A stretch of DNA of 38,033 nt, taken from a virus (lineage: Duplodnaviria; Caudoviricetes). The DNA lies in the IMG/VR virus record IMGVR_UViG_3300018050_000387, positions 1 to 38,033 of that record, one strand, 5' to 3'. Shown here in pieces: positions 1-38,033 of the stretch. The notes under the pieces were generated by a model that had not been told where the DNA came from, ran no database searches, and saw only the letters and a list, made by a program, of their open reading frames with translations. How positions within the stretch are numbered: the first letter of the stretch is position 1; each line of letters starts with the position of its first letter. The position numbers were made by a program, and so were the translations under genes.

Positions 1-2
1 CT

Positions 3-1580
3 GATATCACTGATGATCGGGTCTACTACACCGACGGCGTTGGCCCAAAGAAAACCAACTGGGCACTGGCGACTACGAGTGGAACAGGTGTAAAGCCATT
101 TCCAGTTGCCTATTACCAGCTGGGAGTACCAAACCCAACTGCTGGCCCTACCCTTGTAAAAAGCGGTGGCTCTGGGACTGTGCATGAAGATCGTGTATAT
201 GTGTACACATATATCAGCACGTTTGGAGCGGTTTTGGAAGAGTCTGGCCCCAGCCCAGCCACATCAATTTCTACTGTTGAGCCAAATGCCACGGTAACAG
301 TCAGCGCGTTTGCCACAGCACCCATATCATCCGCAGGGTACAACATCACTGCAATCCGTATTTACCGGGCTGTTGCCGGGACTGACTCTATCAATTACTA
401 CTATGTTGGGCAAGTTACCGTAACCCCCAGCACTGGCGTTGCGACTGGCACTTTTGCTGACAATATCTTAGCCGCCAATCTGGGAGTTATTCTTCCTTCC
501 TTGTATTACATTCCCCCACCTGCTACGTTGCAGGGCTTAGTTTCAATGCCAAACGGCATTTTGGCGGGTTTCACTTCAAATCAAGTTTGGTTTTGCGAGC
601 CATATCTTCCTCACGCTTGGCCAAGTGGCTACATGATGACTGTGGGGTCTCCCATTGTTGGGCTTGGCGTGTTTGGGCAAACGCTGGTTGTATGTACAAA
701 ACAGCATCCGTATTTGATTACAGGTTCCACGCCTGGGGCCATGACACAAGAGAAGGTGCCACTGTTTGAACCTTGCGTGTCCAAGCGATCAATTGCAGGC
801 GACCAATACGGGGTGCTGTACGCCAGTCCTAACGGGATTGTTTCGATTGCCCCTGGCACTACGGATGTAATTTCTCGTCCCCTGTTTACACGAGATGAGT
901 GGCAAACCTACCTACCAACTTCAATGATTGGGGTGATATACCAAAACATGTATATTGCGTTCTACGCCGTAGGAACGACAAAAGCAGCGTTGATCATTAC
1001 CCGTGGGGATACCCCACCTTTGGTAACTTTTGACACCGACGCCCAGGCTGTGTTTGTTCAGCGGTCAACAGCAAACGTGTATGTTGTTCCTTCTGGCGGA
1101 ACAGAAATTTATCAGCTTGATGCAGATCCAATAAACAACTTGTTTTATCAGTGGACTTCCAAAAAGTTTATTCTCCCAGAACCTACCAACTTTGGGGCGG
1201 CAAAAGTTCAGGCTGATTGGGATTACATAGATAGCACAACAGCGTATAACGCATATGTTGCTGCGCTTGTTGCAACAAATCAAGCCCTGTGGGCAGCTGG
1301 AACTGCACTAAACAGTACGGTTAATTCTATTGTGGTGAACGGAATGTTACTTGGCGGAAGTACTTTGACGCCCATTCCAAACCCTGCTGAAACCAGAAAC
1401 GTAAACTTTATTTTGTTTTCCGACGGAGTCCAGGTGTACTCTCAAGGTGTACTCTCCCAAGAACCTATTCGTTTGCCCGCCTCCTCAAAAGGTTATATCT
1501 GGGAGGTAAAGTTGACCGGAAACGCTCCGTTGCGCAACTTCAAAATGGCCACTTCCATTGGGGAGCTTAGGCAAATATGA
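3..1580 (+). CDS. Tail nozzle / tail tubular-type virion protein (5' truncated)
   Basis: Frame is open from nt 3 (DITDDRVYYTDGVGPK...YYQLGVPNP) into the 180..1580 ORF; beta-rich with FCEPYLPHAWP and VLYASPNG motifs typical of podovirus tail proteins; lies upstream of GNAT and ejection genes. Confidence 0.7.
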   Translation, partial: DITDDRVYYTDGVGPKKTNWALATTSGTGVKPFPVAYYQLGVPNPTAGPTLVKSGGSGTVHEDRVYVYTYISTFGAVLEESGPSPATSISTVEPNATVTVSAFATAPISSAGYNITAIRIYRAVAGTDSINYYYVGQVTVTPSTGVATGTFADNILAANLGVILPSLYYIPPPATLQGLVSMPNGILAGFTSNQVWFCEPYLPHAWPSGYMMTVGSPIVGLGVFGQTLVVCTKQHPYLITGSTPGAMTQEKVPLFEPCVSKRSIAGDQYGVLYASPNGIVSIAPGTTDVISRPLFTRDEWQTYLPTSMIGVIYQNMYIAFYAVGTTKAALIITRGDTPPLVTFDTDAQAVFVQRSTANVYVVPSGGTEIYQLDADPINNLFYQWTSKKFILPEPTNFGAAKVQADWDYIDSTTAYNAYVAALVATNQALWAAGTALNSTVNSIVVNGMLLGGSTLTPIPNPAETRNVNFILFSDGVQVYSQGVLSQEPIRLPASSKGYIWEVKLTGNAPLRNFKMATSIGELRQI

Positions 1581-1780
1581 AAAAACCCAGTATTCCAGCC
1601 ACAAGTTCTTTACCGCCTGAGCTGGGGCGGATTATTGAGCCGTTGAAGGCCAATATAGAGATGATTACCGGGTCACGGCCAGGGTCAGTTGCGTTATCCC
1701 CGCTGCCTGCTGCTGCCACTTTGCCGCAGGTTGTCACCCAATTGAACTTAATCCTTTCCAGAATTCAACAATCTGGGTAA
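1577..1780 (+). CDS. Small hypothetical virion-module protein (67 aa)
   Basis: ATGA overlap with upstream stop, GGAG upstream, fills gap exactly. Confidence 0.75.
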   Translation: MKKPSIPATSSLPPELGRIIEPLKANIEMITGSRPGSVALSPLPAAATLPQVVTQLNLILSRIQQSG

Positions 1781-1791
1781 GATACGCCCGT

Positions 1792-2217
1792 ATGAAGACT
1801 GTGGTATACGGACAAGACGAACGAGTGCTGCAATGGGTCGGAGAACGAATTGATGAAGAAGATTTTGGCCCAGGCAGCGTTGGGATTGGTCTGGAAGAAA
1901 ATAATGAGTTGATCGCAGGAGTTGCGTTCAACATGTACACAAAGGCTTCGATCTGTATGCACGTAGCAGCCATGCCCGGTCGGCGTTGGATGACAAGAGA
2001 TTATTTGTGGAGATGTTTTGCGTACCCATTTTTGCAACTCAACTGCAACCGGATCACCGGACTGGTTCGCGTAGACAACTTGGACGCTCAACGTTTTGAT
2101 GAGCACCTTGGGTTTGAAAAAGAAGGTGTATTGCGCAAGGCGCATACAGACGGAACAGACATGATCATCTACGGTATGTTAAAAGAAGACTGCCGCTGGC
2201 TAGGAGTTAAAAAATGA
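1792..2217 (+). CDS. GNAT-fold acetyltransferase-like protein (position of P22 gp14)
   Basis: RITGLVRVDNLDAQRFDEHLGFEKEGVLR is a RimJ/RimL-type GNAT signature; sits directly before ejection proteins. Confidence 0.85.
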   Translation: MKTVVYGQDERVLQWVGERIDEEDFGPGSVGIGLEENNELIAGVAFNMYTKASICMHVAAMPGRRWMTRDYLWRCFAYPFLQLNCNRITGLVRVDNLDAQRFDEHLGFEKEGVLRKAHTDGTDMIIYGMLKEDCRWLGVKK

Positions 2218-3134
2218 GTAGACGTTTTCATACTACTGAGTGGGATTTGTTGCCCGAGTTGGCGTTTCGCCCGCGCCCTGGCGGTGGCATGACGTTTGAA
2301 GGCGGCAAAGGTGGAAGTGCCGCTCCTGAACCTGATGCCAATATTGGCATTGCCCAAAGAGAACTATCTGCCTTGGCAAAAGAGCAATGGACAGAGTTCA
2401 AGACCAATATTTACCCTGACCTTCAAGCAGCAGCTGCTAAGCAAGAAACTCGTGCGCAGGGTTTGTACGACGTTACATCTGCAACTATGAAGAAGCAGCT
2501 GGAGTACTCCGAAAAAGATCGTGAACGCTACGAAAAGGGCGGTATTCCGCTTATGGAAGCGATTCGTAAAGAAGCTGTTGAGTACAACGAACCTGCTTAT
2601 CAAGAAATGATGGCGCTTCGCGCTGGTGCAGACGTGGCTACTGCATCTGAAAATCAACGCCAGCAAACAATTATGCGGCAACAACAGTATGGGATTGACC
2701 CCACTTCTGGTGTTGCGGCTGGCAATGAAAACGTCAATTCTGTTCTAACTGCTGCTGCGCAAGCACAGGCCCAAAACCAGACACGTATGGCGGCTAAAGA
2801 AATTGGTTTGGCTAAGTTGGGTAATGCGTACAACATGTATGCTGGCTTGCCGTCACAGGCAAATACAGCGACCAATACAGGTGTTGCTGCCGGAACTACG
2901 GGGGTCACCACCGCTCAATCTGGTGTGACCAATAAACTGGCTATTGCTGATTCTTTTAATCGCGGCACCTCAACGGCTATGGGCGGGTGGAATAGCGTTG
3001 GCCAACTTGGCGTTGGTAAGTATCAAGCTGATATTTCAGCATATAACGCACAGCAGCAAGCTGAAGGCGCTATGTGGGGCGGACTGGGTTCTGCGGTTGG
3101 GTCTGGTATTGGTCTGTACGCCCAGATGCAATAG
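2214..3134 (+). CDS. DNA ejection / pilot protein, P22 gp7-like
   Basis: GGAG RBS and ATGA overlap; N-terminal leader then E-GGKGG; Ala/Gln-rich helical body; Gly-rich hydrophobic C-terminus (MWGGLGSAVGSGIGLY). Confidence 0.7.
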   Translation: MSRRFHTTEWDLLPELAFRPRPGGGMTFEGGKGGSAAPEPDANIGIAQRELSALAKEQWTEFKTNIYPDLQAAAAKQETRAQGLYDVTSATMKKQLEYSEKDRERYEKGGIPLMEAIRKEAVEYNEPAYQEMMALRAGADVATASENQRQQTIMRQQQYGIDPTSGVAAGNENVNSVLTAAAQAQAQNQTRMAAKEIGLAKLGNAYNMYAGLPSQANTATNTGVAAGTTGVTTAQSGVTNKLAIADSFNRGTSTAMGGWNSVGQLGVGKYQADISAYNAQQQAEGAMWGGLGSAVGSGIGLYAQMQ

Positions 3135-3135
3135 T

Positions 3136-3885
3136 ATGTTTGACAATTTGTTTGCTCGCCACAGTAAAGTTGCTTTGATGTACTCAGGCGGGAAAGACTC
3201 GCTTGCGTGTTTGCATCTACTTAAAAATTATTTGGACAAACTTACAGTAGTTTGGGTAAACACAAATGCTGGGTTCCCAGAAATTCAGGAAACTATGGAG
3301 CAACTCAAAATTAGAGTTCCTAATTTTCTTGAAGTTGTAAGTGACCAGCCTACTTCTGTTGCGCTACGTGGGTACCCGTCTGATGTTGTACCAGTAAGTT
3401 ACACGGCTACAGGGCAACAGTTTGAGCAAACCCAAAATATTACGTTGCGCACTTATATAGATTGCTGTTCAGAAAATATGTGGAATCCGTTAGACCAAGC
3501 AATTAAAAAATTTGGTTTTACCGCTGCTATTTTTGGACAACGTTTTGATGAAATTCGTAAAGCCCCCGGTAAGTCCGGGAACATTTATGATGGCGTGGAG
3601 CGCATCCACCCTATTGAGGATTGGACTAAAGAAGACGTATTGGCGTATCTTACTGAATGCGGGGTTGACACGTCAGGTCGGCTTAGCATGGAGCACTCCT
3701 CATTGGATTGCTGGAACTGCACTGCGCACTGCAACCATTCTGTAGAACGTATGGCCTACATCAAAACAAACCATCCAGAAAAGTATACGCACGTTGTGCA
3801 ATTGCTTCGGCGGATTGATAATGCAGTAACGGAACAAATGTCGGGGCTACGCGCTCTGACTCGAGAGGAAAATCATGGCGTTTAA
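3136..3885 (+). CDS. PAPS reductase-family (PP-loop adenine nucleotide alpha-hydrolase) protein, 249 aa
   Basis: YSGGKDS PP-loop, GQRFDE, HPIEDWTKEDV, SSLDCWNCT; ATG at 3136 follows the upstream stop (2944 start overlaps the previous gene and is unlikely). Confidence 0.85.
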   Translation: MFDNLFARHSKVALMYSGGKDSLACLHLLKNYLDKLTVVWVNTNAGFPEIQETMEQLKIRVPNFLEVVSDQPTSVALRGYPSDVVPVSYTATGQQFEQTQNITLRTYIDCCSENMWNPLDQAIKKFGFTAAIFGQRFDEIRKAPGKSGNIYDGVERIHPIEDWTKEDVLAYLTECGVDTSGRLSMEHSSLDCWNCTAHCNHSVERMAYIKTNHPEKYTHVVQLLRRIDNAVTEQMSGLRALTREENHGV

Positions 3886-5671
3886 TCTTGGTGCATTTGC
3901 AAGCGGTCTTGCCAAGGGCGGGATAGACACATACGCAAAATTTTTAGAATTTGAAGAAAGAAAAAAAGCAGACGAGCGTGCGGAACGTGCGCTTCAGTTG
4001 CAAATCGACGCTGCCCGTGAAACAAGGGAACTGCGGGAAGGTGTGCGTTCAGCCGGAGAAACTACTCTTGGGCGCGTTGGACAAGCTGCATTAACAGGCA
4101 ACTACACCCAAGATGCAGGGCTTCGCGCTGGCGTAGGTACACAAGCTGACATGTTGGCCAAACAAACAGAAGGTATGGGCCTTGGTTTGGATGATGTTGA
4201 TCGTATGCGAACTGCACAGACCTTGCGAGAGAATGTTGCGTATCAAAATCAGCCTGAAGTACAAGCACGTCTGGCCGCAGGGACTCCTGCTGGTTTACCA
4301 ACTGAAGGTTTGACTCGTGCTGCATTGTTGCCCGAGAAAGGTTTGTACACCCGCGAACAAGCCATAGAAGACTACGCCACTCGCTTGGCAAAAGTTGATC
4401 CTGAGAAAGCTTTGCAAGCAGAAATGCTTGGCATCCAGCGAAAAGGTGCTCTTCAGGGCTTAAAGGTTGGCGAACAAACCTTGGAAAAAGGCGGATATGA
4501 ACTTAGCAAATTAAAACGCGATAAAGAATTTGATGATGAATTTGATAAGACCAAAAAAGAATGGGCGCAGAATACATTTACTCTAAAACAAGACGTTGAC
4601 AAAACGTTCCAGGCCGAAGGTGCTGCCGGGGTGCTTAAAAAGTACGGCAAAGAATTCCAGAAGGCTACCGGGAACACTGTTCAACTTGTGGGCAACGAAA
4701 TCGTAGTTAAAAAAGGTGATCAAGTTGTTGAGAAGTTTGGCGCTGATCAGTTAGCTGCGCGTATGGAACCCATGCTTGCAATGAAGACTACACAGTCTTT
4801 TATGGACACAATGGTGTCCAAAGGCATGTTCAAAAATACTGATCAGGCTATGAACTTTTTGAAGATTCAGTCTGACATGCGCAATCAAGGCATTACTGCT
4901 GATGCGTCTATGATCAAAGCTTTGGCAGATCAAGCCCTTGTACCTTCCACTGCGGCAAGAAATAATGCGGCTGCTGCGGCCAGCAACGCCATGTCCAAAA
5001 TGACCAATCTGTCTATGGAGAATAGGGCAGAAGCTGGCAAACTGGTTGAAAAATGGAATGAGTTAACTCCTGAAGAGCAAGCTGGCCCGAAAGGATTGGC
5101 GTTGCAAAGAGAGTTCAACATGCTCAACGTCAAAGCGGGAGCGACTGTCCCATTAGGCGGAACCCCACGGGAGACCAAAGGGGGCATTATGAAAGTCCCG
5201 GTGGAACAAAAGAAAAACGATGACGGCACGTATACGGCGTTTGCCAAAGATGGCGGACAAGCGTTGTACAACACTGTCAATGGCGAAGCTATCCCTCTAG
5301 GCATGGACGCCCCGACGTACGCCAGAATGAAACAAGAAGCCAGTGCCAATCGCGTAAAGCTTGTGGCTGGAGAAGACAACGGCAGGCTGGTTTTGAAATA
5401 CCAGGGAGCGGACGGACAGTTCTACGACAACGTCAAAGAAGCAAGTCAAGCCAAAGCTGCGACAAAGAAAGATACCGCCGCTCCTGCTGCGACTTCTACG
5501 GCTCCTGCTGCATCTGCGATACCAACAGAAGCGCCTACGCCCCAGTCAAAAGTTTTGTATGGAAAAACCAAATATACTTTACCGGGCGTACCTGGTGCGT
5601 ACGACACAGCAGAAGAAGCGCAAGCCGCATGGGTGCGTACAAACCAGCCCAAGCCCGGTCGTCAATATTAA
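3875..5671 (+). CDS. Putative internal virion / ejection protein (598 aa)
   Basis: GAGG RBS; N-terminal MAFNLGAFASGLAKGG amphipathic Gly segment, long helical Ala/Gln/Lys body; position before the giant protein. Confidence 0.65.
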   Translation: MAFNLGAFASGLAKGGIDTYAKFLEFEERKKADERAERALQLQIDAARETRELREGVRSAGETTLGRVGQAALTGNYTQDAGLRAGVGTQADMLAKQTEGMGLGLDDVDRMRTAQTLRENVAYQNQPEVQARLAAGTPAGLPTEGLTRAALLPEKGLYTREQAIEDYATRLAKVDPEKALQAEMLGIQRKGALQGLKVGEQTLEKGGYELSKLKRDKEFDDEFDKTKKEWAQNTFTLKQDVDKTFQAEGAAGVLKKYGKEFQKATGNTVQLVGNEIVVKKGDQVVEKFGADQLAARMEPMLAMKTTQSFMDTMVSKGMFKNTDQAMNFLKIQSDMRNQGITADASMIKALADQALVPSTAARNNAAAAASNAMSKMTNLSMENRAEAGKLVEKWNELTPEEQAGPKGLALQREFNMLNVKAGATVPLGGTPRETKGGIMKVPVEQKKNDDGTYTAFAKDGGQALYNTVNGEAIPLGMDAPTYARMKQEASANRVKLVAGEDNGRLVLKYQGADGQFYDNVKEASQAKAATKKDTAAPAATSTAPAASAIPTEAPTPQSKVLYGKTKYTLPGVPGAYDTAEEAQAAWVRTNQPKPGRQY

Positions 5672-5683
5672 CAAGCACTAAAT

Positions 5684-8600
5684 ATGGCCTCTTCTTTCGT
5701 CCCCTTTCGCACGGTCGTTGGGTCAGAAGACAACAATTCTGGGTTTCAACCTATTCGGGAAGTAACACTTCCGCCGCCGCCCAAAGGCGGGTTTTTCTCC
5801 GACATTAAACGGGGTACGGGCCAAGTTGTTGAAGCCGTTGGTTCTACACTCCAAGATGTTGGTGCGGATGAAGTTGGCCAAGCCATTGAAGGCTATGGTC
5901 GCGGTGTTGTTCGCCGCAATCCTTCAGAGATTGGGACGTTTGGTGAGGCGCTAAGTAGCCCGCTTACTACCGCCCGTGAAGCCGTTGGCGAACTTGTTCC
6001 GCAGATTGGCTCTTCTCTTGCCACTGGTTTGGCTGGGCGAGTGGTTGGCGGCGCTTTGGGCTTACCTTTTGGGCCTGTTGGTGTGGCCGTTGGTCAAAAC
6101 CTGGGGGCAGCTGGTGGTGCGTACCTTGGAAACTTGGTACAAGAATACGGCGGCATTCGTACTGAACAGCGCGAACAAGGCATAGAGGATAAAACCCGCG
6201 CTCTGGGTACTGCTGGTGCTGCTGCGGTGCTTGACACTGCGTTTGGTGCTGAAAGAATTGCCAACAGATTCCTCAAAGAAGGCTCCGACATTCTGGCCCG
6301 TCAACCGGGCAGCAGCCTTTTAAAGCAAGTCGGCAAACAAGGCGCAATTGGGTTTGGGATTGAGTCTGTCACTGAGGGAGCGCAAACCGGCCTTGAGCGG
6401 TATGGCGCATACAAACCCCTGACTGGCGATGAAGCGTACAACGAGTATGGCTTAGCCATGCTGAAAGGCGGTATTGGTGGCGGCGTTGTTCGTGGCGGGT
6501 TGGCGGCTGTTGCGGGGGAACAAACTCCTCCTGGCGGAAGTCTGCTTCAAGGCGGAAACAAAACCCAAGACACCAATGCTATCCAGCAAGCGTTTGACCA
6601 ACCTCAGACTTCTGGGACACCGCTTACAAACGTAACGCCCCCACCTGCGCCACCTATCACGCCATCGGCTGATACCACGCCACCTCCAGCACCCATCGTG
6701 TCTGGGGGCACAACGCCCATTGCACAGGCTACCCAACAACAGGGCCAAGCGGACGCTGCTGCACAGCAACAACAGCAACAGCAAGCACAACGTGACCTGA
6801 CAATCAGCCAGTTTGGTTTGACCGGAGACACTCCTGGCACTGGAAGCTTCTTTGGTCGTCCGATCTTTGGGCCAGCAATAAATCAGGTTGCTGATGCACT
6901 TGCCCCTATTGCAGCGCAGTTAAACCCTGCCGAAGCTGCCATCATGGACGCCATTGTTACCGCAGACCAAAAGCTGGGCAACAAACTTTTAAGCTTTCAA
7001 TTTAACGCCGATAAAATTGCCAACTCTGTCCAGAAGGGCGTGCAGGCGGTTACGACTGCGGCTACCAAATTCCAGATTGCTGACGTTCAAACCGTGGGCG
7101 AAGCTGCATATAGACTCAATGAACTCTCAAAGTCTGCCAAAGGGCAGGCGCTGGAACAAATCAACGCCATCCATGAAGCCTTGACTGGTAAGGACACGGA
7201 AGGGTATATTGCATCACAGACCTCAAAACCGAAAGGAAAATCAAATGTACAGCAACAACAGCAAGTGTCTTCCGGGCTGGGAACAGTTCCAGTCCAAGGC
7301 GGAACAATCCAAGGCGATGGCGGACTCACTGGGCTTTTACAACCCGGCGCAGTTCAACCCGTCGGGGCAGGAGTTGTCTCTGGAGCAGCGAATGACCAGC
7401 AAGCTGGACAGCTACCAGGAGAAGGAATACGGACTGGCCCCAGTGTCGCCCCCGCAGATGATCTCGGTGGTGCTGCCCAAACGCCGCAAGATGTAAGTGG
7501 AGCGCCAAGTGAAACAACCGTCGCCACCGCCCCAAGTGCCCAAAATGTCGAAGCAAACGCGCCAGTACTCGAACAAGGGGTACAGCGCGGTGGCGCGGCA
7601 CCTACTGGGACTGTTCAAACCCAAGAAGGGCTAAGCCCTGGGCGAGTTGCTTGGGAGGAAATGGACGGCACGGGTACATCGTTTGATGACCTGCCTGAAA
7701 ATCTTCAGCAAGTTTGGGAACGTGCCGTAGCCGAAAACAGGGCCACTGGGGACATTCAAGAAACACTGGCCGCTAGTGCTCAGGATACTAGCCTTGCAGC
7801 CAAGGCCCGCGCTGTGTTGCGTGCCGCATTGGACATGGTTATTCAGCCAACGTCCAGGATGTCCGAAGATGTAGCCGCCCGTAAACGAGAGTTTGTCGCA
7901 GCCTATTGGGGTGGCGCACGTTCTGATGCACTGACAAAAGTAGCTGCTGACCTCGGCATTTCCAAAGATCAGGCCAAACGGTGGTCTGCTGAGTTGCCCA
8001 ACTTCTTGACCGTAAATGGTCAGAAGATCAAAGCTGCGGTTGAGACCGTCGCCAAAGAGCGTGGCATTGACATTGCTGACGTACTTGATGGGTTGCGCAG
8101 CATTGAGGAGCAGCATCCAACCGAAGAAATGGTGGATGAGATTGAAGGCACAGGCCAAAGCACTTCTGCCACGGAAGAGCCGTTGTCTTCTGACCAAGAA
8201 GATATCGAAGTAGATCAGGGACAGCTTAACAAAGCACCTGAGGAAGAACTCAACACTGCGGAAGCTGATGCCGGGCAGAATGATTTTGTCATCTCCAGCC
8301 GTAAAAGCGCCAGCCTGCAAGAACAGAACAACGCAGTTGAAACCAACCAAGCCAAGATCATGCGCTTGTTGGACATGCAAGACAAGATCAACGAAGCCGA
8401 GTCTATCGAGAATCCCCCGGCTCCAAAGATTGTTTCTTTGTCCGAAGCTGCATTGGAAAAGCTTGGCGGCGATGTCACCAAACTCAAAGAACACGACTTG
8501 TTGAATTTGGCCGTGAACGCCAAACTGACTGAAAACTTTGAACTTGCTGACCAACTCAACGCAGAGTTAAGCAGCCGCATTGAAAAAGCGCTTGAAAAAG

Positions 8601-11600
8601 CTCAGAAGCAAGCAGACCAGAAAACCCAGAAAGGGACGACAAATGCCGTTCAAGAGCCAAGCACAGAAAAAGTATCTGTTCCTGAAGGAGCCGCAGGTGG
8701 CGAAGAAGTGGGCAAAGGAGTCGCCAAAGTCGGCAAAGCTACCCGAGTACGTAAAGCCAAAGTCGAAAAGCCCGTCGAAACCAAAGTCGAAGAAGTAACT
8801 CCTGCCGTCCTTACGCCCAAAGAGCAATGGGACGCACTCACACAACAATTTCCTGGGATGCCTCCATATGATGTTCTTACAAAATCTGAAAAAGAAACTT
8901 GGGACGATTTTGCCAACCGTGGTTTCGGTGACATCGGGTCTGTGGCAACGGTTCTTGGAGGCGCTGACAAAATTGCAAAAGCGTCTGAAGCGGTAACTGA
9001 AACTGCTGCGCCTGCTGTTGAGCCTGTCGTTGAGCCTGCTGCTGAACCCGTGGCTGAAACTGCCGCGCCTGTTGAGGAAACTGTCCAAGAGCAAGTGACT
9101 GAAGAAGTCCTCGCCCCTCAACTGGAAGCCCTGCCTGAAGCACAAGTCCAACGCCTTGAAACCCACTACGGTGAAAAGCGTGACTCTGCTTCCTTCTTGG
9201 CTAAGGTCAAAGAAGATGTGGTGTTGTATGCCACCAAGGGTGCGCAGGCTGTAGCTGGTGCAATTCGAGATGTCATCAAGGCCATCCATGCTGGTGTCCT
9301 GTCCGTGGCCATGATCTTTAACCCAGGGGCAATATCACAACTGGAATCCTTCGTGGTCATCCCGCAGGAAACCCAGACTACGACCCAACAGGTTTTGGCG
9401 GAAGTGCCAGCCGACGTTGTCGGTATGTCCGATGCAGGCAAGCAAGCCTACGCTACTCTGATTCCTGCGCTCAAGGGCAAGCTTGGGGACAAGTTTATAA
9501 CCATTGCCGACAAGCCAAGTGGACGCATCTTTGTGTTCAAAGCTGATGGCAGTCTGGTCATACAGAAGAAAGCCCTGTTTGGCTTGGCTAAGGGCGACTT
9601 GTACAAAGGCAACAACGATGTTCCGTCCAATCGTGTAACTCCCGCTGGTTTGTTTGGTATCAACATTGTGGACGCCGCCAAGGGGGGCGCTGCTGCCAAG
9701 ACTGCTGGTGACTATGACTTCGGCAAAGTGTTTGCCTTGGACGACCCTGATGCCACGGTGACTTTCATGCACTCCGTCTGGCTCAAAGAGTCTGACGCTC
9801 CCAAACGTGCTGCTGCCTTGAAGAACGAGTCTGCCACTGACTCACGCTACTCGTTTGGCTGTATCAACGTGGACAAAGAAACGTTCAAGGACATGGTCAC
9901 CAAGTACAGCGACCAGATGGACGGCTCCAAGTTGTTTGTGGTTCCTGACGCTCAGAGCACGGTCAATGACTTTGTAACTGGCAACGTGGCCAACGACAGG
10001 CTCATCCGCGAAGGGGTGCAGCCCGTAACCAGAACCACTACGACTCCAGTTAAGTCAGCCACACAAACTGCTGGTGTCAACCGAACCGTCGTTGGTAAGG
10101 AAGAACAAGCGCCCACCACTCAACAGTCTCGAGCAAACCAGCCTGTCGTAGAACGCTACACCGCTGAAGAACTGCAAACGTCTTTGCTGGACTATGTAAA
10201 CCGTGAGTCTTTGGGTAAAGATGTTTTTGTAGTCGATGAACTGGAAGACCTTCGTTCGCTGCCTGAGTTTGCAGCAATGACGGATGAAGAGTTTGCCAAC
10301 TTCCTGACCAAGGAAAAGATTGACGGGCAGACCCAAGCGTTTGTTACCGAAAGCGGCAAGGCTTACTTGCTTGCCAGCAATATCGACGTGGGCACAGGTC
10401 GTGGCGTGTTCATGCACGAAGTCGGCGTCCACCTTGGATTGCAAGAGAAATTGCCTGATGCGTCGTTTGCTCGTTTGGTTGACCAGATCAAGGTCTGGGC
10501 CAAACTTAATGACGGGTCGATTGAAAACCAGCTGGCTATTGCAGCTTCAGACCGTGTGTTCCAGTCTCGAGTTTCTGACCCTGTCCAACGCAGACGTGAG
10601 TTTGTTGCGTACTTTGTCGAAGCCGCTGTAAACGCTGGGCTTAACCCCAAGGCGTATGAAAACATTCAGTCTGCTGGTTTGCGTGAGTGGATGAGGTCTT
10701 TGTGGGCGGCACTTAAGAATGCTCTGCGCAAACTACGTGGCATCAACATTGACAAACTGAGCGCCCAAGACGTAGTGGACATGACCTACGGCTATGCGCA
10801 AATGGCGATTGGCGCTCCAAAGTTCCAAGGTAGCGGCAAGATATTTCGTAAGTTCCAGATGAAATTTGCTGGAACAGGCGTTGGTCAAATGTATGGCCAC
10901 GGGTTGTACTTTACCGATAGGCCAGAAGTGGCTTCTGGTTTTGCCAAAGGGCAAACCCCTCAGTTGTATGGCGCTGATTTGGCCATTGCCAACGACGAAT
11001 TGTTAGACTGGAACACTCCGGTAGCGCAACAAAGCGCAATAGCGCAAAAAGCTGCGGCTGATGCGGCTAAAGAGTTTGGCGTAATATCTGCAAACGGCAG
11101 TGCTTTGTATAAAAGAAGTCTTCGTGGCGGGGATTTTTATAATGATCTAGCCAATCAGATGTACAAAAAAGCCACTGGTAAAGACGTAACCACCAAGGCA
11201 CAAGTTACTGAGTCACAAAAAATGGCTTCGGAATGGCTTGACGCTCACGGAGTAAAAGGCGTTAAATACGGCGGCGACAACTACGTTGTGTTTAACGAAG
11301 ACAACATCATTCGTGTCAACCGCGCAGCTGGTATGCCCACAGGGCGCATGGACAAAGGTCGGCCAGAAGTGGAGTGGGGCAGTGTCCAGCAGTCCCGTAG
11401 GGTAGACGCTGCGGTTAATCTTCTGCCGCCCAAGTTGCGCAGTCCTGCTAGGAACACAACTACCGATTTGCTGTACCAAGCCAAGAAAGGCATGTTGGCT
11501 TCTGCAATCACTGAAGACGTGATCAACATGGCCAGCAAGTTCATGAAGTCTGCCAAGACTTATCTGGCAGCGCAGTACGCACGGCAAGCTACTCGGTTAA

Positions 11601-14197
11601 ACCATGAACTGAAGATTGACAAAATTCTTACTCAGTTCGACAAACTGCCCAAGAACCTCCAGGGTACGGGTGAAGGGTCTGTCAACAAGTACATTTTTGA
11701 TTCGACCCGTGAAGGCAAGTGGGGGTACATCCCTGACGAGCGCATGGTGGGAACCACGCTGTTGACCGTTGACCCTGATATGAAAAAACGGTATGACGCA
11801 TTCCCCGATGACGCTAAAAAATTAATTCGTGATGTGTTTGAGCAAGGGTATGACGCGCTGGACGCCAAGCAAAACGCAGTGACGGCTGCGGTTGATCGTG
11901 AGTATGCTGATCGACTCAAGGCTGTCCAAGGGGACACCGAACTCACAGACAAGTTGAACAAGGAAAAGAAACGTGCACTGTCTCGTGAGAGAAAACTGCT
12001 TGGGCTGGACAGCAGCAAACCCTATGCGTACTTGGGCCGCTATGGCGACTACGTGGTTGTCGGCAAGTCTGCTGAGTACAAGTTCCATGAAGAACAAGTC
12101 AAAGCTGGGCCAGTGGTCAAGGGTGAAGACTTGATGGGGGCACGGTCTGCGGCATGGCTGGACGAGAACCGAACCAATCCTGCGCACTATGTGGTGCAGT
12201 TCGCTGAGACCCTGGGGGAAGCAAATCAGATTGCTGACCAGCTGAACGCCACTGGTAACTACGACATTGCTGAGTCCTACGAGAAAGAACCCTATTCCCA
12301 AGAAGGCGGGGACTTGTTCTTGGCTGTGGCTCGTCTGCGTACCTTGTTTGACAAAGAAGCCGAAGGCGCAAACCCAGCGGCTCAAGCGTCAATCCGCAAC
12401 TTGTTGGGGGATTTGTACCTGCACACGGTGTCTGAAGCCAGTTCCCGCAAGTCTGAATTCCAGAGGCTCAACATTTCTGGAGCCGATCAGGACATGATGC
12501 GTAATTTGGCCACTCGTGGTCGGGCTGATGCACACTTCTTGGCTGCGCTGGAACACAATGACGCTATCTCGGACGCCATCACTGCCATGCGTGAAGAACG
12601 CAATCGCAATCGCGGAGAGGCTGGCCCATACTTCAACGAACTGCTCAAGCGTCATGCGAACAGTATGAAGTATGAAACTCCTGGCGTGTTGTCCGGTGCG
12701 TTGCTGCGTATGTCCAACGTGTGGTACTTGGCCACCAACCCAGCGTATTACTTGCAGCAGATTCTGCAAACTGGGGTGTTGTCTCTGCCGTATATGTCTG
12801 GGCGTCTGGGGTATTTCCGCTCAGCCCGTGCTGTAAAGAAAGCATACGGCGACATGGCTACCCTGGTTAAGGGACTGGGTGTTGGCGACCACATTGATTT
12901 CAACAAAGCCCCCGCTGACGTGCGCGAGATGCTAACCAAGCTGGTTGGTATGGGCAAGATTGACATTGGTATTGACTCTGACGCTCGTGTCCGCGCTGGC
13001 GAAGCTGGCGTTGCCGCCAAGGTGATGCAGAAACTCCAAGGGGTAAACAACCGCATCGAAGCAGTCAACCGGGCAACTGCGGCAATTGCTGCATATCGTG
13101 GGTACTTAGACCGCTACAAGAACGGCGACACTGCTGCTGCCACCGCATATGCTGCTGATGTGGTGTCAAACACCCACGGCTCGTACGATGCTTTCAATAC
13201 GCCACGTATCATGCAGACTGGTGCTGGCAAAGTGTTGCTTCAGTTCAAGCGGTTCCAGATCATTCAAATCTCCATGCTGCTCAAGCTGATCAACACAGCG
13301 TTCAAGGGTGCATCTCAAGATGAGAAAGCAGTTGCGCGTCGTGCCCTTGGTTTTATTGCTGGTCACATGATGGTGTTGGGTGGTGCAATTGGTGTTCCGC
13401 TTGTACAGCAGTTTGGTTCGCTTTTGCTCAAAGCATTTGGCGATGACGATGAACCAGAGAACCTGGAACTCACACTGCGGCGTTTGATCAATGACCCTGT
13501 CATGGCGGACTTGCTGATCAATGGTGTCCCTGGTGCGCTTGGTGTCAACTTGGGCAGCAAACTGGGTATGGGTAACGTGTTCTCCATCCTGCCATTCACA
13601 GACATTGATTTTACAAGCCGTGCTGGCGCAGAGAAAATGCTGGTCGGCATCATGGGGCCATCCGCTGGTCTGGGTCTGAAGTTTGCTGACGGCTTGGGTC
13701 AGATGGCAAGTGGGGAGTACTACAAGGGTTTGGAGTCCATGTTGCCAAGCGGTGTGGCCAATGTGATGAAAGCTGGTCGATTTGCCACTGAAGGTGTCAC
13801 CATGCGTAATGGCGACGTGGTCTTGAAGCCTGAAGAGATCAGCATGTTTGACGCAGCGTTCCAAGCTGTTGGCCTGCCCACGACTACTCTGACAGATCGC
13901 CAATTTACCCAGCGTGTTGTTGCTGAGTTTGACAAGTTCTACGACAAGCGCACCACGGAAATCAAGGGCGACTACGTCAACGCTTCCCGTGACGGGGATG
14001 TAAATGGTATGGCTGATGCTCGTGAGGAATGGAGTAAACTTCAAGAATCACGGGTCAAGAATGGCTACAAACGCCAGCCTTTATCCGATCTGTTTAGAGC
14101 GCCTTCTGCCGCAGCCAAGCGGGAACGCAACATTGCTGGTGGTGTGGAGTTTAGCAAATCTAACCGCCAATTTGTAGAATCTTTATCAACCCTTTAA
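5684..14197 (+). CDS. Giant polyvalent ejection protein (2837 aa) with L,D-transpeptidase-like, zincin metallopeptidase-like, ART-like and PLxRFG-like segments
   Basis: Gly-rich membrane-like N-terminus; TPAG...FMHSVW...SFGCINV (YkuD-like); FMHEVGVH...REFVAYFVE; YGHGLYFT...GVKGVKY...NYVVF; YAYLGRYGDY; helical C-terminus with LLQFKRFQ. Confidence 0.85.
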   Translation: MASSFVPFRTVVGSEDNNSGFQPIREVTLPPPPKGGFFSDIKRGTGQVVEAVGSTLQDVGADEVGQAIEGYGRGVVRRNPSEIGTFGEALSSPLTTAREAVGELVPQIGSSLATGLAGRVVGGALGLPFGPVGVAVGQNLGAAGGAYLGNLVQEYGGIRTEQREQGIEDKTRALGTAGAAAVLDTAFGAERIANRFLKEGSDILARQPGSSLLKQVGKQGAIGFGIESVTEGAQTGLERYGAYKPLTGDEAYNEYGLAMLKGGIGGGVVRGGLAAVAGEQTPPGGSLLQGGNKTQDTNAIQQAFDQPQTSGTPLTNVTPPPAPPITPSADTTPPPAPIVSGGTTPIAQATQQQGQADAAAQQQQQQQAQRDLTISQFGLTGDTPGTGSFFGRPIFGPAINQVADALAPIAAQLNPAEAAIMDAIVTADQKLGNKLLSFQFNADKIANSVQKGVQAVTTAATKFQIADVQTVGEAAYRLNELSKSAKGQALEQINAIHEALTGKDTEGYIASQTSKPKGKSNVQQQQQVSSGLGTVPVQGGTIQGDGGLTGLLQPGAVQPVGAGVVSGAANDQQAGQLPGEGIRTGPSVAPADDLGGAAQTPQDVSGAPSETTVATAPSAQNVEANAPVLEQGVQRGGAAPTGTVQTQEGLSPGRVAWEEMDGTGTSFDDLPENLQQVWERAVAENRATGDIQETLAASAQDTSLAAKARAVLRAALDMVIQPTSRMSEDVAARKREFVAAYWGGARSDALTKVAADLGISKDQAKRWSAELPNFLTVNGQKIKAAVETVAKERGIDIADVLDGLRSIEEQHPTEEMVDEIEGTGQSTSATEEPLSSDQEDIEVDQGQLNKAPEEELNTAEADAGQNDFVISSRKSASLQEQNNAVETNQAKIMRLLDMQDKINEAESIENPPAPKIVSLSEAALEKLGGDVTKLKEHDLLNLAVNAKLTENFELADQLNAELSSRIEKALEKAQKQADQKTQKGTTNAVQEPSTEKVSVPEGAAGGEEVGKGVAKVGKATRVRKAKVEKPVETKVEEVTPAVLTPKEQWDALTQQFPGMPPYDVLTKSEKETWDDFANRGFGDIGSVATVLGGADKIAKASEAVTETAAPAVEPVVEPAAEPVAETAAPVEETVQEQVTEEVLAPQLEALPEAQVQRLETHYGEKRDSASFLAKVKEDVVLYATKGAQAVAGAIRDVIKAIHAGVLSVAMIFNPGAISQLESFVVIPQETQTTTQQVLAEVPADVVGMSDAGKQAYATLIPALKGKLGDKFITIADKPSGRIFVFKADGSLVIQKKALFGLAKGDLYKGNNDVPSNRVTPAGLFGINIVDAAKGGAAAKTAGDYDFGKVFALDDPDATVTFMHSVWLKESDAPKRAAALKNESATDSRYSFGCINVDKETFKDMVTKYSDQMDGSKLFVVPDAQSTVNDFVTGNVANDRLIREGVQPVTRTTTTPVKSATQTAGVNRTVVGKEEQAPTTQQSRANQPVVERYTAEELQTSLLDYVNRESLGKDVFVVDELEDLRSLPEFAAMTDEEFANFLTKEKIDGQTQAFVTESGKAYLLASNIDVGTGRGVFMHEVGVHLGLQEKLPDASFARLVDQIKVWAKLNDGSIENQLAIAASDRVFQSRVSDPVQRRREFVAYFVEAAVNAGLNPKAYENIQSAGLREWMRSLWAALKNALRKLRGINIDKLSAQDVVDMTYGYAQMAIGAPKFQGSGKIFRKFQMKFAGTGVGQMYGHGLYFTDRPEVASGFAKGQTPQLYGADLAIANDELLDWNTPVAQQSAIAQKAAADAAKEFGVISANGSALYKRSLRGGDFYNDLANQMYKKATGKDVTTKAQVTESQKMASEWLDAHGVKGVKYGGDNYVVFNEDNIIRVNRAAGMPTGRMDKGRPEVEWGSVQQSRRVDAAVNLLPPKLRSPARNTTTDLLYQAKKGMLASAITEDVINMASKFMKSAKTYLAAQYARQATRLNHELKIDKILTQFDKLPKNLQGTGEGSVNKYIFDSTREGKWGYIPDERMVGTTLLTVDPDMKKRYDAFPDDAKKLIRDVFEQGYDALDAKQNAVTAAVDREYADRLKAVQGDTELTDKLNKEKKRALSRERKLLGLDSSKPYAYLGRYGDYVVVGKSAEYKFHEEQVKAGPVVKGEDLMGARSAAWLDENRTNPAHYVVQFAETLGEANQIADQLNATGNYDIAESYEKEPYSQEGGDLFLAVARLRTLFDKEAEGANPAAQASIRNLLGDLYLHTVSEASSRKSEFQRLNISGADQDMMRNLATRGRADAHFLAALEHNDAISDAITAMREERNRNRGEAGPYFNELLKRHANSMKYETPGVLSGALLRMSNVWYLATNPAYYLQQILQTGVLSLPYMSGRLGYFRSARAVKKAYGDMATLVKGLGVGDHIDFNKAPADVREMLTKLVGMGKIDIGIDSDARVRAGEAGVAAKVMQKLQGVNNRIEAVNRATAAIAAYRGYLDRYKNGDTAAATAYAADVVSNTHGSYDAFNTPRIMQTGAGKVLLQFKRFQIIQISMLLKLINTAFKGASQDEKAVARRALGFIAGHMMVLGGAIGVPLVQQFGSLLLKAFGDDDEPENLELTLRRLINDPVMADLLINGVPGALGVNLGSKLGMGNVFSILPFTDIDFTSRAGAEKMLVGIMGPSAGLGLKFADGLGQMASGEYYKGLESMLPSGVANVMKAGRFATEGVTMRNGDVVLKPEEISMFDAAFQAVGLPTTTLTDRQFTQRVVAEFDKFYDKRTTEIKGDYVNASRDGDVNGMADAREEWSKLQESRVKNGYKRQPLSDLFRAPSAAAKRERNIAGGVEFSKSNRQFVESLSTL
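7245..7496 (+). CDS. Candidate overprinted gene A (83 aa) in +1 frame of the giant gene
   Basis: GAAAGGAAAATCAA-ATG; product MYSNNSKCLPGWEQFQSK...PKRRKM has normal complexity while the host frame is low-complexity Q/G/V. Confidence 0.6.
   Translation: MYSNNSKCLPGWEQFQSKAEQSKAMADSLGFYNPAQFNPSGQELSLEQRMTSKLDSYQEKEYGLAPVSPPQMISVVLPKRRKM
7509..7634 (+). CDS. Candidate overprinted gene B (41 aa, basic) in +1 frame
   Basis: GGAG-6nt-GTG just after gene A stop; MKQPSPPPQVPKMSKQTRQYSNKGYSAVARHLLGLFKPKKG. Confidence 0.45.
   Translation: MKQPSPPPQVPKMSKQTRQYSNKGYSAVARHLLGLFKPKKG
8643..8798 (+). CDS. Candidate overprinted gene C (51 aa, basic MPFKS-type phage protein) in +1 frame
   Basis: AAAGGGA-6nt-ATG; MPFKSQAQKKYLFLKEPQVAKKWAKESPKSAKLPEYVK resembles small phage proteins I recall starting MPFKSxAQ...PExAKxW. 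Confidence 0.75.
   Translation: MPFKSQAQKKYLFLKEPQVAKKWAKESPKSAKLPEYVKPKSKSPSKPKSKK
8992..9080 (+). repeat. Degenerate tandem repeats encoding an ETAAP/EPAA/EPVV linker
   Basis: CTGAAACTGCYGCGCCTG occurs twice and GTTGAGCCTG twice; translates to VTETAAPAVEPVVEPAAEPVAETAAPVEE. Confidence 0.7.
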
Positions 14198-14207
14198 GGA
14201 GTGAATC

Positions 14208-14498
14208 ATGAGTGACCCAGTCGGCGTAAAGTCTGCCCACACCAGTACAACCACAACAACTTTGTTTACTGGCCCTTTTTATCTTAAAGGTTTGACTTGC
14301 CTTGGCACTGCCACTGCTGGAACCTTAGCTTTTCGTGATGGCGGTTCAGGCGGCACTCTTTTGTTAGAGATTGATGTGCCGGGAAATGCCAACAACATTC
14401 AAGAAACAATGATTCCCGACGCTGGTATATTGTTTGAGACGAACTGCTACTTGACGCAACCTACGGGTTACAACACGACTATTTTCTACGGTAAATAA
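14208..14498 (+). CDS. Hypothetical beta-rich phage protein (96 aa), possibly virion-associated
   Basis: AAGGAG RBS; Thr/Gly-rich with AGTLAFRDGGSGGT. Confidence 0.75.
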   Translation: MSDPVGVKSAHTSTTTTTLFTGPFYLKGLTCLGTATAGTLAFRDGGSGGTLLLEIDVPGNANNIQETMIPDAGILFETNCYLTQPTGYNTTIFYGK

Positions 14499-14500
14499 TC

Positions 14501-14755
14501 ATGGCTAAGTCACCAGCATGGCAACGCAAAGAAGGCAAGAATCCAAACGGGGGACTCAACGCCAAGGGGCGAGCGTCTTACAACGCAGCAAACCCAGGAA
14601 AGCCGGGGTTGAAAGCGCCGCAACCGGAGGGCGGCAGCAGACGGGACTCGTTCTGTGCCCGGATGGAAGGCATGAAGAAAAAGCTGACCAGCGAGAAGAC
14701 AGCGAAAGACCCGAACAGCCGAATCAACAAATCATTGAAAGCATGGAAGTGCTAA
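14501..14755 (+). CDS. Small basic conserved phage protein (DUF6321-like)
   Basis: AWQRKEGKNPNGGLNAKGRASYN...RRDSFCARM...SRINKSLKAWKC is a recognisable phage family pattern. Confidence 0.8.
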   Translation: MAKSPAWQRKEGKNPNGGLNAKGRASYNAANPGKPGLKAPQPEGGSRRDSFCARMEGMKKKLTSEKTAKDPNSRINKSLKAWKC

Positions 14756-14757
14756 TC

Positions 14758-15003
14758 ATGACTGAAGCTGACATCACCACCGCCCGCGAATTGGCCACTC
14801 ATGCGGCCAACATAAAGCACTTGCAAGACGATATGGACAAGCTTGTTCAAGATGTCAACGACATCAAAGCTGCTCTGTTTGAAATCCAGAAAACGTTGTC
14901 TGAAGCCAAGGGTGGCTGGCGGATGCTCATGATGATTTCTGGCGTAAGCGGCACAGTTGGTGCGGCAATCACGCAGCTTGCACATTACCTATCCGGTAAA
15001 TAA
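14758..15003 (+). CDS. Coiled-coil protein with C-terminal transmembrane helix (holin/XhlA-like candidate)
   Basis: Heptad-rich N-terminus then GGWRMLMMISGVSGTVGAAIT; ATG 2 nt after upstream stop. Confidence 0.6.
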   Translation: MTEADITTARELATHAANIKHLQDDMDKLVQDVNDIKAALFEIQKTLSEAKGGWRMLMMISGVSGTVGAAITQLAHYLSGK

Positions 15004-15033
15004 AAAACCCCCGGCACTGTTACGCACCGGGGG
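15002..15033 (-). terminator. Rho-independent terminator at the convergence point
   Basis: Minus strand CCCCCGG-TGC-GTAACA-GTG-CCGGGGG followed by TTTTTT; G-U pairs extend the stem only on this strand. Confidence 0.85.
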
Positions 15034-15067
15034 GAACCTTCACTGGAGTTACTAACAATGGCAACTG

Positions 15068-18049
15068 TTAGTGGCTAGATATTACACCAATCGCAGGGGA
15101 TTCGTCGGCACTTCCCCCACTGGTTTTTTCTACAGCACCTTCCATGGCTGAGTAGTCAAACACATAGCAGGTGCAGCTACCTGTTGAGATCGCAGTGCCT
15201 CGACCAATGTTGACTTTCTCTGGCCAGGATACCAACCAACCTTCGTCCTTGGCGTGCTCAATCAAGTTCTTGGGTTCTGTCCGATTCTTGGCGCACCAGT
15301 CTCCGAACTCTTTCTTGGCGATGAACAACTTGTCGATAAACTTGGGATCAAGCTTTTCCTTGGAGTTCGGGTTGGGGTTGCTCAGTATCCTGCGGCCAAC
15401 TGGTGAACCAAAAATGCGTGACTGTGATTCCTCAGGGCCACGGCTGTCAGTGCGCAAATCCCGATACCCATAGGTCACAATAATTCGGCTGGACATATCC
15501 CGCAAGAACCGCCCAAACGCATCGCCAGGGGATGTCATGTTCCCCGTGGTCACTGTGGAGATCATGTCGTTGATCAGGGTTACTGAGAACGCTTCCAGTT
15601 CAGCGTAGTCAAAGTCCACGATCTTGAGGTCAATCAGAATCTGCGCCGCCGACAATGTACATGCCGCATGACTGCGAAAGAAGCGGTACTCGGACTCGGG
15701 CAACAGTTTGCTCAGCTTGCCTTCCACCTTGTTGTACAAGTCCATGACTTCCTTCTGGTGGGTCACGACATACTTGAGGAACACGTCCCCAGCGTTGCCC
15801 CAGTTCTCGCGCATCTTGTCGATAGCGTTGGACACGTCCAAAGCAGGGTCGATGATGGGCACTTTGTATTTCTCAAAGTTAATGCTCAACATCCGCACAG
15901 CTTCAGCCTGAGTGTTTGCATTGTGAGCCGCCAGCTTGGCGTGCATGTCCTCGTTGGCGGTTAAGCCCACCACTGCTTTCCAAGTGTGTTGCTCAGCAAA
16001 TCCAACCTTGCCGCCACTGGAAGTCATCCTTGCCCGTTCCGTGCCTTGAGATACGGTGTACGCAAAGTTACTCAACTCGGCGGCATCCATGTCCGTCATC
16101 TCATCAAACACAACGGGGATGTTCTTGTGTGCGCCCACCAAGCCCCATCGTGCGTTGCGGGTTGCGCCTTCCTTGCCAGCCTTGATCAAACCGTTGGCAT
16201 CTGCCAGTCCATACAGTGCAGACCTCCATGCAGACGTTTTGCCCTTGCCTGAGTCACCGCTGTTGACGGCTACCAGAATGCCGTTGTAGCTGTCTTCGCC
16301 AAACGGGGTGAGCAAAGAGCCATACACATTGCAGTACACATACTGGGCAGCTTGGCTGTTCTCGCGGTTGTAGATGAAGTTGACCGCCTCTGAGTACTTG
16401 GACAGTGTGCCACGGGGTTCTGGGTAGATGCTTCTGAACGATGCCGCCGCTCCGCCAACGAACACCTTACGAACTGACCCATCAACGTGGTACAGCCTGT
16501 CGCCAAGCAGGAACCCGCTCATGTTGTCACGCCAGCCAAAGCTGGTCAGAGTGTCTGTCTCGCGTTGCTCCGACATCAGCTTCTGAATGGAGTCGCGTAT
16601 GTATGCGGTCAAGTGCATGGTCGCGTCCTTGTTATTGGATGGCAGCAATTCGTATTTGGATAGCGCCTTGAGTAGATCGGAGGAAGCTGCAATAGCCGCC
16701 GTATCCACTTCGAAATCCCTGATGCGCTTGTCAGGCAGGTGCATCCTGATCGTGAAGGCATAGGTCTTGTCGGCCTTGCATATGCGCTGGATGGGGTAGA
16801 ACAATGTGTGGCAGAAGGCATAGGGTTGTAGTATCCCGTCTTTGTCCTTTAGATACCGAATCATCCGGTTGGCGTTGAACTCATACGCCTCTGGGAACGG
16901 GGGAACAACTGTCTCCACAATCTCGGCTTCTTCTGTGGTGACTTCAACCAACTCTTCTTGTGACACTGGGATGATGCGGCCCAGCATGATTGGGCCTTTG
17001 ATCTTGCCCTTGTGAATACACCCCTCACACTTTTCTGGCGTAGCCCCCTTGGTCTGAAAGAACTCACAGCTTGTTGGGCCAGCGTCCCAGGAGTTGTACC
17101 GAATGTCCACATCTGTGTTGGAGTGGTTTGTTTCAGCGCGTTTTTCGCTCCACTCAACAGCCTTTTCGTGCCCTTCAATGCAATGCTTGATGATGCCGAT
17201 AACGCCACGCCATGTCTCATAATCCACGTCACCTTGAGTATCCCGCATGACTGCAACTTGAGCGCAGTGGTTGGCGACTTCCTCGATAGATGAGTCAATG
17301 TGTGGGTGCAAGTGCGCTGTCAGGTCATCGTTGATGTCTGGTTCGCCCCTGAGTTGGACAGGCTTAGCGCCATACTTATCCACAGCCCTAGCAACTGCGG
17401 CAGCAAACTGTGCAGGTTCAACTGGGTTAGTTGAGGACTTGACTTTCACTTGCCTGACATCGCGCCCAGGTTTTCGGTTGTGAGTACCCACTGGCCTCAA
17501 TACAGAAGACAGATCAGCCGTGCGTGTTGGGTCTACAAGCAGACCAGCTGAGTCAAGCGCCGCTTTGAATCCATTGGCCATCAGCCGCCAAGACTTCGGG
17601 CCGATCTCCGTGGTCAGGGGCCAGTAGCAGTGCAGTCCACCACCAGAGTCCACCAACATGGGGTCAGGGAATCCGTTGTCACGACAGAACCCAATGATGG
17701 CTTTGGCTGCATCCATCTTGGTCGCGTAGCCTTTACCCTTCTCGGCCTTGTCTTCCCCACAGTCAATGTCTGCCCAGAACGACTTGGCCTTGAGCCAGTT
17801 TTGCTGGCCACGGTATTTGCGTTTGATTTCCCCATCAACTTCGACTTCAAAGAAGGGTTCTTTGTACGCACAGCAAGCGTGATACACCGTCAGATCAGGC
17901 TGGCGGTCATAGGAATCCAATGCTTGGGCCATAAGTTCCAAGGACTCGTATGCTTTATGGGCATACCCCTTTGTACCTGCCCGGCTCAGGGCAATGAACT
18001 TATACCCTTCTTCGGGCAATGTCGCCCGTAGGAATTCGAGGGTGTTCAT
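15068..18049 (-). CDS. Primase (AEP/RepB-like + PriCT) fused to DUF927 / helicase domain
   Basis: SFWADIDCG and DSGGGLHCYW primase motifs, YETWRGVIG, FGW, Walker A GDSGKGKT, Walker B VVFDE. Confidence 0.85.
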   Translation of the reverse strand: MNTLEFLRATLPEEGYKFIALSRAGTKGYAHKAYESLELMAQALDSYDRQPDLTVYHACCAYKEPFFEVEVDGEIKRKYRGQQNWLKAKSFWADIDCGEDKAEKGKGYATKMDAAKAIIGFCRDNGFPDPMLVDSGGGLHCYWPLTTEIGPKSWRLMANGFKAALDSAGLLVDPTRTADLSSVLRPVGTHNRKPGRDVRQVKVKSSTNPVEPAQFAAAVARAVDKYGAKPVQLRGEPDINDDLTAHLHPHIDSSIEEVANHCAQVAVMRDTQGDVDYETWRGVIGIIKHCIEGHEKAVEWSEKRAETNHSNTDVDIRYNSWDAGPTSCEFFQTKGATPEKCEGCIHKGKIKGPIMLGRIIPVSQEELVEVTTEEAEIVETVVPPFPEAYEFNANRMIRYLKDKDGILQPYAFCHTLFYPIQRICKADKTYAFTIRMHLPDKRIRDFEVDTAAIAASSDLLKALSKYELLPSNNKDATMHLTAYIRDSIQKLMSEQRETDTLTSFGWRDNMSGFLLGDRLYHVDGSVRKVFVGGAAASFRSIYPEPRGTLSKYSEAVNFIYNRENSQAAQYVYCNVYGSLLTPFGEDSYNGILVAVNSGDSGKGKTSAWRSALYGLADANGLIKAGKEGATRNARWGLVGAHKNIPVVFDEMTDMDAAELSNFAYTVSQGTERARMTSSGGKVGFAEQHTWKAVVGLTANEDMHAKLAAHNANTQAEAVRMLSINFEKYKVPIIDPALDVSNAIDKMRENWGNAGDVFLKYVVTHQKEVMDLYNKVEGKLSKLLPESEYRFFRSHAACTLSAAQILIDLKIVDFDYAELEAFSVTLINDMISTVTTGNMTSPGDAFGRFLRDMSSRIIVTYGYRDLRTDSRGPEESQSRIFGSPVGRRILSNPNPNSKEKLDPKFIDKLFIAKKEFGDWCAKNRTEPKNLIEHAKDEGWLVSWPEKVNIGRGTAISTGSCTCYVFDYSAMEGAVEKTSGGSADESPAIGVISSH

Positions 18050-18052
18050 GAA

Positions 18053-18304
18053 TCACCCCGCAGTGATGATTCGTTTCTCCGTAGCCTCGGCCCCAATTCG
18101 GATAGTTTTTTCGATGTGTTCCATCGCCACCCGCATCAATTCCGCTGACTGAATAGACGACTCTGCCACCTCGACAATCGTGCGCCCAACCAACTCGGCT
18201 AACCCAAGGACAACTTCCCCGTGGTTGAACCCTTTGTCAACAAGTGCCGCATGTGCTTCGATCACAACACCAACAACTTTGCGCTGATCAATTTCGTATG
18301 CCAT
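18053..18304 (-). CDS. Hypothetical protein (83 aa)
   Basis: GGAGAG RBS; fills gap before primase. Confidence 0.8.
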   Translation of the reverse strand: MAYEIDQRKVVGVVIEAHAALVDKGFNHGEVVLGLAELVGRTIVEVAESSIQSAELMRVAMEHIEKTIRIGAEATEKRIITAG

Positions 18305-18326
18305 TTATCTCTCCAAGTTATACACC

Positions 18327-18356
18327 TGGGGTACTCACCGCAATGGCTTTCCCCCA
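18327..18356 (-). promoter_or_regulatory. Intergenic RNA hairpin with bulged-G (loop E / sarcin-ricin type) motif
   Basis: UGGGG-GAA-A-GCC-AUUGC-GGU-G-AGUA-CCCCA. Confidence 0.55.
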
Positions 18357-18362
18357 CAAAGA

Positions 18363-19277
18363 TCAGTCGTCAAAGTTCAAGTCATCAAGATTCAAACCGC
18401 CAATTTCCATGTCCGCCATAGCGGGTTCAGGCTTTGGTTCAGGCTTGGCCTTGGCCTTGACCGCTGGCTTTGGCTCAGGCTTTGATTCAAGCAACTTCTC
18501 GATCACAGGTGCCAACTTGGGGGTCTCCGCTTCAGGCTCGACATGCTCCACAGCATACCCGCTTCCCAAAATAACTGGTACAGCGTCACCCTGGATAACC
18601 TCCTTGACCAACTCATACGCCTCATCGCTGAGCATACCGACTGGCTTAAAGGTCAGCTTGGGGCTGGCTTCTTCTGCAACAAACCCGATGCGGGTAACAA
18701 CCATGTTGTATGCCAGCTTGCCGCCGCCGCGCTTCTTGAGCAGGTCACCAAACTCACCCAGTGCCTTGATGGACGCAGGGGGAACACGCAACAACATGGG
18801 GTCGTTGAGTTGATCGGGTGCTGCCACAGCAATACGCACAGAGTCTTGGCAAGCCTTGCCTTTACGGCCATCATCGCTGATCTTGGAACCCCACTGCGCT
18901 TTGGGGCATACAGCACAGGACTTGGACTGCGGCTTATCAACACTGCCATCAGGCTTGGAGCCATCGTTGCTGAAGCAGTCAGGCTTGGTAGCCTCCGCAC
19001 CTTCTTGGTAGCCCTTGGCATAGAACACCTTGGACACGCCCTTGTTGGCCTTGAGAATCACCACTTCCAAAGAAGAGGCCACGCTGTCAGGGTCTTTGGG
19101 GTTCATCAGCACAGTACGCTCACCGCCACGGGAGACAGAGAACGTTTTGCCTTTGATGCTGAGCACCGGGAACCCGGCACTGGCGTGTGCAGTCAGGTCA
19201 TCGTTGATTTCTGCGGCATTGGATGAACGCAGGTAAGCTGGCAAATTGCCAGTGTCGAAAGGGATGATATTACTCAT
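18363..19277 (-). CDS. Putative ssDNA-binding / recombination protein
   Basis: GGAG RBS; Cys motifs (DCFS, CAVCPK, KACQ); Pro/Lys/Glu linker and acidic tail LDDLNFDD; lies in replication module. Confidence 0.6.
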   Translation of the reverse strand: MSNIIPFDTGNLPAYLRSSNAAEINDDLTAHASAGFPVLSIKGKTFSVSRGGERTVLMNPKDPDSVASSLEVVILKANKGVSKVFYAKGYQEGAEATKPDCFSNDGSKPDGSVDKPQSKSCAVCPKAQWGSKISDDGRKGKACQDSVRIAVAAPDQLNDPMLLRVPPASIKALGEFGDLLKKRGGGKLAYNMVVTRIGFVAEEASPKLTFKPVGMLSDEAYELVKEVIQGDAVPVILGSGYAVEHVEPEAETPKLAPVIEKLLESKPEPKPAVKAKAKPEPKPEPAMADMEIGGLNLDDLNFDD

Positions 19278-19304
19278 CGTGGTTTTTCTCCAGTTGTTAA
19301 AAGA

Positions 19305-19688
19305 TTAAGAGGCGCGGCGGATATTGACTACCCGTTCTTCACGCCAATTGACTCCAGGGGGGACATCGTCATGGACAGCTTTGTATTGCTCGACCCCGGT
19401 TTTCGAGCAACGCTTCTCTAATAAGTGGAACGCCTCATTGGCCTTTACAAACTCCATGAACGTGTCAGGGTCTGCAATTGAGGCCATTGTGGTTGTGGAT
19501 GTGTACGCTGTACCAAAAGGTGTTTTGATGGAATCCAAGCCAGCGGTGTCGAATGTCTGCAACAGCACTGCTTCGATCTTGTCCAGCTTCTCATCAATCT
19601 TTGATTTCTGCGCATCATATTCTGCTTTGAGTTGGGACTTTTTGTCTCGCAGTGCGATGTAGTTTTCTACTATTTCGGAAAGCTTCAT
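19305..19688 (-). CDS. Conserved coiled-coil phage protein in replication module (127 aa)
   Basis: GGAG RBS; N-terminal coiled coil, SIKTPFGTAY, VPPGVN. Confidence 0.8.
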   Translation of the reverse strand: MKLSEIVENYIALRDKKSQLKAEYDAQKSKIDEKLDKIEAVLLQTFDTAGLDSIKTPFGTAYTSTTTMASIADPDTFMEFVKANEAFHLLEKRCSKTGVEQYKAVHDDVPPGVNWREERVVNIRRAS

Positions 19689-19709
19689 TTTTTCTCCAGA
19701 GGGGGACTG

Positions 19710-19737
19710 ATCTTACTTGTTTTGAGGGGGTTGTGAA
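19710..19737 (-). promoter_or_regulatory. Putative sigma70-type promoter
   Basis: TTCACA-16 nt-TAAGAT in the intergenic gap upstream of the 19688 start. Confidence 0.4.
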
Positions 19738-19746
19738 TAGGGGTTT

Positions 19747-21312
19747 TCACTGATCTGATTCAATTCCTTTCATAATTTCCAGTAGCGCCCCTTGCAGTTT
19801 CTGCTTCTTTTGGAGGCGGGTGTATATACGCCGTTCTATGTCACTCCCAGCTATGTGAGCGATCACTGTCGTTCTTGTCTGCCCAGGACGGCGCACACGG
19901 GCACATGCTTGCTCATAGATGTCGTTGCTGTGGATGGGTGCGTACCAAATCACAGTGGTTGCGGCAGTCAAGGTCAGCCCGTGGCTCATAGTTCCAGGGT
20001 TCGCCACGATGACATGGGGGAACTCTTTTTCCTGGAAGTTGCGGAATATCTCATCCCGCTCGGCTTTGGGTGTAGCCCCATGAACGGCGGCAACTTCCCA
20101 CTCCACAGACAGCTTGGACACTACATCTTCCAGCACCCCAGTCAACGGCACAAACACAATGACTTTGCCTTCGGACTCTTCGACCAACTCTTTGAGGACT
20201 TCAATGCGTGGTTCGTTAGGGATGTGGATGTATTCCCCGTTCTTGCCATACGCCACCCCGCAAGCAATCTGCACAAGCTTGTTGGCTTTGACCGCCTCGT
20301 TGACCGCCAAGACTTCGCCGCCTTCGTACTCTGCCGTGAGTTTCTCCAGCATGTGTTTGTAGGCTTCTTTTTGTTCCTTGGTCATCTCCACATCGCGGGT
20401 GACAAAAGTTTGTTCTGGTAAGTCAATGCAGTCATCCAGCGCAAATCGAACGGCTGGCTGCATCACCTTCTTTACAACTTCCACGGCATTGGGGCGAGGT
20501 GTCCAAATAAACTGAGTGATCTGCTTCATCACCATGTCTCTGAACTGACTGAAGTACTTAGGTACATCAGGGTTTGCTGGACACACGATGCGGCATTGCG
20601 CCCATGCGTCTGTTGGTTCATGCGGTGTAGGTGCGCCAGTCAACGCCCAGATACGCCGTACCTTTTGTTTGTTGCAGACTTCGTTGAGTATCTTCCATCG
20701 ATCAGTGCTTGCATTGCGGAACATGGCGATCTCATCCACGATGATCAAGTCGATGTCGTCACGCTTAGCCAGTGCATCTTTAATTGTCTTGATGCCGTCT
20801 GTGTTGATGATGTACACATCTGCTGGTTGTGCCAACAGCTTGAGGCGTCTCTCGCGTGTACCGTACAACACCGTGGCGTCCAAGTGTGGGAACGTGCGAA
20901 ATATCTCGTCTGCCCAGGTGCGCTCCATCGTAGAGAGTGGACAAATAACTAGCACACGCTTAACCATCTTGGCATCTCGCATGTAGTCATACGCCCACAG
21001 TGACGTGACTGTCTTACCAAGCCCCATACTGTTTAAGCAGAAGGCTCTGTCGTGCATGGATAGAAAGTTAGCAGTCTCCACTTGGGCAGCGAAGGGCTTG
21101 AACCGTCCAGGCCATTTGTAGTAGTACGACATCGGGTCTGGTGCATTGAATCCAAGGTTGCGGAGAACCTTAACTTCATCAGGCCGGTGTGGTATTGCTA
21201 CCAATGATTCGCCGTTGTGAGTCACCATCCGTGCAGTTGGGATGGGTATTGTGACTCTGCTGGGATTTCTCAGTTTCAGGATTACTGCTTTTTTGTCTTG
21301 TCTTATTAGCAT
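19747..21312 (-). CDS. SNF2-family (SF2) helicase
   Basis: MGLGKT, IIVDE, LTGAP, HGLTLT, QACARVRRPGQ; ATG at 21312 overlaps upstream stop. Confidence 0.92.
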   Translation of the reverse strand: MLIRQDKKAVILKLRNPSRVTIPIPTARMVTHNGESLVAIPHRPDEVKVLRNLGFNAPDPMSYYYKWPGRFKPFAAQVETANFLSMHDRAFCLNSMGLGKTVTSLWAYDYMRDAKMVKRVLVICPLSTMERTWADEIFRTFPHLDATVLYGTRERRLKLLAQPADVYIINTDGIKTIKDALAKRDDIDLIIVDEIAMFRNASTDRWKILNEVCNKQKVRRIWALTGAPTPHEPTDAWAQCRIVCPANPDVPKYFSQFRDMVMKQITQFIWTPRPNAVEVVKKVMQPAVRFALDDCIDLPEQTFVTRDVEMTKEQKEAYKHMLEKLTAEYEGGEVLAVNEAVKANKLVQIACGVAYGKNGEYIHIPNEPRIEVLKELVEESEGKVIVFVPLTGVLEDVVSKLSVEWEVAAVHGATPKAERDEIFRNFQEKEFPHVIVANPGTMSHGLTLTAATTVIWYAPIHSNDIYEQACARVRRPGQTRTTVIAHIAGSDIERRIYTRLQKKQKLQGALLEIMKGIESDQ

Positions 21313-21563
21313 GAAAGTCTCATAGAAACCAGAAGAATTGTGATGCTGTCTTCTGTAAGCGGGTGTTGAAGTTCCATTTTGTGGCAAATCGCATTTTTTG
21401 TAATCCATTGAACTTGTAGGGCGTCTGACTCCAAGGTATACCCCACGGCGGTGTGTGTCACATGTGCGGGTATTTCACGCCCCATGAATAACGTGCCGGG
21501 GCGTACTATCGACGGCAAGAACATAAAAAAGTTGTTAACATAATTAGCCGTACTTACTGCCAT
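21306..21563 (-). CDS. Hypothetical protein (about 85 aa)
   Basis: GGAG upstream of ATG 21563; fills gap between HNH and helicase; start uncertain. Confidence 0.55.
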   Translation of the reverse strand: MAVSTANYVNNFFMFLPSIVRPGTLFMGREIPAHVTHTAVGYTLESDALQVQWITKNAICHKMELQHPLTEDSITILLVSMRLSC

Positions 21564-21804
21564 TCGTTTTTCTCCAGCCTCTGTTGGTTTCTTTATCGAC
21601 CACTCGAAGATTGCTCTTGGCGTTCGTGCCTTTGCCGTCCAGCATGGTCTTGTGATCGACATCCTTGCCGTCTCCCTTTTTGACTTTGCCGTCACGCATC
21701 AACTCAGCCCTCGCTTTGTTGCGCATCTCGCGCTTATTCACTTGTTCTGGTTTCGCGTTGTACGCTTTGTCATACGCTGCTTTTGTTGGCCCACCTTTGT
21801 TCAT
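21544..21804 (-). CDS. Small HNH-type endonuclease
   Basis: GDGKDVDH...GTNAKSNLRV...NR motif; ATGA overlap. Confidence 0.8.
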   Translation of the reverse strand: MNKGGPTKAAYDKAYNAKPEQVNKREMRNKARAELMRDGKVKKGDGKDVDHKTMLDGKGTNAKSNLRVVDKETNRGWRKTNGSKYG

Positions 21805-22097
21805 GACCCCTCCGAATTAATGTATTCAATCACTTGCTTTGCATCATCCACCACGATGGCCCATCCACCGTGAGTTTTGATTTCCTCAATCCTACGCTCT
21901 TGGTTCGGTGTTGTCTGTCCTCGTTTACCCGGAGCCTTGGTTTCTATCGCCAAGAACTGCCCCTTCCAACAACAGATAAAGTCGGGGATACCGACCACAC
22001 CAAACCCATTTTGCATTGGCATAAAAAACCAGATGTCTCTGGCTTTAAGCACCTTCTTAACGGCGTCTTTGACTTTGCCTTCAGGTGTTTGTGCCAT
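21801..22097 (-). CDS. VRR-NUC domain nuclease (possible Holliday junction resolvase)
   Basis: TPEGKVK, GIPDFI, AIETKAPG, TPNQ. Confidence 0.9.
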   Translation of the reverse strand: MAQTPEGKVKDAVKKVLKARDIWFFMPMQNGFGVVGIPDFICCWKGQFLAIETKAPGKRGQTTPNQERRIEEIKTHGGWAIVVDDAKQVIEYINSEGS

Positions 22098-22750
22098 TAC
22101 TTTCTATCCTTATAAAACTCACACGTCTTGACAGGACACCACCCATTACACAGCCCTGACGGACGGGCAGGCCAAGAATCCCGCTCGTGCGCAGACTCCA
22201 GCTTACGCACCTTGGGCAGAAACGTGTTCCAGATCATTGGCACTTGGTCGCGTGTAAACACTTCCTTGTCAATCTTCTTGTCCCGCATCCACACAAAACC
22301 AGTTGTCACCGTGGTGACTTCGGGGTAGTATGCAAACGTGTATCCAGCGTACAGCATAAGCTGGTGGGTAAGCTTTCGCTTGCCGGTTTTGTAGTCCAGC
22401 GTCCAGGCTTGCCTGCCATCCACTACAAGTACGTCTGCGATACCCCGAGTCCATGCGTTGTCCCACGGGGCTGGCTGGAACGAATTGTCCAGTGCCATCT
22501 GCTCTTCGCACATGATCTTACCGGGTAATGCAGCGATCTTCTTGGCCAGTCCCTCCCACTGTTGCATACCTTCTGGCAACGCTGTGCCCAGCTTGATGCG
22601 GTGCTCCATAGCCTCATGCACTTTGCCGCCCCATAAAGTCGCCTCTGTGGGTGATTCGATGGTGTCTTTCTTGACACGCACATGGTAGAACTGTCGAGGG
22701 CAGGTCTCAAATTTCTCAAGCTGAGAATACGTCCAGGCTGGAATGGTCAT
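22097..22750 (-). CDS. PD-(D/E)XK exonuclease (RecB/Cas4-like)
   Basis: WTYSQL..FETCP, G.KVH, RGIADV, LDYKTGK, QLMLYA, C-terminal CNGWCPVKTC. Confidence 0.88.
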   Translation of the reverse strand: MTIPAWTYSQLEKFETCPRQFYHVRVKKDTIESPTEATLWGGKVHEAMEHRIKLGTALPEGMQQWEGLAKKIAALPGKIMCEEQMALDNSFQPAPWDNAWTRGIADVLVVDGRQAWTLDYKTGKRKLTHQLMLYAGYTFAYYPEVTTVTTGFVWMRDKKIDKEVFTRDQVPMIWNTFLPKVRKLESAHERDSWPARPSGLCNGWCPVKTCEFYKDRK

Positions 22751-22760
22751 ATATGTCGTT

Positions 22761-24608
22761 TCATTTAGCGTCCCCATACGTGTCACCAATGTCGCCTTCG
22801 CAGGTCACAGGTAACAGGCTTGCCCACTTAGGTGGACGGCTCATCTGCTCCATCATCACGGTCAGCGTCCACTCAGCGCGGTGTTCGGGAACAACGCACA
22901 CAACCTCATCATGCACGGTCAGCACGACACGGTGGCGCTCATCTGGCGTATCCATCGGACGCAGTATCTGCTCGATCTGAGCCATTTGGTTGAACACCAC
23001 AATCCTGGCCAACGCCTGGACTACGTTCTCTACAAACTTACCGCCGTAGATTTTGACTGGGCCATAGCGCCCATCATATACGTAATTTCCATCTGTCTCC
23101 CGGCGCAGATTGGCGTACCGAATCATGGTTCCGTTGGGCAGGTGGACACCTTCCCCATCGCAGAGTAGGTTAAGCGGCCCACCAAAGTCGCATTCAAACC
23201 CCTTGGACATTTTCTGCAACGCTTCGTTCCCACTGTTCCACAGCTGGGCTATGTGGTTGTACGTGTTTCTGTACAGGCTGACGGTGCGCTTGGCCTCATC
23301 TTCTGGCATATCCACAGATATTCCACCGGAGCCAGCCTTCAGGGTCGCCTTAAACTTTTCCGAACCCATGCCGTATCCAAGGCCCAAGATACAGGTCTTG
23401 CCAACAAACCGCTCGACCTTGTCTGCTTTAGTGACTGTCTTGCCGTACACGTTGGAGGCGAACAGTGAGTAGATGTCCTCACCACGGGCAAACGCTTTGA
23501 CCAAGTCTTCCTGGTTAGACAGCCATGCCACCACACGCGCTTCGATCTGACTTGAGTCACAAACTACAAGCTTGTGTCCAGATGGAGCCTTAATTGACCT
23601 ACGTAGTGCGCCGCCGCGTGGCAAGTTCTGCAAGTTCATTTTGTCACCGCCGCTTGCCCGACCAGTGTGCGCACCCCAGTAGTTCAGCAGTATCGGTAAC
23701 GTGCCACGGGAGGCGATGCCGATGAAGCTTTCTGTCCGGGTTTCCTCAAGCGTTGACTTGATACCGAGACGTGCGGCAACGACGGCTTGGACTCGCGTAT
23801 CCGGGTGCTCAAGTAGGGCTTTGAACCCTGGGTCAGTTTTACCAAACGCATATGTATCCTTTTCAGTTCGCAAACTCACCTTCATTGGGGGCGTGACCCC
23901 CAGCTTGGTCAATACCTCAGCAAACTTTGGGTTTGACATTAATGCATCGCGCCCAATGGTAGTGTCAATTCTGTCCATCAGCTTTGCCTTCTTCTCTTGC
24001 ACAGCGTTCAGGTGGTCTCCAAGAAGAGGGATGTCGAGTTCCAGCACAGGGTCAGTGAACATACGCACCATCAAGTCCTGAATAAACAGTTCCTTTGGCG
24101 GGTTCCACTGTTTGAGTATGTGATACAAATTCCAGCAAAGCTGAACGTCATCGATGCAGTACACACCATAAGCTGCCAACTGCGATGGAGGAAAGTCCTC
24201 ACGTCTAAATCCCAAAGCGTTAACCACTTCAGTTCCCTTGGCCCCCAAAGCAAACTTCTGCGCCAGCTTGGCAAGACTGCCGCCCACAGTGCCGCCAGTG
24301 ATAGGTCGCGCCATTGACAGCGTGTCAATGTAGAACTTAGGGCGTATGCCGTACCGCCATGCCAGAATAGCCCCATCAAACGCCATGTTGTGTGCGACCA
24401 AGTAGCTGTCTTCGATATCAAGCGAGGCCAAGGCCATGGCAATTTCATTGTCGCTACCCGTCACCCACTGCGACTCTTGGTCGTTCACCTTGTATCCAAA
24501 CCCAATCACTTGGAACTGTGGGTCGCGTATGTACGCCTCAGTCGTCATCTTGGACAGACTGAAATCCTTTGAGTAGTAAGTCTCAAAGTCTAGGGTGATC
24601 ATTCGCAT
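22761..24608 (-). CDS. polA: Family A DNA polymerase with 3'-5' exonuclease
   Basis: Exo LDFET / HNMAFD / YCIDD; motif A DSSQIEAR; motif B RFVGKTCILGLGYG; motif C VHDE. Confidence 0.95.
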   Translation of the reverse strand: MRMITLDFETYYSKDFSLSKMTTEAYIRDPQFQVIGFGYKVNDQESQWVTGSDNEIAMALASLDIEDSYLVAHNMAFDGAILAWRYGIRPKFYIDTLSMARPITGGTVGGSLAKLAQKFALGAKGTEVVNALGFRREDFPPSQLAAYGVYCIDDVQLCWNLYHILKQWNPPKELFIQDLMVRMFTDPVLELDIPLLGDHLNAVQEKKAKLMDRIDTTIGRDALMSNPKFAEVLTKLGVTPPMKVSLRTEKDTYAFGKTDPGFKALLEHPDTRVQAVVAARLGIKSTLEETRTESFIGIASRGTLPILLNYWGAHTGRASGGDKMNLQNLPRGGALRRSIKAPSGHKLVVCDSSQIEARVVAWLSNQEDLVKAFARGEDIYSLFASNVYGKTVTKADKVERFVGKTCILGLGYGMGSEKFKATLKAGSGGISVDMPEDEAKRTVSLYRNTYNHIAQLWNSGNEALQKMSKGFECDFGGPLNLLCDGEGVHLPNGTMIRYANLRRETDGNYVYDGRYGPVKIYGGKFVENVVQALARIVVFNQMAQIEQILRPMDTPDERHRVVLTVHDEVVCVVPEHRAEWTLTVMMEQMSRPPKWASLLPVTCEGDIGDTYGDAK

Positions 24609-24774
24609 TCGCTTTCCTCCGCTTTTTAAAAAAATACTTGATTACCTGAATGTTCACGCCAAATCGCTCGGCAATCTCCCGCATGGATACGCCTTGGCTA
24701 TGCAGCACCAGTGTGCGGCGTTCATCGATTAGCGTGGGCTTGCGTCCACTCCCCGGTCTTGCCCCGCCCTTCAT
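24583..24774 (-). CDS. Small helix-turn-helix DNA-binding protein
   Basis: GGARPGSGRK arm followed by GVSMREIAERFGVNIQVI HTH. Confidence 0.8.
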   Translation of the reverse strand: MKGGARPGSGRKPTLIDERRTLVLHSQGVSMREIAERFGVNIQVIKYFFKKRRKANANDHPRL

Positions 24775-24992
24775 GCGCCGTCCCCTTCTGTTGGGTGTTC
24801 AACTAATCTCTTTTGCAATCGCACAATGCGTTGCTCGTTGTAAGTCACCACTGACTTCGCGTAGTCAACAGCACTCTCTGCTTCAAGCTTGTTAAGTTGC
24901 GCCTCGCGTAGTTCTTTGGAGATGATCTCCTGCAATGTCCTTGCCCTCAAGGTTTCTTTGCATCGTCTGAGTATTGGTTCATGCCAACTCAC
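24771..24992 (-). CDS. Hypothetical coiled-coil protein
   Basis: GTGA overlap with upstream stop; ELREAQLNKLEAESAVDYAKS. Confidence 0.7.
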   Translation of the reverse strand: MSWHEPILRRCKETLRARTLQEIISKELREAQLNKLEAESAVDYAKSVVTYNEQRIVRLQKRLVEHPTEGDGA

Positions 24993-25744
24993 TTGCTTCC
25001 CCCAAATCCGAACGGGCATTTGGATTCTTCGGACTCACGCACCCTGCGGTATTCGCGGTATCGGTTGACATTGCTCAGCTTCTCGCCTTGCATGTACTTG
25101 TTGTACTCTTCTCTTGCGACCATGTGGTAGCGCAGATCAATTGGCCGATCAGTCATTGGGGTCAGGTGTACCAAAGGCTGTCCAAACTTTAAGCGATGCG
25201 TGGTCTTGGTTGCGCCCTTGATGAACAACACGTTCACATTCATAGAGTACTGGTAGTTGAACTCAGTCGTCCCCGGCAGCAAGATGTAGCTTGACAGGCT
25301 TGGCATACTCCATGTCGGCTGCTCCCATTTGAAGTAGACGTTTTCTTTGCAACGTGCGGCCCAGGGGTTGTCTAACTTCATGTGGCAATAGTGCGACTCA
25401 GGTGCATATACGCCGCGCAGCATTGCAGGGTGTTGGCTCATAGTGCTTATAGTGTCAGAATACTGAGCACCCCAGTATGGGTCGCCTATCGGCCCCATTT
25501 CTATCGTGTAGTCAGACCACATCGGTTGGATGATGCCGTGCTTGTAGTGATCGACCAGACCCATGCACCGCTTCATGGTGGCAGTGGGGAACAGGCTGTT
25601 CGGGATAGGCATCTCCACTTTCAAATCCTTCCACCATTGTGGGTAGAAGTGTGCCGCCGCTTTTGGCTTTGCCGCATCAAATACCATTTGTCGAAAGGTG
25701 AACATGTCGATCACCAGCTTGCGCTTTTTAAACAAGAAAATCAT
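24989..25744 (-). CDS. Hypothetical protein (251 aa), aromatic/beta-rich, ends KCPFGFGG
   Basis: ATG at 25744; PQWWKDL, TMKRCMG...PMWSD, GQPLVHLTP. Confidence 0.75.
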   Translation of the reverse strand: MIFLFKKRKLVIDMFTFRQMVFDAAKPKAAAHFYPQWWKDLKVEMPIPNSLFPTATMKRCMGLVDHYKHGIIQPMWSDYTIEMGPIGDPYWGAQYSDTISTMSQHPAMLRGVYAPESHYCHMKLDNPWAARCKENVYFKWEQPTWSMPSLSSYILLPGTTEFNYQYSMNVNVLFIKGATKTTHRLKFGQPLVHLTPMTDRPIDLRYHMVAREEYNKYMQGEKLSNVNRYREYRRVRESEESKCPFGFGGSK

Positions 25745-25898
25745 GCTTTTTTTCTTCCATATGTTTGTCAGCTTGTAATTTAGTTGTGAAGTACAAGTCG
25801 CACTTGGTGCAGCGCCATAGCTGTCCACTGGATACTCTGGTTCGGTCATCGAGTACCCCTGGTGGCTTGGTCTGCCATGTGCGGACAAGTTCAATCAT
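25728..25898 (-). CDS. Small C2H2-like zinc finger protein (56 aa)
   Basis: WRCTKCDLYFTTKLQADKH...H. Confidence 0.65.
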   Translation of the reverse strand: MIELVRTWQTKPPGVLDDRTRVSSGQLWRCTKCDLYFTTKLQADKHMEEKKHDFLV

Positions 25899-26202
25899 GC
25901 TCTTGCTCTGTGCGCTGTGGTGGGATGTCAAGATAAACTTTTGTGCTTCCGCGCACATCAAGTTTTTCCCATGCGGTAGATGTAAATAAATCTTTTACCA
26001 TGCCGACAGGCTCTTGCTCAATCTCTTGCCCAATCCTTTGCACTTCACGCATGGCGTGTTCTGCCAATCGTTCTTTGAGTGCGGCGATTGCTTCGTGCAT
26101 CTTTTCTGCGGATGCGTTGAACTCATCATTGTTTGTCCAATCAACAGACACCTCAGTTTCCAACGCATCAAGCGCCAGCTTAAATAATTGTTTGTCAGTC
26201 AT
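25891..26202 (-). CDS. Hypothetical phage protein
   Basis: ATGA coupling; ALDALE...AIAALKERLA...EQEPV...PPQRT pattern. Confidence 0.75.
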   Translation of the reverse strand: MTDKQLFKLALDALETEVSVDWTNNDEFNASAEKMHEAIAALKERLAEHAMREVQRIGQEIEQEPVGMVKDLFTSTAWEKLDVRGSTKVYLDIPPQRTEQEHD

Positions 26203-26273
26203 TTTCCGCAACTCCTACACTTGGTCAATATGGTAAAAACAGGGCGTTTGCAGTACACGCAATAGCTTGTCAT
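26199..26273 (-). CDS. 24-aa CxxC-x10-CxxC microprotein
   Basis: AGGAG RBS; ATGA overlaps at both ends; MTSYCVYCKRPVFTILTKCRSCGK. Confidence 0.7.
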   Translation of the reverse strand: MTSYCVYCKRPVFTILTKCRSCGK

Positions 26274-26515
26274 GCTTGTTCTCCTCTGGCTCTGATGGCA
26301 TCACCCCATGTACCGCCACCTTCTTTAAGTATGTGGTCTACCATATTTGCACAGGCTTCACGCTCTGCCAACACTGCTTTTGCAACTTCATCAATCACGG
26401 CACTGCGTTCAGTATTTTCTACATAGCGCATGATCTGGTGTTTGCGTGACCCTTGCAGACCCCAATCACCCTGACGCTTTGCCAAGTCTTCAAAGGCTTC
26501 ATCTTCTTCTGTCAT
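26270..26515 (-). CDS. Hypothetical phage protein (81 aa)
   Basis: GGAG RBS, ATGA overlap; MTEEDEAF...AEREACA...AIRARG. Confidence 0.75.
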   Translation of the reverse strand: MTEEDEAFEDLAKRQGDWGLQGSRKHQIMRYVENTERSAVIDEVAKAVLAEREACANMVDHILKEGGGTWGDAIRARGEQA

Positions 26516-26637
26516 CTGTCTCTCCGATCTTGTTCGTCCATCCAAAACCAAATTTCGGATAGCGCATACAGCACCAGCCCTGCTACGGACACACATAGTG
26601 CGCCAAGCAGAACCACGGTCACAACTGTTTCAGTCAT
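26512..26637 (-). CDS. Small single-pass membrane protein (41 aa)
   Basis: MTETVVTVVLLGALCVSVAGLVLYALSEIWFWMDEQDRRDR; fits gap exactly. Confidence 0.65.
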   Translation of the reverse strand: MTETVVTVVLLGALCVSVAGLVLYALSEIWFWMDEQDRRDR

Positions 26638-26638
26638 G

Positions 26639-27190
26639 TCAGGCCCCAAAGATTTTCTTCAGTGCGTCATACATCCCCCGTGCCTGGGTGATGGACATTC
26701 TGGCCAGCATTGCGTCTATGTCCCACGCATTGGGCGGCACACGTACGTTTACCTGTGGTGTAGCATCTGCTTTGGCAACCCTCTTTGCTTTTGCTTTTGC
26801 TTTACGTGCCAGCTTTTCTTGTCGGGCTTTGACTGCCAGTGCGAGGGAAGCCGACTTATCCATGCGAGGATATGAGTCGCCAATGCTGAACCAACGATAT
26901 GACTCGTCAGGTTTCTTGGTGCGCATAAGCTTATTGACTTTGAGCAGCTGGTTAAGTCTGGTTGATATGCCAGTATGCGTTTGGCCATCCATCCGTTTAT
27001 AAATCTCACCTGCGGTCAGACCTGGGTTTACGTGGACAAATTCCCATATCTGTTGCATCACGCTAAGAGACTTGTCTGATGTCTCCACTGTGACTGTTTG
27101 TTGGGTTCCAACGTCATCGTCAAATGTCAAGTCATTGAGTTTCATTTTTGGTAATACCTTTGTGAATATTTCAGTTTGGATGTCAGGCAT
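26639..27190 (-). CDS. Putative winged-helix DNA-binding protein
   Basis: QIWEFVHVNPGLTAGEI...ISTRLNQLLKVNKLMR; basic linker. Confidence 0.65.
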   Translation of the reverse strand: MPDIQTEIFTKVLPKMKLNDLTFDDDVGTQQTVTVETSDKSLSVMQQIWEFVHVNPGLTAGEIYKRMDGQTHTGISTRLNQLLKVNKLMRTKKPDESYRWFSIGDSYPRMDKSASLALAVKARQEKLARKAKAKAKRVAKADATPQVNVRVPPNAWDIDAMLARMSITQARGMYDALKKIFGA

Positions 27191-27192
27191 TT

Positions 27193-27492
27193 TTAAATCC
27201 CCAGTTTTCGTTCAACAAGAATTGATGTGACCAAGTCGCGCACTTCTTCTATGTCCTTGGCTATCTTGGTTCGTGCGTACTCCCCTTCGTTGTATGCGTA
27301 CTTCAAGACGTAGCCGTTCTCTGCTTCCTCAACTTGAAAACCAACAGAGTGTGATTGCTTGGGGCCAGCCCAGAACGTACCGGAGCTGCTCTTTGGCACC
27401 GTAATTCCGATAGTTCCTTGCCCCACGTTGGCAGAAGTCACCGCTCCCCCAAGGATGTTGCTACTATTCCCAAAGACGTTGCTACTATTCAT
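27193..27492 (-). CDS. Hypothetical protein
   Basis: GAGGAG RBS, ATGA overlap; VEEAENGYVL motif. Confidence 0.75.
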   Translation of the reverse strand: MNSSNVFGNSSNILGGAVTSANVGQGTIGITVPKSSSGTFWAGPKQSHSVGFQVEEAENGYVLKYAYNEGEYARTKIAKDIEEVRDLVTSILVERKLGI

Positions 27493-27734
27493 GGGTTCTC
27501 CTCTTGTTGTCGTTGCAGGCACTCGGTCAGCTTCTCAAGGTAGTGGATACCTTTGCCGATCTCTTGGATAGACATGTCCTTGTGCCCCATGCGCATGATG
27601 TACTTCAAAGCACCGCCACGGTAGTAGCCAATTTGTTGGTCAATCGGCCACGTATCCACAACATCCCACGGTTGAACCGCAAGCTTTTTGTAGTGGTCGC
27701 CACCCACTTGTCTTAGGCTTGGTTGTTCACTCAT
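27489..27734 (-). CDS. DUF3310 / SaV-like protein
   Basis: QVGGDHY...QPWD...GGALKYIMR.G.K...EIGKGIHYL; AAGGA RBS. Confidence 0.85.
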   Translation of the reverse strand: MSEQPSLRQVGGDHYKKLAVQPWDVVDTWPIDQQIGYYRGGALKYIMRMGHKDMSIQEIGKGIHYLEKLTECLQRQQEENP

Positions 27735-27918
27735 AGTGTTTCCTTTGCGGGTCAAGTCCAAAGTGCAACATCAACTGCACAAGTCGTGATTCAATTCTCG
27801 CCATACGCCCCTCAATCTCTCGGAGTCTCAAGTCGGTTTGCGGGGACGGCAAGCCGCCACTTCGCCCCAAGGAGGGAGACAGATCGTAACCACTGCCTTT
27901 GGTATTCTCGTTTGACAT
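27727..27918 (-). CDS. Hypothetical protein (63 aa)
   Basis: ORF coupled to next gene; RMARIESRLVQLMLH. Confidence 0.65.
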   Translation of the reverse strand: MSNENTKGSGYDLSPSLGRSGGLPSPQTDLRLREIEGRMARIESRLVQLMLHFGLDPQRKHYE

Positions 27919-27981
27919 TTTTTTCTACCCAGTAATCTTTAAAGTTTCTAATAGCGCGGCGTTTGAGTTGGTACTCAGTCA

Positions 27982-28635
27982 TTAGCGGCTCCCAATAGCG
28001 CCCATCATTCGGGCAATAGCGGCGGCGGACACGGCGGCATCTGTGTCTACCTTCTTGATGGCTTCAGCACCACCTGAATTGGTAGTGCGCTCAACCTTAC
28101 GTTCAACACGCTCAAGGAACTCTTTGGGGATGTAGATGCGGACATCAGGCCACAGCTTGAGGGCTTCGTTGAGTGACTTGCAAGCACCCAAGAACTCCAT
28201 GATTTGGTGACCCACATCTTTCCAGCGTTTCTCGATACTGCGCATCTCGGTGTAGTACGCCGTCAAGTCAGGTATGGCTGGGTGATCAACAGGCAGGTCA
28301 ACATCATACCCATAGCGGTCTGCATTGGGAGGCGTTAGCATTTTGGGTTTAAAGTCAACTCTGAAGCCAACCTTTTGCTTCGCCCCATTTTCAAACGTGA
28401 TGTTGGTGAGCAAGTTAACCGACTCGGTCTCTCTCAACCATTCTTTGGGCATCATCGCTTTGAGGGGGTAGTGTGCGCCCCACACCAGTTGCTCCATCGC
28501 TAAGTCTGCGCCTGACAGCGTCTTATCGTGGATAAGTTCGGGCAGCTTGATGCCTTCTTTCTCCATGCGCCGCATGTTGTCGATGTTGGAACGCACTGCA
28601 TTGCGCAGGTCTTGTGAAATTGATACGTATGCCAT
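27982..28635 (-). CDS. Hypothetical protein, possibly Nmad5-like
   Basis: GGAG RBS; KSLNEALKLWPDVRIYIP resembles the C-terminal motif of that family. Confidence 0.55.
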   Translation of the reverse strand: MAYVSISQDLRNAVRSNIDNMRRMEKEGIKLPELIHDKTLSGADLAMEQLVWGAHYPLKAMMPKEWLRETESVNLLTNITFENGAKQKVGFRVDFKPKMLTPPNADRYGYDVDLPVDHPAIPDLTAYYTEMRSIEKRWKDVGHQIMEFLGACKSLNEALKLWPDVRIYIPKEFLERVERKVERTTNSGGAEAIKKVDTDAAVSAAAIARMMGAIGSR

Positions 28636-28637
28636 GT

Positions 28638-29210
28638 TTAAATCTCCAATTCAGTTAGTTCAATATAGTTGTCTTGCATCCACGCTGACACAGCTTCATC
28701 GCTGGTCAGGTCGTCATACTCTTGTTCAAGAGTTCGGTACAGGCTTCTCATGTGTCCACGTAAGTTCTCCTTCATTTCATCAGTTATTGCTAGGAAGTCA
28801 TATGTCTCCAGTGTGTTAGCCCATGTGTCATGTCTCAGGGGTTCTTCGTCTTCGTCATACGGGTTCTTTGGCCTCCACAAGGCATCGTCATATAGAACGC
28901 TGTGCTCATGGCAGTAACGCCCTCTTTGCTCCCACGAAAAAGACCAATTGTCTTCTGCTGCTTGGTGCAATATTAGATTGTCGTAGCCTAGATGCAATAG
29001 GTATTTACCCCAATCCACAATCCTCCCATCAAAACAAGCACCGTCACCTTGGCTCCAGAATCCGCTGAACTGTATCCGTATGACTTGTATTCCTATGACG
29101 GACATCGTCTCTTCGAAATGTTCGTACACATTGTCATACCAGTCATCATGACACACAAGCACATCGCGGTACTTGTCGATCAGGTCTTTGGGGTAATACA
29201 ACTCACTCAT
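28638..29210 (-). CDS. Acidic conserved phage/plasmid protein (FSGFWSQGDGACF family)
   Basis: FSGFWSQGDGACF, YCHE, LEQEYDDLTSDEAV motifs. Confidence 0.75.
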   Translation of the reverse strand: MSELYYPKDLIDKYRDVLVCHDDWYDNVYEHFEETMSVIGIQVIRIQFSGFWSQGDGACFDGRIVDWGKYLLHLGYDNLILHQAAEDNWSFSWEQRGRYCHEHSVLYDDALWRPKNPYDEDEEPLRHDTWANTLETYDFLAITDEMKENLRGHMRSLYRTLEQEYDDLTSDEAVSAWMQDNYIELTELEI

Positions 29211-30040
29211 ACTTCTACCCTTTCATATGAATTGGTTTCTTCATATATGTGCTTGCGCAGTGCCTTCATGCCGCTCTCGATGATGTTTCGGTGATATGTT
29301 TTCCGCCGCTCTTCAAGCGGAATTCGCGTCCACTGCCCATCTACAAACCCACTTTGTGGGGGAGTAATTGCACAATCCATACCACGGTAGAACACAGCTT
29401 CAGCGTCTTCTCCCAAGGGGTCTTGGTAGTTGATATCACTCACTTGTTTTATTACGACATCCGGTACGAACGAGTACGAGCCGTCAAGTCGCTTCGTTGT
29501 TGCCTCATCAAACACTCCCATTCTTGCCATCGTGATCGTCAACTTGCGCAACCTTGCAGTAGATGTGGACACCGTCTTAATTGCGTCTTTCTTGACCAGT
29601 ATCTTGACATCTTTGCGTGGGTTGATGAACGACCCAACCTCACCTTCAGGGGTCAGCTGGACTTGTAACCCCATGTGGTAGGGGATACTGCCGCCTGAAT
29701 AGCATGTGGTTTTGTTTATACGAACCGCTGACTCTTTGGTCTTGTGCTTTGCTTGGTCAGAGTACACCCACCTTCCAATGGCACGGGTAAGTCGATTGCG
29801 TATTGTGATGTTGTTGGGTTCAGCGTACAGCGTCACGATGTTGAACGGGTCGATTGCCCACATCATCTGCGGTGCGGTGTTCTGGCTTTCCCACCACTTT
29901 GGCGTTCGTACTACCGTGAAGATGTCGTTTGCAAAATGTATCTGGCAGTCGCGGAAGATTGGTTTTGTATCGCTTCCTTTCTTTCGCCGTGCGAATGTGG
30001 CTACATAGTCAGCATAGGTTGGGGCTTTCGTAAGTCTCAT
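29207..30040 (-). CDS. Hypothetical protein (277 aa)
   Basis: AAAGGA RBS; long ORF coupled to next gene. Confidence 0.8.
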   Translation of the reverse strand: MRLTKAPTYADYVATFARRKKGSDTKPIFRDCQIHFANDIFTVVRTPKWWESQNTAPQMMWAIDPFNIVTLYAEPNNITIRNRLTRAIGRWVYSDQAKHKTKESAVRINKTTCYSGGSIPYHMGLQVQLTPEGEVGSFINPRKDVKILVKKDAIKTVSTSTARLRKLTITMARMGVFDEATTKRLDGSYSFVPDVVIKQVSDINYQDPLGEDAEAVFYRGMDCAITPPQSGFVDGQWTRIPLEERRKTYHRNIIESGMKALRKHIYEETNSYERVEV

Positions 30041-30069
30041 GTCGTTCCTTTCAGTGAGTAAGTTGTTAG

Positions 30070-31197
30070 TTAGTCTGCCATGTCAAAGTGGATGTTCTCG
30101 CCGTGGGTGGCTTCGACATCGGAACTGATACACCACACGACTGGGTAGCCAGGGTCATCGCCAAAGTCTGTATAACCATCGGTCAAGCACACGAACACAT
30201 CAGGCTCGATACCCTGCTCGGCACAGAAGTCGAACCCTGCTGGCATATGAGTGCCGCCGCCTGAGTAGAACTCCAACTGCATTTCTTCGCCGCAGTCGAA
30301 CTCAACATGCTTCTGAACTTCGGTGTCGGTGTACAACACATGAACCTTGCTTGGACGGCACTGGTCGATGATGCGTGATAGGTGACCGTTGTAGTGTGCC
30401 AACTCTTGCTTAGAGATCGATCCAGACACATCGACTTGCACCACAAGTTCGCCCATCTGTGGCAGCTTGTCTACGCTAGGCAGATAGACCTCGAACCTGC
30501 GGTTCTTACGCCGCCATGTCTGACCCTGATTGACACGGCTGACCATGTGCTTCTCAAGGATTTCAAACCACGGTGTCTTCACATTCAGGATGTCTGCCAC
30601 CATATCTGCCAATCTACCTGGCAGCTTGCCCTGCATCTTCGCTGCCTGGGCTGCCTCTGCGATCTGTACCTTGATCTCACCCTCGATCTCATGCACCTCA
30701 TCAGTGGTCATGGGCTTGCCTGACTCACCAATACCATCGGTGTAGTAGATGTCGTCACCCAACCCATCGTCATCGCTGTTACCACTGCCGTTGTCTGGCA
30801 AGTTGGCGTAGATGTTCTCGACTGTGTCGTCCTTAGACCCAGGCATATCTATACACTTGGGGATACGCTCACCCATCTTGGCTTCGTCAAGTGTGTCGTT
30901 AATCCATGCGTCGCCTGCGTAGTTCCATTTCTTGGGGTCGCGGTTACCCTTACGAACGGCGTGTTGACCGACCACATGGAACACCTCATGACACAAGCCC
31001 CACACTAGCTGGGGAGCAGTCAGCGTGGCGACAAAGTCAGGGTTGAAGTAAATACGCGCCTTGCCATCGACTGCCAATGTCTTGATCTCACGGGTCTCGA
31101 TGAACGGACGGCGCAACAGTATTGACGCCACGAACGGATGTTCAATCACGATCAACGCCCTTGCCTTCTCGATGTTTGATGCTTTATGAATTGCCAT
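30070..31197 (-). CDS. Metallopeptidase + vWA domain protein (DUF2201-like)
   Basis: CHEVFH zincin motif, WNYAGD..IN, MIDAS DVSGS, GGGT, LTDGY. Confidence 0.9.
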   Translation of the reverse strand: MAIHKASNIEKARALIVIEHPFVASILLRRPFIETREIKTLAVDGKARIYFNPDFVATLTAPQLVWGLCHEVFHVVGQHAVRKGNRDPKKWNYAGDAWINDTLDEAKMGERIPKCIDMPGSKDDTVENIYANLPDNGSGNSDDDGLGDDIYYTDGIGESGKPMTTDEVHEIEGEIKVQIAEAAQAAKMQGKLPGRLADMVADILNVKTPWFEILEKHMVSRVNQGQTWRRKNRRFEVYLPSVDKLPQMGELVVQVDVSGSISKQELAHYNGHLSRIIDQCRPSKVHVLYTDTEVQKHVEFDCGEEMQLEFYSGGGTHMPAGFDFCAEQGIEPDVFVCLTDGYTDFGDDPGYPVVWCISSDVEATHGENIHFDMAD

Positions 31198-31405
31198 TTA
31201 GTTTCTCCTGGTTACGAACATGGATGTCACCCTCTCGGTCTCGCACAAGGGTGATCTTCTTATCAGCCACTCCACTCAGTGTGTGCATCAGCAGACGCAT
31301 GGCTTCCCTCTGTGACTCAATCATCTTGCGGTGAATGTGAATCACATAGATAAGCACACCAATGCCAATGCCCAACACTAACTCCAACTCGCTCAAGGTA
31401 ATCAT
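31184..31405 (-). CDS. Small membrane-anchored protein (73 aa)
   Basis: Hydrophobic LVLGIGIGVLIYVI; ATGA overlap. Confidence 0.7.
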   Translation of the reverse strand: MITLSELELVLGIGIGVLIYVIHIHRKMIESQREAMRLLMHTLSGVADKKITLVRDREGDIHVRNQEKLNGNS

Positions 31406-32280
31406 CGGAACAACGCTCCCATCTGCCGTGCGATTTCGTCCAGCTTCTTGGCGGCTTGGTCTCGGACGATAGGCGACTCACGCAGGACATTGGTGCCCTG
31501 ATACACACTGACTGCCTGTGCCAACCTGTCGGTCATGTCGGAAATCTCGGGGTCATCAGACACATTCAACTTCTTGGCACGGTCAATGTTGGCTATGATG
31601 TTCTCGATAGCACTGTCTCGGAAGATCGCACCCTCAGTACCGATAGGCTTGTTCAGCTTCTCGATCAAGTGGCTCAGTGGTTCCAGCATGGTCTTGATCA
31701 CCTCGTTGCGAGCGCCGACCTCCACCTGCTCCATCATCTGCGTAAACGCCGCCTTGTCTTCCTCGTTGATGTCAAACAGGAAGTGGCTCGCCTCCGGCAG
31801 CGGGGAGAACTTGAGATCAAACCCCATACGATCTTGGAATTCCTCCATAGTGGGATAGTCAGACACACTGGCCCGCCCGTTGGGACGCAAGCTGCGGTAT
31901 GCAATGTCAAGCTGTACATACTTGTCGTAGTTGGGCATGTGCAGTGCCATCATGTTGTCCACCTGCTGTATGCGCTGACGCATCTGGGCTGAGTAGTCGA
32001 AGTACTCGGTGTTGGGTAACAAGCGCGGCCCCTTGTCAACATACGCAAGTGTGCGGTCTTTGTGGGTGGTGTACACCTCGCTTGCCGCAGACATGATCTG
32101 GTTGATGGGGTTGAGTTTGTCACGGAACAACTTGGAGTTGACCACCAACGATGTGTCGTCCAGCTGGGACTGGATGTACGACTCCGCAGATGTATCCCTA
32201 CGGGTCAGGTTGGCACGGCGCACCGTGAGTTTGACAAGCATAGCCTTGGCGGCTAGGGGGGTGACGTTGAGTTGGTTCAT
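31402..32280 (-). CDS. Helical protein, DUF3150-like
   Basis: GPRLLP, DYPT..E..DRMGF, IFRDSAIEN; lies between AAA+ and vWA genes. Confidence 0.6.
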   Translation of the reverse strand: MNQLNVTPLAAKAMLVKLTVRRANLTRRDTSAESYIQSQLDDTSLVVNSKLFRDKLNPINQIMSAASEVYTTHKDRTLAYVDKGPRLLPNTEYFDYSAQMRQRIQQVDNMMALHMPNYDKYVQLDIAYRSLRPNGRASVSDYPTMEEFQDRMGFDLKFSPLPEASHFLFDINEEDKAAFTQMMEQVEVGARNEVIKTMLEPLSHLIEKLNKPIGTEGAIFRDSAIENIIANIDRAKKLNVSDDPEISDMTDRLAQAVSVYQGTNVLRESPIVRDQAAKKLDEIARQMGALFR

Positions 32281-32561
32281 AGGTTACCTTTCAAAGTTAA
32301 TAAAGAAGTGACATAGGCATACGCCTTGGCATCGCGCAGGGAAGCAAATTCAAACGGAAAATCGCTGTCACTGAAGTCGTTGAACATTACTCTGTAGTCA
32401 GAGCCATACCGAAACACACTTGCCAACAGCTTGTTGTGTGGTGAGTCCCGCCTTACTAGATATAGTCTTTCGACCGTACCAGTTCTGTCTAAATTCAGGC
32501 TTCCAGCCGTGTTTGCTGCGGTCGGTGACCACCACACGAGTTCAGAGGTATGTGTTGCCAT
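32277..32561 (-). CDS. Hypothetical protein
   Basis: Fills gap; FASLRDAKAY; start uncertain. Confidence 0.55.
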   Translation of the reverse strand: MATHTSELVWWSPTAANTAGSLNLDRTGTVERLYLVRRDSPHNKLLASVFRYGSDYRVMFNDFSDSDFPFEFASLRDAKAYAYVTSLLTLKGNL

Positions 32562-33546
32562 GCGTGACTGTCCACTGAACATACGCTTTGGTGTTGCGCA
32601 CACTCGGGTCTTGGCGGGTAGCATCCAATACAAACATGACTTGGAAGTCGCTGGGCATACGGCTGATGTACTCCATGACTCGGTCGAAGTTGCCCTTGTT
32701 AGAACGCTCAGCGATTGCGCCAGTCAAGGCGAACCGAACCGCTGGGTCTTCAGGCACCTCGGCTTTGCTTGGGTTCATAAGCAGTGCGTCAATGTTGGGC
32801 AAGGACTCGAAGATACGCTTGAAGCCAGTGTACTCAGCCGCCGCACCCTCACCCACACAGCCAGCGATGTTGCTGAAGTACAGGTCAGACGGCAAGGTCT
32901 CGTCCACCTCATTGGCCATTGACCAAGTGCGAGGCGATGGGTTGATCTTGCGATTGGCATCGAAGTCAGACAGCAGGGCTGGACGGAAACGCAGGAACTG
33001 AATCATCTTGAGGTCAATACCAGCATCGAATGCCCAGTCACACCAGTCGTCCAGGTTCTCGTCAAAGGTCAGGTTCTGCATACGACCGGACAACTTGGTA
33101 GTCATACGGGTAGCACCAGACTTGTGCTCTGTCGAATTACCTGAGCCAATGATGAACAGCTTGCGGTGCAGCTTGAGTTCGCCTGCCTGCCGGTCAAGGA
33201 TGACACGACACATGGGATTCTGCATAGGTACAGGTGCATCTGACAACTCCTCGATGATCAAGGCGCAGGGCTGATCAGTGCCATCGTCACGAATGCGATA
33301 GAACTCTTGGGGAGGCAACCAGCGTGAATAATCGCCGTCCGTGATAGGTAAGCCCATGATGTCCACGGGGTCACGCAAGGATGGATTGAACTCGGTGATG
33401 CGCTCGGGTGCAATGCCCATATCCCGCACAATTTGACGGCACAGTGAAGACTTGCCGCCTCCAGGTTTGCCCTCGATGAAGGGTACAAGTGTGTTGCCTT
33501 TGGCGAAGTTGGCCAAGCAAGAACGATACAGGTCTGAGTATTTCAT
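32542..33546 (-). CDS. AAA+ ATPase (MoxR/dynein-related type)
   Basis: Walker A GKPGGGKS, Walker B LIIEE, sensor GSGN, SPRTW. Confidence 0.9.
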   Translation of the reverse strand: MKYSDLYRSCLANFAKGNTLVPFIEGKPGGGKSSLCRQIVRDMGIAPERITEFNPSLRDPVDIMGLPITDGDYSRWLPPQEFYRIRDDGTDQPCALIIEELSDAPVPMQNPMCRVILDRQAGELKLHRKLFIIGSGNSTEHKSGATRMTTKLSGRMQNLTFDENLDDWCDWAFDAGIDLKMIQFLRFRPALLSDFDANRKINPSPRTWSMANEVDETLPSDLYFSNIAGCVGEGAAAEYTGFKRIFESLPNIDALLMNPSKAEVPEDPAVRFALTGAIAERSNKGNFDRVMEYISRMPSDFQVMFVLDATRQDPSVRNTKAYVQWTVTHGNTYL

Positions 33547-33572
33547 AAGGTCTTTCAGTGAGTTGAAGTTGT

Positions 33573-33590
33573 GTTAGGGTTTACCCTAAC
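33573..33590. promoter_or_regulatory. Palindrome upstream of the AAA+ operon (candidate operator)
   Basis: GTTAGGGT-TT-ACCCTAAC, perfect 8-bp arms, intergenic. Confidence 0.55.
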
Positions 33591-33611
33591 GGTCTGCTAC
33601 ACGCACAAGTT

Positions 33612-33827
33612 CTACGCTTGTGTTCCATTTGATCTGTCAGTTGGGTGGCTCGCCTGGTGAGCTAGTAGTTCTGCAAGTCTATCTAGTCTGGTTTTGAAGA
33701 CTTCATCCAAGACAACCTTGGCACTGGCTCGGCTTATCGTCCCATCTTCCACCCGCTTGATGACTGCGGCCAAGTACTCCGGTGGTATGAGTATTGTCAT
33801 GAGTTCCCATTGCTCGTCTTGTGTCAT
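33612..33827 (-). CDS. Small protein resembling the GatB/YqeY helical domain
   Basis: GGAGG RBS; IPPEYLAAVIKRVEDGTISRASAKVVLDEV. Confidence 0.55.
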   Translation of the reverse strand: MTQDEQWELMTILIPPEYLAAVIKRVEDGTISRASAKVVLDEVFKTRLDRLAELLAHQASHPTDRSNGTQA

Positions 33828-34018
33828 GTTTCATCCTCCAATCCTGTCCGGTTAAGTGATATGCCATGCACCCAGTAGTCATCCTCAGTGCCGCCGTGCA
33901 TAGGGCTTTTGATGTACGCATCCCTCGCCGCTTCCGCTAGGACTTGCGTTGTATGTACCGACAGTGTGTGAGGGAGGTCTTCACCTAGAAAATCTACCAT
34001 CCATACAAATTTCATCAT
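33824..34018 (-). CDS. Hypothetical protein (64 aa)
   Basis: GGAG RBS; ATGA overlaps. Confidence 0.7.
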   Translation of the reverse strand: MMKFVWMVDFLGEDLPHTLSVHTTQVLAEAARDAYIKSPMHGGTEDDYWVHGISLNRTGLEDET

Positions 34019-34110
34019 GGTCTCCACAGGAATACATCCAACAGGATGACGATGATTGCCAACAGGAATACTGCGCGTTCGATGCGCTCTCGGATTGTTA
34101 AGTTAGTCAT
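34015..34110 (-). CDS. 31-aa membrane microprotein
   Basis: GGAGG RBS; MTNLTIRERIERAVFLLAIIVILLDVFLWRP; ATGA overlaps at both ends. Confidence 0.75.
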   Translation of the reverse strand: MTNLTIRERIERAVFLLAIIVILLDVFLWRP

Positions 34111-34445
34111 GCTGCCTCCACTTTGTATCCACGGTTCATCCACACCTCCATCTTGATGTTGCGAAACCAGTCAGCCACGGTTGGTATGCGTCCACCGCAG
34201 TCTTCTTTAACATGTTGCTCCCCTATGTAGCGTACTGGCACTAGCTTGCCATCGCTATTGGTAATTTCCCTACCAAAGACACGCTCACACTCGAATATGC
34301 CTTGGCTGTGGTGTCTCAGGGCGCGGTGCCGTGCGTCTGCGAACTGCTCTTTGGTCGCGTCAAACCAGTCGTGTATGTCTGCGTAGTCCTCGGGTTTGCC
34401 GCCCCAGATTTTTACGCTGGTCAATGCGTGATGACATGGGTGCAT
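34107..34445 (-). CDS. DUF6915-like His-rich protein
   Basis: HPCHHA..S...WGG..EDY..IH.WFD, RHRALRHH, IGEQHV.ED; GAGGAG RBS. Confidence 0.8.
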   Translation of the reverse strand: MHPCHHALTSVKIWGGKPEDYADIHDWFDATKEQFADARHRALRHHSQGIFECERVFGREITNSDGKLVPVRYIGEQHVKEDCGGRIPTVADWFRNIKMEVWMNRGYKVEAA

Positions 34446-34447
34446 GG

Positions 34448-34882
34448 TTACTCCTCGCTTAGGTTAAAGCTGTGATCTTCTGTGGACATGTAGTTGATAC
34501 CAACATCCAGCTGGATTATTGGCGGTGAAGTTGAGAAGTCGATCTCCAGTGTGCCTTGCCCTCCATCGTTGTTGTACCAGTCCAGCCCTTCGTTTTCCAA
34601 GGCTTTAAATGTTAACTCTTTGGCAATTTCTTCGATAGACATCAGCCCTTCTTTGGTAACTTCTGTCCACGTCTTGTATTCTTCATCAAAGCAACTTTCA
34701 TCAGAACTCCAAGGTATCTGTGCAGTCAGTGGGATTGCCGCTGTTTGGCCTGTGTTGTACGCATCGACACTCTCGATGTCGCCTGAGTCACCACCTCCAG
34801 AGAAGGTAACGACCAGCTTAGAGACACCCAGTGTGCGTAGGGTTGTGAGAAATACTGCGCGATGTTTGGGGCTTGGGAACAT
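34448..34882 (-). CDS. DUF6878-like acidic protein
   Basis: FSGGGDSGDIE, WYNNDGGQG; AAGGA RBS. Confidence 0.78.
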   Translation of the reverse strand: MFPSPKHRAVFLTTLRTLGVSKLVVTFSGGGDSGDIESVDAYNTGQTAAIPLTAQIPWSSDESCFDEEYKTWTEVTKEGLMSIEEIAKELTFKALENEGLDWYNNDGGQGTLEIDFSTSPPIIQLDVGINYMSTEDHSFNLSEE

Positions 34883-34893
34883 GATAGGTATCC

Positions 34894-35076
34894 TTACAGG
34901 TTGACTTCAACATACTGCGCTCGGATGGAATACCCAAGCTGCTTGATGATGTCCAGGTTGTCTTGCGTCAATGTCTTTTGATCGACCAACCGGGCGAACA
35001 ACTTTGCCTTCTCACACTTGGGGTATATGTTTGTATTGCCATACACCGTGCGTGGTTCTACGATGATCTCGTTCAT
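34894..35076 (-). CDS. Hypothetical protein (60 aa)
   Basis: VYGN..IYP.C..AKLFA.L...KTLT...IKQLGY; GGAG RBS. Confidence 0.75.
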   Translation of the reverse strand: MNEIIVEPRTVYGNTNIYPKCEKAKLFARLVDQKTLTQDNLDIIKQLGYSIRAQYVEVNL

Positions 35077-35255
35077 GATCGTGCTCCAATGAGTTGATAG
35101 ACCTCGGCCAAGATGTACAGTGCTTGGTCAACCTTCAGCTTGATGTCATCGTGGGCACGGATGTATGGGTGGTTTCCCAAGTGGTCTTCGATGATCTCGC
35201 CCACCATGTGTGCTCGGTCAAGTGCTTCGTGGGCTAGGAATGGGTCGGGCTTCAT
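35073..35255 (-). CDS. Hypothetical protein (60 aa)
   Basis: HEALDRAH...LGNHPY...YQLIG; ATGA overlaps. Confidence 0.75.
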   Translation of the reverse strand: MKPDPFLAHEALDRAHMVGEIIEDHLGNHPYIRAHDDIKLKVDQALYILAEVYQLIGARS

Positions 35256-35410
35256 GCGTCAATCTCCCACATGGTTTCGGGTAGGTATGCAACCAAAATA
35301 TCCATCGGTACAGCTGTTAACAACTCCTCAATGGCAGTCACATCCCCTGCTTCGATGTCTTGTTTGATCTGCTCAATCACCAAGTCAATCACAATCTTTA
35401 AGTCGCTCAT
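35252..35410 (-). CDS. Hypothetical acidic protein (52 aa)
   Basis: MSDLKIVIDLVIEQIKQDIEAGDVTAIEELL...; GGAG RBS; ATGA overlaps. Confidence 0.7.
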   Translation of the reverse strand: MSDLKIVIDLVIEQIKQDIEAGDVTAIEELLTAVPMDILVAYLPETMWEIDA

Positions 35411-35523
35411 GCTGGTAACTCCATGCGCTCGACCATGTAGCCTTCTTCTTTGTAGACCAAGGCTTCGGTTACGGGAATGTTCTCAATCCAGCGGGCTTGC
35501 CGATGCAGGTAAACACGATACAT
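35407..35523 (-). CDS. Hypothetical microprotein (38 aa)
   Basis: AAGGAG RBS; MYRVYLHRQARWIENIPV...; ATGA overlap. Confidence 0.65.
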   Translation of the reverse strand: MYRVYLHRQARWIENIPVTEALVYKEEGYMVERMELPA

Positions 35524-35525
35524 AA

Positions 35526-35693
35526 TTACTCCTTGTTGAGTTGGTTGATCATTCGAGTCAGGCGCAGCTTGCCCTGCTTGTCCATCTTCTGTCTGGCACG
35601 AGCGGCGTACTTATTGCCCGACTTGGGTGCGCAGCACGCACAGGTCATCCCACCTTGGCCGACCATGTATGCCTTCTTGAACAGTCCTTTCAT
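35526..35693 (-). CDS. Basic Cys-containing protein (55 aa)
   Basis: GAGG upstream; GQGGMTCACCAPK. Confidence 0.65.
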   Translation of the reverse strand: MKGLFKKAYMVGQGGMTCACCAPKSGNKYAARARQKMDKQGKLRLTRMINQLNKE

Positions 35694-35808
35694 CCTCGAT
35701 CTCCTTGCAAACTCCACGCACTATGCGCCGTGCGTCTGGGCGTGAGGCTAACCACTTGGACAACCGAGGGTCGTCGTCTTGCAGTAAGCCTGGGGGGTAT
35801 CCCGTCAT
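35611..35808 (-). CDS. Hypothetical protein (65 aa)
   Basis: GGAG RBS; MTGYPPGLLQDDDPRLSKWLASRPDARR; 3' end overlaps next gene. Confidence 0.6.
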   Translation of the reverse strand: MTGYPPGLLQDDDPRLSKWLASRPDARRIVRGVCKEIEDERTVQEGIHGRPRWDDLCVLRTQVGQ

Positions 35809-35972
35809 AGAATAATCTCCAACAGATACCGTAGTTTGTTATGCACCGCATCAAGTTTGGCGATGCAGTCGTCTCGTTTGGATATGTTGTCGATGTTGTT
35901 GCCCACAAAGTACAGGTGTTTTCGGATAGTGGTCAACTCGCGGATTATTTCTATTTCTCGTTCGTCAGTCAT
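35805..35972 (-). CDS. Hypothetical protein (55 aa)
   Basis: MTDEREIEIIRELTTIRKHLYF...; coupled at both ends. Confidence 0.6.
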   Translation of the reverse strand: MTDEREIEIIRELTTIRKHLYFVGNNIDNISKRDDCIAKLDAVHNKLRYLLEIIL

Positions 35973-36186
35973 CTTGCCCCCTTGCTAAGCGTACCAAGTC
36001 CATCATCTCGCCGATATGGTTGCCCAACAAACGCCCAACTTCGTCATCCCAATACAGGAAGTTGAGTTGTGCGTTCATAAAACCAACCATCAGGTTGTCC
36101 CTGCGGCATTCGTTCATAGCTTGTAACCAACGCAGGCGAATTGCCTGTGCGCTAAGGAGGTCGTACAGTGTTGATTTAGCTTTCAT
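35965..36186 (-). CDS. Hypothetical protein (73 aa)
   Basis: GGAG RBS; fills gap. Confidence 0.7.
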   Translation of the reverse strand: MKAKSTLYDLLSAQAIRLRWLQAMNECRRDNLMVGFMNAQLNFLYWDDEVGRLLGNHIGEMMDLVRLARGQDD

Positions 36187-36190
36187 GATT

Positions 36191-36418
36191 TCATCTCCAA
36201 CTAAGTAATGCAGTCATTTCGACAAGCTTTTTTGCTTCGATGTAGAACAGAGTTTCACTGTCCCCCAGTATCATCAAGTTGCCGTTGTCGCGGTACATGG
36301 CAACGCAGTTGCCGTTACCTTTCTCATGCACCAAGCCAACCTGTTGTCCAGTATCCATGTCGTAGTAGTCGGCGCGTTTGCCTTTGTTGTCATACCTCCA
36401 ATAAAACGATTTCTTCAT
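36191..36418 (-). CDS. Hypothetical protein (75 aa)
   Basis: GGGGGA upstream of ATG; MKKSFYWRY...EAKKLVE. Confidence 0.7.
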   Translation of the reverse strand: MKKSFYWRYDNKGKRADYYDMDTGQQVGLVHEKGNGNCVAMYRDNGNLMILGDSETLFYIEAKKLVEMTALLSWR

Positions 36419-36422
36419 GATT

Positions 36423-36734
36423 TCATCCCCCAAATAGTGTTGTAGGCCCAAATGGTAAGCCTGCTTTAGCCAACAGCTTGTCGCGTATGGCGGAGTATCT
36501 CTCTACGATTTCAAAGTCGTCATCACATCGGTCGGCATAGTCGTCTGCCAATACAGCCAAGTCATACAGTTCTGATCGAGTTAGTTCTTCAGTCATGATT
36601 TCCCTTTGTGTGATGAGTTGCTGGGCGATCTTCTCACCACATGATGCACAGGTTGGTCGTTGTGCCTTTGCCCGTTGTGGTTCGACACGCACTGCGTAAC
36701 AGTGCGTACATATGGGTAGGTGGTAGTCTTCCAC
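36423..36734 (-). CDS. C4 zinc finger (DksA/TraR-like spacing) read in frame into a small acidic ORF
   Basis: AAGGA-GTG start; CTHC...R...TCASCGE; second in-frame ATG at 36596 with AGGGA RBS. Confidence 0.6.
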   Translation of the reverse strand: MEDYHLPICTHCYAVRVEPQRAKAQRPTCASCGEKIAQQLITQREIMTEELTRSELYDLAVLADDYADRCDDDFEIVERYSAIRDKLLAKAGLPFGPTTLFGG

Positions 36735-36736
36735 GG

Positions 36737-36889
36737 TCAGTCCTTCCAGGCCATGGCCAGGGTGATTGCGCCCATGCCACCTGCATATATTAAGAGCAGC
36801 TGTCTGAGGTAGTACCCATCGCCGTCCCAGCCTACATATCCAGCTAGCATTGTCAAGACGGTGCAGCACACCAAGAATAGTTTGTCCAT
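36737..36889 (-). CDS. Small membrane protein (50 aa)
   Basis: MDKLFLVCCTVLTMLAGYVGWDGDGYYLRQLLLIYAGGMGAITLAMAWKD; two hydrophobic segments; AAAGG upstream. Confidence 0.6.
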   Translation of the reverse strand: MDKLFLVCCTVLTMLAGYVGWDGDGYYLRQLLLIYAGGMGAITLAMAWKD

Positions 36890-36891
36890 AA

Positions 36892-37071
36892 TCAGCCTTT
36901 CAGCTTGAGGTACTCAGCCAAGAACGCATCGGGGTCGTCCAAAGGGCCGAGGGAATCCATCGGGTTGAAGTCATCAACGAACCGCCACATGAACCCTTCA
37001 TCGGATTCGGACAGGTAGTTGGGGGGTGTGACGATGTGGTCAGCTTCAAGATACATGAGATCGTTGGGCAT
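36892..37071 (-). CDS. Highly acidic small protein (59 aa)
   Basis: GGAGG RBS; MPNDLMYLEADH...DDFNPMDSLGPLDDPDAFLAEYLKLKG. Confidence 0.7.
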   Translation of the reverse strand: MPNDLMYLEADHIVTPPNYLSESDEGFMWRFVDDFNPMDSLGPLDDPDAFLAEYLKLKG

Positions 37072-37118
37072 AGTGCCTCCAATGGTTGAGTGAGTTAGTG
37101 GGGAATCCCTTGATTCGC

Positions 37119-37147
37119 TTGACTTGCCGAATTTTATTTGTTATGCT
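37119..37147 (+). promoter_or_regulatory. Sigma70-type promoter with extended -10
   Basis: TTGACT-17 nt-TATGCT with TGn before the -10. Confidence 0.6.
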
Positions 37148-37240
37148 TCTGCCCAAGCAGAAGTGATTGAGACCGATTAGGAACAAGCGGTCGATTGACG
37201 GCATGATAGGTGCGGACGCTGCCGCACACCACCAAGCTGG

Positions 37241-37603
37241 GTGAATATTCCGGTGGAAAATTGTGTTGGAATATTCTCGTGAGTGGGTACTTACGCTAGA
37301 ACCCGCATGGATACTAGGGGGTTAGTGGTCACTAACGGGAATATTCCAATATTCCAGATTTTGGAAAGGGTCAGGCGGGTTTTGAGATATTGTGGATTGT
37401 GTGTATGACGCGATCTCACGCAACAATCGTCATCATCTCTCGCGTAAGGGCGTCTGACTATGTGGAATATTGGAATATTAGAATATTGAGTATTACATAG
37501 ATACATAAGTGGTTGATTCCTATGGATATTTTATGTAGTACTGAATATTCCGGTGAATATTCCGCTGGACACCCCTGGAATATTCTCGTGAGTGCCCACT
37601 AAC
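37241..37603. repeat. AATATT iteron region (candidate replication origin)
   Basis: Ten AATATT copies, a 17-bp inverted repeat, about 50-bp imperfect direct repeats, non-coding. Confidence 0.75.
37506..37518 (-). promoter_or_regulatory. IHF consensus site
   Basis: Minus strand AATCAACCACTTA matches WATCAANNNNTTR. Confidence 0.55.
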
Positions 37604-37605
37604 AT

Positions 37606-37794
37606 TCACCCCCACAATCTGTTGGTCGCCATGCCGCGCATGAATCCACCACCAACGAGCACTTGAGGTGGCGTGGGTGCGATCAGTAAAGAGAAGGGGC
37701 CACGAATGTCTCGGTGGTCAAACATCGCATCCTTGACACGCTTGGGGGGCATAGGGGCAATTGACTGCCCTTTGGGCAAAAGATGTACACGCAT
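37606..37794 (-). CDS. Hypothetical protein (62 aa)
   Basis: CTGGAG RBS with A/C-rich leader. Confidence 0.7.
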   Translation of the reverse strand: MRVHLLPKGQSIAPMPPKRVKDAMFDHRDIRGPFSLLIAPTPPQVLVGGGFMRGMATNRLWG

Positions 37795-37856
37795 TGGATT
37801 CTCCAGTTAAGTTAGTGAGTGATGAGCAGTTTGCGTCCGTACTCAGGGACAATGGA

Positions 37857-38033
37857 TCAGGCTTCGACAACTTGCTGTTGCTCAGCCTTGCGGGTAGCGT
37901 GGTACTCATTGACGGCACGGATAATGTCAGTCACCAATGCCTTGAGTTCCATCTCAACAGCCAGCTTAGAACCAGCAACCAGCGCACCAGACTTCTTGTC
38001 AATACGCATACCATCGTTCTTCGCCAGCTTTGC
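37857..38033 (-). CDS. Hypothetical protein, C-terminal part (truncated by window edge)
   Basis: Open frame AKLAKNDGMRIDKKSGALVAG...EQQQVVEA-stop. Confidence 0.65.
   Translation of the reverse strand, partial: AKLAKNDGMRIDKKSGALVAGSKLAVEMELKALVTDIIRAVNEYHATRKAEQQQVVEA

Follow-up and report, generated by a model that had tools for sequence, protein, structure and literature searches.

Results

The giant gene and its nested reading frames

The window, i.e., the whole stretch of 38,033 nucleotides that was analysed, comes from a freshwater podophage and carries a giant gene in which three small ORFs are nested (Table 1). The product of the giant gene matched phrog_10089 (E 3.7e-52), and its C-terminal region was ~25% identical to PLxRFG/DarB-like proteins in 53 phage records. 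The large polyvalent proteins of this kind in PBC5, PEp14, Parlo, ZX1 and F116 share with it phrog_10089, a C-terminal region at ~25% identity and the location after internal-virion, GNAT and structural genes; the surrounding gene order resembles that of phage ZX1. By its C-terminal homology and its position in the virion cassette, the giant is assigned to the DarB-like/PLxRFG proteins and, judged solely by gene position, it may be packaged in the virion and injected. Its only match to a curated polyvalent-protein Pfam family was ART-PolyVal (21.9 bits, below the cut-off of 31.2), and the Pfam search found no methylase or helicase domains. The three giants of cultured distant relatives that were checked (Mwe-JY07, PBC5 and ZX1) differ from it in having neither ORF1 nor ORF3. 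Among near-identical strains, the single deletion listed in the giant is 12 nt long and in frame.

Table 1. Positions in the window of the giant gene, the nested ORFs and their SD-like motifs
Feature	Positions	Strand	Remarks
Giant host gene, 2837 aa, DarB-like/PLxRFG-type C-terminal region	5684..14197	+	Virion/ejection cassette; no SD at its own start
SD-like motif AAAGGAAA of ORF1	7232..7239	+	SD-like in 40/41 non-redundant loci
ORF1, 83 aa, +1 frame, host aa ~521-604	7245..7496	+	Near-neutral helical core, basic C-terminal tail
SD-like motif GGAG of ORF2	7499..7502	+	Seen in the sequence
ORF2, 41 aa, +1 frame	7509..7634	+	K/P-rich start, then amphipathic-looking helix; net +9
SD-like motif AAAGGGA of ORF3	8630..8636	+	SD-like in 34/34 group-A copies
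ORF3, 51 aa, +1 frame, host aa ~987-1038	8643..8798	+	MPFKS family; two predicted helices, K/P/S tail; net +13

The first-pass annotation had placed the three ORFs in the +1 frame of the giant, each behind a purine-rich SD at normal spacing, with the first two consecutive and the host frame over them of low complexity, and all of this was borne out. The offsets of the ORFs from the giant's start (1561, 1825 and 2959) leave a remainder of 1 when divided by 3, the SD-like motifs precede the starts by 5-6 nt, and 12 nt separate ORF1 from ORF2. None of the residues F, W, Y and C occurs in the host frame over the three ORFs, and G, A, V and Q make up 45-60% of it. Each ORF has its own start and stop wholly within the giant CDS, in the other frame, and these are kept in relatives. 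A GTG at 7497, directly behind the ORF1 stop, is a candidate alternative, coupled start for ORF2; an ATG stands there in strain L144.

An SD and a start alone are not beyond chance because the giant has six SD-led +1 ORFs of at least 40 codons, the named three included; these three exceed chance because of the comparative evidence. The windows of the remaining three (6477, 11973 and 14004) had normal host codon patterns, and they were rejected, as were further +1 ORFs at 8016 and 8268, for their normal host-type constraint. The background of SD-like motifs at other +1 ATGs was 353/2782 (12.7%). The median SD duplex was -7.9 kcal/mol at the nested starts and -4.1 kcal/mol at the starts of the giants, with +0.1 kcal/mol for the giant in the window. 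Two host groups, A and B, between which no profile match was found, were compared in this respect. The SD fraction in group A was 1.00 at the nested start and 0.70 at ordinary genes, while the nested starts of group B were A-rich with a fraction of 0.00 and its ordinary genes had one of 0.02. The nested start copies the initiation style of its own clade. A sigma70-like site at 7181-7210, a candidate internal promoter, was not accepted as conserved because it recurred in just 8 of 41 loci (background 56/1640 windows) and its position is set by the host motif ALTG-x-x-T-x-GY.

Selection on the two frames

Codon-position divergence was inverted in just 3 of 71 host windows, which lay exactly over ORF1 and ORF3. 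At the three host codon positions it was.45/.38/.29 over ORF1 and.45/.37/.66 in the control, and the inversion over ORF1 and ORF3 persisted with 41 and 34 loci, whichever frame was aligned. The 25 loci of group B showed the same inverted pattern (.35/.19/.12); across all pairs, ORF2 gave.54/.45/.48, i.e., no clear inversion. Among the strains, with L142 left out as identical to the window, the variants by codon position numbered 6/0/0 in ORF1, 21/12/5 in ORF2, 4/2/1 in ORF3 and 73/49/318 outside (Fisher p 6e-13 for ORF2 against outside), and each of the ORF1 changes was synonymous in +1 and altered an amino acid of the host frame. Purifying selection on ORF2 was weaker: it was evident among strains and, for subfamilies, over the first 30 codons. 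Judged by identity across the overlaps (67-71% in the +1 frame, 51-53% in the host frame), the +1 frame is better conserved in relatives than the giant's own frame there, and therefore the three ORFs are likely to be real small proteins. In the codon comparison of homologues that the first-pass annotation had proposed, there was neither normal third-position variation nor unconserved SDs and starts nor random +1 stops.

A comparison of nested and free copies of the ORF3-family gene bears on the host frame. Stops in that frame were found over 0 of 36 nested and 29 of 36 free copies, T occupied 0/297 and 92/304 of the stop-risk sites, respectively, and the fraction of F, W, Y and C was 0.002 in nested and 0.072 in free copies. 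By these measures, the host frame is kept open by selection across the nested ORF3-family genes.

Distribution of the nested genes

ORF1 was nested in all 55 loci in which it was found, and no free-standing copy occurred among the sampled loci, which fits its de novo overprinting. On this sampling it is a new family encountered nested only, and it may be a true overprint. It was absent from five more distant group-A-linked hosts; its AF2 model had a pLDDT of 62, and an atlas search with it gave no match. The claim that gene callers would miss all three ORFs was too strong, as the ORF1 family is represented on record by 65 protein clusters, of which 12 stem from contigs >10 kb. The slot of ORF2 was filled in 23 of 41 loci against a background of 2.3% (86/3733 other +1 stops); ORF2 was missing from the other 18 and from strain L145, and its reading frame was open in 4 of 5 strains. 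Its sequence was poorly conserved between subfamilies and hypervariable, with 30 variants per 100 nt, and L145 carries a swapped allele; by this pattern, ORF2 is a fast-evolving slot gene. Metatranscriptome contigs cover the region in part (X1, 7259-7726, no mismatch), and they may be DNA and carry no information on frame, strand or level; gaps in their coverage have no significance.

ORF3 is a member of 'MPFKS', a large unnamed family of 4339 clusters whose proteins are small and basic. In an unranked sample of 120 loci, 43 of which were left out for too little flank, the gene was nested in 39 and free in 38 of the 77 phages. Nested copies were always in the +1 frame and lay in at least three unrelated host genes, the third host, besides those of groups A and B, being a gene of ~415 aa located between the portal and a structural gene. 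The family was also found in bacterial genome bins (chromosomal copies) and N-terminally in proteins of 45-575 aa, and nearly all of the 150 family proteins listed have the motif MPFKS at residue 1 or close to it. Of the neighbours of 40 free copies, terminase, portal or major head genes were recognised in 19 cases and no named neighbour in 16. At two loci, L014 and L218, the MPFKS gene follows a group-B-type giant by 2 and 9 nt, i.e., one and the same host family also has the separated form; the L014 giant lacks the cassette at the corresponding place, and the L014 free copy is similar to the nested group-B copies, tail included. ORF3 was absent from 4 of the 50 group-A hosts that were long enough to judge, and it is therefore dispensable or located elsewhere in these. 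The MPFKS tree, based on 42 columns, contained 15 nested/free changes, two of them forced by strong branches, and a single clade of nested copies was not rejected (AU p 0.24); because the alignment is too short, the tree does not fix the direction or number of origins.

Searches of Pfam and PHROG with the three nested peptides gave no match, nor did tblastn of ORF3 or a search with the group-B host N-terminus against cultured phages, nor the ORF3 profile against PDB. A fold search returned uncharacterised phage proteins only, with nothing at E<=0.001. Of 87 longer MPFKS proteins, most had no Pfam match, and DUF5661 was found in eight. The nearest named cluster to ORF3 by language-model features was DUF3008 (PF11450; 0.84), which, however, ORF3 did not match in the Pfam search, and free MPFKS copies matched phrog_1375 weakly (E 7e-6 to 3e-3). 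Both families lack a known function and hence lend no mechanism.

Discussion

We consider it likely, on comparative sequence grounds, that the acidic or neutral linkers of the giant are dual-coding and contain three small +1 genes, likely internally initiated, whose small, partly basic late proteins probably serve to assemble the head or pack DNA. The late mRNA would very probably be translated from internal starts in the case of ORF1 and ORF3 and likely, if less firmly, in that of ORF2. Because the nested SD duplexes are stronger than those of the giants, one transcript would, on a somewhat favourable estimate, yield few giants and many small proteins. As to function, ORF3 may be a small DNA-binding internal head or packaging protein, a role to which we give an even chance; ORF1 and ORF2 might, more doubtfully, be a coupled pair of late proteins specific to the clade, with ORF2 as a fast-changing host-facing peptide.

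The first-pass annotation had described small genes overprinted on the linker of the giant. Their embedding there is real, the SD, start and stop being conserved and third-position variation of the host being suppressed, but the word 'overprinted' does not suit ORF3, whose family is wider than its hosts and free-standing as well. Because that family has spread far beyond any host frame and also occurs on its own, it is more likely the host linker that is new, and the direction of overprinting for ORF3 is probably reversed, i.e., the host linker was written through an old small gene. We therefore lean, with fair assurance, towards ORF3 as an old free-living gene module that would have been embedded later, the newer host frame being made compatible by avoiding T at the third codon positions of ORF3. 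The opposite history, in which all three genes were born de novo as overprints in the giant's linker and the free MPFKS genes are escaped descendants, is unlikely, even though it draws on several observations: K-rich +1 frames arise easily from E-rich linkers, as can be inferred from the genetic code, ORF1 is always nested, monophyly of the nested MPFKS copies was not rejected, and the likeness of the L014 free copy to the nested group-B copies fits escape as well as capture. Against it stand the 4339 clusters, N-terminal fusions and bacterial-bin copies of MPFKS, a spread far wider than that of any host frame, and hosts that are not detectably homologous. By the rule of widest distribution (PMC8227390), as given in the accessible text, the small gene would be ancestral.

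It is very improbable that there is no second protein and that RNA structure or a regulatory DNA element accounts for the low variation at third positions, ORF2 being a by-product of a hypervariable linker. The variability and allele swap of ORF2 and the sigma70-like site would agree with this, but a non-coding element would not, over 80 codons, hold host positions 2 and 3 fixed and leave position 1 free, the ORF1 strain changes all alter the host residue and never the +1 residue, and stand-alone genes homologous to ORF3 exist. Frameshifting, by which ribosomes on the giant would shift to +1 and produce shorter isoforms ending in these peptides, is scarcely credible. In group A, the open +1 frame extends 0-61 codons beyond the ATG of ORF1 on the upstream side and 5-124 codons beyond that of ORF3, and A-rich runs precede the nested starts; however, the ATG and SD are conserved at fixed spacing, the upstream +1 stretch varies in length and has normal host constraint at codons -24 to -13, the +1 frame of group B ends 0-10 codons ahead of the ATG, which in 6 of 25 loci immediately follows a stop, and the MPFKS motif nearly always lies at or near residue 1 in the listed family proteins. 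Least probable of all is that the giant consists of several genes with the small ones in between and an incidentally open host frame, for, despite the modularity of the giants and the low host identity across the overlaps, that frame is open over every nested copy and stopped in most free ones, T is absent from its stop-risk sites, aromatic residues are purged from it, and the sole listed strain deletion preserves it.

No description of this system was found among open-licence papers. To our knowledge, the fully nested genes known in tailed phages are mainly spanins. In the embedded two-component spanins (lambda Rz/Rz1, T7 18.5/18.7), a late phage gene encloses a small gene fully in its +1 frame, as the giant described here does; both embedded and separated architectures exist, and the authors favour an origin of the embedded one from separated genes (PMC6139136, available part). 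The nested peptides here differ in that their translations, on inspection, have no hydrophobic signal peptide or lipoprotein signal and matched no spanin family in Pfam or PHROG; moreover, the host is a 2837-aa virion-type protein and not an i-spanin, three genes are nested, and the host frames are mutually unrelated. In the available part of that article, no spanin family mixing embedded and separated members was found, whereas MPFKS has both, even in one host family. The ShiLan domain, an out-of-frame insertion of an HNH endonuclease in actinophage DNA methylases (PMC11855218, accessible portion), is similar in that a complete pre-existing gene lies out of frame with the host frame open, probably in a tolerated loop, and with patchy presence. 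As far as that portion goes, ShiLan is a homing nuclease without an SD, whereas here non-enzymatic peptides of 41-83 aa have, in group A, strong SDs; almost every clade member has them under purifying selection, and homing machinery is absent. No HNH or homing endonuclease match was found for the nested ORFs in Pfam or PHROG, or for the ORF3 profile in PDB. Overprinted viral accessory genes also combine a +1 internal overlap with a disordered-looking region, but the classic nested frame is new and narrowly distributed (PMC8227390, text as accessible), while for ORF3 the nested frame is widespread and the host linker narrow.

What sets the present locus apart is that three genes are nested in one and that the hidden frame is the more constrained. 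The 'low-complexity linkers' of giant virion proteins can thus be the shadow of real genes, and nested small proteins would often be overlooked by ordinary annotation; half of the MPFKS genes with enough context in the unranked sample (39/77) are hidden inside other genes. The embedded and separate forms of MPFKS provide natural before and after states for studying how overlapping genes arise and whether this is reversible. More broadly, with the balance about even, the disordered, acidic linkers in head and ejection proteins of phages may be landing sites for whole small genes, with MPFKS as a frame-compatible travelling cassette and the giant as the carrier of a hidden passenger operon expressed above the giant's own level. 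Such a cassette, free of stops and acidic in the reading one base back, would move among free positions, scaffold genes and giant ejection genes that are unrelated to one another. If this is true, it would amount to a widespread, reversible 'reverse overprinting' and to a large unannotated small proteome hidden in aquatic phages.

Results

The observation of ORFs nested in the giant gene is real, and all three were confirmed in the +1 frame with SD-like motifs, as the first-pass annotation had described them. An SD and a start by themselves are little proof of a nested gene, because three of the six SD-led +1 ORFs of at least 40 codons in the giant were without constraint. A codon alignment of nine hosts was scored in 71 windows of 40 codons, and 68 of these were most variable at third positions; the proposed suppression of host third-position variation was found only in the three exceptions, two over ORF1 and one over ORF3, where amino-acid identity was 67-71% in the +1 frame vs 51-53% in the host frame. 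Divergence at host positions 1/2/3 was.45/.38/.29 for ORF1 (54 usable loci, brought down to 41 non-redundant ones at 90% nucleotide identity) and.39/.25/.19 for ORF3 (34 loci), whichever frame was used to align, compared with.45/.37/.66 and.46/.45/.64 in the flanking controls, figures that are descriptive, as the loci share kinship and are not independent draws. Among five strains that were 82-98% identical, variant alleles at these positions numbered 73/49/318 outside the ORFs, 6/0/0 in ORF1, 21/12/5 in ORF2 and 4/2/1 in ORF3, and all of the ORF1 changes were silent in the +1 frame and missense in the host frame. An assembly artefact was ruled out because these strains keep the host frame over the stretches covered.

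A scan with the ORF1 alignment recovered 55 loci (two cut by contig ends), all in the +1 frame inside an open giant frame. An SD-like motif precedes ORF1 in 40 of 41 loci vs 353 of 2782 other +1 ATGs, and its stop is TAA in 40 of 41. The peptide has a near-neutral core, a basic tail and a middling fold model (pLDDT 62), with no family match in Pfam or PHROG and no atlas match. The expectation that gene callers would miss the ORFs failed for ORF1, which is sometimes called, as its family has 65 recorded protein clusters (12 from contigs >10 kb). A sigma70-like promoter match (10 of 12) lies just 5' of its SD; the 8 of 41 loci that have it are for the most part close relatives.

ORF2 is a probable rather than a certain gene, because its slot is absent from 18 of 41 loci and its all-pairs divergence in this 41-locus set was not clearly inverted. 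In 23 of 41 loci, the ORF1 stop is succeeded by a start (86 of 3733 for other +1 stops), which either comes directly after it (TAA-ATG) or lies 12-15 nt downstream with GGAG/GAGG ahead. Several subfamilies can be told apart among the peptides, which begin K/P-rich and contain a helix-like stretch; inversion in the WVAGK subfamily is confined to the first 30 codons (.19/.07/.03). At 30 variants per 100 nt, the allele of the window is hypervariable, yet it is open in four of five strains, L145 carrying another allele. Its start is 7509, or 7497 where strain L144 has an ATG, because the internal ATG at 7545 is absent from two strains. In the loci L085, L111 and L145, a different candidate +1 ORF lies further 3' of ORF1, and the related 'KLGKFVYNQNKPENPEF'-type peptide of these three loci may represent a fourth nested family in place of ORF2.

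ORF3 belongs to MPFKS, a large family without a name of its own, which accounted for 459 of 600 pattern-matched viral stretches, with about 2200 stretches in a second motif variant and 4339 clusters at 50% identity. Of the 150 family proteins listed (45-575 aa), almost all have the module beginning at or close to residue 1. Among the named domains partnered with N-terminal modules, DUF5661 was the most frequent, in 8 of 87 longer proteins scanned (P0107, P0134, P0150, P0163, P0174, P0184, P0187 and P0196). Among the first 82 loci and the window, MPFKS was nested in 55, and in a further locus that is truncated by a contig end; ORF3 was also nested in 46 of the 55 ORF1 loci, being truly absent from four, with the other five truncated. 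An unranked pattern sample of 120 loci, from which 43 without enough flank were left out, gave 39 of 77 nested, all in +1, and 38 free. A chromosomal subfamily (L171-L207, genome bins of Acidobacteria, Gemmatimonadota, Chloroflexi and others) has a short insertion, a long K-rich tail and ordinary metabolic neighbours on long contigs. The copy at L169:4991 opens as MPFKS and then switches to the acidic frame, one base back, through either a frameshift in this copy or an error in sequencing.

The MPFKS hosts form unrelated groups, A (the window clade), B (AT-rich giants), D and minor ones; A and B showed no profile match in either search direction. The group D host is an acidic gene of about 415 aa between portal and structural gene, the usual scaffold slot. 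Family D (28 rows in the tree; L209, L214, L226, L246, L267 and others) carries MPFKS in the acidic N-terminus of a gene of about 400-440 aa in AT-rich phages. Nested starts copy the style of their clade, with an SD in all group-A copies and in no group-B copy; ordinary group-B genes likewise lack an SD, and upstream DNA in this group is A-rich. Group B presumably infects Bacteroidota, which agrees with the finding that Flavobacteriaceae bins include contigs bearing nested copies. A host-frame stop occurred in 0 of 36 nested vs 29 of 36 free copies, T at stop-risk sites in 0 of 297 vs 92 of 304, and the host-frame D+E fraction was 0.28 vs 0.10. The host frame across MPFKS is actively held open and hydrophilic.

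The 38-kb, podophage-like window carries replication genes (DNA polymerase A, SNF2 helicase, primase-like) on the minus strand and, on the plus strand, a late cassette in the order internal virion protein, GNAT, virion structural protein, PAPS reductase, 598-aa gene and giant, similar to that of phage ZX1. The giant's C-terminal region is matched by phrog_10089 (DarB-like; E 3.7e-52) and is about 25% identical to PLxRFG/DarB-like proteins in 53 phage records; from its gene position, the protein would be injected. Because the longest PAPS-reductase-family ORF shares 190 nt with the upstream gene, its true start may be later. The 161-aa ORF that overlaps the DUF6321 gene probably starts near 14758. 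At L238, a DUF6321-like gene (judged by eye) lies directly 3' of a free MPFKS gene, and the two kinds of gene may be members of a shared pool of small basic late genes.

Coordinates of the nested ORFs and of related features
Feature	Location	Strand	Remark
PAPS-reductase-family gene (PF01507, phrog_424)	window 2944-3885	plus	within virion/ejection cassette, between structural gene and 598-aa gene
Giant gene	window 5684-14197	plus	2837 aa
Sigma70-like promoter match	window 7181-7210		
ORF1	window 7245-7496	plus	83 aa
ORF2	window 7509-7634	plus	41 aa
ORF3	window 8643-8798	plus	51 aa
DUF6321 gene	window 14501-14755		small, basic, free-standing; 3' of giant
161-aa ORF	window 14518-15003		
Separate MPFKS gene	L014:7998-8186		2 nt 3' of group-B-type giant's stop
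Separate MPFKS gene	L218:2372-2534	minus	9 nt 3' of group-B-type giant's stop

Discussion

The small genes had been regarded as overprinted on the host linker. For ORF3, this would be reversed by the widest-distribution rule for the age of overlapping frames, as outlined in PMC8227390, under which the ancestral frame appears to be that of ORF3, and the host linker the later addition. The L014 giant can be aligned with nested group-B hosts over both flanks of the cassette, at which place it is shorter by about 105 aa, and the L218 giant shares its PHROG with the nested host L016. These two loci are natural intermediates that show movement between the nested and separate states, without giving its direction. 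The MPFKS peptide tree, with 15 nested/free changes, is too short to settle the direction of origin; because only two changes are forced and a single clade of nested copies is not rejected, one capture followed by the spread of a ready-made cassette is as possible as repeated capture. ORF1, which was only nested among the loci found, may have arisen by de novo overprinting.

The late transcript would be read from the weak start of the giant and, independently, from strong internal starts, with ORF2 translation coupled to the ORF1 stop. The giant start in the window has no SD, and the clade-median SD duplex is -4.1 kcal/mol at giant starts vs -7.9 for ORF1 and ORF3. That the +1 peptides arise by frameshifting from the giant is unlikely, because 6 of 25 group-B copies have a stop directly before the ATG.

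No published description of this nested system was found in the open-licence literature. The embedded spanin Rz1 works alike, but the nested ORFs have no lipoprotein signal; moreover, none of the spanin families in PMC6139136 is reported to be both embedded and separated, whereas MPFKS is both. The ShiLan insertion, described in PMC11855218 as a homing nuclease without an SD, also works alike, but the nested ORFs encode no nuclease, and they are therefore neither.

The ORF3 prediction comprises two short helices and a K/P tail (pLDDT 77) with a net charge of +13, and 19 of 40 free MPFKS copies adjoin terminase, portal or major head genes (five have other neighbours and 16 no named neighbour). 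ORF3 is a putative small DNA-binding head or packaging protein, a reading that we consider evenly balanced; roles for ORF1 and ORF2 would be guesses. Chromosomal MPFKS copies in Acidobacteria and other bins, placed among metabolic genes, suggest that the role of this family is not confined to capsids.

Follow-up and report, generated by a model that had tools for sequence, protein, structure and literature searches.

The protein at the center of this study, a 51-residue basic peptide that opens with MPFKS, is almost certainly the product of a real gene lying whole within the +1 frame of a 2837-codon phage open reading frame (ORF), and sequence comparison indicates that at this stretch selection guards the small protein and not the host sequence. 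The window, by which we mean the whole 38,033-nucleotide stretch analyzed (IMG/VR virus record IMGVR_UViG_3300018050_000387; Duplodnaviria, Caudoviricetes), carries the features below, among them a second nested gene. Both nested genes are likely real genes overlooked by annotation.

5684..14197, + strand: host giant gene, 2837 aa, with a PLxRFG C-terminal domain at aa 2171-2817
7232..7237, + strand: Shine-Dalgarno-like site AAAGGA of nested gene 2, 7 nt before the ATG (pairing energy -5.6)
7245..7496, + strand: nested gene 2, 83 aa, in the +1 frame of the same giant gene, no family matched
8630..8636, + strand: Shine-Dalgarno-like site AAAGGGA of nested gene 1, 6 nt before the ATG (pairing energy -5.0)
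8643..8798, + strand: nested gene 1, 51-aa basic MPFKS protein, PHROG 1375-like, in the +1 frame of the giant ORF

The nested genes and their giant host

Ahead of the giant ORF the window has a tail-tube-like gene, an acetyltransferase gene and virion genes, with replication genes on the opposite strand. The giant protein shows a profile match to the PLxRFG domain (306 bits), a DarB-like PHROG match, an ART-PolyVal match of 21.9 bits (under the 31.2 cut-off) and a HEXXH motif spotted by eye, and is likely a virion ejection (polyvalent) protein. With its HEXXH motif, its weak ART-PolyVal match and its DarB-like match it may be, like the polyvalent proteins described in the main text of PMC5512222, a giant multidomain phage protein; in that main text the word "overlapping" is absent and "nested" occurs twice, both times for a hairpin fold. 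Promoter and terminator scans of the window gave no excess over chance level (6 promoters found vs 5.0 expected; 15 terminators vs 12.3), and RNA-library contigs, which are uninformative as to strand and translation, cover 7259-7726, 7715-7898 and 8756-8960. Among the minor features of the window, a PAPS-reductase-like gene (3136-3885) and a GNAT acetyltransferase gene (1792-2217) lie inside the block of virion genes. At about 9490-9960 (giant residues about 1270-1425) there is an HxxW...SxGC pattern with no database match, which we take to resemble an L,D-transpeptidase-like domain; it sits in a block that is 67% identical in L003-L005 and unaligned in several other close relatives.

Nested gene 1 opens exactly as quoted in the original prediction, with AAAGGGA at 8630-8636 and, after 6 nt, an ATG at 8643, and it closes after 51 codons with a TAA at 8796-8798. 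Its Lys content, put at about one third, was counted at 16 of 51 residues (31%; pI 10.3). The predicted structure has helices at residues 6-15 and 17-26 followed by a Lys/Ser/Pro tail (mean pLDDT 84), and across the same stretch the host frame encodes NAVQEPSTEKVSVPEGAAGGEEVGKG. That 51 codons are open is by itself unremarkable: when the host stretch was recoded at random with synonymous codons 2000 times, the +1 frame stayed open throughout in 29% of cases, and in the window it is already open from 8580, ahead of the ATG. Since chance openness is this common, the case for nested gene 1 rests on comparison, and what stands above chance for the peptide is its homology, not the length of its frame.

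For that comparison, loci were fetched by the C-terminal region of the host rather than by the peptide, which makes the test non-circular; the rows making up the giant query alignment had mostly been found through the peptide at first, and because pN/pS from peptide-selected loci is biased, host-selected sets were used instead. The giant set comprised 93 loci (80 of 140 viral plus 13 genomic), 73 of them 5'-complete. Nested gene 1 was present in 50 of these 73, that is, in all 30 giants with at least 53% C-terminal identity and in 20 of the 43 below that level; the other 23 of the 43 more distant giants have no MPFKS gene, nor a free copy in the fetched flanks. At these 50 unique loci the start codon is ATG in 47 and GTG in three, and the nested +1 frame is closed upstream a median of 15 codons before it. 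Pairing with the anti-Shine-Dalgarno sequence has a median energy of -7.3, compared with -1.9 for 3574 other +1 ATGs, and reaches -4 or lower at 50/50 nested starts against 16% of those other ATGs. Nested gene 1 is likely translated from its own ribosome-binding site.

Selection acts on the small protein but not on the host. Over the 50 loci the nested frame has a pN/pS of 0.32 and the host frame one of 1.37, while 13 other conserved +1 ORF clusters, serving as shadow controls, gave the reverse pattern (0.96-1.95 in +1 vs 0.12-0.25 in the host), all of these values being pairwise, uncorrected and non-independent. A near-identical strain, found in two runs, shows 25 differences over 7100-9100, a count that omits 14 from a minor contig at 7732-7789; all 3 that fall within the two nested genes leave the +1 protein unchanged but alter the host protein, whereas outside them 19/22 are silent in the host. 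These results agree with the original proposal that the host frame is here a shadow of the small gene, and they do not favor the host frame as the better explanation of the conservation: the nested frame is under purifying selection, and the host frame remains open yet drifts. They also bear on the reading that denies an independent gene altogether: the frame would be open by chance, would echo conservation of the host sequence, or would supply the end of a product of programmed +1 frameshifting. Although the ease with which the frame stays open under recoding, together with its opening from 8580, would suit that reading, we consider it very improbable in view of the reversed selection signature, the conserved start and ribosome-binding site with GTG variants at the start, and the existence of free homologues.

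Two minor observations concern these giants. A close strain carries a 12-nt in-frame deletion at window position 9017, in the Ala/Pro/Glu repeat of the giant protein. Short +1 ORFs starting with MP occur in the MPFKS-less giants L344, L347, L374, L378 and L383; two of them have a VLSQDKF-like motif in common, and that of L383 has a strong ribosome-binding site.

Nested gene 2 was revealed by clustering all alternative-frame ORFs. It is common to 30 loci with a median pairing energy of -7.9, and its pN/pS of 0.37 in +1 vs 1.55 in the host resembles that of nested gene 1. An alignment search with it returned 51 loci, all 51 nested and none free, and among 45 sufficiently long loci the MPFKS gene lies in the same host ORF in 44. 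It had no match in PHROG or NCBIfam, and its predicted model is of low confidence (pLDDT 61). In another giant clade its place is taken by an unlike ORF, about 66 aa long, near host residue 420-540 and with strong ribosome-binding sites (L309, L338, L348, L350, L352, L354, L367; 15 loci, pN/pS 0.31 vs 1.50). Three further +1 clusters are intermediate (0.45-0.60 in +1 vs 0.51-0.76 in the host). Right after nested gene 1 the window also has a 42-codon +1 ORF (8868-8996, + strand); a similar-looking cluster of relatives at that site, to which the window ORF does not belong, has pN/pS of 0.45 in +1 and 0.76 in the host.

The MPFKS family and its hosts

The statement that proteins of this kind also occur as stand-alone genes proved correct, and homologues of the +1 peptide are numerous. 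Among 1.84 billion proteins (50%-identity representatives) 401 relatives were found at E ≤ 0.001, and 459 relatives were confirmed among 600 candidate viral stretches. We classified 204 loci (the best 80 of the 459, 120 among the matches listed, three from GenBank and the window), of which 203 had a family match: 55 copies are nested in giant ORFs, 59 are nested in a scaffold-like gene, 62 are free (two ambiguous loci being assigned to this class by hand), 23 are N-terminal fusions and four are cut by locus ends. Relative to the host, all nested copies among them are read in +1. Phe3 is encoded by TTC in 105/105 unique nested copies vs 32/81 free or fused copies; since the host frame must stay open, this is not independent proof of a nested gene.

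PHROG 1375, which has no annotated function, has the pattern MPFKS...Q...P..A..W...LP in common with these relatives and is matched by 66 of 97 that were aligned (best E 1.7e-9). The window's own peptide has no match to it at E ≤ 0.01, nor any in Pfam or NCBIfam, but it has all of the family's conserved positions (M1, P2, F3, S5, Q8, P17, A20, L33, P34) and reaches 77 bits with a profile built from the aligned relatives, itself included. Sequence search of the PDB, Foldseek and VIA-align gave no usable match and no solved fold for the peptide; a viral fold search with its model gave two uncharacterised matches at E ≤ 0.001. DUF3008 (PF11450) was tried and set aside, as its likeness lies at the two ends only (hhalign probability 2-4%, 5 aligned columns). 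Family matches are absent from phi38:1, phiKZ and HTVC010P, the last searched without a positive control. A literature search, with subscription journals mostly outside its coverage, returned no description of the family or of its nesting.

Some variants carry a cysteine pair (AC...PKW.C), possibly a disulfide or metal site; these include L221 (at 3726), L244 (3729), L248 (3729) and seven more, with further examples in L081 (12001), L083 (10001), L259 and L279. Copies are unannotated in the phages Elemo, P-RSP2, S-CBS2 and C75C1; that of the cultured Flavobacterium phage elemoA_7-9A (MT497017) is nested inside gp90, with its start at 54224. Free members without annotation are found in P-RSP2, S-CBS2, C75C1 and the Gordonia phage LilyPad (L082 at 8001, L206 at 8001, L208 at 8001 and L415 at about 2950), and another free relative is gene 45 of Streptomyces phage Fabian. 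What looks like a linker in a giant phage protein can therefore conceal conserved genes that gene callers drop, and cultured carriers make the function of the family open to experiment.

The giant hosts fall by BLAST links into three groups and two singletons. The second host type is an acidic protein of 400-430 aa, again with the MPFKS gene nested in +1, whose gene follows a terminase-like gene and is placed between ORFs of 809 aa (portal-sized) and 529 aa (capsid-sized). It has no database match and no BLAST link to the giant hosts, and from position and composition we read it as a putative scaffold. In a host-selected set (the best 80 of 561), 69 loci had a recognizable MPFKS copy, one more had it beside a break in the host frame, and in the remaining 10 the site holds an ORF of the same frame that has diverged. 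At these loci pN/pS, again pairwise, uncorrected and non-independent, was 0.24 in the nested frame, 1.04 in the host at the overlap and 0.22 in the host core.

Origin of the nesting

Nested genes are usually explained as a new frame overprinted on an old gene. The evidence here points the opposite way, to an old small gene overlaid by a host frame, within one family and in unrelated hosts. Because free, overlapping, fused and nested states are all present, the origin of the overlaps becomes directly testable. The overprinted viral genes treated in the accessible text of PMC8227390 offer the same dual coding with one disordered partner and the same internal +1 overlap, but there the +1 frame is usually the new one, while in the MPFKS case the order is reversed: by the breadth criterion of that paper the small gene would be the older frame. 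Its distribution (free, fused and in unrelated hosts) is too broad for de novo overprinting. Nested gene 2, found only nested, has a narrower distribution and may fit such an origin.

We consider it probable that a free gene was absorbed by a growing host gene, as originally suggested. Absorption is favored by the unrelated hosts, by partial overlaps and by L014, a homologous giant without the stretch in which the MPFKS gene lies free 2 nt after the giant's stop. The partial overlaps are seen in L032, L088, L103, L069, L059 and L035, where upstream ORFs in host phase reach 11 to 122 nt into free copies. By simple ORF calls, the ORF that follows closely on a free or fused copy has the host phase in 25 of 34 cases, a prevalence that would explain why nesting occurs in +1 only. 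The part of the suggestion that the peptide tree cannot prove is the absorption event itself: over 38 columns nested and free copies are intermixed, in a manner compatible with a single origin per class. As the hosts are unrelated there must have been at least two entries, and no other evidence forces that number.

As a mechanism, a free late gene would have been engulfed when the neighboring -1-phase gene extended across it. This would require only changes silent in the small gene, such as TTC for Phe3, which avoids a TAA in the host frame, and the polar shadow thus added to the host protein would be tolerated as a linker. A wider reading, which we rate as somewhat less likely than not, makes carriers of the giant ejection genes and scaffold genes in abundant aquatic phages: older small genes would have been engulfed time and again, in independent events and several to a giant gene, and their read-through shadows would be the disordered linkers of the host proteins. 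On this reading the MPFKS family is a near-universal DNA-binding head module. If true, a layer of conserved virion genes would be hidden in giant ejection and scaffold genes.

The embedded spanins, such as lambda Rz1 inside Rz, are another case of one gene contained entirely in the +1 frame of a second, and as far as the accessible text of PMC6139136 goes, stop read-through is considered one route from separated to embedded genes, the partners form one complex, and the survey has no family that mixes embedded with overlapped or separated members. The MPFKS family, unlike the spanin families, occurs in free, overlapping, fused and embedded states and in unrelated hosts. The peptide was also considered as an embedded o-spanin itself and rejected: it has no Cys, lipoprotein signal or membrane helix, and its host is a 2837-aa protein, not an i-spanin.

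Function of the MPFKS protein

For the function of the protein, our tentative preference, held with a little less than even confidence, is that it acts in the phage head as a DNA-binding protein of low copy number, whose two-helix core and basic tail would bind nucleic acid during head assembly or ejection. The full explanation, namely a protected +1 gene with its own ribosome-binding site and such a product, we regard as evenly poised between right and wrong. After it we rank an assembly cofactor, then a ribosome or RNA factor, and last a bulk condenser of DNA.

Where the genes next to free copies are annotated, they include those for terminase, portal, head protease, major head protein and GroES-like proteins as well as some for lysis; most of the neighbors scanned lack a PHROG match. 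This head-module setting would also fit a real gene that encodes a transient cofactor of head assembly or packaging or a fused capsid-targeting tag, whose partner would be scaffold, portal, terminase or capsid and not DNA. Nesting in a scaffold-like gene between portal-sized and capsid-sized ORFs and the invariant hydrophobic positions P17, A20 and L33-P34 would fit such a role, as would the N-terminal position of the fusions, behind which xE[SAG] or KxA occurs within 12 residues in 18/34 cases against 13% of background windows, these motifs having been picked after inspection of the data. They may be head-protease sites. We nonetheless think a cofactor of this kind unlikely, as the net charge of family members (median +9 to +13) speaks against it and the great diversity of phages and hosts would better suit a universal ligand such as DNA.

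Evidence from particles comes from distant relatives. Patience gp10 scores 13 bits against the family profile (shuffles reach up to 7.8) and is linked to it via Barnyard gp9 (31 bits). The accessible part of PMC4324244 reports it as expressed and counts it among the virion proteins, and Table S1 of that paper gives it one stringent peptide in particles, four at 30 min and two at 2.5 h, against 33 particle peptides for gp111 and 33 for gp12, two proteins of similarly small size; the accessible part of PMC11965321 makes no mention of gp10. CBB_322, a virion protein with 30 peptides in the portion of PMC5259590 available, begins with a weakly scoring relative of only 12-13 bits. The relative gp383 of 201phi2-1 is not annotated as detected by mass spectrometry, although its neighbor gp382 is, and Chah gp78, at about 60 kb, is surrounded by hypothetical, DNA-binding and HNH genes, the nearest 3 kb being free of annotated structural genes.

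The peptide counts of Patience gp10 weigh against the DNA-condensing core protein of the original prediction. A high-copy, histone-like protein that condenses the packaged genome would be in keeping with 31% Lys, a pI of 10.3 and strong ribosome-binding sites, and trypsin under-detects Lys-rich proteins; indeed, gp10 yields just one tryptic peptide of at least 6 residues. Yet a single particle peptide, set against the 33 of each of its small companions, and the lack of the gene in 23/43 complete distant giants make such a role improbable. The greater number of gp10 peptides in infected cells than in particles would instead accord with a translation or rescue factor that acts on RNA or ribosomes in the infected cell and is no part of the virion, and a small, basic, Lys-tailed protein with relatives outside structural modules (201phi2-1 gp383, Chah gp78) could be of this type. 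Against this we found no match to ribosomal or RNA-binding families in Pfam, NCBIfam or the PDB, and the head-module context is frequent, so that we hold it to be quite unlikely. As a separate observation on the neighborhood of the family, a PHROG 858 gene, annotated as a starvation-inducible regulator, directly follows the fusion-type copies in L015, L022, L028, L032 and L036.
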